DNA of 59,777 bases, filler included. It is 5 parts of 5 records of this genome, joined end to end, with 100 filler letters (N's around TTAATTAATTAA, not from the genome) between each part and the next. Parts side by side here need not be neighbours in the genome. Positions count along the whole stretch, not along the records: positions 1 to 6,309 come from SRR22947727_2767; 4 more parts are not named here. The stretch is one strand, 5' to 3'. Every line of letters begins with the position of its first letter. The stretch's first letter is position 1. The notes below the pieces were generated by a model, which was not told where the DNA came from, searched no databases, and saw only the letters and a program-made list of their open reading frames with translations. The position numbers and the translations under genes were made by a program. Of this stretch, positions 1 through 59,777 are shown piece after piece.

Positions 1-1044
1 TATGTAAGAGAAACACCTTGGTATAAAGATCAATATATTCAAATATGTGGGGTTGAATCCTTAGATTATATGCGTTTACATAAAAAATATAGTTGGGCAG
101 ATGAACCCTCAATGAGGTTAGATGCAATTGGAGAGAAATATGTTGGTATGAATAAAATTGAATATGAAGGTAATTTAGATGATTTATTTAATACTGATAT
201 CCAAAAATTCATTAGGTATAATTTTGTAGATGTTGAAATATTAAAATTATTAGATGAAAAATTAGATTATTTAGCTTTAACTAAAAATCTAGCTCACAAA
301 GGAAAACATAATTATAGTGAAGTATATGCTAATACTAAAACCCAAGATGGAGCAATTTCAGCTTATTTATTAAGTAAGAAAATAATACCACCTGCTAAAG
401 ATCGTAATCCTATTCATAAAAAGGGATATGCTGGTGGTTATTTATTTTGTCCCCAAGCTGGTTTATATAATTATATGTTTGATGAGGATTTAACATCCCT
501 ATACCCTTCAATTATTATGACTGTTAATATTGGTAAGGAAACAATGGTAGCTAGGATTATTGATGCTGATGACAGAAATAATAGATTAGGATTAAATGAT
601 TTAAAAGCTAAGGATCCTGAAGAAGAAATATTAATTGAAAATATTAAACGTAAACGTACTAAAGTCACTATAGGAGATCTAATTGGATTTATCGAATCTA
701 ATAAATGGGCTATATCGGCAAATGGTGTTATGTTTAGTACAAATCGTGAGTCAGTACTATCAACCATATTAAATAAATGGTTTGATGAAAGGGTATTATA
801 TAAAAATGAAATGAAAAAGGCCTATAAATCTGGTAATAAAGAATTAGGAGCTGCTTATCATATGAAACAATATACTATGAAAATTTTATTAAATAGTTTA
901 TATGGGGCTACTGCATTAGGTTCGTTTAGATACGGTAATGTAGTGTTATCTGAAGCCATTACCCTAAGTGGCCAGCGTATTATCCAAGAAAGTGCTTTAT
1001 GCGCTAATAGACACATGAATAAAGTAATTAAAGGTAAAATATGA
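1..1044 (+). CDS. Family B DNA polymerase, N-terminal subunit (exonuclease end, motifs A and B); 5'-truncated
   Basis: The frame is open from base 1 (YVRETPWYKDQ...). It carries ExoIII YNFVDV, motif A DEDLTSLYPSII and motif B KILLNSLYG, and stops at TGA 1042-1044 before motif C. Confidence 0.93.
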   Translation, partial: YVRETPWYKDQYIQICGVESLDYMRLHKKYSWADEPSMRLDAIGEKYVGMNKIEYEGNLDDLFNTDIQKFIRYNFVDVEILKLLDEKLDYLALTKNLAHKGKHNYSEVYANTKTQDGAISAYLLSKKIIPPAKDRNPIHKKGYAGGYLFCPQAGLYNYMFDEDLTSLYPSIIMTVNIGKETMVARIIDADDRNNRLGLNDLKAKDPEEEILIENIKRKRTKVTIGDLIGFIESNKWAISANGVMFSTNRESVLSTILNKWFDERVLYKNEMKKAYKSGNKELGAAYHMKQYTMKILLNSLYGATALGSFRYGNVVLSEAITLSGQRIIQESALCANRHMNKVIKGKI

Positions 1045-1970
1045 AACATTTAGAAGATACTCCGTGGTGGATTTGTGATCCAGGTGATACAAACTATTGT
1101 GCCTATGTTGATACAGACTCTAATTATTTTAATGCAGAACCCTTACTAAGACATTTGTACCCTAATTTTGATGAAATGTCAGATTCAGAACGAGATAGTG
1201 TTTTAGAAAAAGAAGCACTTAAATATCAAGATATTATAACTGAAGATTATGATAGATTAGCTAAAGATTGTTTTAATGTTTCTACCCACAGATTAGAGAT
1301 GAAAACTGAATGTGTAATTAGGTCAGCTTATTTTAGAGCTACAAGACGTTATGCACAATGGATTACTAAACAAGAAGGTATTGAAAATGAAACATTAGAT
1401 GTAAAAGGATTAGAATTTAAAAAAGCTAATTTCCCCCCTGTATTTGGTAAGTTTTTTAAAAGTTGTTTAGAACAAGTACTTAAAGGAGTACCTAAACATG
1501 AAATTGATTCTCAATTATTAGAATTTAGAAGACAAATATTAAGTGGTGAAATACCTATTGAGAAAATTGGTAACCCACAAGCAGTAAAAAAACTAAATAA
1601 ATTTACTGAACGTAAAGCTAGAGCTGGAGAAATGTTTTCTTCAATAGGTAAAGGAGCACCTGCAGCTGTTAAAGCAGCTATTATTTATAATGATTTATTA
1701 AGATTTTGGAAATTAGATAAAAAATATAATTATATTACACAGGGAGAGAAAATTAAATGGATTTATTTAAAAAATAATCCTTATAGAATTGAAGCAATTG
1801 CTTTCCTAGACTATGATATACCAAAAGAAATTCGTACATTTATCGAGAAGTATGCTGATAGGCAAAAAGTATTCGATAGTATATTATTAAACAAGTTAGA
1901 AGGATTTTACAATGATCTAGGTTGGTCATTAAGTTTAAATCCTCATAGAAATAAATTTTTTAATTTTTAA
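1041..1970 (+). CDS. Family B DNA polymerase, C-terminal subunit (motif C palm and thumb)
   Basis: It contains YVDTDS (motif C), RRYA and VKGLEF. Its ATG overlaps the upstream stop (ATGA). Confidence 0.92.
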   Translation: MKHLEDTPWWICDPGDTNYCAYVDTDSNYFNAEPLLRHLYPNFDEMSDSERDSVLEKEALKYQDIITEDYDRLAKDCFNVSTHRLEMKTECVIRSAYFRATRRYAQWITKQEGIENETLDVKGLEFKKANFPPVFGKFFKSCLEQVLKGVPKHEIDSQLLEFRRQILSGEIPIEKIGNPQAVKKLNKFTERKARAGEMFSSIGKGAPAAVKAAIIYNDLLRFWKLDKKYNYITQGEKIKWIYLKNNPYRIEAIAFLDYDIPKEIRTFIEKYADRQKVFDSILLNKLEGFYNDLGWSLSLNPHRNKFFNF

Positions 1971-1972
1971 TT

Positions 1973-2719
1973 ATGATAAATAAATCAAAGTTACAATCAA
2001 TAATATCTAAATATTATTTAAATGGGTTAGTACAATCCGTAAGATGGCTGACTAAAGAAAATAAATTAAGCATTAGTTTTACATCTGAAAATAAAGATAT
2101 AGCTGGAGATCTAGTATGTGATACTTCACCTGTAGAAGATAGTGAAATAGCAATATTTGATACAGCACAATTAAATAAATTAATATCAGTTACTAATGGT
2201 GAATTATTACTTACTCTAGAAAAAGAACATAAAGTATTTTCTAAATTACATATTCAAGATAATTCATTTAATGTAGCTTATTCCTTAGCAGATTCATTAT
2301 TAGTCCCAAAAAGGGGAACAATAAATTTTCCTACTGATTATGATGTTATAATAGAATTAACACCTGAAATTGTAAGTAATTTTATTAAAGCTAAAAGTGC
2401 ATTAACTGATATAAGTGATGTAATGATTAGTACTGAAGAAGATCCTGATAGAGGAACTATAGTACAATTTGCATTTGGGGATTTAAATAATTTTTCAAAT
2501 AAAATTAAATATATTGTAGATGAAAATATAACAATAAATAAAGAATTAAAATTACCTTTTAATTCAGATTCATTTAAAAATATATTAGCAGCAAATAAAG
2601 ATTTAGAAAGTGGTAAACTTTCATTAACTGAAGAAGGATTTATGAAATTAGAATTTCAATCAGAAGATATAAAGACTTTATACTATATGGTAAGAAAAGA
2701 AGATGCCACATATGTATAA
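1973..2719 (+). CDS. DNA polymerase sliding clamp (T4 gp45/PCNA-like)
   Basis: A 248-aa acidic beta-rich protein directly after polB, with a clamp-like C-terminus (GFMKLEFQSEDIKTLYYMV). A clamp loader lies in the same module. Confidence 0.75.
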   Translation: MINKSKLQSIISKYYLNGLVQSVRWLTKENKLSISFTSENKDIAGDLVCDTSPVEDSEIAIFDTAQLNKLISVTNGELLLTLEKEHKVFSKLHIQDNSFNVAYSLADSLLVPKRGTINFPTDYDVIIELTPEIVSNFIKAKSALTDISDVMISTEEDPDRGTIVQFAFGDLNNFSNKIKYIVDENITINKELKLPFNSDSFKNILAANKDLESGKLSLTEEGFMKLEFQSEDIKTLYYMVRKEDATYV

Positions 2720-2744
2720 TAAATTGACCTAAGGGCGCAAGTTT
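2719..2744 (+). promoter_or_regulatory. 5' arm of a long-range RNA stem enclosing hsp20
   Basis: ATAAATTGACCTAAGGGCGCAAGTTT can pair with 3221-3245 (24 pairs including 3 G-U, two small bulges). Confidence 0.65.
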
Positions 2745-2795
2745 TAAATTATTTATTAACCGCTGATCTAAATGACAGCATAAAAACAAAGTGAT

Positions 2796-3218
2796 ATGAG
2801 TACACATTTTTTAGAGAGATCACACCATCCGTTTGATCTATTATTTCGAAATTTATTCGATACAAACACCCAATTCGTTCCGGCTACAGAAGCCAAACAA
2901 CAATACCCAATTAATATTTTTGAAGATGATTTAGGTTTAACCTTTGAGTTAGCTTGTACAGGCATTCCAAAAGATGCTATTGAAATCAAGTTAGAAGGTG
3001 ACTTAATTACCTTTAATTATGATAAGGAGAAAACACCAGATTCTCCTTCCCGAAATTATATCCATAGAGGAATTGCAAAACGTTCTTTTAATCTAGGATA
3101 TAAAGTAGGAACTAAGTTCGATCTTAAAAAAGCTACAGCTAATTTTAATGATGGTTTACTAATTGTGACTATTCCATTTGCCAAAGAAGCTATGCCAAAA
3201 GTTTTGAAAATTAACTAA
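2796..3218 (+). CDS. Small heat shock protein (Hsp20/alpha-crystallin family)
   Basis: It contains YPINI, YIHRGIAKRSF and ANFNDGLLIVTIP, plus a C-terminal I/L-x-I motif (KVLKIN). Confidence 0.95.
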   Translation: MSTHFLERSHHPFDLLFRNLFDTNTQFVPATEAKQQYPINIFEDDLGLTFELACTGIPKDAIEIKLEGDLITFNYDKEKTPDSPSRNYIHRGIAKRSFNLGYKVGTKFDLKKATANFNDGLLIVTIPFAKEAMPKVLKIN

Positions 3219-3220
3219 CC

Positions 3221-3245
3221 AAACGCGCCCTTTAGGTTGGTTTAT
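3221..3245 (+). promoter_or_regulatory. 3' arm of the long-range stem enclosing hsp20
   Basis: AAACGCGCCCTTTAGGTTGGTTTAT starts 2 nt after the hsp20 stop and is complementary to 2719-2744. Confidence 0.65.
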
Positions 3246-3265
3246 CAAAATTTCCTTCGTATATT
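3237..3265 (+). promoter_or_regulatory. Putative promoter TTGGTT-N17-TATATT
   Basis: It has the same architecture and spacing as the motif at 5840-5868, and lies upstream of the hyp-groES-groEL genes. Confidence 0.55.
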
Positions 3266-3289
3266 ATACCATAATTAAAAAAAAGTTAT

Positions 3290-3586
3290 ATGACTATTAT
3301 TAGAGATGAGTTGCTAGAGCCTTATTTTATAGGCAAAGATGCGTATTGTTATACAGCATATGAAGTTATTACCCCACAGAAAAAATATTTAGCTAAAGGT
3401 AGTAAAGGTAAAAATTATGAAAAACCAATTGGCCATTATGCTGATTTTGGAAATGCCTTATTAGCTATTATGAAACATCAATTAAATGAAAAAAATAAAG
3501 AATATTCATCTATTCAGGAATATCTGGATAAATGGAATAACATTAAATCAAATTTAAATAACATTAAAGAAAAAATTGGAATATGA
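3290..3586 (+). CDS. Phage hypothetical protein (loosely DUF5405-like)
   Basis: A 98-aa ORF that overlaps groES (ATGA). The K-rich 'KGSKGKNYEKPIGHY' segment recalls DUF5405 phage proteins; this is unverified. Confidence 0.6.
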   Translation: MTIIRDELLEPYFIGKDAYCYTAYEVITPQKKYLAKGSKGKNYEKPIGHYADFGNALLAIMKHQLNEKNKEYSSIQEYLDKWNNIKSNLNNIKEKIGI

Positions 3587-3921
3587 ATTTAGAAGCATTA
3601 TTTAACGCTGTTATAGTTAAACCAATTGAGGCAGAAGAAACTAAGTATGGCTCAATTGTAGTTCCTGATATGGGAAAAGACGTAAATGAACATGGAGAAA
3701 TAATAGCAGTAGGACCTGGTCAACATACAATTTCAGGTACATTTATTGAAACCATGAGTAAAGTTGGAGATATAGTAATATTACCAACTCAAGGATTTAC
3801 AAAATTACAACATGATGGAGAAGATTATTATGTTGGTCCTGAAAATCAAATCTTAGCAAGAGTAAAAAAAGAAGTAGATTTTGAAAAAATATTAGAAGAA
3901 ACTGAACCATTAAACGAATAA
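3583..3921 (+). CDS. groES: Co-chaperonin GroES (phage-encoded)
   Basis: It has LEALFNAVIVKP, the mobile loop GSIVVPD, GEIIAVGPG and KVGDIV, and lies directly upstream of groEL. Confidence 0.93.
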   Translation: MNLEALFNAVIVKPIEAEETKYGSIVVPDMGKDVNEHGEIIAVGPGQHTISGTFIETMSKVGDIVILPTQGFTKLQHDGEDYYVGPENQILARVKKEVDFEKILEETEPLNE

Positions 3922-3923
3922 AA

Positions 3924-5564
3924 ATGAGTAAAATTATAGAATTTGGCCCTGAGGGTAGAGATAAATTAGTAAAAGGAATTGATACATTAGCTAATGCTGT
4001 GGTATCAACATTAGGTCCTAATGGAAGAAATGTAGTAATAGAAAGACCTAACCAATCACCTATATCGACTAAAGACGGAGTTACAGTAGCAAAACATATA
4101 GCTGTAAGTGATCCTGTTGAAAATTTAGGTGTAAATTTAGTTAGGGAAGCGTCAATTAAAACAGCAGATAAAGCTGGTGATGGTACAACTACATCAACTC
4201 TTTTAGCAAGAGAAATGATTAAAGATGGTTTACAACATTTAGCTAATGGAGCTAATGCTGTTGAAATTAAAAGAGGTATTGACACAGCAGTAAAAGAAGT
4301 AGTTAATAATTTAAGAGAAAATATATCAGAAGATATTTCAGATGAAAATCAATTAGAACAAATCGCAACTATTTCTGCTAATAATGATCCTGAAGTAGGT
4401 AAATTAATAGCTACTGCAATGGATAAAGTAGGTGTTGAAGGAGTAGTTCATATTGAAGAATCTAAAACGGGAGATACTTATTTAGAAACTGTTGAAGGTA
4501 TGCAATTTGATAGAGGATATTTATCACATTATTTTGTTACTAATAATAGTACAATGACTTGTACCTTAGAAGATCCTTATATTTTAGTACTTAATCAAAA
4601 ATTATCTCAAGTTAAAGATTTATTACCTATGTTAGAAGCAGTTTCTAATACTAATAAATCATTACTTATTATAGCTGAGGATGTTGACAGTGAAGCGTTA
4701 GCAACACTTATAGTAAATAAAGCTAGAGGTACCATTAAAGTAGCTGCAGTTAAAGCCCCTGATTTTGGTGATAGAAGAAAGTTAATCTTAGAAGATATAG
4801 CTTCAGTAACAGGGGGTCAAGTATTTGATAAGGATAAAGGAATGAAACTTGATAAATTTTCTTGGGAATGGTTTGGTGAAGCACGTACTGTAACTATTTC
4901 AAAAGAAAAAACAACTATTATTGATGGTAAAGGAAATGAAGAATCTGTTAAGCAAAGATTAGAAGAACTTACTACTCAAATTGATAAAGCTCAATCTAAT
5001 TTTGAAACTGAAAAATTACAAGAAAGATTAGCTAAAATGGCTGGAGGTGTTTCTATTATCCATGTTGGGGGTTATACTGAAACTGAAATGAATGAGAAAA
5101 AAGATAGAGTTGATGATGCTCTGCATGCTACTAAAGCTGCAATTGAAGAAGGTATTGTCCCTGGTGGTGGAGCTGCATTATTATATGCTAGAGAAGCAAT
5201 CCCAGCTTCCACCAAATGTAATAAATGTATAGGAGCTGACATAGTTTATAAATCGTGTGGTAAACCTTTTGAACAAATATTAGTTAATGCTGGTAAAGAT
5301 TCAGTTGAAGCCCAAATGATAGGCAAATATAATCTAGTAGATTCAGGTAATGATGTTTGGGCTGGGTATAATATTAAAACAGATCATATCACAGATATGA
5401 AAAAAGCAGGTATTATTGATCCAACGAAAGTAACTAGAACAGCATTAGAAAATGCAGCTGCTGTAGCAGGAACTGTACTACTTACAGAATGTATAGTTGT
5501 TGATGAACCCAAAGAAGATACTCCACAACCCCAAATGGATCCTTCAATGATGATGGGAATGTAA
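3924..5564 (+). CDS. groEL: Group I chaperonin GroEL (phage-encoded)
   Basis: It has TLGPNGRNV, TKDGVTVAK, AGDGTTT, EGMQFDRGY, GIVPGGG, IIDPTKV and a Met/Gly tail. Confidence 0.98.
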   Translation: MSKIIEFGPEGRDKLVKGIDTLANAVVSTLGPNGRNVVIERPNQSPISTKDGVTVAKHIAVSDPVENLGVNLVREASIKTADKAGDGTTTSTLLAREMIKDGLQHLANGANAVEIKRGIDTAVKEVVNNLRENISEDISDENQLEQIATISANNDPEVGKLIATAMDKVGVEGVVHIEESKTGDTYLETVEGMQFDRGYLSHYFVTNNSTMTCTLEDPYILVLNQKLSQVKDLLPMLEAVSNTNKSLLIIAEDVDSEALATLIVNKARGTIKVAAVKAPDFGDRRKLILEDIASVTGGQVFDKDKGMKLDKFSWEWFGEARTVTISKEKTTIIDGKGNEESVKQRLEELTTQIDKAQSNFETEKLQERLAKMAGGVSIIHVGGYTETEMNEKKDRVDDALHATKAAIEEGIVPGGGAALLYAREAIPASTKCNKCIGADIVYKSCGKPFEQILVNAGKDSVEAQMIGKYNLVDSGNDVWAGYNIKTDHITDMKKAGIIDPTKVTRTALENAAAVAGTVLLTECIVVDEPKEDTPQPQMDPSMMMGM

Positions 5565-5565
5565 T

Positions 5566-5838
5566 ATGGAAACAAAAGTAATAGAACATAATAAACTTAT
5601 TGCTACTAGAGTACCACCTGGAGACAAGTGGACTTTAGTAGATGATAAGAAAAAAGTAGTACATGAAACCCTAACTGATACTCTGGAAGCATATTTCAAA
5701 CTAACGGGTACACCCTGTGAATTTAGGTTAGCCCCTTTAGATAGTAAACTATATGCTATTGTAACTCATGAAGAAACAATAATCCCAGAAGAACCCAAGG
5801 AATTTAGTATGTACGGAGAATTTAGACAAGGCAAATAG
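5566..5838 (+). CDS. Phage hypothetical protein
   Basis: A 90-aa ORF starting 1 nt after the groEL stop, with the same AT-rich codon usage. Confidence 0.7.
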   Translation: METKVIEHNKLIATRVPPGDKWTLVDDKKKVVHETLTDTLEAYFKLTGTPCEFRLAPLDSKLYAIVTHEETIIPEEPKEFSMYGEFRQGK

Positions 5839-5839
5839 T

Positions 5840-5870
5840 TTGGAATCCACAATAAAAGTTATTATATTTA
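5840..5870 (+). promoter_or_regulatory. Putative promoter TTGGAA-N17-TATATT(TA), resembling the Bacteroidota TTTG...TAnnTTTG consensus
   Basis: TTTG at 5839-5842 and TATATTTA at 5863-5870 fill the short intergenic space before the clamp loader. Confidence 0.55.
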
Positions 5871-5874
5871 CCAT

Positions 5875-6309
5875 ATGAAAGAGCACAGTTTATTAGTTGA
5901 AAAATATAGACCTACTAACATAGATAATTATGTAGGTAATGAAAGTATTAAAAATACTATTAAAAGTTATATTGACCAAAATGATATTCAAAATTTATTA
6001 TTTTATGGTCCTGCAGGAACAGGTAAAACTACATTAGCTAAATTAATTGCTAAAAATATTGACTGTGATTTATTATATATTAATGCTTCTGATGAAAGAG
6101 GTATTGAAACTATTAGAGATAAAGTATCAGGATTTGCTAGCACAATGTCTTTTAAATCTTTGAAAATAGTTATCTTAGATGAAGCAGATTTTCTTACTAT
6201 AATGGCTCAGGCATCATTGAGAAATGTAATTGAAACATTTTCACGTTCAACTAGATTTATATTAACTTGCAATTATTTGGAACGTATTATTGATCCCTTA
6301 CAATCAAGA
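5875..6309 (+). CDS. Clamp loader AAA+ subunit (T4 gp44/RFC small subunit-like); 3'-truncated
   Basis: It has VEKYRP, Walker A GPAGTGKT, NASDERG, Walker B ILDEAD and LQSR, and is cut by the linker. Confidence 0.93.
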
Positions 6310-6409
6310 NNNNNNNNNNNNNNNNNNNNNNNNNNNNNNNNNNNNNNNNNNNNTTAATTAATTAANNNNNNNNNNNNNNNNNNNNNNNNNNNNNNNNNNN
6401 NNNNNNNNN
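6310..6409. other. Artificial contig linker
   Basis: N-run + TTAATTAATTAA (stops in all six frames) + N-run. Confidence 0.99.
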
Positions 6410-8180
6410 CGTCATCAAATAATAGGGTCGTTAAGGTTGATGCACGCACGTCATCCCCCTGCGTTCCGATCACCGACCTCAAGGTCTCGAAATGATCCGC
6501 GAATCGACCGACCTTGCCGCAAATCATCCCATCCGCATCACCATTACGCAGTATCATCGCCGCAATAATAGTGCTGTCTGTTCTCAGAAGAACACTGCTG
6601 CCCTCTACCGATATGCCGCCGCGTCCTGCAATGCTGTGAAAGTCTCGTGAGTACTCGTCGTACTTGTCATAGCTACGTGGATTAATGACGTCGACGTCTT
6701 CACCTAACTTGATTCTCAGTCCCAGTTCGTCGATCACTCCGTTTATTGCATCGGGACGACCCACTAAAATGGGTCGCGCGATAGCCTCATCCACCACCGT
6801 TTGCACGGCACGCAGGACGATCTCATTTTCGGCGTCTGAATAGACCAGTTTTAGACCACTGTTGGCAGCTGCATTGACAACGGGCTGCATAAACATTCCC
6901 GATCGTGTGACGTGTTTACTGAGGCTTCTCCGATACCCGTCAAGATCTTCGATAGGACGACTCGCTACGCCGGTTTTCATAGCCGCCTCAACAACCGCTA
7001 CCGGCACCCTCTCGAATAGGCGTGGGTCGAAAGGCTTGGGGATAATGTAATCGGGGCCGAACTTGAGTGATTGACCGTCGTAAGCTTGTGCAACCTCCTC
7101 CGACGCTTCTTGCTGGGCAAGATCGACCAGACCATACGCACAAGCAATCTTCATCTCGTCATTAATGGTGGTGGCACCGCAGTCCAGTGCGCCGCGGAAG
7201 AGGAATGGAAAACACAGCACGTTATTGACCTGATTCGGAAAGTCCGATCGCCCCGTGCCAATAATAGCGTCCGGACGCGCCTCGCGCGTTAGGTCCGGAT
7301 GAATTTCAGGATTGGGGTTTGCCATTGCCAGAATCAGCGGATTGGGCGCCATTTCTTTCACCATATCTTGTGTCACACAGTCACCGGTCGACAGGCCGAA
7401 GAAAATATCAGCTCCCACCATGGCCTCTGCCAATGTGCGCTTATCGGTCTTTCTCGCGTAGCGCTCTTTGAACTCGTTCATCCCGTCTTGGCGGCCTTCA
7501 TAAATGAGGCCCTTGCTGTCACACATCAATACATTTTCACGCTTGAGTCCCAGACTCACGATCAAGTCCGCGCAAGACATACTCGCTGATCCCGCACCAG
7601 AAATGACGAGCTTAACCTCTTCCATTTTTTTCCCGGTTAGTTTGAGCCAGGAGATCACAGCCGCTGTCGACACCACTGCAGTGCCGTGCTGATCGTCATG
7701 AAAAACCGGTATATTCATGCGCTCACGGAGCTGACGCTCGACGTAGAAGCACTCAGGCGCTTTGATGTCCTCAAGAATGATGCCGCCAAAAGTGGGTTCG
7801 AGCGCGGCGATAATATTGACCAACTTCTCCGGGTCTCTCTCATCAATCTCTAAATCGAAAGTATCGATATCCGAAAACTTTTTCATCAGAACGGCCTTAC
7901 CTTCCATGACCGGTTTGGATGCGAGCGCGCCGATAGCACCGAGACCCAATACAGCAGTGCCATTGCTGATGACAGCGACGAGATTTCCGCGCGCAGTCAC
8001 TTGCGATGCGTTTAACGGGTCTTCCACGATGTACTCACAGGCATGGGCAACACCGGGTGAATACGCCATTGACAGATCTGCCTGCGTTTCGAGCGGCGTA
8101 GTGGCTCTTACCTCCAGCTTCCCTGGCTTTCCCTCGATGTGGTACTTGAGGGATTCCTCTTTAAAGGTGGGCTTATCCAT
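6410..8180 (-). CDS. maeB: NADP-dependent malic enzyme with PTA-like domain; 3'-truncated
   Basis: It has [26 protein letters not shown] and [11 protein letters not shown]. The likely start is MDKPTF at 8180, with GGAG upstream. Confidence 0.95.
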
Positions 8181-8633
8181 CCGAGACTCCGCATTGTCAG
8201 TGTGTGATCGCGCCTTTTGCACTGTGACCCAGAAGGCGTCTCCGCCGCTTTTTCTAGCCACGGATCAAAACGCGCTAAGTGAAACACGAATTAACGCGCC
8301 AAATAGTGAAAGTTCTCCAGTCTGTGCACTTTTATCGTTAATGCTACGTCGCGCAGACCGTATTGGTTGTCGCGCATCGGGGGCCAATACGCGTTTTGAC
8401 TGATTAGCACTTCGAGAATCCAATTTGTCCGCATGGGCCGATGGCACATCCTCTGTTAACACGAGGCTCGGCAGTACTCGACAGGCACCGCAGATCCGCT
8501 AGGGCGGCCACAAGTCCCTCACTCGAATCAATCCATCATCATGAGGACCGTCAGCAGATAGCCCTGACGCGATCACCGCTCTATGATGACCCTAGTCAGG
8601 CGGGTTCCACCCGCAAAAACTGGGAGTTCAGTG

Positions 8634-9341
8634 ATGCCGATAAACACCGCTTTGCAAAACTTAGAGGCTATTCGCGACAAACGGGGTTATCTACTCCCCC
8701 ATCACGGCTTGCTCGCGCTTTCTGCGCCAAATCTATTGCAGCAATACGATGATCTTTACTCTTCGCTCGCGCTCACCGATCGATACCTCAATCGGCATGA
8801 TCATGAGTTTGTTTGGCTGGGCGTATTGATGAGCACCCAAGAAGCACTCGGCACACATCACGTGCAGCGCTTTCTCGACGCGGGTGGCACCCCTGATGAA
8901 CTCGGTAGCGCAGCGGCGATCACTGCCATCGCCACTGGTAGTCGTCATCATCTCTTTATCGAGGACCACTGGACGCCCCACCTGCCGGAAGTCAGTCCTG
9001 CACAACAGTACCTCACCCTGTTTAACAAGATGACAACTGACATCGCTGCACCCCTCGCCCATATCACTGCCTGCGCGGTGCATACCTGCGTCGGCAACTG
9101 GCGAGCATTGGACTGGCAAATACGCGCAGCCTATGCAGCCCAAACCGAGGAGCTCTTATTGGCAGAAGCACTGTCGCTTGCGATGTTTCCGGGCAGTATT
9201 CCCCACTACGTTCATGCGGCAGACGTTTGGCGGCGCATTATCCTCAGCGAGGAAGTCGTGGCGTCGGAACCCTTTCAACAATGGGCGTCACTCAGCGGTC
9301 AAGGAGGCTTCGACGAGGCATCCCACGTGAAACAGCCCTAA
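8634..9341 (+). CDS. Carboxymuconolactone decarboxylase/AhpD-like tandem-domain protein
   Basis: Helical CMD-like repeats (LNRHDHEFVWLGVL...HHVQRFLDAGGT; IRAAYAA...LAEAL). The likely ATG is at 8634, after GGGAG. Confidence 0.65.
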   Translation: MPINTALQNLEAIRDKRGYLLPHHGLLALSAPNLLQQYDDLYSSLALTDRYLNRHDHEFVWLGVLMSTQEALGTHHVQRFLDAGGTPDELGSAAAITAIATGSRHHLFIEDHWTPHLPEVSPAQQYLTLFNKMTTDIAAPLAHITACAVHTCVGNWRALDWQIRAAYAAQTEELLLAEALSLAMFPGSIPHYVHAADVWRRIILSEEVVASEPFQQWASLSGQGGFDEASHVKQP

Positions 9342-9443
9342 TGTTTAACGCCTGCGCTGAAAAAGCGCTCGTTACGTAGCCCTGAATAGATCGTAGAATC
9401 ATGTTAAAACTGCACGCCCCAATATTGATAAGGAGTCGCCATC

Positions 9444-9794
9444 ATGTCGCGAGTCGTTGTGTCCGGAATCGTTGAATTTCCCCCCGAAGCACGGGAAGAA
9501 GCATTGACCAAAGCTAAGGCGCTCATTGAGGGAGCCTACACAGAGCAGGGTTGCGTTCATTATCATTGGACAGCAGACCTTAACCACCCTGGGCGAGTCA
9601 TCGTTTTTGAAGAGTGGGAATCTGGGACTGACCTTGAAGCGCACCTCAAAGGTGACTGGTATCGAGACATGTTTGCGCATCTATCTCAGTACACTATTTT
9701 GAGCGCCGAGATCAATAAATACAGGGTGACGCTCAAGGAACTGGTCTATGGTGATGATGGTATCGCCAGCGGATACTTCTCCGACGAAAAATAA
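9444..9794 (+). CDS. Putative quinol monooxygenase (ABM domain)
   Basis: It has EQGCVHY and VFEEWES..DLEAH, with an AAGGAG RBS. Confidence 0.85.
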   Translation: MSRVVVSGIVEFPPEAREEALTKAKALIEGAYTEQGCVHYHWTADLNHPGRVIVFEEWESGTDLEAHLKGDWYRDMFAHLSQYTILSAEINKYRVTLKELVYGDDGIASGYFSDEK

Positions 9795-9890
9795 GGTGAT
9801 CCGGCCGCTCCGGCAGTGGCACAAAACCCCGTGTAAAGATGACGCTACCTTAATACGCCCGCTTTGCGTCAGTCACCGATAGAACGCTGA

Positions 9891-11243
9891 CTAAGACGGC
9901 GCCTTCCAGGATTGTATCTTACGGTAAATGGTCGACGGCGCGACTTGAAGGCACTTCGCAGCACGATTAATACTGCCGTCGCACTCGGCGATGGCGGCTT
10001 CAATGGCTATTTTTTCTGTGAGCCAGAGGGGCTGGATGCCTGGCTCATCAGAGGCTCGGTAGTCGATAGACGCCGCATCAGACAGACCATCCGTATCGAC
10101 TGCCATTTCAGTCCCGGAGATCATCCGATAAACCGACGCCTCATCGATGTGATGCGCTGATTCAGTGAGTACCAGCTGCCTGATCGCATTTTCCAGTTGC
10201 CTGACATTTCCAGGCCATGAGTAGTGTCGTAGCGCGTTCGTGGCCTCGTTGCTCAGAGCACTTTGCGCCTTGCCCTCCTCTTCGCTGATACGCAACAAGA
10301 ACCTTTCAGCCAACAGCACAATGTCATCTGCTCTCTCACGCAGCGGCGGCATTCGCAGCGGCACAACGTGAAGGCGATAATAAAGATCTTCTCGCAGACG
10401 GCCTTCACGCATCTCAAAAAGAGGATCACGATTCGTGGAGGCAATAATACGGACGTCAGCCGTTACTTCGCGGGTCGCGTCGACTGGCCGATACGTGCCG
10501 TGCTGGATCAGTCGCAAGAGCATCGACTGTGCTTCGAAGTTCAAACTGCAGACTTCGTCGAGAAAGAGTGTCCCCGCATCAGCCTGCGCCACCAGTCCAT
10601 CTGGCGCAGCATCACTTTTGCCAAATAAGGCACGCTCGAGTTGATCGGCGGTTAGCGCAGCGCAATCCACCACCACAAAAGACGCTGGTGCGCGCGCTGA
10701 CAACTGATGAATGGCTCTTGCCGCCAGCTCCTTGCCGGTACCGCTTTCTCCCATGAGAAAAGCCGTGGCTCGGGTTCCCGATAATAGCTCAACCGTATCA
10801 AATACGGCCTGCATCGCAGAAGACTGGCCTACCAAGGGCCCCAGAGTCTCGCGCTTGACGGATAACTGCTCAACTTGCCGCCGCAGCTTGAGCTTATCGG
10901 CAGCGTTGAGTAGCGTGACGCGTAATCTTGCCGCGTCAAAAGGCTTACTGAGAAAATCGGTCGCACCACGACGCATCGCTTGCTCGGCATATTCAGCACC
11001 GTGCCCTGTCATCACGACGACTGCTGGCTGGGGCGAGAGGCGCTTCACGTCCTCCAACAAATCTAAGCCATTACCATCGGGCAGTTCGATATCCAGCAAA
11101 ATGAGTTGCGGCGCAGAGTGGCTCAGCTGTTGTTGCGCAGCAGAAAGTGTTTGCACAGAGGATACGTCAAGACCGCTGCCATCAAGATACCGCGCGTATA
11201 TCTCGCAGAGTGTCGCACTGTCCTCAACAATGAGGGTTTTCAC
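9891..11243 (-). CDS. LuxO-like response regulator (REC-AAA+-Fis HTH) lacking the GAFTGA loop
   Basis: It has a receiver domain (LLDIELPD), GESGTGKE, FLDE, REDLYYRL and a LuxO-like tail (PLWLTEK..IE.AI..C.G.I.RAA..L.V.PSTIYRK). GTG start with AGGAGG. Confidence 0.85.
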   Translation of the reverse strand: MKTLIVEDSATLCEIYARYLDGSGLDVSSVQTLSAAQQQLSHSAPQLILLDIELPDGNGLDLLEDVKRLSPQPAVVVMTGHGAEYAEQAMRRGATDFLSKPFDAARLRVTLLNAADKLKLRRQVEQLSVKRETLGPLVGQSSAMQAVFDTVELLSGTRATAFLMGESGTGKELAARAIHQLSARAPASFVVVDCAALTADQLERALFGKSDAAPDGLVAQADAGTLFLDEVCSLNFEAQSMLLRLIQHGTYRPVDATREVTADVRIIASTNRDPLFEMREGRLREDLYYRLHVVPLRMPPLRERADDIVLLAERFLLRISEEEGKAQSALSNEATNALRHYSWPGNVRQLENAIRQLVLTESAHHIDEASVYRMISGTEMAVDTDGLSDAASIDYRASDEPGIQPLWLTEKIAIEAAIAECDGSINRAAKCLQVAPSTIYRKIQSWKAPS

Positions 11244-11319
11244 GTCAGGTCTGCCTCCTGCGGATACGCAACGGTCAGCGCGGATTTCTCCGGCAATCGG
11301 CCATCGTCATGATTTCAGA

Positions 11320-12363
11320 TCAGTCGGAGGTTAACAGTTTTTCGTCGCTCTGGGCGTGAATCCAGTAAAGAACCGCAGTGAGTAATAAGACTGCACCGAC
11401 CTGATGTGTCGCCGCCACCGGGATTGCCACGTGGGTCATCACGGTACCAATTCCGAGTAAAAGTTGTCCTGTGAGGACTCCCAGCATTAGCATGGCACTC
11501 CGCCGGGATCGCGCGTTATCAGCAGTGCGTATCGTCTGCACGCTAAAAAAGATCACTAAGAGGGCTACCACATAAGCCAGCATGCGATGATTAAAATGAA
11601 TCGTCGCCACCCCTTCAAAGGTCGCTTGCCATCCCTGCGCGTAGTATCCGGCAGGGACAAACGTTTCACCCATTAATGGCCAAGTGGGGTAAGCAAAACC
11701 CGCGTCAGTCCCTGCCATAAAACCACCGGACAGAATCAGCGTGTAGACCCCGACTAATAGAATACCCCCCGGCAGCCCGAGATGTCTCAGCGCGGGAGAC
11801 AATCCGGCTCCAACCCGCAACAGCACCCACATCATCAAGGCATAAATGGCCACCGCCACCCCCAAGTGTGCAGTCAGTCGATATTGTGACACCGACGGCC
11901 GATCGACCAGCCCGCTTTGCACCATGTACCACCCAAGGAGTCCCTGAGCCCCCCCTAGCACTAACAGTAAGATGAGTGTCGGCAGCAGTTGCGGTGCGAT
12001 CATTCGCTTTAGCGCAAAAACGACCAGGGGTACGAAATACATGAGACCGATCAACCGCCCCAGCACACGGTGTAAATACTCAAACCAAAAAATCTGCTTA
12101 AAACCGCCAAGATCCATCTCTTGGTTAATTTTTAAGTATTCGGGATATTGCTGATAGGTCTCAAAAGTTTTAATCCACTGCGCTTCACTGAGCGGTGGTA
12201 TCACCCCCATGATAGGGCGCCAGTCGACCATCGATAAACCCGATTCAGTCAACCGTGTCACGCCGCCCAATAAAATCATTCCCAAGATGGTGGCAGCACA
12301 AATTGCCAACCATCCCGCGATCCAACGTGCATTTTGTTGCGCATCGACTGTTGTCGCTGTCAT
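11320..12363 (-). CDS. ctaA: Heme A synthase (COX15/CtaA, type 2)
   Basis: It has GGVTRLTESGLSM, EYLHR, GWYMVQSGL, RLTAHL and HFNHR. Confidence 0.95.
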   Translation of the reverse strand: MTATTVDAQQNARWIAGWLAICAATILGMILLGGVTRLTESGLSMVDWRPIMGVIPPLSEAQWIKTFETYQQYPEYLKINQEMDLGGFKQIFWFEYLHRVLGRLIGLMYFVPLVVFALKRMIAPQLLPTLILLLVLGGAQGLLGWYMVQSGLVDRPSVSQYRLTAHLGVAVAIYALMMWVLLRVGAGLSPALRHLGLPGGILLVGVYTLILSGGFMAGTDAGFAYPTWPLMGETFVPAGYYAQGWQATFEGVATIHFNHRMLAYVVALLVIFFSVQTIRTADNARSRRSAMLMLGVLTGQLLLGIGTVMTHVAIPVAATHQVGAVLLLTAVLYWIHAQSDEKLLTSD

Positions 12364-12453
12364 GATCCCGCCCCCCTAGCTTGCTCATTCTAGCGAAAAC
12401 CGTGCACAAAGTGCGTTGTAACGTAAACTGAAGGCCGTCGTAGGAGACCTTTT

Positions 12454-14361
12454 GTGCCACTCATCAGACTCAATCAAATCGAATTCAGCATCGGCACACA
12501 GATGCTATTGGACAAAGTTAGCCTGTCGCTAGAAAAAGGCGACCGACTCGGTTTGCTGGGCCGTAATGGCGCTGGAAAGTCTACCTTACTGCGCATCTTG
12601 TCTGGTGAATTGCTGCCAGAAGATGGCGAACGCTGGGTGGATCCCAATATTCAGGTCACTCGACTGGAACAGGCGCTACCCGACAATCTAGATCTCACAA
12701 CCTATGAGTACGTGGCGACTGGACTGGCTGAGGTGGGAGCCTTGCTCAGTCGCTACCATTCGTTGGCCGCAGACGGTTCGGCCGATGCACTGAACCAACT
12801 CAGTGACATACAGGAACAACTTGAACATGCGGATGGATGGTCTCTAGACCAGCGTATTGCGCGAGTACTGGATCAGCTTGACCTCACCGCGACTGATCCA
12901 CTGTCGGTCTTATCGGGGGGTTGGCGGCGGCGCGTCGCGCTGGCACGGGCACTCGTGAGCGAACCCGATGTGCTGCTGCTCGATGAGCCGACTAATCACC
13001 TCGATATCCCCTCGATCGACTGGTTAGAGCAACAGGTCCAACAATTTGGGGGCGCGATCGTCCTCATTACCCACGACCGCCGGTTTTTGCAGAGAGCGTG
13101 CACCCATATCGGCGAACTCGACCGAGGTCACTTGGCGTTATGGGAGTGTGACTATGAGCGATTTCTGTTTCTGCGTGATCAACAAGCCGCCGCCGAACAG
13201 CGTGCGGATGCATTATTTGATAAAAAATTAGCACAAGAAGAAACCTGGATCAGACAGGGTATTAAAGCGCGCAGAACGCGTAATGAGGGACGAGTCAGAG
13301 CGCTAGAGAGCATGCGTGATGAACGCAGTCAGCGGAGAGCCGCTCAGGGTAAGGGACAATTTCGTCTTGAAGAAGCGGCACGCTCTGGCAAACGAGTTGT
13401 CGAATTGGAGCAGGTCTCATTCCGCTACGGGGAAGAGACGATTGTGGATAACTTCTCAACCATTATTCAGCGTGGTGATCGGATCGGTATTGTGGGTGGA
13501 AATGGCGTCGGTAAAAGTACGCTCATCAAACTGCTGCTGGGCGAACTGAGCCCCAACGAGGGTCAGGTTTCTTTGGGAACCAAACTGGAGGTCGCCTATT
13601 CGGATCAACTGCGAGGAGAACTCGATCCCGAAAAAGACCTCATTGACAACGTCTGTGGCGGTCAGCAATTCATCGAAATCAATGGCCAGCGCCGCCACGC
13701 CATCAGTTATCTCAGTGATTTCCTCTTTACCCCCGAGCGAATTCGTACCCCAGTGAAAGCGCTCTCGGGTGGTGAAATTAATCGTGCCATTCTCGCGCGG
13801 CTTTTTACCCGGGCGGCCAATCTTCTGGTGCTGGATGAGCCCACCAACGACCTTGATATCGAGACACTCGAGTTGCTCGAAGAAATCCTGCTTGATTTTA
13901 AAGGCACAGTGCTTCTGGTCAGTCACGACCGACACTTTATGGACAGAGTGGTCACCAGCCTATTAGTCATGCCTGGCGGCGGTAACATTGAGGACCAAGC
14001 AGGGAGTTATTCCGACTGGGAGGCCCGTGGTGGCCAGATTTCGGGGTCATCGCTGATCAAAAAATCACCGACCCAAGCCGCCTTAAGTGAGCCCGATGCT
14101 CAGGTCGCAGCTCAAAAATCTGTCGGAACGGTATCGGGAAAACAGCGAAAACTCAGTTATCAGGAGCAACGGGAGCTGAAGGGACTGCCCGCCCAGATTG
14201 AGGCGCTAGAGCAGCAGCACGCGGCCTTGCTCATCACCATTTCAGCGCCAGATTTTTATGACCAAACACCCGAGCAGGTTGCGATGACACTGACGACGGT
14301 CACCGAATCAGAGCAGGCGCTCGATCACGCGCTAGAAAGGCTGGTGACGCTGGAGGGTTAA
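12454..14361 (+). CDS. uup: ABC-F family ATPase Uup
   Basis: Two ABC domains (GRNGAGKS, LLDEPTNHLD; GGNGVGKS, LDEPTNDLD), IRQGIKARRTRNEGRVR, and a C-terminal KLSY coiled coil. Confidence 0.93.
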   Translation: MPLIRLNQIEFSIGTQMLLDKVSLSLEKGDRLGLLGRNGAGKSTLLRILSGELLPEDGERWVDPNIQVTRLEQALPDNLDLTTYEYVATGLAEVGALLSRYHSLAADGSADALNQLSDIQEQLEHADGWSLDQRIARVLDQLDLTATDPLSVLSGGWRRRVALARALVSEPDVLLLDEPTNHLDIPSIDWLEQQVQQFGGAIVLITHDRRFLQRACTHIGELDRGHLALWECDYERFLFLRDQQAAAEQRADALFDKKLAQEETWIRQGIKARRTRNEGRVRALESMRDERSQRRAAQGKGQFRLEEAARSGKRVVELEQVSFRYGEETIVDNFSTIIQRGDRIGIVGGNGVGKSTLIKLLLGELSPNEGQVSLGTKLEVAYSDQLRGELDPEKDLIDNVCGGQQFIEINGQRRHAISYLSDFLFTPERIRTPVKALSGGEINRAILARLFTRAANLLVLDEPTNDLDIETLELLEEILLDFKGTVLLVSHDRHFMDRVVTSLLVMPGGGNIEDQAGSYSDWEARGGQISGSSLIKKSPTQAALSEPDAQVAAQKSVGTVSGKQRKLSYQEQRELKGLPAQIEALEQQHAALLITISAPDFYDQTPEQVAMTLTTVTESEQALDHALERLVTLEG

Positions 14362-14366
14362 CGATG

Positions 14367-15554
14367 TCAGAGGACCGCTGACACGGCGTCAACTACACGA
14401 TCCATATTTAGGGCGTTGAGCCCCGCAATATTGATGCGTGAAGAATCCAATAGGTAGACCGATTTTTCGGCTCGGAGTCGCTGAGCCTGCTCGACGCTGA
14501 GGCCCAGAAAAGAGAACATGCCATGCTCCTCACCGATAAACGCAAAATCTCGATCTGTTTTGCTGATCAAGGCATCACAAAATTCACGTCGTAAGCCGTT
14601 TATTCGCTGACAGATTTGAGCCAGCTCGGTTTCCCACTGACCGCGTAAGGCTGGGGAAGACAGCACCCGGCCCGCTAGCAACGCGCCATGAGCAGGCGGC
14701 ATCGAATAAACACGCCTCGCAGCAGAAACAGCCTGACTCGCCATCGCCTCAGCGGCACGCGCGTCGCCACCCAGAAACATCACCGCACCTGCCCGCTCGC
14801 GGTAAAGGCCAATATTCTTTGATGAGGACACTGCGATAATCATCTCGGGCACATGATCGATCAAACAGCGCAGTCCGGTTGCATCTTCATTGAGCCCCGC
14901 GCCCATCCCTTGATAGGCAAAATCGATCATCGGCACTAATGCGCGTTCAGCCATAAAAGTAGCTAGTGCTTGCCATTGCTCTGAGCTTGGATCGACCCCA
15001 CTCGGGTTGTGACAACAGCCATGCAATAACACAACGTCTCCAGGCGAGGCGGCCTCAAGATCCTCCAGCATAGCGGTAAAGTCGAGTCCTCTGATGGCAG
15101 GCGAATAATAGCGGTAGCTTTTCAACTGCAACCCAACCGAACCCATCAATGGAATATGCACTGGCCAAGTCGGATCACTGACCCAAACCGTCGTATCGGG
15201 CGCCGCAGCGAAGATAACCTCCGCACCCAGTCGAACGGCCCCACAACCACCGGGAGTCTGTATTGCTGTGAGTCGATCCGACAGTGTTGCACCCCGTTCC
15301 GCTCCCACCACCAAAGATTGCACACCCTGAAGATAGGCTGCATCACCCTGAGGTGGCATATAGACTTTAGTCATCTCTTCTTGCACGAGGTCTTGCTGCG
15401 CCTGCTGCACTGCCTCAAAAACCGGACAAAGGCCTGTCTCATCCATATAGACTCCTAGGGTGAGGTCGACTTTATCGGGATTGCTATCCGCGCGGCATGC
15501 AGCCGCCAAGCCGAGAATGGAATCAGGTGGAAGCACAGCAAGAGAATCAAACAT
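14367..15554 (-). CDS. tyrB: Aromatic amino acid/aspartate aminotransferase
   Basis: It has DLTLGVY, QTPGGCGA, LHGCCHNPSG, DFAYQG, SKNIGLYRER and SRINIAGL. It could be aspC or tyrB. Confidence 0.88.
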   Translation of the reverse strand: MFDSLAVLPPDSILGLAAACRADSNPDKVDLTLGVYMDETGLCPVFEAVQQAQQDLVQEEMTKVYMPPQGDAAYLQGVQSLVVGAERGATLSDRLTAIQTPGGCGAVRLGAEVIFAAAPDTTVWVSDPTWPVHIPLMGSVGLQLKSYRYYSPAIRGLDFTAMLEDLEAASPGDVVLLHGCCHNPSGVDPSSEQWQALATFMAERALVPMIDFAYQGMGAGLNEDATGLRCLIDHVPEMIIAVSSSKNIGLYRERAGAVMFLGGDARAAEAMASQAVSAARRVYSMPPAHGALLAGRVLSSPALRGQWETELAQICQRINGLRREFCDALISKTDRDFAFIGEEHGMFSFLGLSVEQAQRLRAEKSVYLLDSSRINIAGLNALNMDRVVDAVSAVL

Positions 15555-15668
15555 AGGCAAGGCTCGGAACATAAGACAATAACAGGGAGCGAATTATGCG
15601 GGACTAGCCGACAAAGCGACAAGCCCTGTTATCCTTCACTCTCCTCTACCTTCACCCTCAGCTGCGCT

Positions 15669-16412
15669 ATGACAAAACCCTCTGCCCCTATTCGTGATGA
15701 GTTGTTCGCAGAACCGCTAACGCAAACTGGCCTGTTCACCTTTAATGAGTCAGTCGCAGGCGTATTTCCCGACATGATCAATCGATCCGTACCCGGGTAT
15801 GCGACGGTCATAGCAATGACCGGCGTGCTAGCGGCGCAACATGCCCGTCCCGATTCAGCGATTTATGACCTCGGATGCTCATGGGGCGCCTCTTTGTTAT
15901 CCGTGGCACGCAAAATCGACCATCCCTCTTGCCAACTGATTGGCATCGACAATTCAGAAGCCATGGTCAAGAGGGCTCGCCTGAACCTGCAGGAGCAACT
16001 CGGCGACCACCGCGTGTTGTTGCAGGAAGGCGATATCATGGACATGCAACTACACAACGCCAGTGTGGTGATTCTGAACTACACCTTGCAGTTCATCCCG
16101 ATAAAACAACGCGAAACCCTCCTCAAGCGAATTCGCAGTGCCATGCAACCGGGTGACGTTCTCATTTTATCTGAGAAACTCACGTTACCCGATCCACAAT
16201 TGAACGATTACCTCATTGACCTGCATCACAACTTTAAACGGCAGCAGGGCTACAGCGATCTCGAAATAGCACAAAAGCGACAAGCGCTTGAGGATGTGCT
16301 GATTCCCGAGACACGTCAGCAACATGTCGAACGATTACGCCAAGTGGGTTTTAGCCGCTGCGATATTTGGTTTCAGTGCCTCAATTTTGCCTCGCTCATT
16401 GCCATCGCATGA
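15669..16412 (+). CDS. cmoA: Carboxy-S-adenosyl-L-methionine synthase
   Basis: It has FPDMINRSVPGY, YDLGCSWG, NYTLQF and GYSDLEIAQKR. Confidence 0.96.
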   Translation: MTKPSAPIRDELFAEPLTQTGLFTFNESVAGVFPDMINRSVPGYATVIAMTGVLAAQHARPDSAIYDLGCSWGASLLSVARKIDHPSCQLIGIDNSEAMVKRARLNLQEQLGDHRVLLQEGDIMDMQLHNASVVILNYTLQFIPIKQRETLLKRIRSAMQPGDVLILSEKLTLPDPQLNDYLIDLHHNFKRQQGYSDLEIAQKRQALEDVLIPETRQQHVERLRQVGFSRCDIWFQCLNFASLIAIA

Positions 16413-17401
16413 CACTCCCTCCTGAATTAGTTGCTGACTGGGAGCAACTCAATGCTCGCTGGCAAAAAACACCGCTCCAACCTTGGTTAACACTGCTACC
16501 CGAGCAACTCAAATCGGGATTGTCGCCGCAGCGTTTCGGTGACTTACCGAGATGGCGCGAGGCACTGTTAAGCCTACCGGCACTTCCCAAAGGGTGGGTA
16601 CAACTCACCTCAGCTCGAGTCGGGCTGTCGGGTGAGGCGACCGCGTCAACGCTCGCCACTCTTCGGGTCGCCTTAATGGGTCTGCATCCTTGGCGGAAAG
16701 GCCCTTTTGAGCTGTGTGGACTGCACGTGGACACAGAATGGCGATCAGATTGGAAATGGAATCGCCTTGAACCTGCATTGGAATCGCTCGCCGGCAAGCG
16801 AGTGCTTGATGTCGGTTGCGGTAATGGCTATCACTGTTGGCGGATGCTCGGAGCGGGGGCGGCGGAAGTCATTGGCATTGACCCAACGCCGCTCTTCATT
16901 CTTCAATTCAAGGCCCTACAACACTATTTGCAGCAAGACCCTATTCATGTCCTGCCGCTGACGCTGGAAGACATGCCCCAGGACTTACCCGCCTTTGACA
17001 CCGTCTTTTCAATGGGGGTGCTCTATCACCGGCGGGACCCCCTCGCCCACCTCACTAGCCTAAAGCGCAAGCTCGCACCGGGAGGACAACTGCTCCTCGA
17101 AACATTGGTCGTCGAGGGTGATCACACCACTGTGCTGGAACCCACTGGGCGCTACGCCCGTATGGGTAACGTGTGGCACTTGCCCAGTCCAACCCTTGCG
17201 CGTGATTGGATGACCGAGGTCGGTCTGACCGACGCCACAGTGATCGATGTCGGCCCGACTTCAGTAGAGGAGCAGCGCAGTACACAGTGGATGACGTTTC
17301 ACTCGTTGTCTGACTTTTTAGACCCGCAAGACCATCGGCTGACTGTGGAGGGTTACCCCGCACCCAGACGCGCTATTCTCACAGCAAGAGCGCCAGGGTA
17401 A
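16409..17401 (+). CDS. cmoB: tRNA U34 carboxymethyltransferase
   Basis: It has PWRKGPF, DTEWRSDWKW, LDVGCGNGYH and SMGVLYHRR, with an ATGA overlap with cmoA. Confidence 0.96.
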   Translation: MTLPPELVADWEQLNARWQKTPLQPWLTLLPEQLKSGLSPQRFGDLPRWREALLSLPALPKGWVQLTSARVGLSGEATASTLATLRVALMGLHPWRKGPFELCGLHVDTEWRSDWKWNRLEPALESLAGKRVLDVGCGNGYHCWRMLGAGAAEVIGIDPTPLFILQFKALQHYLQQDPIHVLPLTLEDMPQDLPAFDTVFSMGVLYHRRDPLAHLTSLKRKLAPGGQLLLETLVVEGDHTTVLEPTGRYARMGNVWHLPSPTLARDWMTEVGLTDATVIDVGPTSVEEQRSTQWMTFHSLSDFLDPQDHRLTVEGYPAPRRAILTARAPG

Positions 17402-17407
17402 AGGGGC

Positions 17408-19852
17408 CTAGTGAAGTTGCCGACCGTCCGCTGCGCCATCAAAAACAATATCAAACACATCCCTGAAATGGCGCACAAAATGCACTTTAATCCCTGCAGA
17501 TAAGTATGCCGGCAGCGCTTCATAATCCCCTTTATTGCCAAAAGGCAAAATGACTTCGGCCATGCGGGCGCGGCGCGCTGCGATGACTTTCTCTCGGATT
17601 CCACCGACTGGTAGCACCTGACCGGTCAGGGTCAGCTCACCGGTCATCGCGAGTGGGCGTCGAATACGATCGCCGCGCGCCAGTGAAACCAGCGCCGTTG
17701 CCATCGTGACACCTGCACTGGGCCCATCTTTTGGCGTTGCGCCCTCTGGAACATGCAAGTGAACCATCGAGAGATCAAAAAAATCGGGCTCGCAACCCAG
17801 TTCACGCAGATGAGCCACGACGTAGCTGTAGGCAATTTCGGCGCTTTCTTTCATCACGTCACCCAACTGCCCGGTCAGCTTAAAGCCTCGATTCAGCGTA
17901 TGGATTTTCGATGACTCAATGCTGAGCGTCGTCCCACCCATCGCCGTCCAAGCGAGACCTGTCACCACACCTTTGCCGCGAAGCGCGCGCTCTGGTTTAA
18001 ACGTCGGTTGGCCAAGCATCTGCTCCACCTCCCGCTTGCCAATGCGAATACGGGAGAGATCACCCTCGACCAGCTGCATGATAGAGGCGCGCATTAACGC
18101 ACTTAACCGCTTCTCTAACCCACGCACTCCTGCTTCACGACTGTAGGCGTCAATCACGAGTTTTAAGGCCGCATCGTTGATCTTAATTTGACGGGGCTGA
18201 GCACCATGTCGCTGCAATAATTTGGGCCAAAGATGGTTTTTCGCAATCAACAGCTTCTCTTCGGCGATATAACCGGATAATCGAATCTCCTCCATACGAT
18301 CCAATAGAGGAGCAGGAATCGTGTCGAGTTGATTGGCCGTGCACACGAACAACACTTTCGACAAGTCGACCCGCAGGTCAAGGTAATGATCTAAAAAGTC
18401 ACTATTTTGCTCGGGGTCTAGCACCTCCAGTAAAGCGGAAGCCGGGTCACCCTGAAAATGGGCGCCTATTTTGTCAATCTCATCCAGCATAATGACAGGA
18501 TTAGCCACCTCTACCTCTTTCAGGGCCTGCACTAGCTTGCCCGGCATCGCCCCCACATAGGTGCGGCGATGGCCTTTGATTTCGGCCTCATCTCGCATAC
18601 CGCCCAGACTAAACCGATAAAACTGCCTCCCCAGAGCGTCGGCAATCGACTTGCCAATACTCGTTTTACCCACACCAGGCGGCCCCACAAGCAGTAAAAT
18701 CGACCCGTTAATACTGCCCTTAAACGCACCCACTGCCATAAATTCAATGATGCGCTGCTTAACGTCCTCCAGCCCATCATGGTGGGACTCCAACGCCTCG
18801 CGAGCATGCGACAGGTCGAGATTATCCTCAGAGCAAACGCCCCATGGCACCGACGTCGCCCAGTCAAGGTAATTACGCGTGACCCCATACTCCGGCGAGC
18901 CGGATTCTAAAACGTGTAATTTACTGAACTCCTCTTCGAGTCGATCCAACACCTTCTGTGGCGGAGTAAGTCCCTCCAAGCGCAATCGAAACCTATCGGC
19001 ATCAGAGGTGTTGTCGTCCTTGGAAAGCCCCAACTCTTTCTCGATCACTTTCATCTGCTCGCGCAGAAAAAATTCACGCTGATGGGTCGAGACTTTCTCA
19101 TTGACCTGGGTCGTAATCTGCCCCTGTAGTGTTGCGACCTCTTTCTCCCGCTTGAGAAGCTCCAGTACTTTTGTCATCCGAGCAGTCAGCGGTAAGGCAT
19201 TTAATACGGCTTGAAGCTGATCACCGCTCGCGGTCGTGAGCGCCGCTGCAAAGTCCGCCAGTAAACTCGGTTGATTAGGATTGAACTGCCCAATGTGCTG
19301 CTTGAGCTCCTCGCTATAAAGCGGATTCAAGGGCAGCAGTTCCTTAATCGCCGCAATAATCGCCATGGCATACGCTTTCACTTCGTCGTTCTCGCGATCG
19401 CCTTGTGACTGCGGATACTCTACTTGAGCGATTAGCGGAGTCTGCTCGCTTAGCCAGCGTACGATGCGGAATCGTCGGAGACCTTGCGCCAGAAAGTGAC
19501 CCGCATTATCAGCGGCACCCGGTGGGCGATGCAGTCGAACTGCACAGCCTATGGTCGGGAATTGATCCGCGTTGACGCTTGCAGGGTCAGCTTCGTCGAC
19601 AAAGGCTAGCCCGAGTAATCCTGATCCCTGCTCCGCGATCGCATCGAGCGTCGCTTGCCAGTTATCTGGATTAAACGCCACGGGCTGCACCTGACCTGGA
19701 AAAAAAGGACGACCGGGAAGCGGCAGCAATACCAGCGTATCTGGCAATACCTCATCCGCCACCGCAGGGGCTGGATGATCCCCTACTGCGTCCTCTTCTG
19801 CCTCAAGCGGCAGAATCTCACCTTCTCGTTGTGTCTCTTCTGAGTGGTCCAC
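17408..19852 (-). CDS. lon: ATP-dependent Lon protease
   Basis: It has a LON N-domain, GPPGVGKTS, GHRRTYVGAMPG, PKDGPSAG (catalytic Ser) and GGIREK. Confidence 0.96.
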   Translation of the reverse strand: MDHSEETQREGEILPLEAEEDAVGDHPAPAVADEVLPDTLVLLPLPGRPFFPGQVQPVAFNPDNWQATLDAIAEQGSGLLGLAFVDEADPASVNADQFPTIGCAVRLHRPPGAADNAGHFLAQGLRRFRIVRWLSEQTPLIAQVEYPQSQGDRENDEVKAYAMAIIAAIKELLPLNPLYSEELKQHIGQFNPNQPSLLADFAAALTTASGDQLQAVLNALPLTARMTKVLELLKREKEVATLQGQITTQVNEKVSTHQREFFLREQMKVIEKELGLSKDDNTSDADRFRLRLEGLTPPQKVLDRLEEEFSKLHVLESGSPEYGVTRNYLDWATSVPWGVCSEDNLDLSHAREALESHHDGLEDVKQRIIEFMAVGAFKGSINGSILLLVGPPGVGKTSIGKSIADALGRQFYRFSLGGMRDEAEIKGHRRTYVGAMPGKLVQALKEVEVANPVIMLDEIDKIGAHFQGDPASALLEVLDPEQNSDFLDHYLDLRVDLSKVLFVCTANQLDTIPAPLLDRMEEIRLSGYIAEEKLLIAKNHLWPKLLQRHGAQPRQIKINDAALKLVIDAYSREAGVRGLEKRLSALMRASIMQLVEGDLSRIRIGKREVEQMLGQPTFKPERALRGKGVVTGLAWTAMGGTTLSIESSKIHTLNRGFKLTGQLGDVMKESAEIAYSYVVAHLRELGCEPDFFDLSMVHLHVPEGATPKDGPSAGVTMATALVSLARGDRIRRPLAMTGELTLTGQVLPVGGIREKVIAARRARMAEVILPFGNKGDYEALPAYLSAGIKVHFVRHFRDVFDIVFDGAADGRQLH

Positions 19853-19983
19853 GTTGACCTCTGCGCCTTCTTACGGCTGTCATCATCAGTCAGAGAGAAA
19901 TAGGGTCGAGACGGCAGTTTTTCAAGTCACTGGCAGACAGTGAGTGCCCAATCGTTAAACAGTGAGCGCTACATTCATGGCGA

Positions 19984-20322
19984 TCAATCTTCGCTATGAG
20001 AGGGGGCCACCGGTTGGGACGACAGGGGAAACGTTGCAATTTTAGCGCTGCTTGCCTCAGAAATGCGCGCGGCACCTTCTTTTTCCACTTCGTCGATTCG
20101 AACGATGCATTGCATGGGGATATAACTTCTTTTAACCCCCGAGAATTCATTTTTGAGCTTTTCTTCCCCGGGATCGACAAGAATTTGCGATTTCTCGCCG
20201 AAAACAAGCTCTTCTATCTCGACAAACCCCCACATATCGCTTTGGTAAATTTGACGAGCAAAGACCTCATACACCTGTCCCCCGTTATGAAAAATCACTT
20301 TATAAATGGGCTGAGACGGCAT
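19984..20322 (-). CDS. DUF1820 family protein
   Basis: The IYKVIFHN.GQVYEVFAR...VDPGEEKLKNEF.GVKRSYIPM pattern is present. The likely start is MPSQP at 20322. Confidence 0.85.
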   Translation of the reverse strand: MPSQPIYKVIFHNGGQVYEVFARQIYQSDMWGFVEIEELVFGEKSQILVDPGEEKLKNEFSGVKRSYIPMQCIVRIDEVEKEGAARISEASSAKIATFPLSSQPVAPSHSED

Positions 20323-20475
20323 TATTGCTCCGAGTATTTCCTGTGGTGGCAGGTAAAAAGGGGCGAAATGGTAACACTTTGCACGCAAAGCTCCAGCAAC
20401 AGGGGGGATTTTTAACGAGCAGAGGCTATACTCCGCGCCCTGACTCGTTATCAAGGGCGCGCACCCAACCTAATT

Positions 20476-21822
20476 ATGAGCACCCCATCGATCAAAAAGC
20501 TATTTGTGCAGACCCATGGCTGCCAAATGAATGAATATGATTCTGCAAGAATGGCAGATCTGCTGCATGCCAGTCATGGCCTTGAGCAAGCCGATTGTGC
20601 GGAGGACGCGGACGTCATCCTGCTTAATACCTGCTCCATCCGCGAAAAAGCCCAAGAGAAAGTCTTTCACCAATTGGGACGCTGGAAACAGCTGAAACAA
20701 AAAAACCCCGACTTAATTATTGGCGTAGGGGGCTGTGTTGCCAGCCAAGAAGGGGGAGAAATCGGCAAGAGAGCACCCTTTGTCGATCTCATTTTTGGTC
20801 CGCAGACACTGCATCGATTGCCGGAAATGATCGAAGATCGGCGACGGGGTAACGCTGCGGTCATCGATATTAGTTTCCCCGAAATCGAAAAATTCGACCG
20901 TCTTCCCGAGCCTAGCGTTGAGGGACCCACCGCTTTTGTCTCCATTATGGAGGGGTGCAGCAAATATTGTACTTTTTGCGTCGTGCCCTACACCCGAGGA
21001 GAGGAAGTCTCCCGACCCGTTGATGATGTCATTGCCGAAGTGGCCAGTTTGGCGAGTCGCGGCGTCAGAGAAGTCAATTTGCTGGGACAAAATGTCAACG
21101 CTTTCCGAGGCATGAGTCACCTCGGCGAAATAGTGGACTTTGCGGAGTTACTCCATTTGGTGAATCTCGTGCCTGGAATTGACCGCATTCGCTATACCAC
21201 TTCTCATCCTCTGGAGTTCTCTGATGCCATTGTGGCGTGTTACGCAGAGATCCCCGCCTTAGTGGATCACCTTCATTTGCCCGTACAAACCGGCTCTGAC
21301 CGTATTTTGATGGCCATGAAGCGAGGCCATACGGCACTCGAGTACAAGGCGATTATCCGCGCATTACGCAAAATACGGCCCAATCTTTCCCTCTCTTCAG
21401 ATTTCATCATCGGGTTTCCCGGAGAAACGGAAGAAGACTTCGCCGCCACCATGCGGTTAATTGAGGAAGTGGGCTTTGATAATTCCTTTAGCTTTATTTA
21501 TAGCGCGAGACCCGGTACCCCGGCAGCGGAGTTACCCGACAACACGCCTGAGGACGTGAAGAAAAAGCGCCTGCATATTTTACAAGCACGCATTGCGCAA
21601 CAAGCGCAGCTCATTGCCGATAACATGGTTGGGACGCGACAAAAAATCTTAGTCACTGGCCACGCAAAACGAGATCCCGGACAACTCTCCGGAAGGACAG
21701 AAAACAATCGCGTGGTCAACTTTGCCTGTGATGATACGACGCTCATTGGCGACTTTGTCGAAGTGGACATCACAGCGGCGTACCGCAACTCATTACTCGG
21801 CCATCTGCCCGCAGCCACTTAA
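20476..21822 (+). CDS. miaB: tRNA-2-methylthio-N6-dimethylallyladenosine synthase
   Basis: It has [18 protein letters not shown], the radical SAM motif CSKYCTFC and a TRAM domain. Confidence 0.97.
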
Positions 21823-21901
21823 AGACCGTCGGGGGAGTTGACTCCCTCCACAAGGCGAGTATCTTTCGTTACCCATAGTGAAAGAGGCGGCTTGAAAACC
21901 G

Positions 21902-22945
21902 TTGGACATCCACCTTTTGTCGGCCGAAGATGCGTCTTCGGATTTGACACCACCTACTATTTTTTCCCTCGAACCGAATGATGCGCGTAATCTGGCGATT
22001 CTGTGTGGGCAACTGGATAGCCATTTGCGCCAAATCGAGAGCCGATTGGGCATCACAATTTATAACCGCAGCAATGACTTTGAGCTGCATGGCAGTGAGT
22101 CTCGCTGCAAGATGGGCGCGTCGTTACTCACCTCACTCTACGCCGACATTACCAATGGCATTCAGCTAAGTCCCGACGTGATTCACCTTCGATTACAGGA
22201 CGCCGATCTCGAGATGCTCAACGAGACTGAGCCGACGAATACGAGTATCGAGTCGACAAGCCTTATCCGAACCAAACGTGTCTCTGTGAGGCCTAGGGGC
22301 CAGAATCAGCGTGACTACGTGGCGGCAATCAACCATCACGACATTAATTTCGGCATTGGACCAGCTGGAACGGGTAAAACATACTTGGCGGTGGCCTGCG
22401 CTGTGAGGGCGCTGCTCAACGAACAAGTCAAACGCATTTTGCTCGTCCGCCCCGCCGTCGAAGCAGGTGAGCGTCTTGGGTTTTTACCTGGCGACCTGTC
22501 CCAAAAAGTGGATCCTTACCTCAGGCCCCTCTACGACGCGCTCTATGAAATGCTCGGATTCGAGACGGTGAGCAAGTACATTGAACGCCATATTATCGAG
22601 GTGGCACCCCTAGCATTTATGCGAGGCAGAACCCTTAATCACGCTTTTATCATTCTTGACGAAGCCCAAAACACCACCCGCGAACAGATGAAAATGTTTT
22701 TGACGCGTATTGGGTTTGGCTCCACGGCAGTCGTCACCGGTGACACAAGCCAAATTGACCTGCCTCGAGGCACACAGAGCGGGCTAACGCATGCGGCGCA
22801 GGTGTTAGAAGACGTAGAGGGGATCGCCTTTACGCAATTTGGCATCAAAGATGTCGTCCGTCATCCCGTTGTCCAGCGCGTTGTCAGCGCTTACGAAGCC
22901 CACGAGCAGCTAGCGGCCGTGCATCCAAGGGGGGATAAAACATGA
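21902..22945 (+). CDS. ybeZ: PhoH-like ATPase (start codon uncertain)
   Basis: It has GPAGTGKT, RPAVEAGERLGFLPG, FMRGRTL and DEAQN, in the miaB-ybeZYX-lnt operon context. Confidence 0.95.
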   Translation: MDIHLLSAEDASSDLTPPTIFSLEPNDARNLAILCGQLDSHLRQIESRLGITIYNRSNDFELHGSESRCKMGASLLTSLYADITNGIQLSPDVIHLRLQDADLEMLNETEPTNTSIESTSLIRTKRVSVRPRGQNQRDYVAAINHHDINFGIGPAGTGKTYLAVACAVRALLNEQVKRILLVRPAVEAGERLGFLPGDLSQKVDPYLRPLYDALYEMLGFETVSKYIERHIIEVAPLAFMRGRTLNHAFIILDEAQNTTREQMKMFLTRIGFGSTAVVTGDTSQIDLPRGTQSGLTHAAQVLEDVEGIAFTQFGIKDVVRHPVVQRVVSAYEAHEQLAAVHPRGDKT

Positions 22946-23424
22946 ATCTCCTGATGACCGTTGAACGCACCACGCTCATGCAAACCCCTGAGGATGATGC
23001 GATACAGCTATGGGTCACACAAGCAGTAGCAGCCGCAAACCGCAGCGTGCCCTCATCACCGGAGCTTTCCATCCGTATTACCGATATGGATGAAGCCGCT
23101 CAGTTTAATGAGACCTATCGTGACAAGACCGGGGCGACCAATGTGCTGTCATTCCCCGCTACACCACCGCCCGAAACCGACTCTGGATTATTAGGGGATC
23201 TCGTGATCTGTGCGCCACTTGTTATCAAAGAGGCTAAAACACAAGACAAGCAAGCCACTGCGCATTGGGCCCACTTGGTGATGCATGGCGTTTTTCATCT
23301 GCTGGGGTATGACCATCAGACTGCCGCTGAAGCAGAGGCGATGGAAATGTTGGAAATCGACGCCCTCGCCAGCCTCGGTTATGCAAACCCCTATGACATC
23401 CCTGCACCGTTAGAGAGTCGCTAA
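22942..23424 (+). CDS. ybeY: rRNA maturation endoribonuclease YbeY
   Basis: It has TNVLSFP and HGVFHLLGYDH. Confidence 0.96.
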   Translation: MNLLMTVERTTLMQTPEDDAIQLWVTQAVAAANRSVPSSPELSIRITDMDEAAQFNETYRDKTGATNVLSFPATPPPETDSGLLGDLVICAPLVIKEAKTQDKQATAHWAHLVMHGVFHLLGYDHQTAAEAEAMEMLEIDALASLGYANPYDIPAPLESR

Positions 23425-23426
23425 TC

Positions 23427-24281
23427 GTGAACGATGATCGAAAACTAGAGGCGGAGGAGCGATCTTGGTTGGATCGACTCACCCACTTCATCAGCGGTGA
23501 ACCGCAAACAAAATCAGACCTAGAGGACGTCCTCTCATTAGCCGAAGCGCACGAGATCATCGATCAAGATGCGCGCAAAATTATGGAAGGCGCGCTGCTT
23601 GTCACTAACATGCAGGTGCGTGACATCATGATCCCACGAGCACAAATGATCGTCATCGATTCAGACGAAAGCGTGCAAGAAGCGCTGCCAAAAATCATTG
23701 ATGCAGGACACTCTCGCTTTCCCGTCATTGGGGATGGCATCGATGATGTGATCGGGATTTTACTCGCAAAGGATCTTTTACCGCTGGTTGAAAACGAAAG
23801 TGCCCCTCCCACCCTGCGTGAATTAATGCGCCCAGTGATCGCCGTACCGGAGAGTAAACGACTGAACGTTTTGCTAAGGGAGTTTCGGCAAAATCGAAAC
23901 CATATGGCCATTGTCATTGACGAATACGGCGGCATCGCAGGATTGATCACGATCGAAGATGTGCTAGAAGAGATCGTCGGAGAAATCGAAGACGAGACCG
24001 ACGTGGCCGAGAAAAAGCCCATACGACCGATGAACGACGGCACTTTTTTTGTCGAAGCACTCACCGCAATTGACGACTTCAATGCCTTTTTTGATACGGC
24101 GTTTAGCGATGACGAGTTCGACACCATCGGCGGCGTTGTGGTCAATGCATTCGGTCAGCTGCCCAGTCGTAATCAGTCGATCCAGCTCAACGATTTTGAG
24201 TTCAGCGTCATCCATGCAGACGAGCGTCGCCTTTCCAGTCTTAGGGTGAGGTCTGTGGCTGATATTGACTCAGGCGAGTAG
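23427..24281 (+). CDS. corC: CBS-domain Mg/Co efflux protein CorC
   Basis: It has HSRFPV, HMAIVIDEYGG, TIEDVLEEIVGEIEDE and a CorC C-terminal domain. Confidence 0.93.
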   Translation: MNDDRKLEAEERSWLDRLTHFISGEPQTKSDLEDVLSLAEAHEIIDQDARKIMEGALLVTNMQVRDIMIPRAQMIVIDSDESVQEALPKIIDAGHSRFPVIGDGIDDVIGILLAKDLLPLVENESAPPTLRELMRPVIAVPESKRLNVLLREFRQNRNHMAIVIDEYGGIAGLITIEDVLEEIVGEIEDETDVAEKKPIRPMNDGTFFVEALTAIDDFNAFFDTAFSDDEFDTIGGVVVNAFGQLPSRNQSIQLNDFEFSVIHADERRLSSLRVRSVADIDSGE

Positions 24282-25756
24282 TGGTTTCTGTCCGAACGCG
24301 CATCCTTGGCTTTGCCCTATTAGCGGGCATGCTCTTTCCGCTCGGGTTATCACCGACTGGGTTTTGGCCCCTTATCCCTCTGAGTGCGGGCGCGCTTTTC
24401 GCACTGCTTGAATGGCAACGGTCTCAGCCCGCTTTTCGCATCGGCTATCTGTATGGTATCGGTTTCTTCGGTGTCGCCGTGTCCTGGGTTTATGTCAGCA
24501 TCCATACTTACGGTGCGACACCGGCTTGGCTGGCGATCACTTTAACGCTGGTATTTTGCAGTGGGCTCGCGCTTTTTTTTGGCGCGCAACTATATTGTTT
24601 TCAGCGCTTATCGAGTCAGCATGCTGGCTGGCGAGTGATTCAGTTTGCCTCATTGTGGGTACTGTTCGAATGGCTCAGAAGCTGGGTACTCACCGGCTTT
24701 CCCTGGGGTTATGCAGGTTACGGCGCTATCGCCTCTCCCGTGAGCGGATGGGCCCCGTTATTAGGTGTTTATGGCTGCTCCTGGCTATTGATTGCAATGG
24801 GTTGCACTTGGATCATGCTGTTGCGACGCCCTCGCGTTATCTCGCAGTGGGCCATCAGTCTCGGTATGACGGGGCTCATCCTATTATCGGGCCAACTGTT
24901 CACCACCGTGACGTGGACAAAAGCGTTGGGCGATCCGCTAACCGTAGCCATTGTGCAACCCGCGGTGCCACTGGCTAAGAAATGGAGCCGAGGACACCGC
25001 AGAGACATTCTTAGCGACTTAGCACTCACTACCGAGCCCCTGTATGCCACACATGACCTGATTGTCTGGCCAGAATCTGCATTGCCGGGTTATCGCGATC
25101 AGATGCGAGGGTTTTTGACCTCAATTCATACTCAAGCGGCAGCCCACGATGCCACGGTCATTACAGGCATACCCAGTCGTGACAACGAGGGACGTTACAA
25201 CAGCATCGAGGCCTTGGGTCGCGGATCCGGGATCTATCACAAACAAAAGCTGGTCCCCTTTGGTGAATATATTCCCTTCGAACCGTGGCTCAGAGGGGTC
25301 ATTGGTTTTTTCGACCTACCTATGTCGCAGTTCAGCCCTGGCCCCCCTGGCCAAGCGCCGCTGGTCATAGACGACCTAGCGATAGCACCCTTCATCTGCT
25401 ACGAAATCGTCTATCCCGATTTTGTCGCAGCGAGCAGCAAAGGATCGCAATTACTGGTCACGATCAGTAATGACACGTGGTTCGGCAATAGCATTGGGCC
25501 TTGGCAGCATTTCCAGATGGCACGCTTTCGCGCGGTGGAACTGGGTCGTGACCTCATTCGGGGCACCAACGACGGTGTGTCGGCCATCATTAGTGCCAAA
25601 GGCGAGGTCGTTTCAACCGCGCCTCAGTTCACCCAGGCCGTCGTCAGCGGGCAGGTTCAGCCGCGGTCCGGCCATACCCCCTATGCCATCTCTGGGAGTC
25701 TCCCCATGCTGATTTTCTCACTGATCGGCTTGTTACTAGGACGAGATCCTCAGTAA
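24281..25756 (+). CDS. lnt: Apolipoprotein N-acyltransferase
   Basis: It has LTGFPW, VWPESA, KQKLVPFGEY, ICYE and SNDTWFG. Confidence 0.96.
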   Translation: MVSVRTRILGFALLAGMLFPLGLSPTGFWPLIPLSAGALFALLEWQRSQPAFRIGYLYGIGFFGVAVSWVYVSIHTYGATPAWLAITLTLVFCSGLALFFGAQLYCFQRLSSQHAGWRVIQFASLWVLFEWLRSWVLTGFPWGYAGYGAIASPVSGWAPLLGVYGCSWLLIAMGCTWIMLLRRPRVISQWAISLGMTGLILLSGQLFTTVTWTKALGDPLTVAIVQPAVPLAKKWSRGHRRDILSDLALTTEPLYATHDLIVWPESALPGYRDQMRGFLTSIHTQAAAHDATVITGIPSRDNEGRYNSIEALGRGSGIYHKQKLVPFGEYIPFEPWLRGVIGFFDLPMSQFSPGPPGQAPLVIDDLAIAPFICYEIVYPDFVAASSKGSQLLVTISNDTWFGNSIGPWQHFQMARFRAVELGRDLIRGTNDGVSAIISAKGEVVSTAPQFTQAVVSGQVQPRSGHTPYAISGSLPMLIFSLIGLLLGRDPQ

Positions 25757-25861
25757 TACTGGTAAACTTCACACGCCATCTGGCAGACAAACGGATCTGG
25801 CGCGGCTGCGCGCACTGCCATGACCTGAATAGCATTTCACCTGCTCTCGATTAGAGGACAC

Positions 25862-28287
25862 ATGAGTCAAGAATACGAACCACAGTCACTTGAACGCGAT
25901 CTGCAGCATCAATGGCTGCAAAACAATCGTTATGCCGTTCAACCAGACGACCAGCGAGAGAAGTTTTATTGCCTCGCCATGTTTCCCTACCCCAGTGGAA
26001 AATTACACATGGGCCATGTTCGCAATTACACCATTGCGGATGTGATCGCGCGTTATCAGCGGATGTTAGGCAAAAATGTACTGCAACCGATGGGCTGGGA
26101 TGCCTTTGGACTGCCAGCAGAGAATGCCGCCATCGCTAACAAAGTCGCGCCAGCGCGATGGACGCGAGAAAATATCGACCACATGCGTGCCCAACTTCGA
26201 CGACTGGGCTTTGCCTACGACTGGGATCGTGAAATCGCGACCTGCGACCCTCAATACTATCAGTGGGAACAGTGGTTTTTTACGCACCTGCATGAGAAAG
26301 GCCTGGTCTATAAAAAAATGGCGACGGTTAACTGGGATCCTGTTGATCAAACGGTTCTGGCTAACGAACAAGTCATCGACGGATGCGGCTGGCGCTCTGG
26401 CGCCGTTATCGAGCGGCGAGAGATTCCCCAGTGGTTTATTCGCATCACCGCTTATGCCGAAGAACTCCTAGAGGGTCTGAATACATTGGATGGCTGGCCC
26501 GAGGCCGTGCGCACCATGCAACGTAATTGGATTGGTAAAAGTCGCGGTGTAGAGCTGGCGTTTGGCCTCGACACACCGATTGCCGGCTTGGAAAAAATCG
26601 ACGTCTATACCACGCGACCGGACACGCTCTACGGCGTGACCTATATCAGTCTCGCTGCCGAGCACCCCATTACGCTGTCGCTAGCCGAGCACAGCCCCGC
26701 GCTCTCCGCGTTTGTCGATCACTGCAAACAGACCTCAGTGGCTGAGGCCGATATGGTTAAAGCCGAGAAGATGGGTATGGATACCGGCCTTCGGGCGCGC
26801 CACCCATTAACCGGGGAAGCAGTGCCAGTCTGGGTCGCTAACTACGTATTAATGGATTACGGTTCCGGCGCGGTGATGGCAGTGCCAGCACATGACGAGC
26901 GGGATTGGGAGTTCGCCAAGAAATATGATTTGCCGCTGAAGGTCGTGATTTGCGATGCCGAGGGTGAGCCGGCTGATATCCACGCATCGGCCTACACAGA
27001 GCTTGGTGTGCTGACCGCGTCTGCCGAATTTGACGGCTGCGGTTTCGATACCGCTTTCGAAAAGATCGCCACGGCGCTGACAAACGTCGGAATGGGTCGT
27101 GTGACAACTCAATTCCGTCTGCGCGACTGGGGCGTGTCACGGCAGCGCTACTGGGGTACCCCCATCCCCATGCTCAACCTTACCGACGGCCAAGACATAC
27201 CCATCCCAATGAACCGCCTCCCGTCGTTATTGCCGGAGGATGTCGTCATGGATGGCGTGACGTCGCCCATTAAGAATGATGCCGAATGGCGCAAGTTCGA
27301 GCTCGACGGCGAAACCTGCGAGCGTGAGACGGATACTTTCGACACCTTTGTGCAGTCGTCGTGGTACTACGCCCGCTTTACCTGTCCCGATTACGCACAG
27401 GGAATGCTCGATAGCGAACAAGCGAATTACTGGCTACCGGTAGATCAATATGTCGGCGGCATTGAGCACGCTATTCTGCATCTGCTCTATGCACGTTTTT
27501 TTCACAAACTGATGCGTGATGCCGGTCTGGTATCGAGTGACGAGCCTTTCAAGCGTCTGCTGACGCAGGGGATGGTGCTCAAAGACGGTACCAAAATGTC
27601 GAAGTCTCGAGGTAATACCGTCGACCCCCAACCCCTCATCGACACTTACGGTGCCGACACGGTCAGACTCTTCAGTATGTTTGCAGCACCACCTGATCAA
27701 TCGCTTGAGTGGTCTGACTCGGGTGTTGAAGGCGCTCACCGTTTCATCAAACGCCTGTGGCGTTTAGCCCATACTATTGGGCTCTCCCAAACTACCTTAG
27801 ACCTTGGCGCGCTCACATCAGAACAGAAAAATCTGCGGCGAAAAGTGCACCAAACGATCGCCAAAGTGACCGATGATTATGGTCGTCGACAAACCTTCAA
27901 CACGGCCGTGGCCGCCATTATGGAGCTCTGCAATGAGCTGGGGCGGCACAGCAATGACAGTGCACAGGACCAAGCCATCGTCAGTGAAGGCGTCCATGCC
28001 GTACTAAAAATGCTCTGGCCTATTACGCCGCATTTATGCGAACACTTGTGGCTGCATCTTTCTGGCGACACTTTTGAAGAAGGGGCTTGGCCTAGCGTCG
28101 ATGAAAGCGCGCTGGACCGTGATGAGTTAGAAATTGTGATTCAGGTCAATGGTAAGGTGAGGGGGAAAATGAGCGTGCCCGCCACAGCGGAGAACACCGA
28201 AATCGAAGCCCTGGCAAGGGAGCAAGAGAATGTGCAACGCTTCCTTATCGACAAAACCATCAAAAAAGTGGTGGTAGTGCCCAAGAA
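25862..28287 (+). CDS. leuS: Leucine-tRNA ligase; last few residues cut by the linker
   Basis: It has MFPYPSG, HMGH, SRQRYWG, GGIEHA, KMSKS and QVNGK. Confidence 0.97.
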
Positions 28288-28387
28288 NNNNNNNNNNNNN
28301 NNNNNNNNNNNNNNNNNNNNNNNNNNNNNNNTTAATTAATTAANNNNNNNNNNNNNNNNNNNNNNNNNNNNNNNNNNNNNNNNNNNN
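28288..28387. other. Artificial contig linker
   Basis: N-run + TTAATTAATTAA + N-run. Confidence 0.99.
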
Positions 28388-28561
28388 CAACAGACCCTGT
28401 GAATGAACACCACGGGGACGAAACACCACCACCACCACCAAAGGTCTCCAACCATTCCCAGGCAGCAAACCTGGCGCGGGGTTTGGGACATCTCGCCACC
28501 GCATCAGTGCACACATATCTCGCCCCCATGGACACAAGGTATACCTTATCTACGTAATACT

Positions 28562-30708
28562 ATGCTTCATCTCACGCTACGGGGGCGTTCCGTTCTCGGA
28601 ACCAGCCGTGGAGCAAATTCTTCGCGCAATGCAGTCGTCACAAACGTACGCCGTTTTCTACCGTTTTGGCGGCTATCTCCAGCGCGCTGCCAGTCTCTTC
28701 GACGTACCACCGGTTCTCTTGCGGCGCTGCGGGCGTCGTCCGCGATGTCCGTGTCGTCGCGGGCCACCCGTCCGATTCCCGTCCGCTCACCTCCAACGCT
28801 CGCCGAACGCAGGTGGCCACACCTCGCCCGCCCAGCTCGCGCCCGCCGAAGCGGAGTGCCGTGGAGCTCATCAAGGAGAAGAGCGACTTTCTCCGTCACC
28901 CGCTGATGCAAGAGCTGGTGACTGAAGCCACGAACATCTCTGAGGACGCCGTCCAGCTCATGAAGTTCCACGGGTCGTACCAGCAGGATAACAGGGAGGA
29001 GCGTCGTCCTGGCGAGGGCAAGTCGTATCAGTTTATGATGCGCACGCGTCAGCCGGCTGGGACGGTGACGAACCAGCTCTACCTGGTGATGGATGAGTTG
29101 GCCGATCTGTATGGGAATGGGACGTTGCGGCTGACGACGAGGCAGACGTTTCAGCTGCACGGCGTGCTGAAGCAGGATCTCAAGACTGTCTTCTCTAGTG
29201 TGATAAAGAATATGGGTAGTACGTTGGGGGCGTGCGGGGATGTGAATAGGAACGTGATGGCGCCGCCTGCGGTGTACAGCGCAGAGAGCAGGCCGGACTA
29301 TGCACTGGCGCAAAAGTATGCGAACGATCTCGCCGACTTGCTGGCGCCGCAAAGCGGTGCGTACTATGATGTGTGGCTGGATGGGGAGAAGTTCTTCAGT
29401 CATGAGATGGAGGATGCCAAAGTGACGGCGGATCGGGCCTTCAACGGGTTTGGGACAAACTTTGAGAACTCGCCAGAGCCCATCTATGGCAACCTGTTCC
29501 TGCCCCGCAAGTTCAAAATCGCGGTGACGATCCCGGGTGATAACTCTGTGGATATGTTTACCAACGATATGGGTCTTGTGGTGATGACGGACGCGCAAGG
29601 AAAGCTGGAGGGGTTCAACGTGTTGGTGGGAGGTGGCATGGGCCGCTCGCACGGAAAGGCCAACACGTTCCCTCGCCTGGCTGACTCGCTCGGCTTTGTG
29701 CCGGCCGACGACGTGTACCACATTGTAAAAGCGGTGGTCGCGGTGCAGCGCGACTACGGGCGCCGGGATGACCGCAAGCAGGCGCGCCTGAAGTACCTGG
29801 TCGATGACTGGGGCGTTGACAAGTTCCGCGAGGTGGTCGAGCAGTACTACGGCAAGAAGATGGAGGCATTCCGCCCGCTTCCGGCCTGGAAATTTATGGA
29901 CTACCTCGGATGGATGGATCAGGGCGATGGCAAGCTGGCCTACGGGATCTACGTGCAGAATGGACGCGTCAAGGGCGAGGCCAAGAAGACGCTGCGGGCC
30001 GTCATCGAGAGGTACGAGATTCCCGTAAGCATCACCGCAAACCAGAACTTGATCCTGAGGAACATCTCTCCGGCATGGAAGGACGATATCATCTCGTCCC
30101 TTTCCGCTACAGGCATCAAGGATGTCGAGCAGTGGGACCCGCTCGAGGCGGGCTCCATGGCCTGCCCGGCGCTGCCACTGTGCGGACTGGCCATCGCAGA
30201 GGCCGAGAGAGGTCTTCCGGACGTCATTAGCAGGCTGAGGGCCGTCCTGGATAACCTGGGACTGGATTCTAGCGAGAAGTTCATCATCAGGATGACGGGC
30301 TGCCCGAACGGCTGTGCCAGGCCGTACAATGCCGAGGTCGGGTTCGTCGGCGACGGGCCCAACTCGTACCAGATCTGGCTTGGAGGCTCTCCGAGTGGCG
30401 CCCGACTGGCAGAGGTGTACCAGGGACGCGTCAAGCTCGCCGATATGGAGAAGTTCTTCGAGCCTCTCTTCGCCATGTTCAAGAACCAGAGGCGCGCCGA
30501 GGAGTCGTTTGGCGACTTCTGTGCTCGCGTCGGCTTTGAGGCTTTGAGGACGTATCAGGAATCCTACATCTCCGAGGGACAGATCAAGGACCTGCCCACC
30601 GTGGCCGTCTCAAAGGATGCGGCCGAGCTGCTCAAGAGCGCGTCCGAGTCGTCCGGCAAGACCGAGGCGCAGCTGGCCACCGAGGCCATCAAGAAGTTCT
30701 TCTCTTAA
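28562..30708 (+). CDS. SIR: Plastid ferredoxin-dependent sulfite reductase; join(28562..28645,28813..30708)
   Basis: Transit-peptide exon MLHLTLRG...VVTN, intron GTACGC...CGCAG (28646-28812), then in-frame VATP...[23 protein letters not shown] and MTGCPNGC. Confidence 0.92.
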
Positions 30709-30797
30709 ATGATGCTGATGCTTATGACGTCTGTTCGAGAGGTGTATGATCACCAGTTGTAAATTCACAGCGCGCGTCTATTTTCAGAGGTCCAGGA

Positions 30798-31508
30798 TCA
30801 CCGACCGTCAGCCTCAACGCCACCAACAATCTTCCCGCGGCTGGCGTCGCGAAGTTTCGCCAGTGCTGCTTCTTCGTCGCCATCGACAACATAGAACGAT
30901 ATGTAAAAACCGCCCCGCACATCGTCAAACTCGCCCTGCTCCGTCGCTTGACCCCCGACCGCCTCAATCTGGCCATACGCGATGCCAATCGCCTCTGCCG
31001 GCACAAACACCCGACATCGACGCAGGGCAACCATCTCATCCAAATCTATCATGCTCAGAAGACCCCTGGCCGCGCCACCGTACGCTCGGATGAGCCCCCC
31101 GGTGCCGAGCTTGGTCCCGCCAAAATACCGGGTCACCATGATGGCGCTGTAGTCGCAGTGCAGCGTCTCGAGCGCCGATAGGATAGGCTTTCCGCCTGTG
31201 CCACCCGGCTCCCCGTCGTCGTTGTACCTCACCGTCCTCCCAGATATCCTGATCGCCCAACAGTTGTGGGAAGCCGAGGCGTCACGCGCCTCTCGGATAC
31301 GCGACAGCGCCTCCTCTTCCGACTCCACGTGCCATCCGAAGGCGCAGAACCGAGACTTTTTTACCTCAATCTCGTGGAAAAACTCCAGAACTTCGCCCGG
31401 CTGAGCTCCCTTTGGGATCGTGTAGGCCGATGTCGAGACTGCGCGCCGCCGGGCGCTCGTCATGGCCGCCATCCATCGCCCTGGCAGGACACGTGCGATC
31501 ATAGTCAT
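30798..31508 (-). CDS. IMPACT/YigZ family protein with an organellar-type presequence
   Basis: It has EVKKSRF, ASHNCWA, DDGEPGGTGG and VTRYFGGTKLGTGGLIRAY. Confidence 0.92.
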   Translation of the reverse strand: MTMIARVLPGRWMAAMTSARRRAVSTSAYTIPKGAQPGEVLEFFHEIEVKKSRFCAFGWHVESEEEALSRIREARDASASHNCWAIRISGRTVRYNDDGEPGGTGGKPILSALETLHCDYSAIMVTRYFGGTKLGTGGLIRAYGGAARGLLSMIDLDEMVALRRCRVFVPAEAIGIAYGQIEAVGGQATEQGEFDDVRGGFYISFYVVDGDEEAALAKLRDASRGKIVGGVEADGR

Positions 31509-31714
31509 CAACTGGGCGCCAATCTCTCATCGCTCAGCCCACAAGGACGCCGTTTACGACCACCCATGAAAAATAGGCAATGCCGGGATTCGGGCGCGCG
31601 CCTTACATAATTGATGCGGTGTACATCATCTGCTCGTTTGGAATTGGCCTTATCGTACCTGTTATTACATTTATTGACGGCCTCCATTGCCTGCGAGAAC
31701 GCCAAGGACCGAAG

Positions 31715-33242
31715 ATGACGACGCGTTCCCAGGTTTCAGCCCCGCTTCGCGCTTGGCGCTGGGAGACCTGCTTGGGCGCACTCACCGCCGGCATGTGCCT
31801 GGTTACGGGGAGTCGCGCGCAGACCAATGCCAATTCTGCGACGGACGCATGCATCGCGGATCCGACGTCAATGGCGTGCGCGTCGTTTGCGCTCCCAGAC
31901 ACCGCGGTCAATGCCGACCTGGATGCCTTGTGTGTCGTACGTATGAATAAGCTCTGTTGAAGAGCTGGCAAGTCTTCGCTACTCTTCGTATCAACTCACC
32001 GACGCATCAACTCACCTACCCGTCTTTTGTTTTCAGGACATGCCCAACATGGTGGGATGCTCGCTGCAGACGGCGTGCAACGCCTCTGCATCCTCGAGTG
32101 CCTACTGTCAACCATTTACTCTTCTGGCCACGATTTGTGACGAGATGCCGGCGATGAAAGACTGCGCCACCTACACCAGTTTATGTCAGCCGGGATCCCT
32201 GGTGCCGCAGTGCAAGAACTACCCACCCATCCCGTATGCCCCAACCACACGTGAAGCCACGGACGCTGTCCTCTCCATGTGCTCCTCGCATGGGATGGTG
32301 GGATGCGAGACGTGCACGTCGGCGGCCAATTGCCCCAATCCGTTTGACACGCTCTCCCAGCTTTGCCTGGGAATGCCGTCGATGGCCGACTGCCAGCAGT
32401 TTTACTCGATGTGCAGTGTGGTAAGCAGCGACGGGGACTCGATCAACGGGCTCTGTGCGGCTGACATGAACTCTGCCGACTACCTGCCGCCGATGCGCAT
32501 GTGGCTCCACACGGGAATCACAGATATTGTATTGATCAAGGAATGGGTGCCGACGGACGGAGGATATTACTTTGGAACGCTGGTGGCGTGCTTTGCCGCG
32601 GCTGTGCTTTGCCAATACCTGAAGGCCGCCAAGATTGAGCAAGAAATCATCTGGGCATCCAGAAGGCCCATCCTTCCCTGCCGAAACATGGCCTGCGGAA
32701 GCAACGTGGGGAGCTTGGACATAGACGGCATGGACAAAGCCACGAAACATCCACTGGCGTGCTGTGGAGGCGGCGCGGGAGGCCCGAGCGAGCTCCCCGG
32801 ACCTTCAGCGGCGAATGCGGTCCCCGGCCCCAGACATTCCCCTGTGTCGAGCCCGTCTTCCACGTCTGGCAGCGGGGGCGCGCAGCCCGAGGACGTCCGA
32901 GCCCGCAAGCCGAACCTCATCTCAACCGCCTTCCGCGTGCTTTTCTCCTGGTGTGCCTTCTCCAAGCCCCAGTTCAAGCGCAACGCCATCCGCTCGCTCT
33001 TCACCGGGATCATCGTCTTCCTGGACTACATGCTCATGCTCATCGTCATGACGTTCAACATTGGTATCATCCTGGCCGTGGTATTTGGCTTCATGGTCGG
33101 CACCCTGTTCCTCGGCCACACCGGAGAGAAGGCTGGCTCCATACACACCGGTGGCGCCAGTGGCAACGTGGATCCCACCGACGAGCTAGACGTGAGGTTC
33201 ATGGAGGCCCCCTCCTGCTGCGGAACGACCGGATTCATCTGA
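31715..33242 (+). CDS. CTR-type copper transporter with Cys/Met-rich ectodomain; join(31715..31936,32037..33242)
   Basis: Signal peptide, phase-0 intron GTACGT...TTTCAG (31937-32036), CxxMPxMxxC repeats, MRMWLH, MLIVM (MxxxM) and GFMVG (GxxxG). Confidence 0.88.
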
Positions 33243-33279
33243 CACGTCTCATCCCAATCGACCGCCTCGTCGAACGGAT

Positions 33280-33314
33280 GACGAGCAGGACGAGCAGGAC
33301 GAGCAGGACGAGCA
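33280..33314. repeat. 9-bp tandem repeat (GACGAGCAG, about 4 copies)
   Basis: Seen directly in the intergenic DNA between CTR and VAMP72. Confidence 0.85.
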
Positions 33315-33412
33315 ACCGAGCAAGTATTCTTGGACGGACGCGTCCGTTGAACAAATTCCTGTCAGAAATCACTTCCCCTACCAGTTTAAAGAGTTTTCAC
33401 TACCAACAACAC

Positions 33413-34484
33413 ATGCCTCTCATATACGCCTTCGTATCACGAGGCACAAACACCGTCCTCGCGGACTACACCGCCTACACGGGCAACTTTGGGGTCATCG
33501 CGGTCCAGGCGTTGGAACGAGGTGGCCAGGGAAACAACGCAAAGTTCACCTACTCATGCGACGGACACAGTACGTACATCAATATACCACAAATCAGCAG
33601 TTTACGGGCGGACGACGCCGCTCCCCGGTTGCCGAGGGAGCGGGGCCCCATTGGAATCGCCCACCCATGGCCCACGCGGCTCCACCGAGCCAACCAGGTT
33701 GAAAGGAACACGAACGCAAAACGCGCGCACCAGCCCTCACCAACCCCAACTCGCACATTAACACCCGCAGCATTCAACTACCTCTCCTCACAGGGGTACA
33801 CCTTCCTATGCGTCGCTGACGACGCCTACGGGAGGACCATCCCCTTTGCCTTTCTCGAAAAGGTCCGTGACGAGTGGTTTGCCAAGTGGGCCGACAAGGG
33901 CGCCTCCGCCTCTGCCCACGCCCTCGACAGAAGCTTCGGTGCACGCCTGAAATACTGGATGGAATACTGCGAAACGCACCCTGACGAAGTCTCCAAAGCA
34001 GCAGAAGTGCAGAAGAAGGTCGACGAAGTCAAGGGCATCATGGTCGAGAACATTGAGCGGGTGCTCGAGCGGGGCGAGAAGATTGAGCTCCTGGTGGATA
34101 AGTACGTGCTTATTTTTTGCTTCATTCTCGATCTCTCCGTCTCTTTATCTGCTCTTGAATGCCACGACCTCCATTCAACAGCCGGCTGACACGATGGACG
34201 CTTCCACCCCACACGCACAGGACGGATAACCTCCGGTTCCAGGCTGATAAATTTCACAAGACGGGACGGACACTGCGGAACAAGATGTGGTGGCAGAACT
34301 TCAAGGTGCAGCTCATCGTGCTGCTCATCGTGATCCTCATCGCAGTCATCATCTTCTGCTCTGTCTGCTTTAGTACGTTGCCCCGCCCGCCCCGCACGAC
34401 GCTACTCCACTCTACACGTTGCCACTCACGCCCCAACCCGTCTCTCTCCCTGTAACAGGTGGTGGAAACTGCCTCACTGACTAG
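33413..34484 (+). CDS. VAMP72: VAMP72-type longin R-SNARE; join(33413..33569,33771..34101,34221..34372,34459..34484)
   Basis: Removing three GTACGT...CAG introns restores DGHTFNYL, ERGEKIELLVDKTDNL, KMWWQNFK and the C-terminal TM helix. Confidence 0.92.
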
Positions 34485-34651
34485 TGCTGGGGATACACAA
34501 GAGCGTATCCGACTTTTTTGTAACCTGTAATGAATCAGCCAATCCTATACCCACCTGCATGAAAATTTTGGTCGATGCCCCAATCCGCGGCCAGACTCGT
34601 TTTCGGCCCCTCTCGGTGCCCTACACCACACTCTTAAAGTATTCATATACC

Positions 34652-36606
<1,955 letters not shown>

Positions 36607-36707
36607 TGCGTGCAGAGTTGCGGTGAAAAAATAGGTTAGGGCTCTGAGAGTGTAAATCGTAAAATGCAAGCGTCGCCGCTATTGATATTCGTATCATTCT
36701 TGTCTTT

Positions 36708-37646
36708 TCACATGATCCCGTGAGACGCGTGGATGACAAACGTAGTCGAGCCCCGTTCGCCCTTGACCCAGCGAATCATCCGCTCCAGTTCCCCGGTGTC
36801 GGCGGGCGCCGAGCGTCCGGGCCGCTGGCCGCGCGAAGGCCCATCTCGACGAGCTCCGCCGCGTCCCAGCTGCACACCCTCGCCACGCGACAGCGTACAT
36901 CCAAGACTTGCGCGCTTCATCACGAAATCGTTCCACTGCCTGTTCCCCACCTCGTGAAACTCTTCCCGGGCGACCCTTCTCGAGAGTATGATGGGCACGT
37001 CGCACATGTTTCGCAGCTCTATCAGGCTATGGACAATGGCCTCGATGAGCGAGAGAGACTGCTCCACGCCACCCCGAGCCTTGGATGCCCGGGAGGAACC
37101 GACGTAGCTCGACTTGAGCTCCTGCAGGACGTCCCAGTAGGCCGAGATGTTGTCCACGACGATTGCCCCGAGCGTCCCCCCGCGCTCGTATAGAGAGGGT
37201 ACAAACTCTGTCGCAAGGACCTTCAGCGTCGCGAGGAACTGCAGGCTGCTGGAGCAGCTGAACACATGGAGCCGGTCAAAGGTTTCGTTCACCTTTTCCA
37301 TCTGCCTGCGCCGATCCTCCTCGACGTTTCCCGAGGAACCCTGCGGCTGGGCGCCTGACCCATCTTGTCCGCCGCCTTGACCCCCGGTCTGTCCGTGCAA
37401 CCGATGCTGGAGCAGGTACGACACCCGGTACGATTCAAACTTGTAGTCAAGATCAAGATACACCACATGCCGGTTGGGAGTCTGGAGCACGTTGGAAATC
37501 GCCGCAGCATAGAGAAACTCCGTCTTCCCCGATCCCGCCGGCCCGCACAGCTCGACCACGTCGGCCCTCGCGAACGAGCCCTCTGCCGCTCGATCCAGAA
37601 CCTGGCGTCGCACCAGACGCATGGGAGAGTCAGTCTGAGCCAGCAC
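36708..37646 (-). CDS. RAD51 paralog, XRCC2-like (5' end uncertain, probably spliced)
   Basis: It has VVELCGPAGSGKTEFL, VVYLDLDYKF, CSSSLQFLATL and the Walker B-like IVVDNISAY. Confidence 0.75.
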   Translation of the reverse strand: MLAQTDSPMRLVRRQVLDRAAEGSFARADVVELCGPAGSGKTEFLYAAAISNVLQTPNRHVVYLDLDYKFESYRVSYLLQHRLHGQTGGQGGGQDGSGAQPQGSSGNVEEDRRRQMEKVNETFDRLHVFSCSSSLQFLATLKVLATEFVPSLYERGGTLGAIVVDNISAYWDVLQELKSSYVGSSRASKARGGVEQSLSLIEAIVHSLIELRNMCDVPIILSRRVAREEFHEVGNRQWNDFVMKRASLGCTLSRGEGVQLGRGGARRDGPSRGQRPGRSAPADTGELERMIRWVKGERGSTTFVIHASHGIM

Positions 37647-37954
37647 GAGTCGCCAGAATGAGGTTACGCATCCGATGTGTCACCACAGACGTACCGGGAC
37701 CCCGAGCTGTATCCTCTGCGATGCAGCCCGGTCCAGGAAGGCACCGAGCGTGTCGCAGTCCCCACCAAAAATCTTGCTCGGATCGCCCATACCGTTTTAT
37801 CACACGCACGAGCGCCTCGCCACCTGGACCATCCAGCTCCCGCTACACGCAATTCGTTGTGTGACCGATACGCAATCAGCCAGGCACCGGGAACTCCGAA
37901 CAGTATCGTTTTAAAAAGGGAAGGAGCGACCCACAAACGCAATCCGGACAGACA

Positions 37955-39115
37955 CTAGGGTGAAAACTCGCCGTCCTGAACGTGTCTCATCACGTCGGCC
38001 TCGTCGAATTGATACGTGCTCTTGCAAAACTCGCACGTCACTTCGATCATCCCCTGCTCCTCGATGATGGCCTTGACCTCATCCACCCCGAGCGCGGCCA
38101 CCGCCTTTTTCATCCGCTCCTGGAGATCCTTCTCGTCGCACGGCCCGTACCTCGGCACGAGCGAGAACCCCTCTCCCCCAGACCCCAATCCTTCCAACAG
38201 AATATCCGTAATCTGCTTCGGACTCAGCCCGTCCTTGAGCATCTTGGACATGGACCCCGCCTTGCCAATGTTCTTCTCCAGCTGCTCGATCGTCGAGTCC
38301 TCCGCAAACGGCAACACCTGCACCAAGAACCCCCCAGCAGCCTCTATGGATAGATCCCGCCCAACAGAGACCCCGAGACCGAGCGCACTCTGTGTCTGTT
38401 CGCTATCCGCCAGGTACGTCGCAAGATCCTCGGCAATCTCCCCGCTTACAATGGGCACCATGCCAGTGTACGGCACCACCGTGCTCCCCACCTCATTCAT
38501 GGGCAACGACCGCACCACGGACAACACCCCGCGACCCACCCCCTGGGACACATCCAGCTTGTTGTCCGACTCCCTGAGCGGAAAATTGACGTTGGGGTTT
38601 GTGATGAGCCCCTTGACCACCCCCTGAGACTCTGCGATCACCTGAATTTGTCCAAACGGCCCGTTGCCCCGAAACGAAACCTGCGTCTTCTCCCCCTCAC
38701 CACGGAAGCAAGACATCATGAGCGTTCCGAGCAGCGCACGGCCCAGGGCAGCAGAGGCTGTCGGCGCTGTCTGGTGCCTGTCGACCGCCTCCTGCACCAG
38801 TCTGGTCCCATTGACGACGATGATGGAGACCTGGATCGTGTACGAGCGTGGCGAGTGAGAGAGAGACTCGAGAGAGAGAGAGAGACGTAGAGGTGGTATG
38901 ATACCACCCACCACCAAAACAACACCCACCTGTCCGTTGTCAGATATGGTCCTCAAGACTTGGTCTGCCTGGACCTCGATGTCGTCCCGCTGCGGCGCCG
39001 CATTGAGGTGCCAGCGACGTGAACGCGTGGCGTTGATCGATCGTACTGATCGTACTGATCGTATTGACCGAATGCAGCCTGCCTGGCAGGCACTACGGAA
39101 CAGCGACGCGTTCAT
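37955..39115 (-). CDS. hslO: Plastid Hsp33 chaperone; complement(join(37955..38830,38930..39115))
   Basis: It has PTASAALGR, GEIAEDLATYLADSEQ, AGGFLVQVLP, YGPC and CEFC, with a 99-nt GT...AG intron at 38831-38929. Confidence 0.9.
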   Translation of the reverse strand: MNASLFRSACQAGCIRSIRSVRSVRSINATRSRRWHLNAAPQRDDIEVQADQVLRTISDNGQVGVVLVVGGIIPPLRLSLSLESLSHSPRSYTIQVSIIVVNGTRLVQEAVDRHQTAPTASAALGRALLGTLMMSCFRGEGEKTQVSFRGNGPFGQIQVIAESQGVVKGLITNPNVNFPLRESDNKLDVSQGVGRGVLSVVRSLPMNEVGSTVVPYTGMVPIVSGEIAEDLATYLADSEQTQSALGLGVSVGRDLSIEAAGGFLVQVLPFAEDSTIEQLEKNIGKAGSMSKMLKDGLSPKQITDILLEGLGSGGEGFSLVPRYGPCDEKDLQERMKKAVAALGVDEVKAIIEEQGMIEVTCEFCKSTYQFDEADVMRHVQDGEFSP

Positions 39116-39139
39116 TTCCGCCGTGAAAAATTGAAAAAA

Positions 39140-40075
39140 ATGGACCCACCAACTCGGTCGTCGGCGTGGCTGTCCGAACGAGCCCCGGGCCGTGCCGAGA
39201 GGGGCGCACAAGGGACACCATCCTCTTCCTTGTCCTCGTCGTCATCCTCTTGGCTCGGGCTGCTCGCCTCGCAGCCACGAAGCGAGCCCTCGTGCCTTGA
39301 TTGGCTGAGAATGTGTCGTGAGCTACAGCGTCGGGTGCCCAAGAAGGCCTTCAAGGAAGTCGACGTAACGTATGTGCCTGGGGCAGTGGTAGGAAGGGAG
39401 AAGCGGCGGTCGCTGGTGCAGCGGTTGCAGGTACAGCACGCGGTATGCATGCTGATGAACCTCAAGGGTCGGGACGCGCTGATGTCCGTGGAGGAGGCGT
39501 TCATGCTGTTGGGTCAGAAAAAGGGACAGGCCGTGTGGGACTGGGCGAAAGAACGGGCTCTAGAGCAGGAGAAGGCCATCTTTGGGACCGGAAAGGGGCC
39601 TGCGTTGCCAGTGTACTCGGGCGTGGCTTCCCGGGCGTCGGCACTCGATTGGTGGGAGGACAGGTTCAAAGAGAAGGGTGGAGAGGATGATGGTTTGGAA
39701 GATGCTGGAGAGGTCAAAGGAGATGGGGGCAGCAAAAATCAGGGATGTAGGGGGCCCGATACGCGCAAGCGGAAGGCGGGTCTGGAGGAACGGAGGGTGG
39801 ACTTTGAAGAGATCTTGCACAGGAATAAGAGACAGCGGTGGCTGAGGGCGAAGCGGATCGTCATGGACCTTATTGATGGGCAAATGGTCGGCAGTCTTGC
39901 GCCAGAGCGGAAACTTGGTCTGCTGGAAAACGTGCAGGCAATGTATGAGAGGGAACATCAGGACGAGACGCTGTTGCACAGCGACGAACAGCTCCGCGCC
40001 ATGCTCGCCCCGATCGTGCTCAGGGCCACAGACCCCGTTCGTCACGTGCAAAAGTTGCAATTTACGAAAATATAA
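39140..40075 (+). CDS. Hypothetical algal protein
   Basis: An ORF of about 311 aa, divergent from Hsp33, with an NLS-like RKRK. No family was recognised. Confidence 0.55.
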   Translation: MDPPTRSSAWLSERAPGRAERGAQGTPSSSLSSSSSSWLGLLASQPRSEPSCLDWLRMCRELQRRVPKKAFKEVDVTYVPGAVVGREKRRSLVQRLQVQHAVCMLMNLKGRDALMSVEEAFMLLGQKKGQAVWDWAKERALEQEKAIFGTGKGPALPVYSGVASRASALDWWEDRFKEKGGEDDGLEDAGEVKGDGGSKNQGCRGPDTRKRKAGLEERRVDFEEILHRNKRQRWLRAKRIVMDLIDGQMVGSLAPERKLGLLENVQAMYEREHQDETLLHSDEQLRAMLAPIVLRATDPVRHVQKLQFTKI

Positions 40076-40937
40076 CGTCATCACGTTGCCCTGATATGTG
40101 TGGCCAGGAGAGGAATATTTGTGTCTAAATGTCACCCTCCTACACCAAACGTCCGGGCAATGGGGTGACTGTGATTCCGAGCAGTCGTTGTACTCGCAAC
40201 TGCTGTCAATGTCGGGGATTTGGTCATGGTCGTAGCCACGCCATCCGCCTGCGAGCATGAGTACTGATTGATACCCAGTGATGGACTGCCGTGATGGACT
40301 CCCAGTGAATGAAACTGCTGGAGGCTAGTCCACGTCGCAGCATCGCACAGGCTCATTTATCGCGCTTCGGAGGATGTTAACGCTCCTGTGGAGACACGAG
40401 ATTGATGTTTGACTGCAACCTCAGGAGGAATCAGACAACGCCAGCGAGACGGTCGAGTTGGCAAGGGCGTCCGTTAGGCTAGACCCCTCCCGGACTTCGG
40501 CGACCCGCACGCGATCGTCGCGGTGATGTTTCTATGCAGCATGTCGCTCCAAGTTCTGTAGATTTGTAACGCTCGGGACCCTGAGGGCGCCGTGAGCATT
40601 CTGAATTCCAAGTGTCGCCCTATGTAACGACCCCTCCGTACACCCGTCTCGTATCCCCTCCGTACCTAGCATACGTCATTCTTGATTAATTAGCGCGGTT
40701 CGTGCACGAGTACTTGATTGACTGATTCGGTCTCTCGAGAATAGAAAGAAGACGATATTTACCTTGTTCGCGCTCCTATGCGCGTCAGTATCCTCCTGGG
40801 CTCGCAGCGTTCGAAATCGGTCGGTTCTTGGCATCGACGTCGTCGGTTTGCCACCTTAAAAGGACCGTTCTTTTTTCTCCGCGAAGGGAAGGATAGTCTA
40901 AATCTAGAAGGGATTTCGTCCCTCCTATCCACGAAAG

Positions 40938-42836
40938 ATGGACTTCGGAAGAGCGCACCATGCCCGCGAGGACACTCCTTGCCAGGCCGGAGATTGGCGA
41001 CAGTCCCCCTTGTTTGGCCAGCTGCCCACCCTCCACCACCACGGCTCCCAGCTGCCGCCGAGGGCGCCGATGATCGGTGAGCGGGGGTCAGTTCAGTTCC
41101 TTCCGAATCTCAATGGCCCGTCAATGCATTCCCCGTTTCAATGGGGCCAGCCTTGGGGTTTGAACCTGCCTGGCCAGAGCCCCCCAGTGCTGCCGTTAAA
41201 CCAGTCCCCCCAAGTCAACCAGCCTCCCCAAATCGACCAGAGAAGGCCGAGCCCAGGCTTTTCTAGCCTTCAAAATAAGCACAGTATCCAGCAGTGGTTA
41301 GACCGGGCGACCATGGCCCACGAGAAGGCCAAGTCAGTTTTCAGTATCGTCAGCAAGGCATGCCAGTCGACGGACTGCAGTGCGTCCGATGTCCAGCGCC
41401 TTATATACGTCTCCTTTGAACAACTGGTGCGGAACTTGGACTATCTGGCAGCAGCAAAGGCGCTCAAGGCGACGACCATTCAGGAGAGACAGTGGTCCAC
41501 CGAACCCAATGGGCAGGGCTTCCGCATGGCGGGGAAGGAAGCCGAGGGGTACATCGATAAGAATAACATTGACCCGATTCGATTGATTCACAGCGTGGCC
41601 GACGACGGGTTGCTCGAATCCAGGCCGGTCCATGCCGTCGCAGAGGAGAATGTGGTCGAGCAGCAGCGGGCGTCCTGGTTTCGACAGACCGCCAAACAGG
41701 CGGCAAGCATGGCAGACATCCCACTCTACACGGAACAAGACTCCCTTTTGGAGCAGGGTGAGTGTCAGTACGCAGTTGACAGGGAGAAGGCTGTGTCCTC
41801 AGGCCCCCTTCGGACGGCAGTTATTCCCCAGTCCAATCCGGTGCAGGAGGACAAAGAGTTTCCCACCACGATTCCTCCGGGAGGGCCTCCCTTGCACGTA
41901 CAAGGGCATCACAACACACAGACAGGGACAAATCCGCCTTCTTATGCGCAAGGAAACGGCGATTTACATCCCATCCTCGTCAAAGAGGGCTTTCTCGTGT
42001 CAACAGGCACCTTTGATCGCCGGTCACACAACACGTGGAACGACCTATCTGCGAGGTATGACGGGGCCATCACGAATCTGCCCTGGTCCGGACAAGACGA
42101 CATCCTGGGGAGCGCTCCAACCATGGCCGTCGTGGCAGAGGACGTCATGGACGACTTCAACCTGCCTGGCGACGGCACTTTGATCAAAGACCCCCGGCCT
42201 GCCAAGTCCATAAGCTCCACCAAGGACGGAGATGGGCCAGGGGCCGCCGGTGCGACGGCTGGTGACTCACAAAATCCTGCATCCAAGGAATCAGCGGGGA
42301 AGACCCTGTCCTGCATTCCATCATGCTTTTGTGGCGATACTTGTGAGAGGAAACACTCGGCGGGCTGCATGGCGTACTTTGGATGCAAGCATTCCAAGTG
42401 CGGGGCCCACATTCCAATAGTTGATGTCGCCATGCCCAATAGCACCAACGACGATTCCGGGACATTGGCCGTGCAGGACTCGTTGCTGACGGTGATCCCG
42501 GGCGGAGGAGGTGCCATCGCTGCGGAGAAGGGCAGTGCTGACGACAGCGCCAAAGCCAAGAGCAAAGCGAAGACCTCCCCCAAGAGAAAGCGAAACAATG
42601 ACCACGAGATTGATTCCTTGCCTGACGGTCCACCGAGTCCAGTCAGAAGGCTCGTATGCACTGGCGGTGGCGCAAACGCAAACACACCTGCTCCCGTTGA
42701 TGATCTGGGACCTCGTCTGGCGAACACCAACATGGTGTTCGCCTTGTCGCCGAAGCCCAAGAGGCCTCCGGCGGCTGGAGCAGGCGGCGCACCCATAGAT
42801 GGGCTCACCGGGGACGTCGATGGAGCACAATCCATC
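40938..42836 (+). CDS. Hypothetical low-complexity algal protein; 3'-truncated
   Basis: An ORF of more than 630 aa, Pro/Gln-rich, with a Cys cluster (CFCGDTC...YFGCKHSKCG, GRF-zinc-finger-like) and a PKRKR NLS. Confidence 0.6.
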
Positions 42837-42936
42837 NNNNNNNNNNNNNNNNNNNNNNNNNNNNNNNNNNNNNNNNNNNNTTAATTAATTAANNNNNNNN
42901 NNNNNNNNNNNNNNNNNNNNNNNNNNNNNNNNNNNN
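42837..42936. other. Artificial contig linker
   Basis: N-run + TTAATTAATTAA + N-run. Confidence 0.99.
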
Positions 42937-43943
<1,007 letters not shown>

Positions 43944-43954
<11 letters not shown>

Positions 43955-44543
43955 ATTGTTCTCTAATAATATCTAAATCAGCTTTTATAGCATTATCAAA
44001 ACAAGTATTTATAAAATCTGCTGTTATCAACGCTGTAAGACCCCATATTGTTTGATCATTATAAACCCAACTTGGGACTATTACATTTGTATTCTTTCTT
44101 TCTATATTATGTTCACGAGCGTTATTTATTAAAAAATCTAACGGCACCGTAAATGTATGAGCTATCTCATCATTATCTATAAAATTTTGCCTTTTTGTAA
44201 CTAGGCCTATGAATGGATTTACTTCTATTTTATGTTTTGAAATTAAATAGTTAAGAGAACCAAGATAGGTAACATCATTTATGTTCAAATTAATTTCTTC
44301 ATTAGATTCTCTTAATGAGGTTTCATACAAATCCTTATCGCCTTCTTCCCATTTCCCTCCGGGAAAACTAACTTCGCCTGAATGTGTTGAGACTTTGGCT
44401 GATCGCTGCGTAAATATAACTTCTGGGTTTTCAATGAACTCATCGTGATAGAGAATACCTATAAAAACACCTGCCTTTTTAAGGGAAGTTGGCTTAATAG
44501 GATTTAGTTTTTCTAGCTTTTGCTTTATGCTGTCTATCATCAA
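43944..44543 (-). CDS. CoA pyrophosphatase (NudL-like Nudix)
   Basis: It has TQRS...[10 protein letters not shown], the Nudix box RESNEE and IWGLTA. Confidence 0.9.
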
Positions 44544-44594
44544 GTGTAGTTTAACTTCTTAAACAAACTTATACTTTAATTGGGAATAAAAAAA

Positions 44595-45134
44595 TTGAAA
44601 TACTGTTCAAACTGCGGAAGCTCAAAAATCGAATTTGTCATCCCTGAGGATGATCATATAAAGAGATACTGCTGTTCTGAATGTGAAAATATATTCTATA
44701 CAAACCCTAATATGATTGTAGGGGCATTGTGTATAAGGGATGAGAAGATTCTTATGGCAAAGAGGAATATTCATCCCAGAAAGGGTTTGTGGACATTGCC
44801 TGCAGGCTTTATGGAAAATGCTGAAACTCTTCAAGCTGGTGCTTTAAGAGAGACTATGGAAGAAACAGGGTCTGAAGCAAAAGTTATCATGCCTTATACA
44901 ATGTTCAGTCTTCCTCATATCAATCAAGTGCATTTATTTTATTTAGCTGATTTACTAGATGAGAATTTTGGTCCCACTTCAGAGTCCATGGAGGTAAAAC
45001 TCTTTGATAAAGATGAAATTCTTTGGAATGAGTTAGCGTTTCCTACTGTCGAGAGAACCTTAAAATACTATATTGAAGACAGTAAAAATAATGAGTTCAT
45101 TTTTAGAGAAGAAGATATAACTCTTTGGAAATAA
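44595..45134 (+). CDS. Nudix hydrolase with N-terminal zinc ribbon
   Basis: It has KYCSNCG...CSEC and WTLPAGFME...ALRETMEE. The TTG start at 44595 is assumed. Confidence 0.9.
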   Translation: MKYCSNCGSSKIEFVIPEDDHIKRYCCSECENIFYTNPNMIVGALCIRDEKILMAKRNIHPRKGLWTLPAGFMENAETLQAGALRETMEETGSEAKVIMPYTMFSLPHINQVHLFYLADLLDENFGPTSESMEVKLFDKDEILWNELAFPTVERTLKYYIEDSKNNEFIFREEDITLWK

Positions 45135-45136
45135 GA

Positions 45137-48100
45137 TTAATTTAGAGATTTTCTAGCATTTATAAATATCTGCATCCAGGGTGAAAACTCTTTCCAATGT
45201 TCAGGTCTCCAGCTCATTTGTAATTTTCTAAAAACTCTTTCAGGATGAGGCATCATTATAGTCACTCTTCCATCAGCTGCAGTTATTCCAGTCACTCCTT
45301 CAGCAGACCCATTTGGATTTAGAGGATATGTTTCAGTATTATTTTCATTCGAATCAACGAAGATTAATGCTATTTGATTATTAGAAATTAAATGGTCTAA
45401 ATTGTCTTGGCTAAATTTAGCATGACCTTCACCATGAGCCGATGCTATGGGCATACTCCATCCCTCCATTCCTCTAAGAAGAATTGAATCACTCTTTTGG
45501 ATTTTGACTTGTGCTAGTCTAGCCTCAAACTGATCAGATAAATTCTTTTCAAATGAAGGCCAAGATTCAGCACCTGGAATAATATCTTTTAATTTAGATA
45601 CCATCTGACATCCGTTGCATACTCCAAGGGTAAAAGTTGAAGTGCTATTAAAAAATGCCTCAAATTGATCTTTAACTAAATTATTATGCAATATTGTTTT
45701 TGACCAACCACCGCCAGCACCAAGAACATCACCGTATGAAAACCCACCACATGCAGCCAGACCATTAAATTCTTTTAGGCTAACATTGTTATCGAGCAAG
45801 TCTTGCATATGAACATCTACTGCCTCAAATCCAGCTAGAGTAAATGCAGCAGCCATCTCCATCTGACCGTTTACACCCTGCTCTCTAAGAATTGCGACCT
45901 TTGGTTTAGAATCTAAAATATTAAAACTTTCTAAAATTGATTCATCAAAGGATTCATTAGAAAAAAGCCCTGAATGCTCAACATCATCCAATAGATTTAA
46001 TTCTGAATCAGCTATTGTTTTGTTATCTCTTATTGATTGAATTGCATGGCTGGCCTCTCTCCAATATCTTTCTAAAGTAAGAACAGATTCTGAAAAGAAA
46101 TTTTCTGATTCACTTCTAATAGTAATATTTTTGCTATCTGAAATTGAGCCAATGACATTTACAGACAATCCTGTAGATAGGAGTTTTTCTTGTATGTTTT
46201 CAATATCTGATTCAGCTACTTGTAATACTAATCCTGTCTCTTCAGCAAAGAAATATTCATTTAAATTTTCTTCATTTAGTTTTGAATCAAATATATCAAG
46301 GCCTATTTTCTTAGTAAAAGCCATTTCTAAAAGAGAAGTTATTAAGCCGCCATCAGAAACATCATGAAGAGCCAATATTCTCTTTCTAGCTACTAATTCC
46401 TGAATAGAATTAAACATCTCTTTTAATAAATTCATATCATCAATATCTGGTGTATTGATGAAATTGGATTGAGTCACTTCAGAAAAAATAGATCCAGACA
46501 TTCTGTTTTTATCATTTAATTTCACATGAATTAATTTTGAAGGAGTATCTATATTCAGCTCAGGAGTAACTGAATTTCTAACATCTGTAACTGGTGCCAT
46601 TGCAGTAATAACTCCAGATAAAGGGCTTTTAACAACTCTCTCAACTGATCCGTCTTCCCATTTTGTTCTCATGGATAAGGAGTCTTTACCAACGGGCACT
46701 GAGATATCTAAATCCACACAAGATTTAGATAGGGCTTCAACACCATCTCTCAATGCTAAATCTTCAACCTCTTCTCCTGTTGCAGCCATCCAGTTTGCTG
46801 ACACTTGAACTTGATCTAGGCCTTTTATTAATACTCCTGACATATTTGTTAAAGCTTCAGCTATAGACATTCTCATAGAAGCAGCAGGATTATTAACTGC
46901 AAGAGTAGGCTTCTCTCCAATAGTTAAAACTTCTCCAGTGTTAGCAGTAAAAGATCGTAAACTCATTGAATAATCTGATACAGGAACTTGGTATGGTCCA
47001 ATGAATTGGTCTCTTGCAACCATGCCTCCCACTGTTCTATCCCCAATAGTTATTAAAAAAGATTTGCTTGATACAGTTGGATGACCAAGTATTTTTTTTA
47101 GACTTTCATTAAATTCAAATTTTGATGAATTATCTTCGTCTTTATTGACTGACTCATATTTTGAAACTGTCATACCAGTAATAGGTAAATCTCCAAATAA
47201 CATAGACAAAGGAACGTTCACTGGATAGGAGTCTGTTTTTGAATCAAAAAGTTTAACTGACTTCTCAGCTGTGGTTATGCCCACAAATGCATATACGCAC
47301 CTTTCTCTTTTACAGATATTTTCAAAAGCTTCTTTATTCTTTGGATGAACAGCCATTACATATCTTTCCTGAGATTCATTAGACCAAATCTCCATAGGTG
47401 ACATGGATTGATCTGAGTTTGGAATCTTATCAAGCTCAATATAAACACCCAGATCAGAATCCTTTGCTAATTCTGGAATGGCATTAGATAAACCGCCAGC
47501 ACCAACATCATGAATAAATTCAATAAAACTATTATCTTGAGAAGAGCATACATTAATTACTTCCTGACACCTTCTCTCCATTTCTGCATTGTCTCTTTGT
47601 ACTGAAGCAAAATCTAAGTCCTCATCGCTGTCTCCAGAAGAAACTGAAGAAGCTGCTCCCCCTCCAAGACCGATTAACATTGCAGGACCACCAAGAACCA
47701 CAACATGATAGCCTTCGGTAATTTGTAATTTAAAATTATTTCTGTCTCTTATTTCACCAATACCACCTGCCAACATAATTGGTTTGTGATAACCAAAAGC
47801 AGTATTGTTATCATTGAATTGTGTCTCATAAGATCTAAAGTACCCAAGGGTAGAAGGTCTTCCAAACTCATTATTAAATGCTGCAGCTCCAATTGGTGCC
47901 TCAATCATAATATCTAAAGGTGAAGCTATTCTTTCTGGTTTATGCTCATCACCTTCCCAGCTTCTTTTCAGATTTGGAATTCTCAGATTAGAAACATTAA
48001 AACCCACTAATCCTATTTTTGGTTTTGCTCCTCTGCCAGTGGCACCCTCATCTCTGATCTCTCCACCAGATCCTGTAGCTGCTCCAGGATATGGAGAAAT

Positions 48101-48982
48101 AGCTGTTGGATGATTGTGTGTTTCAACTTTAATAGTTGAATTCAGTTTGTCTTGCACAAAACTATAATGATTTTTGTCATTCAAATGTAGTCTTTCTACT
48201 TCCTCACCTTCTGTAATAGCAGCGTTATCTTTATAAGCTGAAATAATCCCATTTGGTGACTGTTTGCTTGTCTCTTTTATAAGATCAAAAAGGCTATTAT
48301 TTTTTGCAGCTCCGTCAATGGTCCATTTAGCATTGAATATCTTGTGCCTGCAGTGCTCAGAATTAGCTTGAGCGAACATCATAAGCTCAGCATCTGTAGG
48401 GTTTCTAGCTGCTTTTGAGTAAAAATCATACAAATATTCAATTTCATCGTTACTCATTGCAAATCCAAAGCTTTTATTGGCTTCTTGAAGGGTTTTTATG
48501 CCTCCAGCAATAATATCAATAACACTGACTGCCCTTTGTGAGTCTATGTTTAAAAAATCTTTGCATTCTTCGTAATCAAAATAAATAGATTGTGTCATAC
48601 GATCAATAAACATTGATAAATCTAAATCAGCATCTTGTGAAAAATGAGAAATATGAAATCCATAGAATTTTTCAATTCTGCTGACATCTTTTACACCAAC
48701 ATTTTTAATAATGTCTTCGGTTTTTGATGACCAGGGAGAAATAGTTCCAGATCTAGGACCAACTAAAAAAGAAAATGTTTCCAATAAATCGTTGGCATTT
48801 AAAATATTTTTTAGATCACTAAGATTTAGTTCATGATTTTCTGAAGCTAAAATATATATTTCATTTGAAGTAATTTCAGCGTTTTGATTATTTGATTTGT
48901 TGAAGTCGAGGTTGAGTTGCTCTAACTTGGAGTCTGAAAAACTTTTTTTGCCTTGCAATATAAAGGTATTAGTCTTTGACAC
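45137..48982 (-). CDS. purL: Phosphoribosylformylglycinamidine synthase (large type)
   Basis: It has NSEHCRHKIFNA, KVETHNHPT, HDVGAGG, GVCNGCQ and MPHPER. Confidence 0.97.
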   Translation of the reverse strand: MSKTNTFILQGKKSFSDSKLEQLNLDFNKSNNQNAEITSNEIYILASENHELNLSDLKNILNANDLLETFSFLVGPRSGTISPWSSKTEDIIKNVGVKDVSRIEKFYGFHISHFSQDADLDLSMFIDRMTQSIYFDYEECKDFLNIDSQRAVSVIDIIAGGIKTLQEANKSFGFAMSNDEIEYLYDFYSKAARNPTDAELMMFAQANSEHCRHKIFNAKWTIDGAAKNNSLFDLIKETSKQSPNGIISAYKDNAAITEGEEVERLHLNDKNHYSFVQDKLNSTIKVETHNHPTAISPYPGAATGSGGEIRDEGATGRGAKPKIGLVGFNVSNLRIPNLKRSWEGDEHKPERIASPLDIMIEAPIGAAAFNNEFGRPSTLGYFRSYETQFNDNNTAFGYHKPIMLAGGIGEIRDRNNFKLQITEGYHVVVLGGPAMLIGLGGGAASSVSSGDSDEDLDFASVQRDNAEMERRCQEVINVCSSQDNSFIEFIHDVGAGGLSNAIPELAKDSDLGVYIELDKIPNSDQSMSPMEIWSNESQERYVMAVHPKNKEAFENICKRERCVYAFVGITTAEKSVKLFDSKTDSYPVNVPLSMLFGDLPITGMTVSKYESVNKDEDNSSKFEFNESLKKILGHPTVSSKSFLITIGDRTVGGMVARDQFIGPYQVPVSDYSMSLRSFTANTGEVLTIGEKPTLAVNNPAASMRMSIAEALTNMSGVLIKGLDQVQVSANWMAATGEEVEDLALRDGVEALSKSCVDLDISVPVGKDSLSMRTKWEDGSVERVVKSPLSGVITAMAPVTDVRNSVTPELNIDTPSKLIHVKLNDKNRMSGSIFSEVTQSNFINTPDIDDMNLLKEMFNSIQELVARKRILALHDVSDGGLITSLLEMAFTKKIGLDIFDSKLNEENLNEYFFAEETGLVLQVAESDIENIQEKLLSTGLSVNVIGSISDSKNITIRSESENFFSESVLTLERYWREASHAIQSIRDNKTIADSELNLLDDVEHSGLFSNESFDESILESFNILDSKPKVAILREQGVNGQMEMAAAFTLAGFEAVDVHMQDLLDNNVSLKEFNGLAACGGFSYGDVLGAGGGWSKTILHNNLVKDQFEAFFNSTSTFTLGVCNGCQMVSKLKDIIPGAESWPSFEKNLSDQFEARLAQVKIQKSDSILLRGMEGWSMPIASAHGEGHAKFSQDNLDHLISNNQIALIFVDSNENNTETYPLNPNGSAEGVTGITAADGRVTIMMPHPERVFRKLQMSWRPEHWKEFSPWMQIFINARKSLN

Positions 48983-49044
48983 TTTTCTCAGTCTGAAATA
49001 TTGTATACAACAATTATAAAGTCTTTTAAAAGAAATAATTAAAA

Positions 49045-49770
49045 ATGGGGAATATCTTTAAACTTTTTTTCAGTCTAACAGCTCTAGTTGTTCTAACTTC
49101 ATGCGATGTTTTTTTAGTTCAAAATGATGACGGTTTTCAGTGTGAAACTCATCTTGAAAAAGTCTATGAAAAAACTCCTCTAAATAATTTTGAGCAAACA
49201 AAATTTAAAAATCTTTTAGAAAATCGATTTCCAAAATATAAAGAAATGTTTGAACAAGCCGCTGAACAAACCGCTATTGATTCCGATCTTTTAGCCGCTA
49301 TTTCTTTTCAAGAATCACAGTGGGATCCAAGAGCAAAATCTAATATGGGTGTAAGAGGAATGATGATGGTTACCCTTGAAACAGCTGCCATAGTTGGTGT
49401 TGAAAAACGATTAAATCCTGAACAAAATATTACAGGTGGTGCTAAATATTTAGCTATGCTTCAAGACAGAAATGTTTATGGAAAAACTACCGCAGATCAA
49501 TTATCTATATCATTAGCTAAATATAATTTAGGTCCAACAAATATTATTAATATTGCTAAAGAAATAGATAAAATTCCTGCAGAAATAACCTGGCCTGATA
49601 TAGAAAATAAACTTAAAAATATTACTGGCGAAGATGTAAATCTAGTAGATTTTAATGGATATTCTAGAGGGCAACAGGCAATAGATTATGTCTATAGAAT
49701 AAGAAGTTACTATAAGCTTTTAGCAGCTCACTCCTGTACTCATCCTAAAGATCAATTAACTTTCTTTTAA
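49045..49770 (+). CDS. Lipoprotein lytic transglycosylase (MltF-like SLT domain only)
   Basis: It has the lipobox [25 protein letters not shown] and GYSRG..A.DYV, and is divergent from purL as mltF is in many Gammaproteobacteria. Confidence 0.82.
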
Positions 49771-51754
49771 GGAATTTCATCTTATCCCTGCATTGTGCAG
49801 CTTTCTCAAATTCCATATCTTTTGCGAATTTATACATCTCATTTTCAATCTTTTCGATGGACTCACTTAAGCCCTCAACTGTGTCTTCTTTAATTTTAAA
49901 AGGTAGAGATTTTTCAATGTCTTCCTTCTTAACTTTTTCTTTACCTTTAACAATTCTTGCTCCTTCCATAATGTCTTTGACTTTCGTATTTATGGATTTA
50001 GGAGTTATATTATTTTCTTGATTATATTTTTCTTGGATGGATCTTCTTCGATCTGTTTCTGCAATTGCTCGCTCCATTGATCCTGTAATTTTATCTGCAT
50101 ATAAAATTGCTTTACCTCTTAAATTTCTAGCCGCCCTTCCTATGGTTTGAATCATGGTTGTCTCAGATCTTAAAAATCCTTCTTTATCTGCATCTAAAAT
50201 TGCAACCAAACTAACCTCAGGAATATCTAATCCTTCTCGTAGTAAATTAATTCCTACTAGAACATCAAACTTACCAAGTCTGAGATCACGAATAATCTCA
50301 ACACGTTCAACAGTATCTGTATCCGAATGCATGTATCTTGCAGAAATTCCATTTTCATCAAGATAGTCTGTTAGGTCTTCAGCCATTCTTTTTGTAAGGG
50401 TGGTAATTAAGACTCTTTCTTTAAGAGCAACCCGTTCATTACATTCACCAATCACATCATCAATTTGAGTAGATGCTGGTCGAATTTCAATATCCGGATC
50501 AGTTAGTCCTGTTGGCCTAACCAGCAATTCAACTAAATTATCTTGATGTTCTGCCTCGTATCGGCTTGGTGTAGCTGATACATAGACTCTTTGGGGCGCT
50601 AAAAGCTCCCATTCATCAAATTTTAGAGGTCTATTATCCATTGCTGATGGTAGTCTAAAGCCATATTCTACAAGGGTTTCCTTCCTTGAACGGTCTCCTT
50701 TATACATAGCGCCTATTTGAGGCACAGAAACATGAGATTCATCTATAAAAACTATGGCATTTTTAGGTATATAGTCGAATAAACATGGCGGGGATTCGCC
50801 AGGATTTCTTCCTGAGAGATATCTAGAGTAATTTTCAACACCTTGGCAATATCCAAGCTCTCTCATCATTTCTATGTCGTAATTTGTTCTTTCCTCAAGT
50901 CTTTGAGCTTCCACCAGCTTATTTATAGATCTTAAATACTCTAACCTCTCCTTTAGCTCATCTTTAATACTATCAATACAATTTAAAACAGTTTCTTTAG
51001 GAGTGACGTAATGTGTTTTTGGAAATATTGTTGCTCGCGGCACTTCATTGATAACTGCTCCAGTAAGTGGATCAAACCAAGACAATTTTTCTATCTCATC
51101 ACCAAATAACTCAATTCTCAATGCTTCACTATCGGAATCTGCTGGGTAAACATCAATAGTATCTCCCCTCACCCTAAAAGTTGCTCTTCTAAAATCTAAA
51201 TCGTTACGTGTGTATTGCAAAGAAGAAAATCTTCGCAGCAAGTTTCTTTGATCAATAATGTCACCTCTGTCTAAATGGACCACCATTTTCAAATAAGACT
51301 CTGGCGCACCAAGGCCGTATATTGAGGAGACTGTTGCTATAACAATGGTGTCTTTTCTCTCTAGCAATGCTTTTGTTGCAGACAATCTCATTTGCTCTAT
51401 GTGTTCATTGATAGAAGCATCTTTAGCAATATAAGTATCGGAGGTTGGTACGTAAGCTTCAGGCTGATAATAATCATAGTAAGAAACAAAATACTCTACA
51501 GAATTCTCTGGAAAGAAATCTTTAAACTCACCATAGAGTTGAGCTGCCAGTGTTTTGTTATGAGCCATGATGATTGCAGGCCTTTGAGTCTCCTCAATAA
51601 CCTTAGCCATAGTGTAGGTTTTGCCAGACCCGGTCACCCCTAATAGGGTCTGATGCAGCAGTCCATCTTCAAGACCACCAACTAAACTTTTAATAGCATC
51701 AGGCTGAGATCCTGCTGGCTCAAAATTAGATACTACCTTTAATGCTTTTGTCAT
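49745..51754 (-). CDS. uvrB: Excinuclease ABC subunit B
   Basis: It has [32 protein letters not shown] and a C-terminal UVR domain (FEKAA). Confidence 0.98.
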
Positions 51755-51795
51755 TTACTTATCTATTAAAAATTACTTATAATGCACATCCGCGT

Positions 51796-51832
51796 TCCCG
51801 AATAGCTCAGCGGTAGAGCAGTTGACTGTTAA
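51796..51832 (+). tRNA. tRNA-Asn(GTT), 5' half only (cut by the contig end)
   Basis: TCCCGAA-TA-GCTCAGCGGTAGAGC-A-GTTGA-CT-GTT-AA gives the acceptor strand, D-arm and anticodon loop. Confidence 0.9.
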
Positions 51833-51932
51833 NNNNNNNNNNNNNNNNNNNNNNNNNNNNNNNNNNNNNNNNNNNNTTAATTAATTAANNNNNNNNNNNN
51901 NNNNNNNNNNNNNNNNNNNNNNNNNNNNNNNN
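51833..51932. other. Artificial contig linker
   Basis: N-run + TTAATTAATTAA + N-run. Confidence 0.99.
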
Positions 51933-51988
51933 CTCCATGTTGGGCGGTCATTTTGTTTTTGGGTTTTGATGCCTAGTTAGGAGTTTAA

Positions 51989-52201
51989 TTGACCGACAGA
52001 TCCGAGTTTCTTGTCAACTATGACGCGCTCCAATTAAATATGAAAATTTTGGGCGATTTTAAAGGTTACTCTCTGCATGAGTTTTGTGATGAAACTCAAC
52101 GCTTTGTCATCGCATCAGAAACATGGGCTTTAAAACCCTACAGCCTGACACTAGCAGACATAGATGAAATCTTAATCGCCCGTCAAAAACTGCTGCAATA
52201 G
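51989..52201 (+). CDS. Hypothetical protein
   Basis: A 70-aa ORF with a TTG start preceded by AGGAG. Confidence 0.45.
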   Translation: MTDRSEFLVNYDALQLNMKILGDFKGYSLHEFCDETQRFVIASETWALKPYSLTLADIDEILIARQKLLQ

Positions 52202-52659
52202 TTCATTCTTTTATAACGGCCCCAAACATCATATTTCTTCCAAAGCTTGCAAGCTGAATTAAGCATCATAAACAGACCAAAGTCTTGATTTTCAATGCTG
52301 CAATATCCGACTAACCGGTCATAAGTTTTTGCGCCAGTTAACTCACATACAGCCTTTGTATTTAAAAACTGTTGAGCTAACCGATTTGCATGCTCACCAC
52401 CTAGCGTACCGCGCTCGGGGCAATCTAATGCGGAAAGCCTTATGGCCACTCCATTTACTTCAATAGTATCTCCATCTCTTACACGTGTTACCTGCCCCTC
52501 AAGGATGTCTCCTGGCTTTGGTAGCGCCGACTTATTAATCTTTTTGTGGCAGTGGTACTTTTGCGAACCTGAATGACAACCATTTCTATCAAGTCTGCCA
52601 CTATGAGCGGAGGCGAAGTTTGCAAGCAGAATAAAGATTAAAGCTAAGACGTATTTCAT
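52183..52659 (-). CDS. Secreted thermonuclease (SNase) with N-terminal YHYH-type motif
   Basis: Signal peptide, HSGRLDRNGCH...YHCH, VRDGDTI, IRLSALDCPE and YDRLVG. Confidence 0.85.
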   Translation of the reverse strand: MKYVLALIFILLANFASAHSGRLDRNGCHSGSQKYHCHKKINKSALPKPGDILEGQVTRVRDGDTIEVNGVAIRLSALDCPERGTLGGEHANRLAQQFLNTKAVCELTGAKTYDRLVGYCSIENQDFGLFMMLNSACKLWKKYDVWGRYKRMNYCSSF

Positions 52660-53469
52660 TCAAACTTTATCCAAACCCTCAAAAAAACGATCTAACTCAT
52701 CATTATCCATATGCACTAAATGTGATGTTTCAGGAAAAGCTCCATTATCGACGTCGTCTACAAATTCTTTAAATGCAGAAATGCGTTCTAGCTGAAGTCG
52801 ATCATACTCTGCCTTGAAATTACGATAGACTTTTGAATGGCGAGGAATATGACCTTCTGTGTATCCTAGAATATCATTCGAAAAGAGATATTGCGCGTCG
52901 CAACCGGCGCCCGCCCCCATCGACCAGACAAGCAGACTTGTGCGTTTCGAAAGTTCTGTTGCGACCTCAACTGGTACAACTTCTAATTCAACCGCAATTG
53001 CGCCAGCATCTTCATAGGATTTTATCTGCTTGAAAAGCTGAAGCGCTTCTTCCGCTGTTTTCCCTACTGCCTTAAAACCACCTGTCCAAGTCGCTCTTGA
53101 AGGTACAAGACCAACATGCCCAACGACAGGTATGAATTCTTTCGCTAGCATTTCCACTGTAGAAAAAGAACCAGAACAATAAACTGCATCAGCGCCGCGC
53201 TCTATAGCAGAGTTACACCATTTAAAGTATTCGTGAGGTGTTCCACATTCAGTATGCGTTTGCCCCGCCATAGAAAAAATACTTGGCGCAACTTCACGGT
53301 ATCGTGGATGAAACAAAATATCTGCTGGAACTGAAGCGATATCAATGCCCGCCGCCTCTGCTGCTGCTGCCTCATCAAGAGAAAAGTACCTCAACATTGT
53401 AAGCTGCTTTTGTCCTTTTAAGGCTCGTAGATCTAAAACTGTTGGAAGTTTACGTTGCTCCATAGACAT
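52660..53469 (-). CDS. Divergent ketopantoate hydroxymethyltransferase-like protein (PanB paralog)
   Basis: It has IPVVGHVGLVP, GGFKAVGK, ELEVVP and GAGAGCDAQ, but the canonical LVGDSLG motif is missing. Confidence 0.8.
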   Translation of the reverse strand: MSMEQRKLPTVLDLRALKGQKQLTMLRYFSLDEAAAAEAAGIDIASVPADILFHPRYREVAPSIFSMAGQTHTECGTPHEYFKWCNSAIERGADAVYCSGSFSTVEMLAKEFIPVVGHVGLVPSRATWTGGFKAVGKTAEEALQLFKQIKSYEDAGAIAVELEVVPVEVATELSKRTSLLVWSMGAGAGCDAQYLFSNDILGYTEGHIPRHSKVYRNFKAEYDRLQLERISAFKEFVDDVDNGAFPETSHLVHMDNDELDRFFEGLDKV

Positions 53470-53728
53470 TTCGGCGTCTCCTAAGTCAGGTCACTTTATT
53501 AGGCTCATGTAGGGCTGAAAGCCCTTGCATAAATCATCATCGCACCGAGAGTTTAACTACTAATCACTCATATTTAAAATAACCTCAAAGAGGATTTTTA
53601 TTCCAAAATCAGAGTAATTGACGAGCTAATTTCTTTGTTTACTAAATTAGTATAATGGAGATTTTCTTACAAATGATTAACATGACAACTTCCTGAAATA
53701 AGCATTCAAAATAAAATTATTGAAGCAA

Positions 53729-53908
53729 TCATGTTTTTTTATCGCGTGCAGCTTTCTCTTCTTTTGTGAGTTTATTGTTCCACTGATTATTACTAAGGCC
53801 AAGCTCTGCCGCCGGCGGCTTGGTTTTACCATGGCTAATCTTACCGCCATTATTCAGAAACTCCTGAATAAGAGATTCATCAGTTGTTTCTTTTGGGACG
53901 TCTTTCAA
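53729..53908 (-). CDS. 59-aa small protein with a SutA-like EFL..GGKI motif (not in the ORF track)
   Basis: GGGAG RBS, TTG start, MKDVPKETTDESLIQEFLNNGGKISHGKTKPPAAELGLSNNQWNNKLTKEEKAARDKKT, TGA stop. Confidence 0.6.
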   Translation of the reverse strand: MKDVPKETTDESLIQEFLNNGGKISHGKTKPPAAELGLSNNQWNNKLTKEEKAARDKKT

Positions 53909-54007
53909 AATGGAATCTCCCTCAATTATTTAATGCTAGACGCTTTAGAAGAAAAATGAATGTGGACTATCTCCATTCAATTTACCATACCAAGCGATAA
54001 GACTAAT

Positions 54008-55195
54008 TCACTCCTCTCGTCTCACCTCGTCAAACTTTGCAGCCATAGTTGGATTTTTTCGGGTCAACCTTTTAACAGAGACATCTTGCGCTTTGTCGTT
54101 GGCAAGCCGAAGATTTCTATCAGTGCTTAACAATGCTTCTTTAGTCTTTTGCAGATGAGAAATTGATTTATCAATTTCAGCTATTGCCGTGGTAAATTTT
54201 TTTGAAGCTAAATCATAATTACGTCCAAAAGCTGTTTTAAACGCATCCAATTCTGTTTCAAAATTTGTGATATCAATGTTTTGCTCTCTCACAAGAGCCA
54301 ACTCCGTTTTGTATTTCATTGAATTCAAAGCCGCGTTTCTTAATAGTGTAATCATTGGAATGAAAAATTGCGGCCTAATGACATACATTTTGGGATATCG
54401 GTAAAATACATCAACTATCCCAGTGTTATAAAGTTCACTGTCCGGCTCCAGTAAGGAAACCAACACTGCATATTCGCATCCCTTTTCGTTTCGATCTTTA
54501 TCCAACTCTTGTAGAAAATCTTCGTTCTTTCTTTTGGTTGCGGTGGTATCCATCTCATTTTTCATCTCAAACATAATTGAAATGATTTCAGTGCCATTTT
54601 CCTCGTGATCTTTAAATATATAGTCACCTTTGCTTCCCGAGCTCGCATCATTGTCTTTGTCAAAATATGCCGTCTGAAAAGCTGTAGACCGTAATTTGTT
54701 GAATTCGTTCTCGCAGTGCTGCTCCAAAGTTTCTCCAACCATCTTTGTTGAGAGCTTAGCCTTCATATCCTTAAGACGTTCAATCGCTTCGTCACGATCG
54801 CGTATTTGCGTTTTATATTTGTCTTTGAGCAGGTTTTCTGAATTTTCTTTTTCTAATTTTGAATTTTTAAGATCGTTCTTTAAATTGTCTCGCTCTTTTT
54901 CCATTTCGCGAACAGCCTTATCAACCGTTGCTTGGACCGAACTATCCTTTTCTCGTATGGTTGATCTTAGGCGTTCAATTTCCACCTCTTTTTCTGCCTT
55001 CAAGGTTTGAATAGCGCTGTCGGATGAACTCTTAGCAAGTTCAAGCGCCGCGGCATTTTCCTTCTCTTTCTGAGCTATTCTTTCTTGTAGGTGATTTTCA
55101 AACTCATGATCATGAACCTGTTTAAGGATATTTGCATAACCGGTTTCATCAACTTTAAAGGCTTTGCTACAGTTTGGGCATATTATTTCATTCAT
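54008..55195 (-). CDS. DUF2130 domain protein (zinc knuckle, coiled coil, putative PD-(D/E)XK C-domain)
   Basis: It has EIICPNC, a long coiled coil, [28 protein letters not shown] and CEYAVLVS. Confidence 0.85.
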
Positions 55196-55250
55196 AGTTC
55201 ATATCCTCTTAAACTTATGTTCCTGAGCTTTTTGCGGGTAACGGTAAACG

Positions 55251-56060
55251 TTAGGCATTAAATAAAGATCTTTGCTTGGCATAAGCGCAGTTTTTGCAGC
55301 TTTCATGACCCTCTGGAATTGAGGCGTTATTCATGACCTCGATCATTTCCTCCACTTTTGATGGTATCCAATCTGTATTCCAATCATAGGGAATTAAAGT
55401 TTCGCTGAACTTCATTTCACCAAAAAACCCGTATGCATCACGATCGGCATTACACACCAAAAAATATGCTGTTTTCGAAACAGAAAACCCCATTTCTTGA
55501 AGTAAAAAGGAATAGAAATCCATCTGGATTTTATATCCATCATGGTAAACGTCAGAGAGATAGCTTGTTGGATCGAGCGGCTTTCTGTTTGCTTGAGACT
55601 TATAGTCCACCACGATCAATTCTTTGGTGTTTGTATCTTGCCAGATATCATCCACGCCCCCGGTGAGGATGATATTGGTGCCCTTAAACCTTTTCATCAA
55701 TCCATGCCTCAAAGAGTCCCGCCACTTATCCATGTCGGGATGTTGAAACGGAACCAAATGATCCAGACTATTCTTTGAAAACAGACGGTGCGGAGTTTGC
55801 GTTGTCCTGCATTCATCAAACTCTTTTTTAAGCAGCAAATCCGTTGTCTCGTTTAACGTCCATCCCGGTGTGCCAGGCGCATCCAACCCCATAACGCGGT
55901 CCAAGTAGAAACATCGCTTACATGTCAAAAAATTTGAAAACCGGCCACGACTGATTTTAAAATCATCCGTTTGACCTGGTCTGTAGATAGAGGATCTTCT
56001 GCTGCGTACTCCCGTTGCGGGTACCAGGTCTTTTTTTGAGTTTCGTTTTAAATCAATCAT
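55251..56060 (-). CDS. PD-(D/E)XK nuclease (Cas4/AddB-like)
   Basis: It has CKRCFY, GGVDD, VVDYKS, QMDFY and a C-terminal CKNC. Confidence 0.85.
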   Translation of the reverse strand: MIDLKRNSKKDLVPATGVRSRRSSIYRPGQTDDFKISRGRFSNFLTCKRCFYLDRVMGLDAPGTPGWTLNETTDLLLKKEFDECRTTQTPHRLFSKNSLDHLVPFQHPDMDKWRDSLRHGLMKRFKGTNIILTGGVDDIWQDTNTKELIVVDYKSQANRKPLDPTSYLSDVYHDGYKIQMDFYSFLLQEMGFSVSKTAYFLVCNADRDAYGFFGEMKFSETLIPYDWNTDWIPSKVEEMIEVMNNASIPEGHESCKNCAYAKQRSLFNA

Positions 56061-56216
56061 GAAAACACCCTACCCGTTTCATTCCAAAATAGCTCTTCAA
56101 TAAGCAGGAATCTGCCCATGAAAATGGAATCGTTGTTTTTATTTTATGTATCAAATTAACTGTTTTCATAACGATAAGCCCGCAAAAATTGGGCATAGCA
56201 GGTTGAGCATAATAAT

Positions 56217-56993
56217 ATGAAAAATTTATACCGGCGGCTCTTTGGCCGTCTTTACTGGGTGCAGTATTCAAAAGAGCTTTCTTATAAAGGCGAGTGGAAA
56301 AACGGAAGTTTTCACGGCGAAGGACATTTGAAGTATGCAAATGGAAACACCTTCACGGGATCATTCAAGTCTGGCACTAAGAATGGGTTTGGCCACTATA
56401 AAACTTCTAACGGTTTTGAATATATCGGCGATTGGCTGAACGGCTATCAAACTGGCTTTGGAGCTATCTGCTATAAAAATGGCGACCTCTATGAGGGTGA
56501 TGTTCAAAATAGTCTTCGACATGGAGAGGGTCGTTTTTTTCAGGCGTCTGATTGCGTCTGGTACAAAGGTGCCTGGATACAAGGCATTTTATATGGGCAC
56601 ATTGAAATCTCATCCTCGGAATGGATATTTGAGGGACAGCTCCCAGAAAAGGACGTCATTTCACTGGGCAAATTAATATATCCAGATGGGTCAAAATATG
56701 AGGGACAAATTCTTAACTTTAAAAGGCACGGCAAAGGTACGTTAACTGCCGCCTCCGGTGAACAGACATGCGGAGTATGGAAAGATCAGCTGCACGTGAC
56801 CAATGCCATAAGAACGGATGCCGAGGGAATAATCTGGAAGGGGAGCTTTAAAAACTCACAACCAGATGGTTTCATGCGTATCCGGATGCCTAATGGACAT
56901 GGATATGATGGTGTTTGGGAAAAAGGAGACATGGTCAGGGTTTTAAGCGTTATAAACAAAACCAAGTCTCCTAACCATTATGTGGTGCACTGA
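56217..56993 (+). CDS. MORN-repeat protein
   Basis: Repeated YxGxWxxGxxHGxG units. Confidence 0.88.
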   Translation: MKNLYRRLFGRLYWVQYSKELSYKGEWKNGSFHGEGHLKYANGNTFTGSFKSGTKNGFGHYKTSNGFEYIGDWLNGYQTGFGAICYKNGDLYEGDVQNSLRHGEGRFFQASDCVWYKGAWIQGILYGHIEISSSEWIFEGQLPEKDVISLGKLIYPDGSKYEGQILNFKRHGKGTLTAASGEQTCGVWKDQLHVTNAIRTDAEGIIWKGSFKNSQPDGFMRIRMPNGHGYDGVWEKGDMVRVLSVINKTKSPNHYVVH

Positions 56994-57438
56994 AGATGCA
57001 AGTATTTAACCTGATCAATCATAACCAGTTTTTGAATGTTCTGAGGCTTGCAATCACCGTGCTAATAGCCAGTAGTTCTAACCTTTATGCAGATTGCGGC
57101 GAGGGTTCATCTTCAGGGCCTAAAAAAGAAGTTTTTCCAACTCCATGCACTGCGTTTTGCCGGAGATCTCTGGCTGTTTGAGGGGTGATTTAGGCTTGTG
57201 GAAAGCTCTAAAAGTTGCTCATGACAAACAACCGTTCGAAAAGGTACAAGCAATTCAGCGGAATAGCTTGGATAACCAGTAGATCTATAAAAGTAAGAGG
57301 GTTAGTGGCGCACCGGGGATGCGACCGAACTTTAATAAGGTTATTTATTATCAATGCCTTAGTGAGGTGCTCTTTTGGACAAGCGGTCCCGAAAGCGGTC
57401 CACGATGACTCACTTGCCAGGTCTGGCTTCCTACCTTT

Positions 57439-57458
57439 GCAGTCATTAGCTGCAGTGC
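57439..57458 (+). repeat. Left copy of an imperfect direct repeat flanking the LysR-HAD unit
   Basis: GCAGTCATTAGCTGCAGTGC is 17/20 identical to 59561-59580. Confidence 0.5.
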
Positions 57459-57525
57459 GTTCAAAGGTCAGCTATGCGGACAAACCAGCCGTAAGGTTGT
57501 CTGCAGTGAATATCCGCAATGCGGT

Positions 57526-58404
57526 TTATTCAGCGGCACTCAATGAGGCAGGCACTCGAAACTCGCGTGCGATTTCTGAGACCAGTGCCTTGACTGGAGC
57601 GGACCTACTTTTGGAGTTGACCCGTGCAACGAATGTAATGCTAGGCGGCAATGGAAACAGGTTTTCGATCACATCCATGTCGTCCGTCACATGCATTCCG
57701 TTCAACAAGGCAATACCAAGCCCTGAACGAACACCCGATTGAATGCCTGCGGCACTTGGACACTCAAGGACTTTCTCAAAGGATTGTCCTTCTAGCAGCA
57801 CCTCCGAAAAACCCCACTTCCGGTAAAAGCAATTGGTATCGAATGACAGAAACGGAATTGGTCGAGCGAGGTCTAGTTCACAGTCTTTCGATTTGACCCA
57901 ATGAAGGGTGTCATCAAAGAGAACTTGATCTTGGGGCTCTATGTCTGTTGTGAACACCTGCATCATTGCAAGATCAAGCTCATCTGCTTGCAGCCAGGCT
58001 TGAACATTCAGGCTTTGGCTGGTCCGCGTTCGCACACTTACAGAGGGGTACACCCGCGTAAACCGACCAAGAATTCCAGCGATGTCGCTTGTCGTAGCAT
58101 CTTCGGTCATGCCTAGGCGAATAGCTCCATTCAAGTTTTTCTTTCCCAAATCTGAAAGCGCTTCGTCGTGCAGATTGACAATACGCAAGGCATAATCATG
58201 AAGGCGTTTTCCGGCAGCCGTGAACAGTGGTCCTCCGGATTGCCGTGCTAAGAGGGTGCAATCCAACGCACTTTCTAACCGTTTGATTTTGTGGCTAACG
58301 GCTGACTGCGACACACCCAACTGTCTAGCAGCATTGGTAACACCGCCACTAGTGCCAATGGCGCACAACGCACGCATTGCATCGATTTCCAGCCGTTCAG
58401 CCAA
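57526..58404 (-). CDS. LysR family transcriptional regulator
   Basis: It has the HTH TNAARQLGVSQSAVSHKIKRLE and a substrate-binding domain. TTG start with GAGGAG. Confidence 0.95.
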   Translation of the reverse strand: MAERLEIDAMRALCAIGTSGGVTNAARQLGVSQSAVSHKIKRLESALDCTLLARQSGGPLFTAAGKRLHDYALRIVNLHDEALSDLGKKNLNGAIRLGMTEDATTSDIAGILGRFTRVYPSVSVRTRTSQSLNVQAWLQADELDLAMMQVFTTDIEPQDQVLFDDTLHWVKSKDCELDLARPIPFLSFDTNCFYRKWGFSEVLLEGQSFEKVLECPSAAGIQSGVRSGLGIALLNGMHVTDDMDVIENLFPLPPSITFVARVNSKSRSAPVKALVSEIAREFRVPASLSAAE

Positions 58405-58417
58405 GGCTGCTCCTCAC

Positions 58418-58453
58418 ATGACAAACTTGCATCAAAATATGACAAACATTCAT
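58418..58453. promoter_or_regulatory. Tandem LysR boxes ATG-N9-CAT
   Basis: ATGACAAACTTGCAT (58418-58432) and ATGACAAACATTCAT (58439-58453) each contain T-N11-A. They start 21 bp apart in the divergent promoter region. Confidence 0.7.
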
Positions 58454-58513
58454 TTGTGTCATATCTTAGCTTTGGTTATCCATCTTGCAAAGCCAAATTT
58501 TCTAGGACACCCC

Positions 58514-58780
58514 ATGACCGACATTAGCTATCAAAACGCTATAACGCGCGACCATCGCAAGCTCACTTCTCTGTTCGGAGTCATCGGCTCCATTCTGGCC
58601 ATGGTCTATGCGATATCGATTGCGATGAACATTGGAGCGGAGATGCTTGGGTTTTCCTTGCTTTTGGTGTCGTCTGCGCTGTTTTCAGGATGGACTATTG
58701 TAGACCGTCGTTGGACGTTCCTAGTGCTCCAAGTGTTCTATGCAGCGTCAGCAATTATTGGGTTGATCCGTTGGGCCTGA
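58514..58780 (+). CDS. 88-aa three-TM membrane protein
   Basis: ATG after AGGA, three hydrophobic segments, ending LQVFY...IIGLIRW. Confidence 0.7.
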   Translation: MTDISYQNAITRDHRKLTSLFGVIGSILAMVYAISIAMNIGAEMLGFSLLLVSSALFSGWTIVDRRWTFLVLQVFYAASAIIGLIRWA

Positions 58781-58826
58781 ACAGAATTCAGCAAAATAGC
58801 CCATACCAACAAGAAGGAGGGAAACT

Positions 58827-59552
58827 ATGAAACTGACGGACTTCAAGGTTCTAGCATTCGACGTTTATGGCACGCTGATCGACTGGGAAAGCGGCATGGT
58901 CACAGCTCTCAAGCCATTGACGGACAAAGTCAGTCAAAACCTGACGCGCGACGATATTCTTGAAGCACACGCCTACCATGAATCCACGACGCAGCGCTGG
59001 ACACCCAACAAAAAGTACTTTGATCTTCTTGCAGTGGTCTACCGTCGTCTAGCTGAAGAATGGGGTGTCGAAGTGACTTGGGAAGAATGCCAAGCATACG
59101 GCCTGTCTGTGCGCCAATGGCCTGCGTTTGACGACAGCCGTGAAGCACTCGCCTACCTCAAACAACATTACAAATTGGTCGTCCTGACCAATACCGACAA
59201 TACGAGTTTTTCAGGCTCGAAGGCTCGGCTCGATGTCCACTTTGATGGTGTCTACACCGCTGAAGACGTTGGCAGCTACAAACCATCTGATCGAAACTTT
59301 GACTATATGCTGGAAACGCTTGCGCGGAAAGGTATCTTCAAAAAGGACATTCTTCATACAGCAGAAAGCATGTTCCACGATCATGGCCCTGCCAATCAAC
59401 ACGGGCTCGCTAATTGCTGGATCTATCGTCGTCACGAAAAAGAAGGGTTCGGGGCAACAATGAACCCCGGAGAGATGCCCAGCTATGACTTCTGCTTCAA
59501 CAGTATGGCTGAGCTTGCTGCAGCACATAAGGCGGAACTGTCGGGCGCGTAA
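58827..59552 (+). CDS. Haloacid dehalogenase type II-like HAD hydrolase
   Basis: It has FDVYGTLIDWE, VLTNTD, SYKPS and HTAESMFHDH, with an AAGGAGG RBS. Confidence 0.92.
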   Translation: MKLTDFKVLAFDVYGTLIDWESGMVTALKPLTDKVSQNLTRDDILEAHAYHESTTQRWTPNKKYFDLLAVVYRRLAEEWGVEVTWEECQAYGLSVRQWPAFDDSREALAYLKQHYKLVVLTNTDNTSFSGSKARLDVHFDGVYTAEDVGSYKPSDRNFDYMLETLARKGIFKKDILHTAESMFHDHGPANQHGLANCWIYRRHEKEGFGATMNPGEMPSYDFCFNSMAELAAAHKAELSGA

Positions 59553-59560
59553 ACTGCGCA

Positions 59561-59580
59561 GCAGTCATTCGCGGCGGTGC
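59561..59580 (+). repeat. Right copy of the imperfect direct repeat flanking the LysR-HAD unit
   Basis: GCAGTCATTCGCGGCGGTGC begins 8 nt after the HAD stop. Confidence 0.5.
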
Positions 59581-59777
59581 AGAATATTGCAGAATGGGTT
59601 CTTTCCTGCCGATCGCTGCACTTTGCATCAATGTCGGCATTGGCTTGTTATGCCTAAAACAAAAAATTAATCGCCATCCCCCCGCTTGACCACCCGCGAA
59701 GGGCAGCCGGACGGGGATATTTAGGGGTTATAACGCTAACTCCGTTGGCAACTTCAACCCATCCACGATCTCTCGCT

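Follow-up and report, generated by a model that had tools for sequence, protein, structure and literature searches.

The window, i.e., the entire analyzed stretch of 59,777 nucleotides along which all positions are counted, carries a gene for a small heat-shock protein (hsp20) between phage replication genes and a chaperone operon. Its product is matched by Pfam PF00011 (HSP20; E=1.3e-9) and by PHROG 432 (E=2.6e-16). The preceding ORF has no Pfam or PHROG match of its own and is termed clamp-like by its position, being flanked in the PHROG profile search by a split PolB (PHROG 262, E=6e-82 and 5.2e-48 for the two halves) and a clamp loader (PHROG 168, E=3.5e-55). The stop codons of the two ORFs lie at 2717-2719 and 3216-3218, respectively. 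A DNA similarity search against isolated phages returned no match, and the nearest isolates by PolB are merely 28-35% identical. The source phages belong to an abundant group of uncultured marine T4-like phages carrying chaperone genes. The following features were considered:

1973..2719, plus strand: upstream ORF in the position of the sliding clamp (T4 gp45), from ORF calling, clamp-like by position
2712..2720, plus strand: putative promoter motif of Class B (late type), ATGTATAAT, including TATAAT (2715-2720), from the motif and neighbouring genes
2719..2744, plus strand: 5' arm of the long-range helix, ATAAATTGACCTAAGGGCGCAAGTTT, from sequence, folding and alignment of relatives
2762..2779, plus strand: small leader hairpin (GCUG-A-UC / loop / GA-CAGC), 16 nt ahead of the start codon
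2791..2795, plus strand: GUGAU directly before the AUG, outside both arms, invariant or AUGAU in relatives
2796..3218, plus strand: hsp20, small heat-shock protein of 140 aa, the gene that the helix would loop out
3221..3245, plus strand: 3' arm of the long-range helix, AAACGCGCCCTTTAGGTTGGTTTAT, from sequence, folding and alignment of relatives
3237..3265, plus strand: putative Class A promoter of the orf98-groES-groEL operon, a recurrent motif
3290..3586, plus strand: orf98, downstream gene, from ORF calling
3583-3921, plus strand: groES, next gene after orf98
3924-5564, plus strand: groEL, directly after groES

A preliminary description of this DNA had proposed that 2719-2744 pairs with 3221-3245 in 24 pairs interrupted by two bulges, and both the sequence itself and RNAfold confirmed this. 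The pairs are arranged as 14+6+4, with an outer part joining 2719-2732 to 3231-3245 (with a single U bulging out of the right strand), a G+C core of 2733-2738 with 3225-3230 and, beyond an AA bulge of the 5' arm at 2739-2740, an inner part of 2741-2744 with 3221-3224; the enclosed loop measures 476 nt. In the folding of 2700-3270, the helix is present in the minimum free energy (MFE) structure as well as in the centroid, and the stretch as a whole reaches z = -4.30, with 0/100 shuffles folding equally well. The best duplex between the two hsp20 spacers amounts to -27.4 kcal/mol compared with -14.7 +/- 3.5 kcal/mol for shuffled spacers, 4/2000 of which were as low. Within a relative of 95.6 kb, hsp20 ranks second among 122 genes for complementarity of its upstream and downstream spacers, and 10/3000 non-cognate spacer pairs were as low as those of hsp20. 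One further candidate helix bracketing genes was seen in this relative around the tape-measure block; tracing that panhandle by pattern gave as many matches as the control. An Rfam covariance-model search of 2600-3400 on both strands returned no match at E <= 1.

Two details of the preliminary description are in need of restriction. The three consecutive G-U wobbles (2724:3240, 2725:3239 and 2726:3238) do exist, but their weight as evidence of RNA pairing is less than claimed, because the same part doubles as the -35 element of the next promoter (TTGGTT, 3237-3242). The arms are indeed flush with the stop codons of the clamp and hsp20 in the subgroup of the window, but not in other subgroups, where the 5' arm is preceded by the clamp stop at a distance of ~20-90 nt, or of one entire additional ORF, and the 3' arm by the hsp20 stop at 10-25 nt.

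Both arms are closely associated with putative promoters, which we divided into two classes according to motif and neighbouring genes. The Class B motif recurs in the 95.6-kb relative as AT[GT]TATAAT(AAA), 21-47 nt ahead of the genes for tail sheath, tail tube, tape measure and their neighbours. Ahead of the 5' arm it is kept as ATATGTAT in all subgroups, even where this position is non-coding, and the corresponding transcripts would start at about 2727 (range 2725-2729). Counted from a point that lies 7 nt past the TATAAT-like box, the 5' arm starts, as judged by eye, after 0-8 nt in four arm families. Since the 5' arm thus directly follows a promoter motif of tail-gene type, the transcript start is predicted at the foot of the helix core. 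The best-kept part of the 5' arm is 2726-2738 (GACCTAAGGGCGC). An RNA modelled from the predicted own-promoter site retains about 16-17 pairs, and with 2727 as the first nucleotide the core is still paired at p >= 0.97. This arrangement suggests a protection of the end of hsp20's own transcript, and it suggests different fates for read-through and own-promoter RNAs. A consensus sigma-70 site at 2724-2752 (TTGACC-17-AATTAT) was dismissed, its -10 part not being conserved in relatives; the region holds 11 sites of sigma-70 type in comparison to a shuffle mean of 13.1.

On the other side of the gene, the putative Class A promoter consists of the -35 element TTGGTT (3237-3242), a 17-nt spacer and TATATT (3260-3265) within the conserved TTCGTATATT. 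The motif TTTGGw-N-TTCGTATATT is repeated ahead of many genes in the relative, where [CT]GTATATT has 22 matches on the plus strand (14 of them intergenic) versus seven on the minus strand. This recurrence supports the earlier statement that the 3' arm overlaps the -35 element of the next promoter. Between the 5' arm and the gene, the small leader hairpin appears in the MFE structure of all 53 distinct leaders, and RNAalifold on 22 of these 53 found six pairs, four with compensatory changes. GUGAU at 2791-2795, presumably a Shine-Dalgarno variant complementary to the 3' tail of 16S rRNA, lies together with the AUG (2796) at least 47 nt downstream of the 5' arm and is unpaired with the 3' arm.

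The preliminary description had named conserved complementarity and compensatory changes in homologous loci as the test of the pairing, and both were found, in three arm families. The duplex between the two spacers reaches at least -21.8 kcal/mol in 101 of 102 distinct relatives (median -28.6 kcal/mol). At an Hsp20 identity of just 45-50%, the arm letters are still the same in 15 of 20 distant loci that were read. The three families, represented by the window and by two distant lineages, L354 and L352 (arms of the latter GUGAAACCUUAGGGAAC / GUUCUCCUAAGGUUUCAC), differ in their letters, and each has the helix in its MFE structure and centroid, with whole-stretch z-scores of -4.49 for L354 and -3.01 for L352 next to that of the window. 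Cognate duplexes of the three families average -28.0, -34.0 and -31.1 kcal/mol; combinations across families average -12.8 to -19.8 kcal/mol and do not pair. Among the four loci with the arms UUAGGACACGCU / AGCGUGUCCUAA plus an outer GGAG/CGCC (group E), G-C changes to U-A (L344 compared with L354/L356). For the central pair, 97/106 distinct rows of the main family are of Watson-Crick type (A-U 72, U-A 21, C-G 4) and nine are mismatched, the neighbouring pair being C.A in 12/106. Placed on the hsp20 tree, U-A versus the rest amounts to at least four changes at the central pair and C-G to one. The bulged base varies freely (U, C or absent).

An alignment of 38 rows had 90.4% of its 912 cells paired, compared with 27.6-58.1% for slid partners, and 0/500 shuffles reached the observed percentage or covariation score. 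In 13+1 of the 38 rows, U.G has been exchanged for C-G, which favours the plus strand. Two measures of the whole structure did not rise above shuffles: pairs changed on both sides (two observed) were matched by 143/500 shuffles and further pair types (seven observed) by 418/500. The rows are mostly close relatives, and the counts thus represent non-independent events. The inner 4-bp helix is badly conserved outside the subgroup of the window, and the outer pairing decays in one subgroup (22-27/38 rows paired at two columns). One locus, L277, has a 3' arm but no 5' arm; the DNA upstream is a cellular-type gene on the opposite strand, and the contig is possibly chimeric. Matches of a scan with a 15-mer of the 3' arm (at least 119 stretches, many on unrelated contigs) were rejected as homologues, being chance matches to a short pattern, and remained unused.

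These data also bear on the question of whether two separately conserved regulatory spacers might be complementary by chance, their pairing having no function. The outer eight pairs occupy the same positions as promoter consensus letters in both arms, the left one containing A/T-rich consensus (TATAATAAAT) and the right one the -35 region (TTGGTTTAT), and may be partly fortuitous; moreover, the significance obtained from the single sequence is moderate, given the four equally low shuffles mentioned above. The G+C core, however, belongs to neither promoter motif. The pairing of three families with different letters together with the failure of cross-family combinations, the central pair seen as A-U, U-A and C-G, and the G-C to U-A change in group E likewise speak against coincidence, which was already disfavoured and which we regard as highly improbable.

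The arms were found to travel with the gene. They are present or absent together with the hsp20 cassette, independent of its neighbours: L316 has an extra ORF of ~0.7 kb between the clamp and the unit of promoter, arm and hsp20, and the hsp20-less L355 has no arms. Of 80 orf98 loci, 68 contain hsp20, seven have the clamp adjoining orf98 without it and five are cut off. As a whole, the cassette runs from the putative late-type promoter and the 5' arm through a U-rich spacer, the conserved leader hairpin and an A-rich leader ending in GUGAU-AUG to the ORF and its 3' arm. A search for CCTWAGGGCG with at most one mismatch in five relatives of 53-96 kb recovered the hsp20 5' arm in each and two one-mismatch matches elsewhere, a control pattern likewise giving two matches. 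Dispersed repeats of the PeSL kind were ruled out on this basis, the arm motif being unique in the five long relatives.

A mobile gene flanked by complementary arms could also be explained on the level of DNA, the arms being terminal inverted repeats or recombination scars of the hsp20 cassette and owing their likeness to one protein or recombination process acting at both ends rather than to RNA pairing. The presence or absence of hsp20 between the same neighbours would fit, as would arm letters that differ by lineage in the manner of transposon families and a single ACCTTAGGGTTGG retained at the site in the hsp20-less L369 and L370. Arm letters are, in addition, conserved well above what pairing needs, which hints at a sequence-specific partner. 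Comparison of the filled site in L354 with the empty site in L355, however, reveals the replacement of a 36-nt spacer rather than a clean insertion with target duplication. The late-type promoter, too, is situated outside the 5' arm. The motif search in the five long relatives brought up neither a transposase nor a second copy of the motif. The orientation is identical in all loci holding both neighbours, which excluded an invertible segment, and no joint with a change of strand was listed for the arms; a second orientation and a target-site duplication, looked for as marks of an inverted-repeat transposon, were both absent. Furthermore, the arms contain bulges and G.T mismatches, and the duplex is more stable on the plus than on the minus strand in 85/96, 4/4 and 1/1 rows (90/101 in total), an asymmetry that favours the plus strand. 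We therefore consider a purely DNA-level feature unlikely.

With the arms pairing across the gene and the 3' arm directly ahead of a promoter, the helix might alternatively serve as a long-range terminator or insulator, in which the 3' arm would pair with the distant 5' arm and stop read-through of the replication operon before the next promoter. In other spacers of the 95.6-kb relative, a promoter does come after a local G+C hairpin, and one such spacer has a similar core (AAAGGGCGC-tattaa-GCGCCTTTT). Against this, 1900-4000 contains zero terminator-like sites, no U-run follows the helix after 3245 in the window, and a loop of 480 nt would be kinetically unfavourable. In L352, the ribosome site and AUG of the next gene follow the 3' arm within 7 nt; as no promoter lies in between, transcription must continue past the 3' arm there. 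An intrinsic terminator of the ordinary kind, i.e., a short-loop G+C hairpin with a U-run, was rejected in view of the 476-nt loop, the missing U-run and the lack of a site in 1900-4000, and we judge the long-range variant very unlikely.

RNA thermometers of the ROSE and fourU types are common ahead of small heat-shock genes, and a temperature-sensitive switch had been suggested for this locus as well. The thermodynamic model gave no indication of core melting, with pair probabilities of the core at equilibrium of >= 0.97 across 10 to 50 C, and the ribosome site is part of no conserved helix; both thermometer types were thus discarded. The suggested circularisation signal fared no better, as no joint at the arms was present in four RNA-library sets, which consist of contigs only. 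An archaeal bulge-helix-bulge, the substrate of tRNA-splicing endonuclease in circular RNA formation, came into question on account of the two bulges and was rejected by eye: the bulges measure 1 and 2 nt instead of 3 nt, are 6 bp instead of 4 bp apart and are placed, in both strands, on the 3' side of the central helix. In addition, the virus is T4-like, and its promoters and ribosome sites are of the bacterial type.

The weaker local hairpin that had been described for the 3' arm (3217-3222 with 3237-3242) does exist, but in the window it does not exceed chance (z -0.24; 70/200 shuffles equal). It forms the basis of a further alternative, a conformational switch in which the 3' arm would either enter the long-range helix or fold into the local hairpin with an upstream mimic (AACC..GGUU). 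Such a switch could act on downstream read-through, translation of the next gene or timing, triggered possibly by hsp20 translation or temperature. In its favour, the local hairpin is the MFE structure of nearly all 71 distinct trailers (-4.1 to -10.9 kcal/mol), its loop exposes CGCCC in several subgroups, and an outer extension in L352 pairs the promoter region with the GGUUAUG of the next gene; in the subgroup of the window, a ribosome stopping at 3216-3218 would mask the inner 3' arm. Set against shuffles, however, the local hairpins of six representatives reach z-scores of -0.24 to -2.12, with 7 to 70/200 shuffles equal, and the MFE hairpin of the group E trailer is a different one. The long-range core does not melt at physiological temperatures in the model, and both the Shine-Dalgarno sequence and the AUG of hsp20 lie outside the arms. 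A switch of this kind is accordingly improbable in our view.

The established complementarity of the arms, its conservation and covariation, their uniqueness, their linkage to hsp20 and their position relative to the promoter motifs strongly support, on the level of sequence, a selected long-range RNA helix that joins the hsp20 leader to its trailer and loops out the gene. With a probability of about one half, we propose that this helix closes the message and sets the fate of the hsp20 mRNA. The arms would pair on plus-strand transcripts, tying the first nucleotides of the leader to the stretch after the hsp20 stop and holding the entire cistron in a closed loop, a "panhandle". In RNA from its own promoter, the 5' end would be located at the foot of the helix and concealed from 5'-end-dependent decay, while the 3' flank would be locked into the same duplex. 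RNA reading through from the replication genes would contain the full duplex of 20-24 bp as a candidate site for RNase III-type processing, and a cut there might free the hsp20 unit from the polycistronic RNA or sever it from the same. The 24 pairs of the window with their 1- and 2-nt bulges correspond to the roughly two turns (about 20 bp) of an RNase III stem; elsewhere, the helix comprises 13+4 pairs (L352) or about 19 pairs (group E). Processing of helices of 17-24 bp by RNase III is plausible, whereas the nuclease involved and any effect on stability are our inference. In the four RNA-library runs, which provide contigs without ends, strand or level and with possible DNA carry-over, there are pieces that bridge the 5' arm (2636-2930) and others that bridge the 3' arm (3194-3910), and none of those listed spans both.

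A more specific version of the message-closing helix would be a timing device, in which the same pair of arms confers opposite fates on hsp20 RNA according to the origin of the transcript. Early read-through RNA of the replication operon would hold the whole 5' arm, so that the full duplex would be cut and hsp20 silenced or detached. RNA from the late promoter would form a shorter, blunt panhandle, escaping the cut with both ends shielded. We rate this version as rather unlikely; if true, it would represent a 5'-side mirror of lambda sib retroregulation that moves with its gene between phage genomes.

Stems flanking genes or marking their borders are cut by RNase III in 16S/23S rRNA precursors, at T7 intergenic sites and at lambda sib, thereby releasing, stabilising or destabilising RNA. 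The hsp20 locus is similar in that a double-stranded stem would be built from both sides of a functional RNA.

Pairing of 5' and 3' untranslated regions is known from bacteria, and the hsp20 helix is a new variant of it. In hok of the plasmid R1 hok/sok system, tac/fbi pairing of the 5' and 3' ends is described as closing and stabilising the full-length mRNA and as conserved in the family (PMC9841398). The hsp20 message would be closed in the same way, its 5' end being positioned from the promoter motif. According to the same account, the closed hok form conceals the mok ribosome site via a further box until 3' trimming opens it, and antisense RNA targets it (PMC9841398). The translation start signals of hsp20, in contrast, are outside the arms and not sequestered, and a toxin gene is opposed to a chaperone gene in a lytic-type phage. 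For Bacillus subtilis hbs, the source reports a leader-trailer duplex of 14 bp in a small monocistronic message that modulates the access of ribonucleases to the leader, with RNase Y and J1 acting in this Firmicute and the duplex overlapping a mapped cleavage site (PMC5737220); the hsp20 helix is longer (17-24 bp) and starts at the predicted 5' end. Staphylococcus aureus icaR is presented as a case where 3'-UTR pairing with the Shine-Dalgarno sequence blocks initiation and creates an RNase III substrate (PMC3868564). It shares with hsp20 the pairing of trailer and leader inside one mRNA, which in hsp20 takes place some 50 nt ahead of the AUG and does not involve the ribosome site.

The T4 genes e, soc, 49 and I-TevI have local hairpins described as sequestering the ribosome site, of which RNAs from upstream promoters hold both halves and RNAs from late promoters do not (PMC3014915). 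Common to these and hsp20 would be a late promoter at or in the 5' half, one sequence giving RNAs of different fates. In hsp20, however, the partner is 480 nt away, past the stop, and own-promoter RNA is predicted to keep the core. PeSL elements of T4-type phages, characterized as small composite terminator/promoter sequences, bound variable genes and mediate module exchange (PMC4122927). Likewise, hsp20 is a variable module between promoter-bearing spacers, and the cassette of the Class A promoter recurs as a dispersed repeat; PeSL are dispersed direct repeats with local stem-loops, in contrast to the unique arms complementary across hsp20.

Few pairings between the leader and trailer of a single mRNA from bacteria or phages have experimental support, hok, icaR and hbs being the examples encountered, and searches of open-access text returned no account of a comparable arrangement around a phage hsp20 gene. 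The present case adds a deeply conserved helix around a complete cistron, backed by replacement of the whole helix sequence between lineages. With about 530 nt, it offers a compact object for testing the influence of end-to-end pairing on the decay and processing of mRNA, and the cassette as such is a test object for the packaging of a regulatory RNA structure with a mobile gene module.

An RNA helix under selection, joining the leader and the trailer of the phage hsp20 gene, very probably exists in the window (probability near 0.85, judged from sequence comparison). The window itself is a chain of several unrelated contigs with N runs between them, one of these runs lying near 6330-6370. Its G+C content is 28% from 1 to about 6330 (the phage piece, on which the analysis bears), then 53-60%, and then 33-40%, changing near 6.3 kb and 43 kb. 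The part of 53-60% G+C is bacterial DNA, carrying e.g., a malic-enzyme-like ORF (6354-8261, minus strand). The phage piece holds the following genes and arms:

Two overlapping ORFs of a split family-B DNA polymerase (PHROG 262, E=6e-82 and 5.2e-48)
248-aa ORF at the sliding clamp position
2719-2744, 5' arm of the helix
2796-3218, hsp20 (Pfam PF00011, E=1.3e-9)
3221-3245, 3' arm of the helix
3290-3586, 98-aa ORF (orf98)
groES and groEL
90-aa ORF
Clamp loader, gp44-type

Within this packed gene block, only the two spacers flanking hsp20 are of notable size. The polymerase is split in all relatives, the two ORFs overlapping by ATGA (1041-1044 in the window), and some relatives carry extra ORFs between polymerase and clamp (127 aa at locus L021:1784-2167; 533 aa at locus L042:582-2183). 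A nucleotide search against isolated phages gave no match for the phage piece. The polymerase shares at most 35% identity with that of Microcystis phage Mel-JY01 and about 30% with those of cyanomyoviruses, and a 95.6-kb relative (G002) has tail genes of T4 type (sheath, tube, and tape measure); on this basis the piece is assigned to a marine myovirus, uncultured and distantly T4-like, with a bacterial host. We place it among the chaperonin-carrying virioplankton described in PMC5649160.

The arm letters given in the preliminary description are exact, and the arms pair over 14+6+4 positions, with a U and an AA bulged out. Folding 2700-3270 with RNAfold recovered the helix in the MFE as well as the centroid structure (z -4.30; equalled by none of 100 shuffles), and the duplex of the two spacers reached -27.4 kcal/mol vs -14.7 +/- 3.5 for shuffles, with 4 of 2000 as low. 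In terms of complementarity between upstream and downstream flanks, hsp20 ranks 2nd of 122 genes in the 95.6-kb relative, where the first-ranked gene sits between two copies of a promoter repeat and only 10 of 3000 pairs of non-cognate flanks reach the hsp20 value. A second long-range complementarity in this genome (GGGUAUGAUUGGCAUACAAUAU at 12175-12199 with AUAUUGUAUGUCUUAUACCC at 15159-15178 of its stretch L206, -32.5 kcal/mol) encloses a three-gene block including the tape-measure gene; a pattern search for it gave no more matches than the control.

Relatives were collected by three protein-guided scans, using hsp20 on viral contigs (54 loci), an hsp20 alignment on metagenome contigs (80 kept of 127), and an orf98 alignment on viral contigs (80 kept of 123). 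Once identical ones were dropped, 102 leader/trailer pairs were left. Many of the rows are closely related to each other and the two collections share some contigs; counts refer to distinct sequences and not to independent events. The median duplex energy was -28.6 kcal/mol, with 101 of the 102 pairs at -21.8 or better. For the 24-pair structure in a 38-row alignment, 90.4% of 912 cells were paired vs 27.6-58.1% with partners slid by 1-3 columns, and neither the percentage paired nor the covariation score was matched in any of 500 column shuffles. In the same alignment, double-change pairs (2 observed, equalled in 143/500 shuffles) and further pair types (7 observed, equalled in 418/500) were not above chance; the evidence within this close set depends on few positions. 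The clearest covarying position is the pair beside the bulge, being A-U in 72 (left TAA / right T(T)TA), U-A in 21 (left TTA / right TA(T/C)A or TAA), and C-G in 4 rows (left TCA / right TGA), together 97 of 106 distinct rows. A mismatch at this pair occurs in 9/106 and an adjoining C.A in 12/106 rows. On the hsp20 tree, the U-A state requires at least 4 changes and C-G 1. Across relatives, the bulged position holds U or C or is missing.

The decisive evidence comes from distant lineages. The same arm letters were present in 15 of the 20 distant loci examined, whose Hsp20 is 45-50% identical to that of the window. Four loci (L344, L354, L356, and L365) carry the wholly different arms UUAGGACACGCU / AGCGUGUCCUAA, lengthened by GGAG/CGCC and AUAU/AUAU, with an outer pair of G-C in L344, U-A in L354 and L356, and G.A in L365. 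At a further locus, L352, the arms GUGAAACCUUAGGGAAC / GUUCUCCUAAGGUUUCAC form 13+4 pairs with one bulged U, again on the 3' strand. The closing helix was found in MFE and centroid of the full-length folds of L354 and L352. Cognate duplex means of the three families were -28.0, -34.0, and -31.1 kcal/mol, while left and right arms combined across families gave means of -12.8 to -19.8 kcal/mol, this test across families being one of duplex energies and of pairs read by eye. Since families of different letters pair cognately and cross-family combinations pair poorly, the whole helix covaries. At L352:1205-1745 the helix is extended outward (UAUAACC : GGUUAUG), which brings the promoter box region into pairing with the next gene's ribosome site and AUG; such pairing is possible on read-through RNA only and, as a single case, may be due to chance.

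Both arms adjoin candidate promoters. In the 95.6-kb relative, almost all of the 125 ORFs share one strand, and just 31 spacers are longer than 40 nt. Among these (stretches L206-L210), two motifs recur, e.g., at L208:17461 (G002 57461). The putative class A promoter, TTTGGw followed after about 17 nt by TTCGTATATT(TACCC), precedes small ORFs, replication and chaperonin genes; [CT]GTATATT has 22 plus-strand matches (14 intergenic) vs 7 on the minus strand. The putative class B promoter, AT(G/T)TATAAT(AAA), i.e., AT(G/T)TATAATAAA, has 18 plus-strand (8 intergenic) vs 10 minus-strand matches and stands 21-47 nt ahead of tail sheath, tail tube, tape measure, and neighbors. T4 late promoters consist of a -10 element only, and by this analogy we term class B late-type; the T4 consensus TATAAATA was not enriched in the 95.6-kb relative (14 plus vs 21 minus). 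One spacer of this genome, L208:8566-8656 (G002 48566-48656), resembles a tRNA gene by eye. The window contains one candidate of each class:

2712-2720, class B motif ATGTATAAT, overlapping the stop codon of the clamp ORF as well as the initial bases of the 5' arm
3256-3265, class A motif of the next operon with TATATT at 3260-3265; its -35 is GGTTGGTT of the 3' arm

ATATGTAT is kept ahead of the arm in every subgroup, non-coding cases included. The predicted transcript start at about 2727, ~7 nt past the TATAAT box, coincides with the foot of the well-conserved helix part, and in the other three arm families it falls by eye within 0-8 nt of the helix foot. The overlap of the 3' arm with the -35 of the next promoter, claimed earlier, is borne out by the class A match, which also accounts for these letters, three wobble positions included, being frozen.

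An element acting on the RNA level is favored by several features. Stability is higher for the plus-strand than for the minus-strand duplex in 85/96, 4/4, and 1/1 rows of the three families, with a modest gap (main family mean -28.2 vs -25.0 kcal/mol); U.G changes to C-G in some rows, and the arms contain bulges. Arms serving as a DNA-level element are improbable, even though this reading keeps some weight through a cassette that is clearly mobile on evolutionary time (hsp20 is missing between the same neighbors in 7 of 80 orf98 loci) and arm letters conserved beyond the needs of pairing. Each of five relatives of 53-96 kb has the arm motif just once, all loci share a single orientation, and L355, which is empty, differs from the filled site of L354 by a replaced 36-nt spacer with no target duplication, all of which agrees better with the RNA-level reading.

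Loci lacking hsp20 between clamp and orf98 are L355, L366, L359/L362/L367, and L369/L370 (around 1700-2000 of each). L355 has no arms and an unrelated 36-nt spacer; L359, L362, and L367 carry at the hsp20 site a different small ORF, which follows hsp20 in L352; L369 and L370 keep the late-type motif plus a single ACCTTAGGGTTGG ahead of the class A promoter. At locus L316:780-1500, the late-type motif, 5' arm, and hsp20 are separated from the clamp gene by an additional ORF of ~0.7 kb, and the arm therefore travels with hsp20 and not with the clamp gene. The sole locus with a 3' arm without 5' arm or late-type motif (L277:1-1500; 1/102 distinct), preceded by a cellular-type gene on the opposite strand, reflects either chimeric assembly or a genuine rearrangement.

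Four marine metatranscriptome runs of one study (contig sets X1-X4) hold 57-62% of the sampled words of the piece. The 5' arm is bridged by pieces 2636-2930 (X3) and 2657-2930 (X4), the 3' arm by 3194-3910 (X2) and 3215-3432/3445 (X1, X3, X4). Among the pieces listed, which are contigs with possible DNA carry-over, none spans both arms or has a joint at the arms, and they speak neither for nor against transcription across both. A further leader hairpin (2762-2779) between 5' arm and AUG, with 6 bp, a bulged A, and a 4-5 nt loop, is the MFE structure in all 53 distinct leaders. RNAalifold on 22 of them found compensatory changes in 4 of 6 pairs (C-G/A-U/G-C/U-A; U-A/A-U/G-C; G-C/A-U; U-A/C-G), and the hairpin leaves GUGAU-AUG uncovered.

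Pairing between leader and trailer of one bacterial mRNA is already known, as described for hok (PMC9841398), hbs (PMC5737220), and icaR (PMC3868564); a promoter in the 5' half of a helix is described for T4 e, soc, 49, and I-TevI (PMC3014915), and module exchange at promoter/stem-loop cassettes for PeSL (PMC4122927). The hsp20 arrangement differs from these families and is a member of none. No Rfam family matched the helix region, and, in line with the preliminary description, no earlier account of this phage hsp20 arrangement was found in open-access text.

As the helix leaves the ribosome site and start codon of hsp20 free, masking of translation in the manner of hok, icaR, or T4 e/soc was rejected. 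So was a terminator: no terminator-like site was found in 1900-4000, and in L352 the ribosome site of the next gene directly follows the arm with no promoter between. The temperature switch proposed earlier showed no melting between 10 and 50 C in the folding model, and the local alternative hairpin proved weak (z from -0.24 to -2.12). With these roles failing, control of RNA fate would be the most likely remaining one. RNA from the cassette's own promoter would have its 5' end hidden by pairing with the trailer; in a model RNA started at 2727, the core pairs have probabilities of at least 0.97. A paired 5' end shields bacterial RNA from 5'-end-dependent decay. Where transcription reads through from the replication genes, the RNA would form the full duplex of 20-24 bp, which is of RNase III-substrate size and could excise or detach the hsp20 unit. 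We give even odds that the helix closes the hsp20 message and sets its fate.
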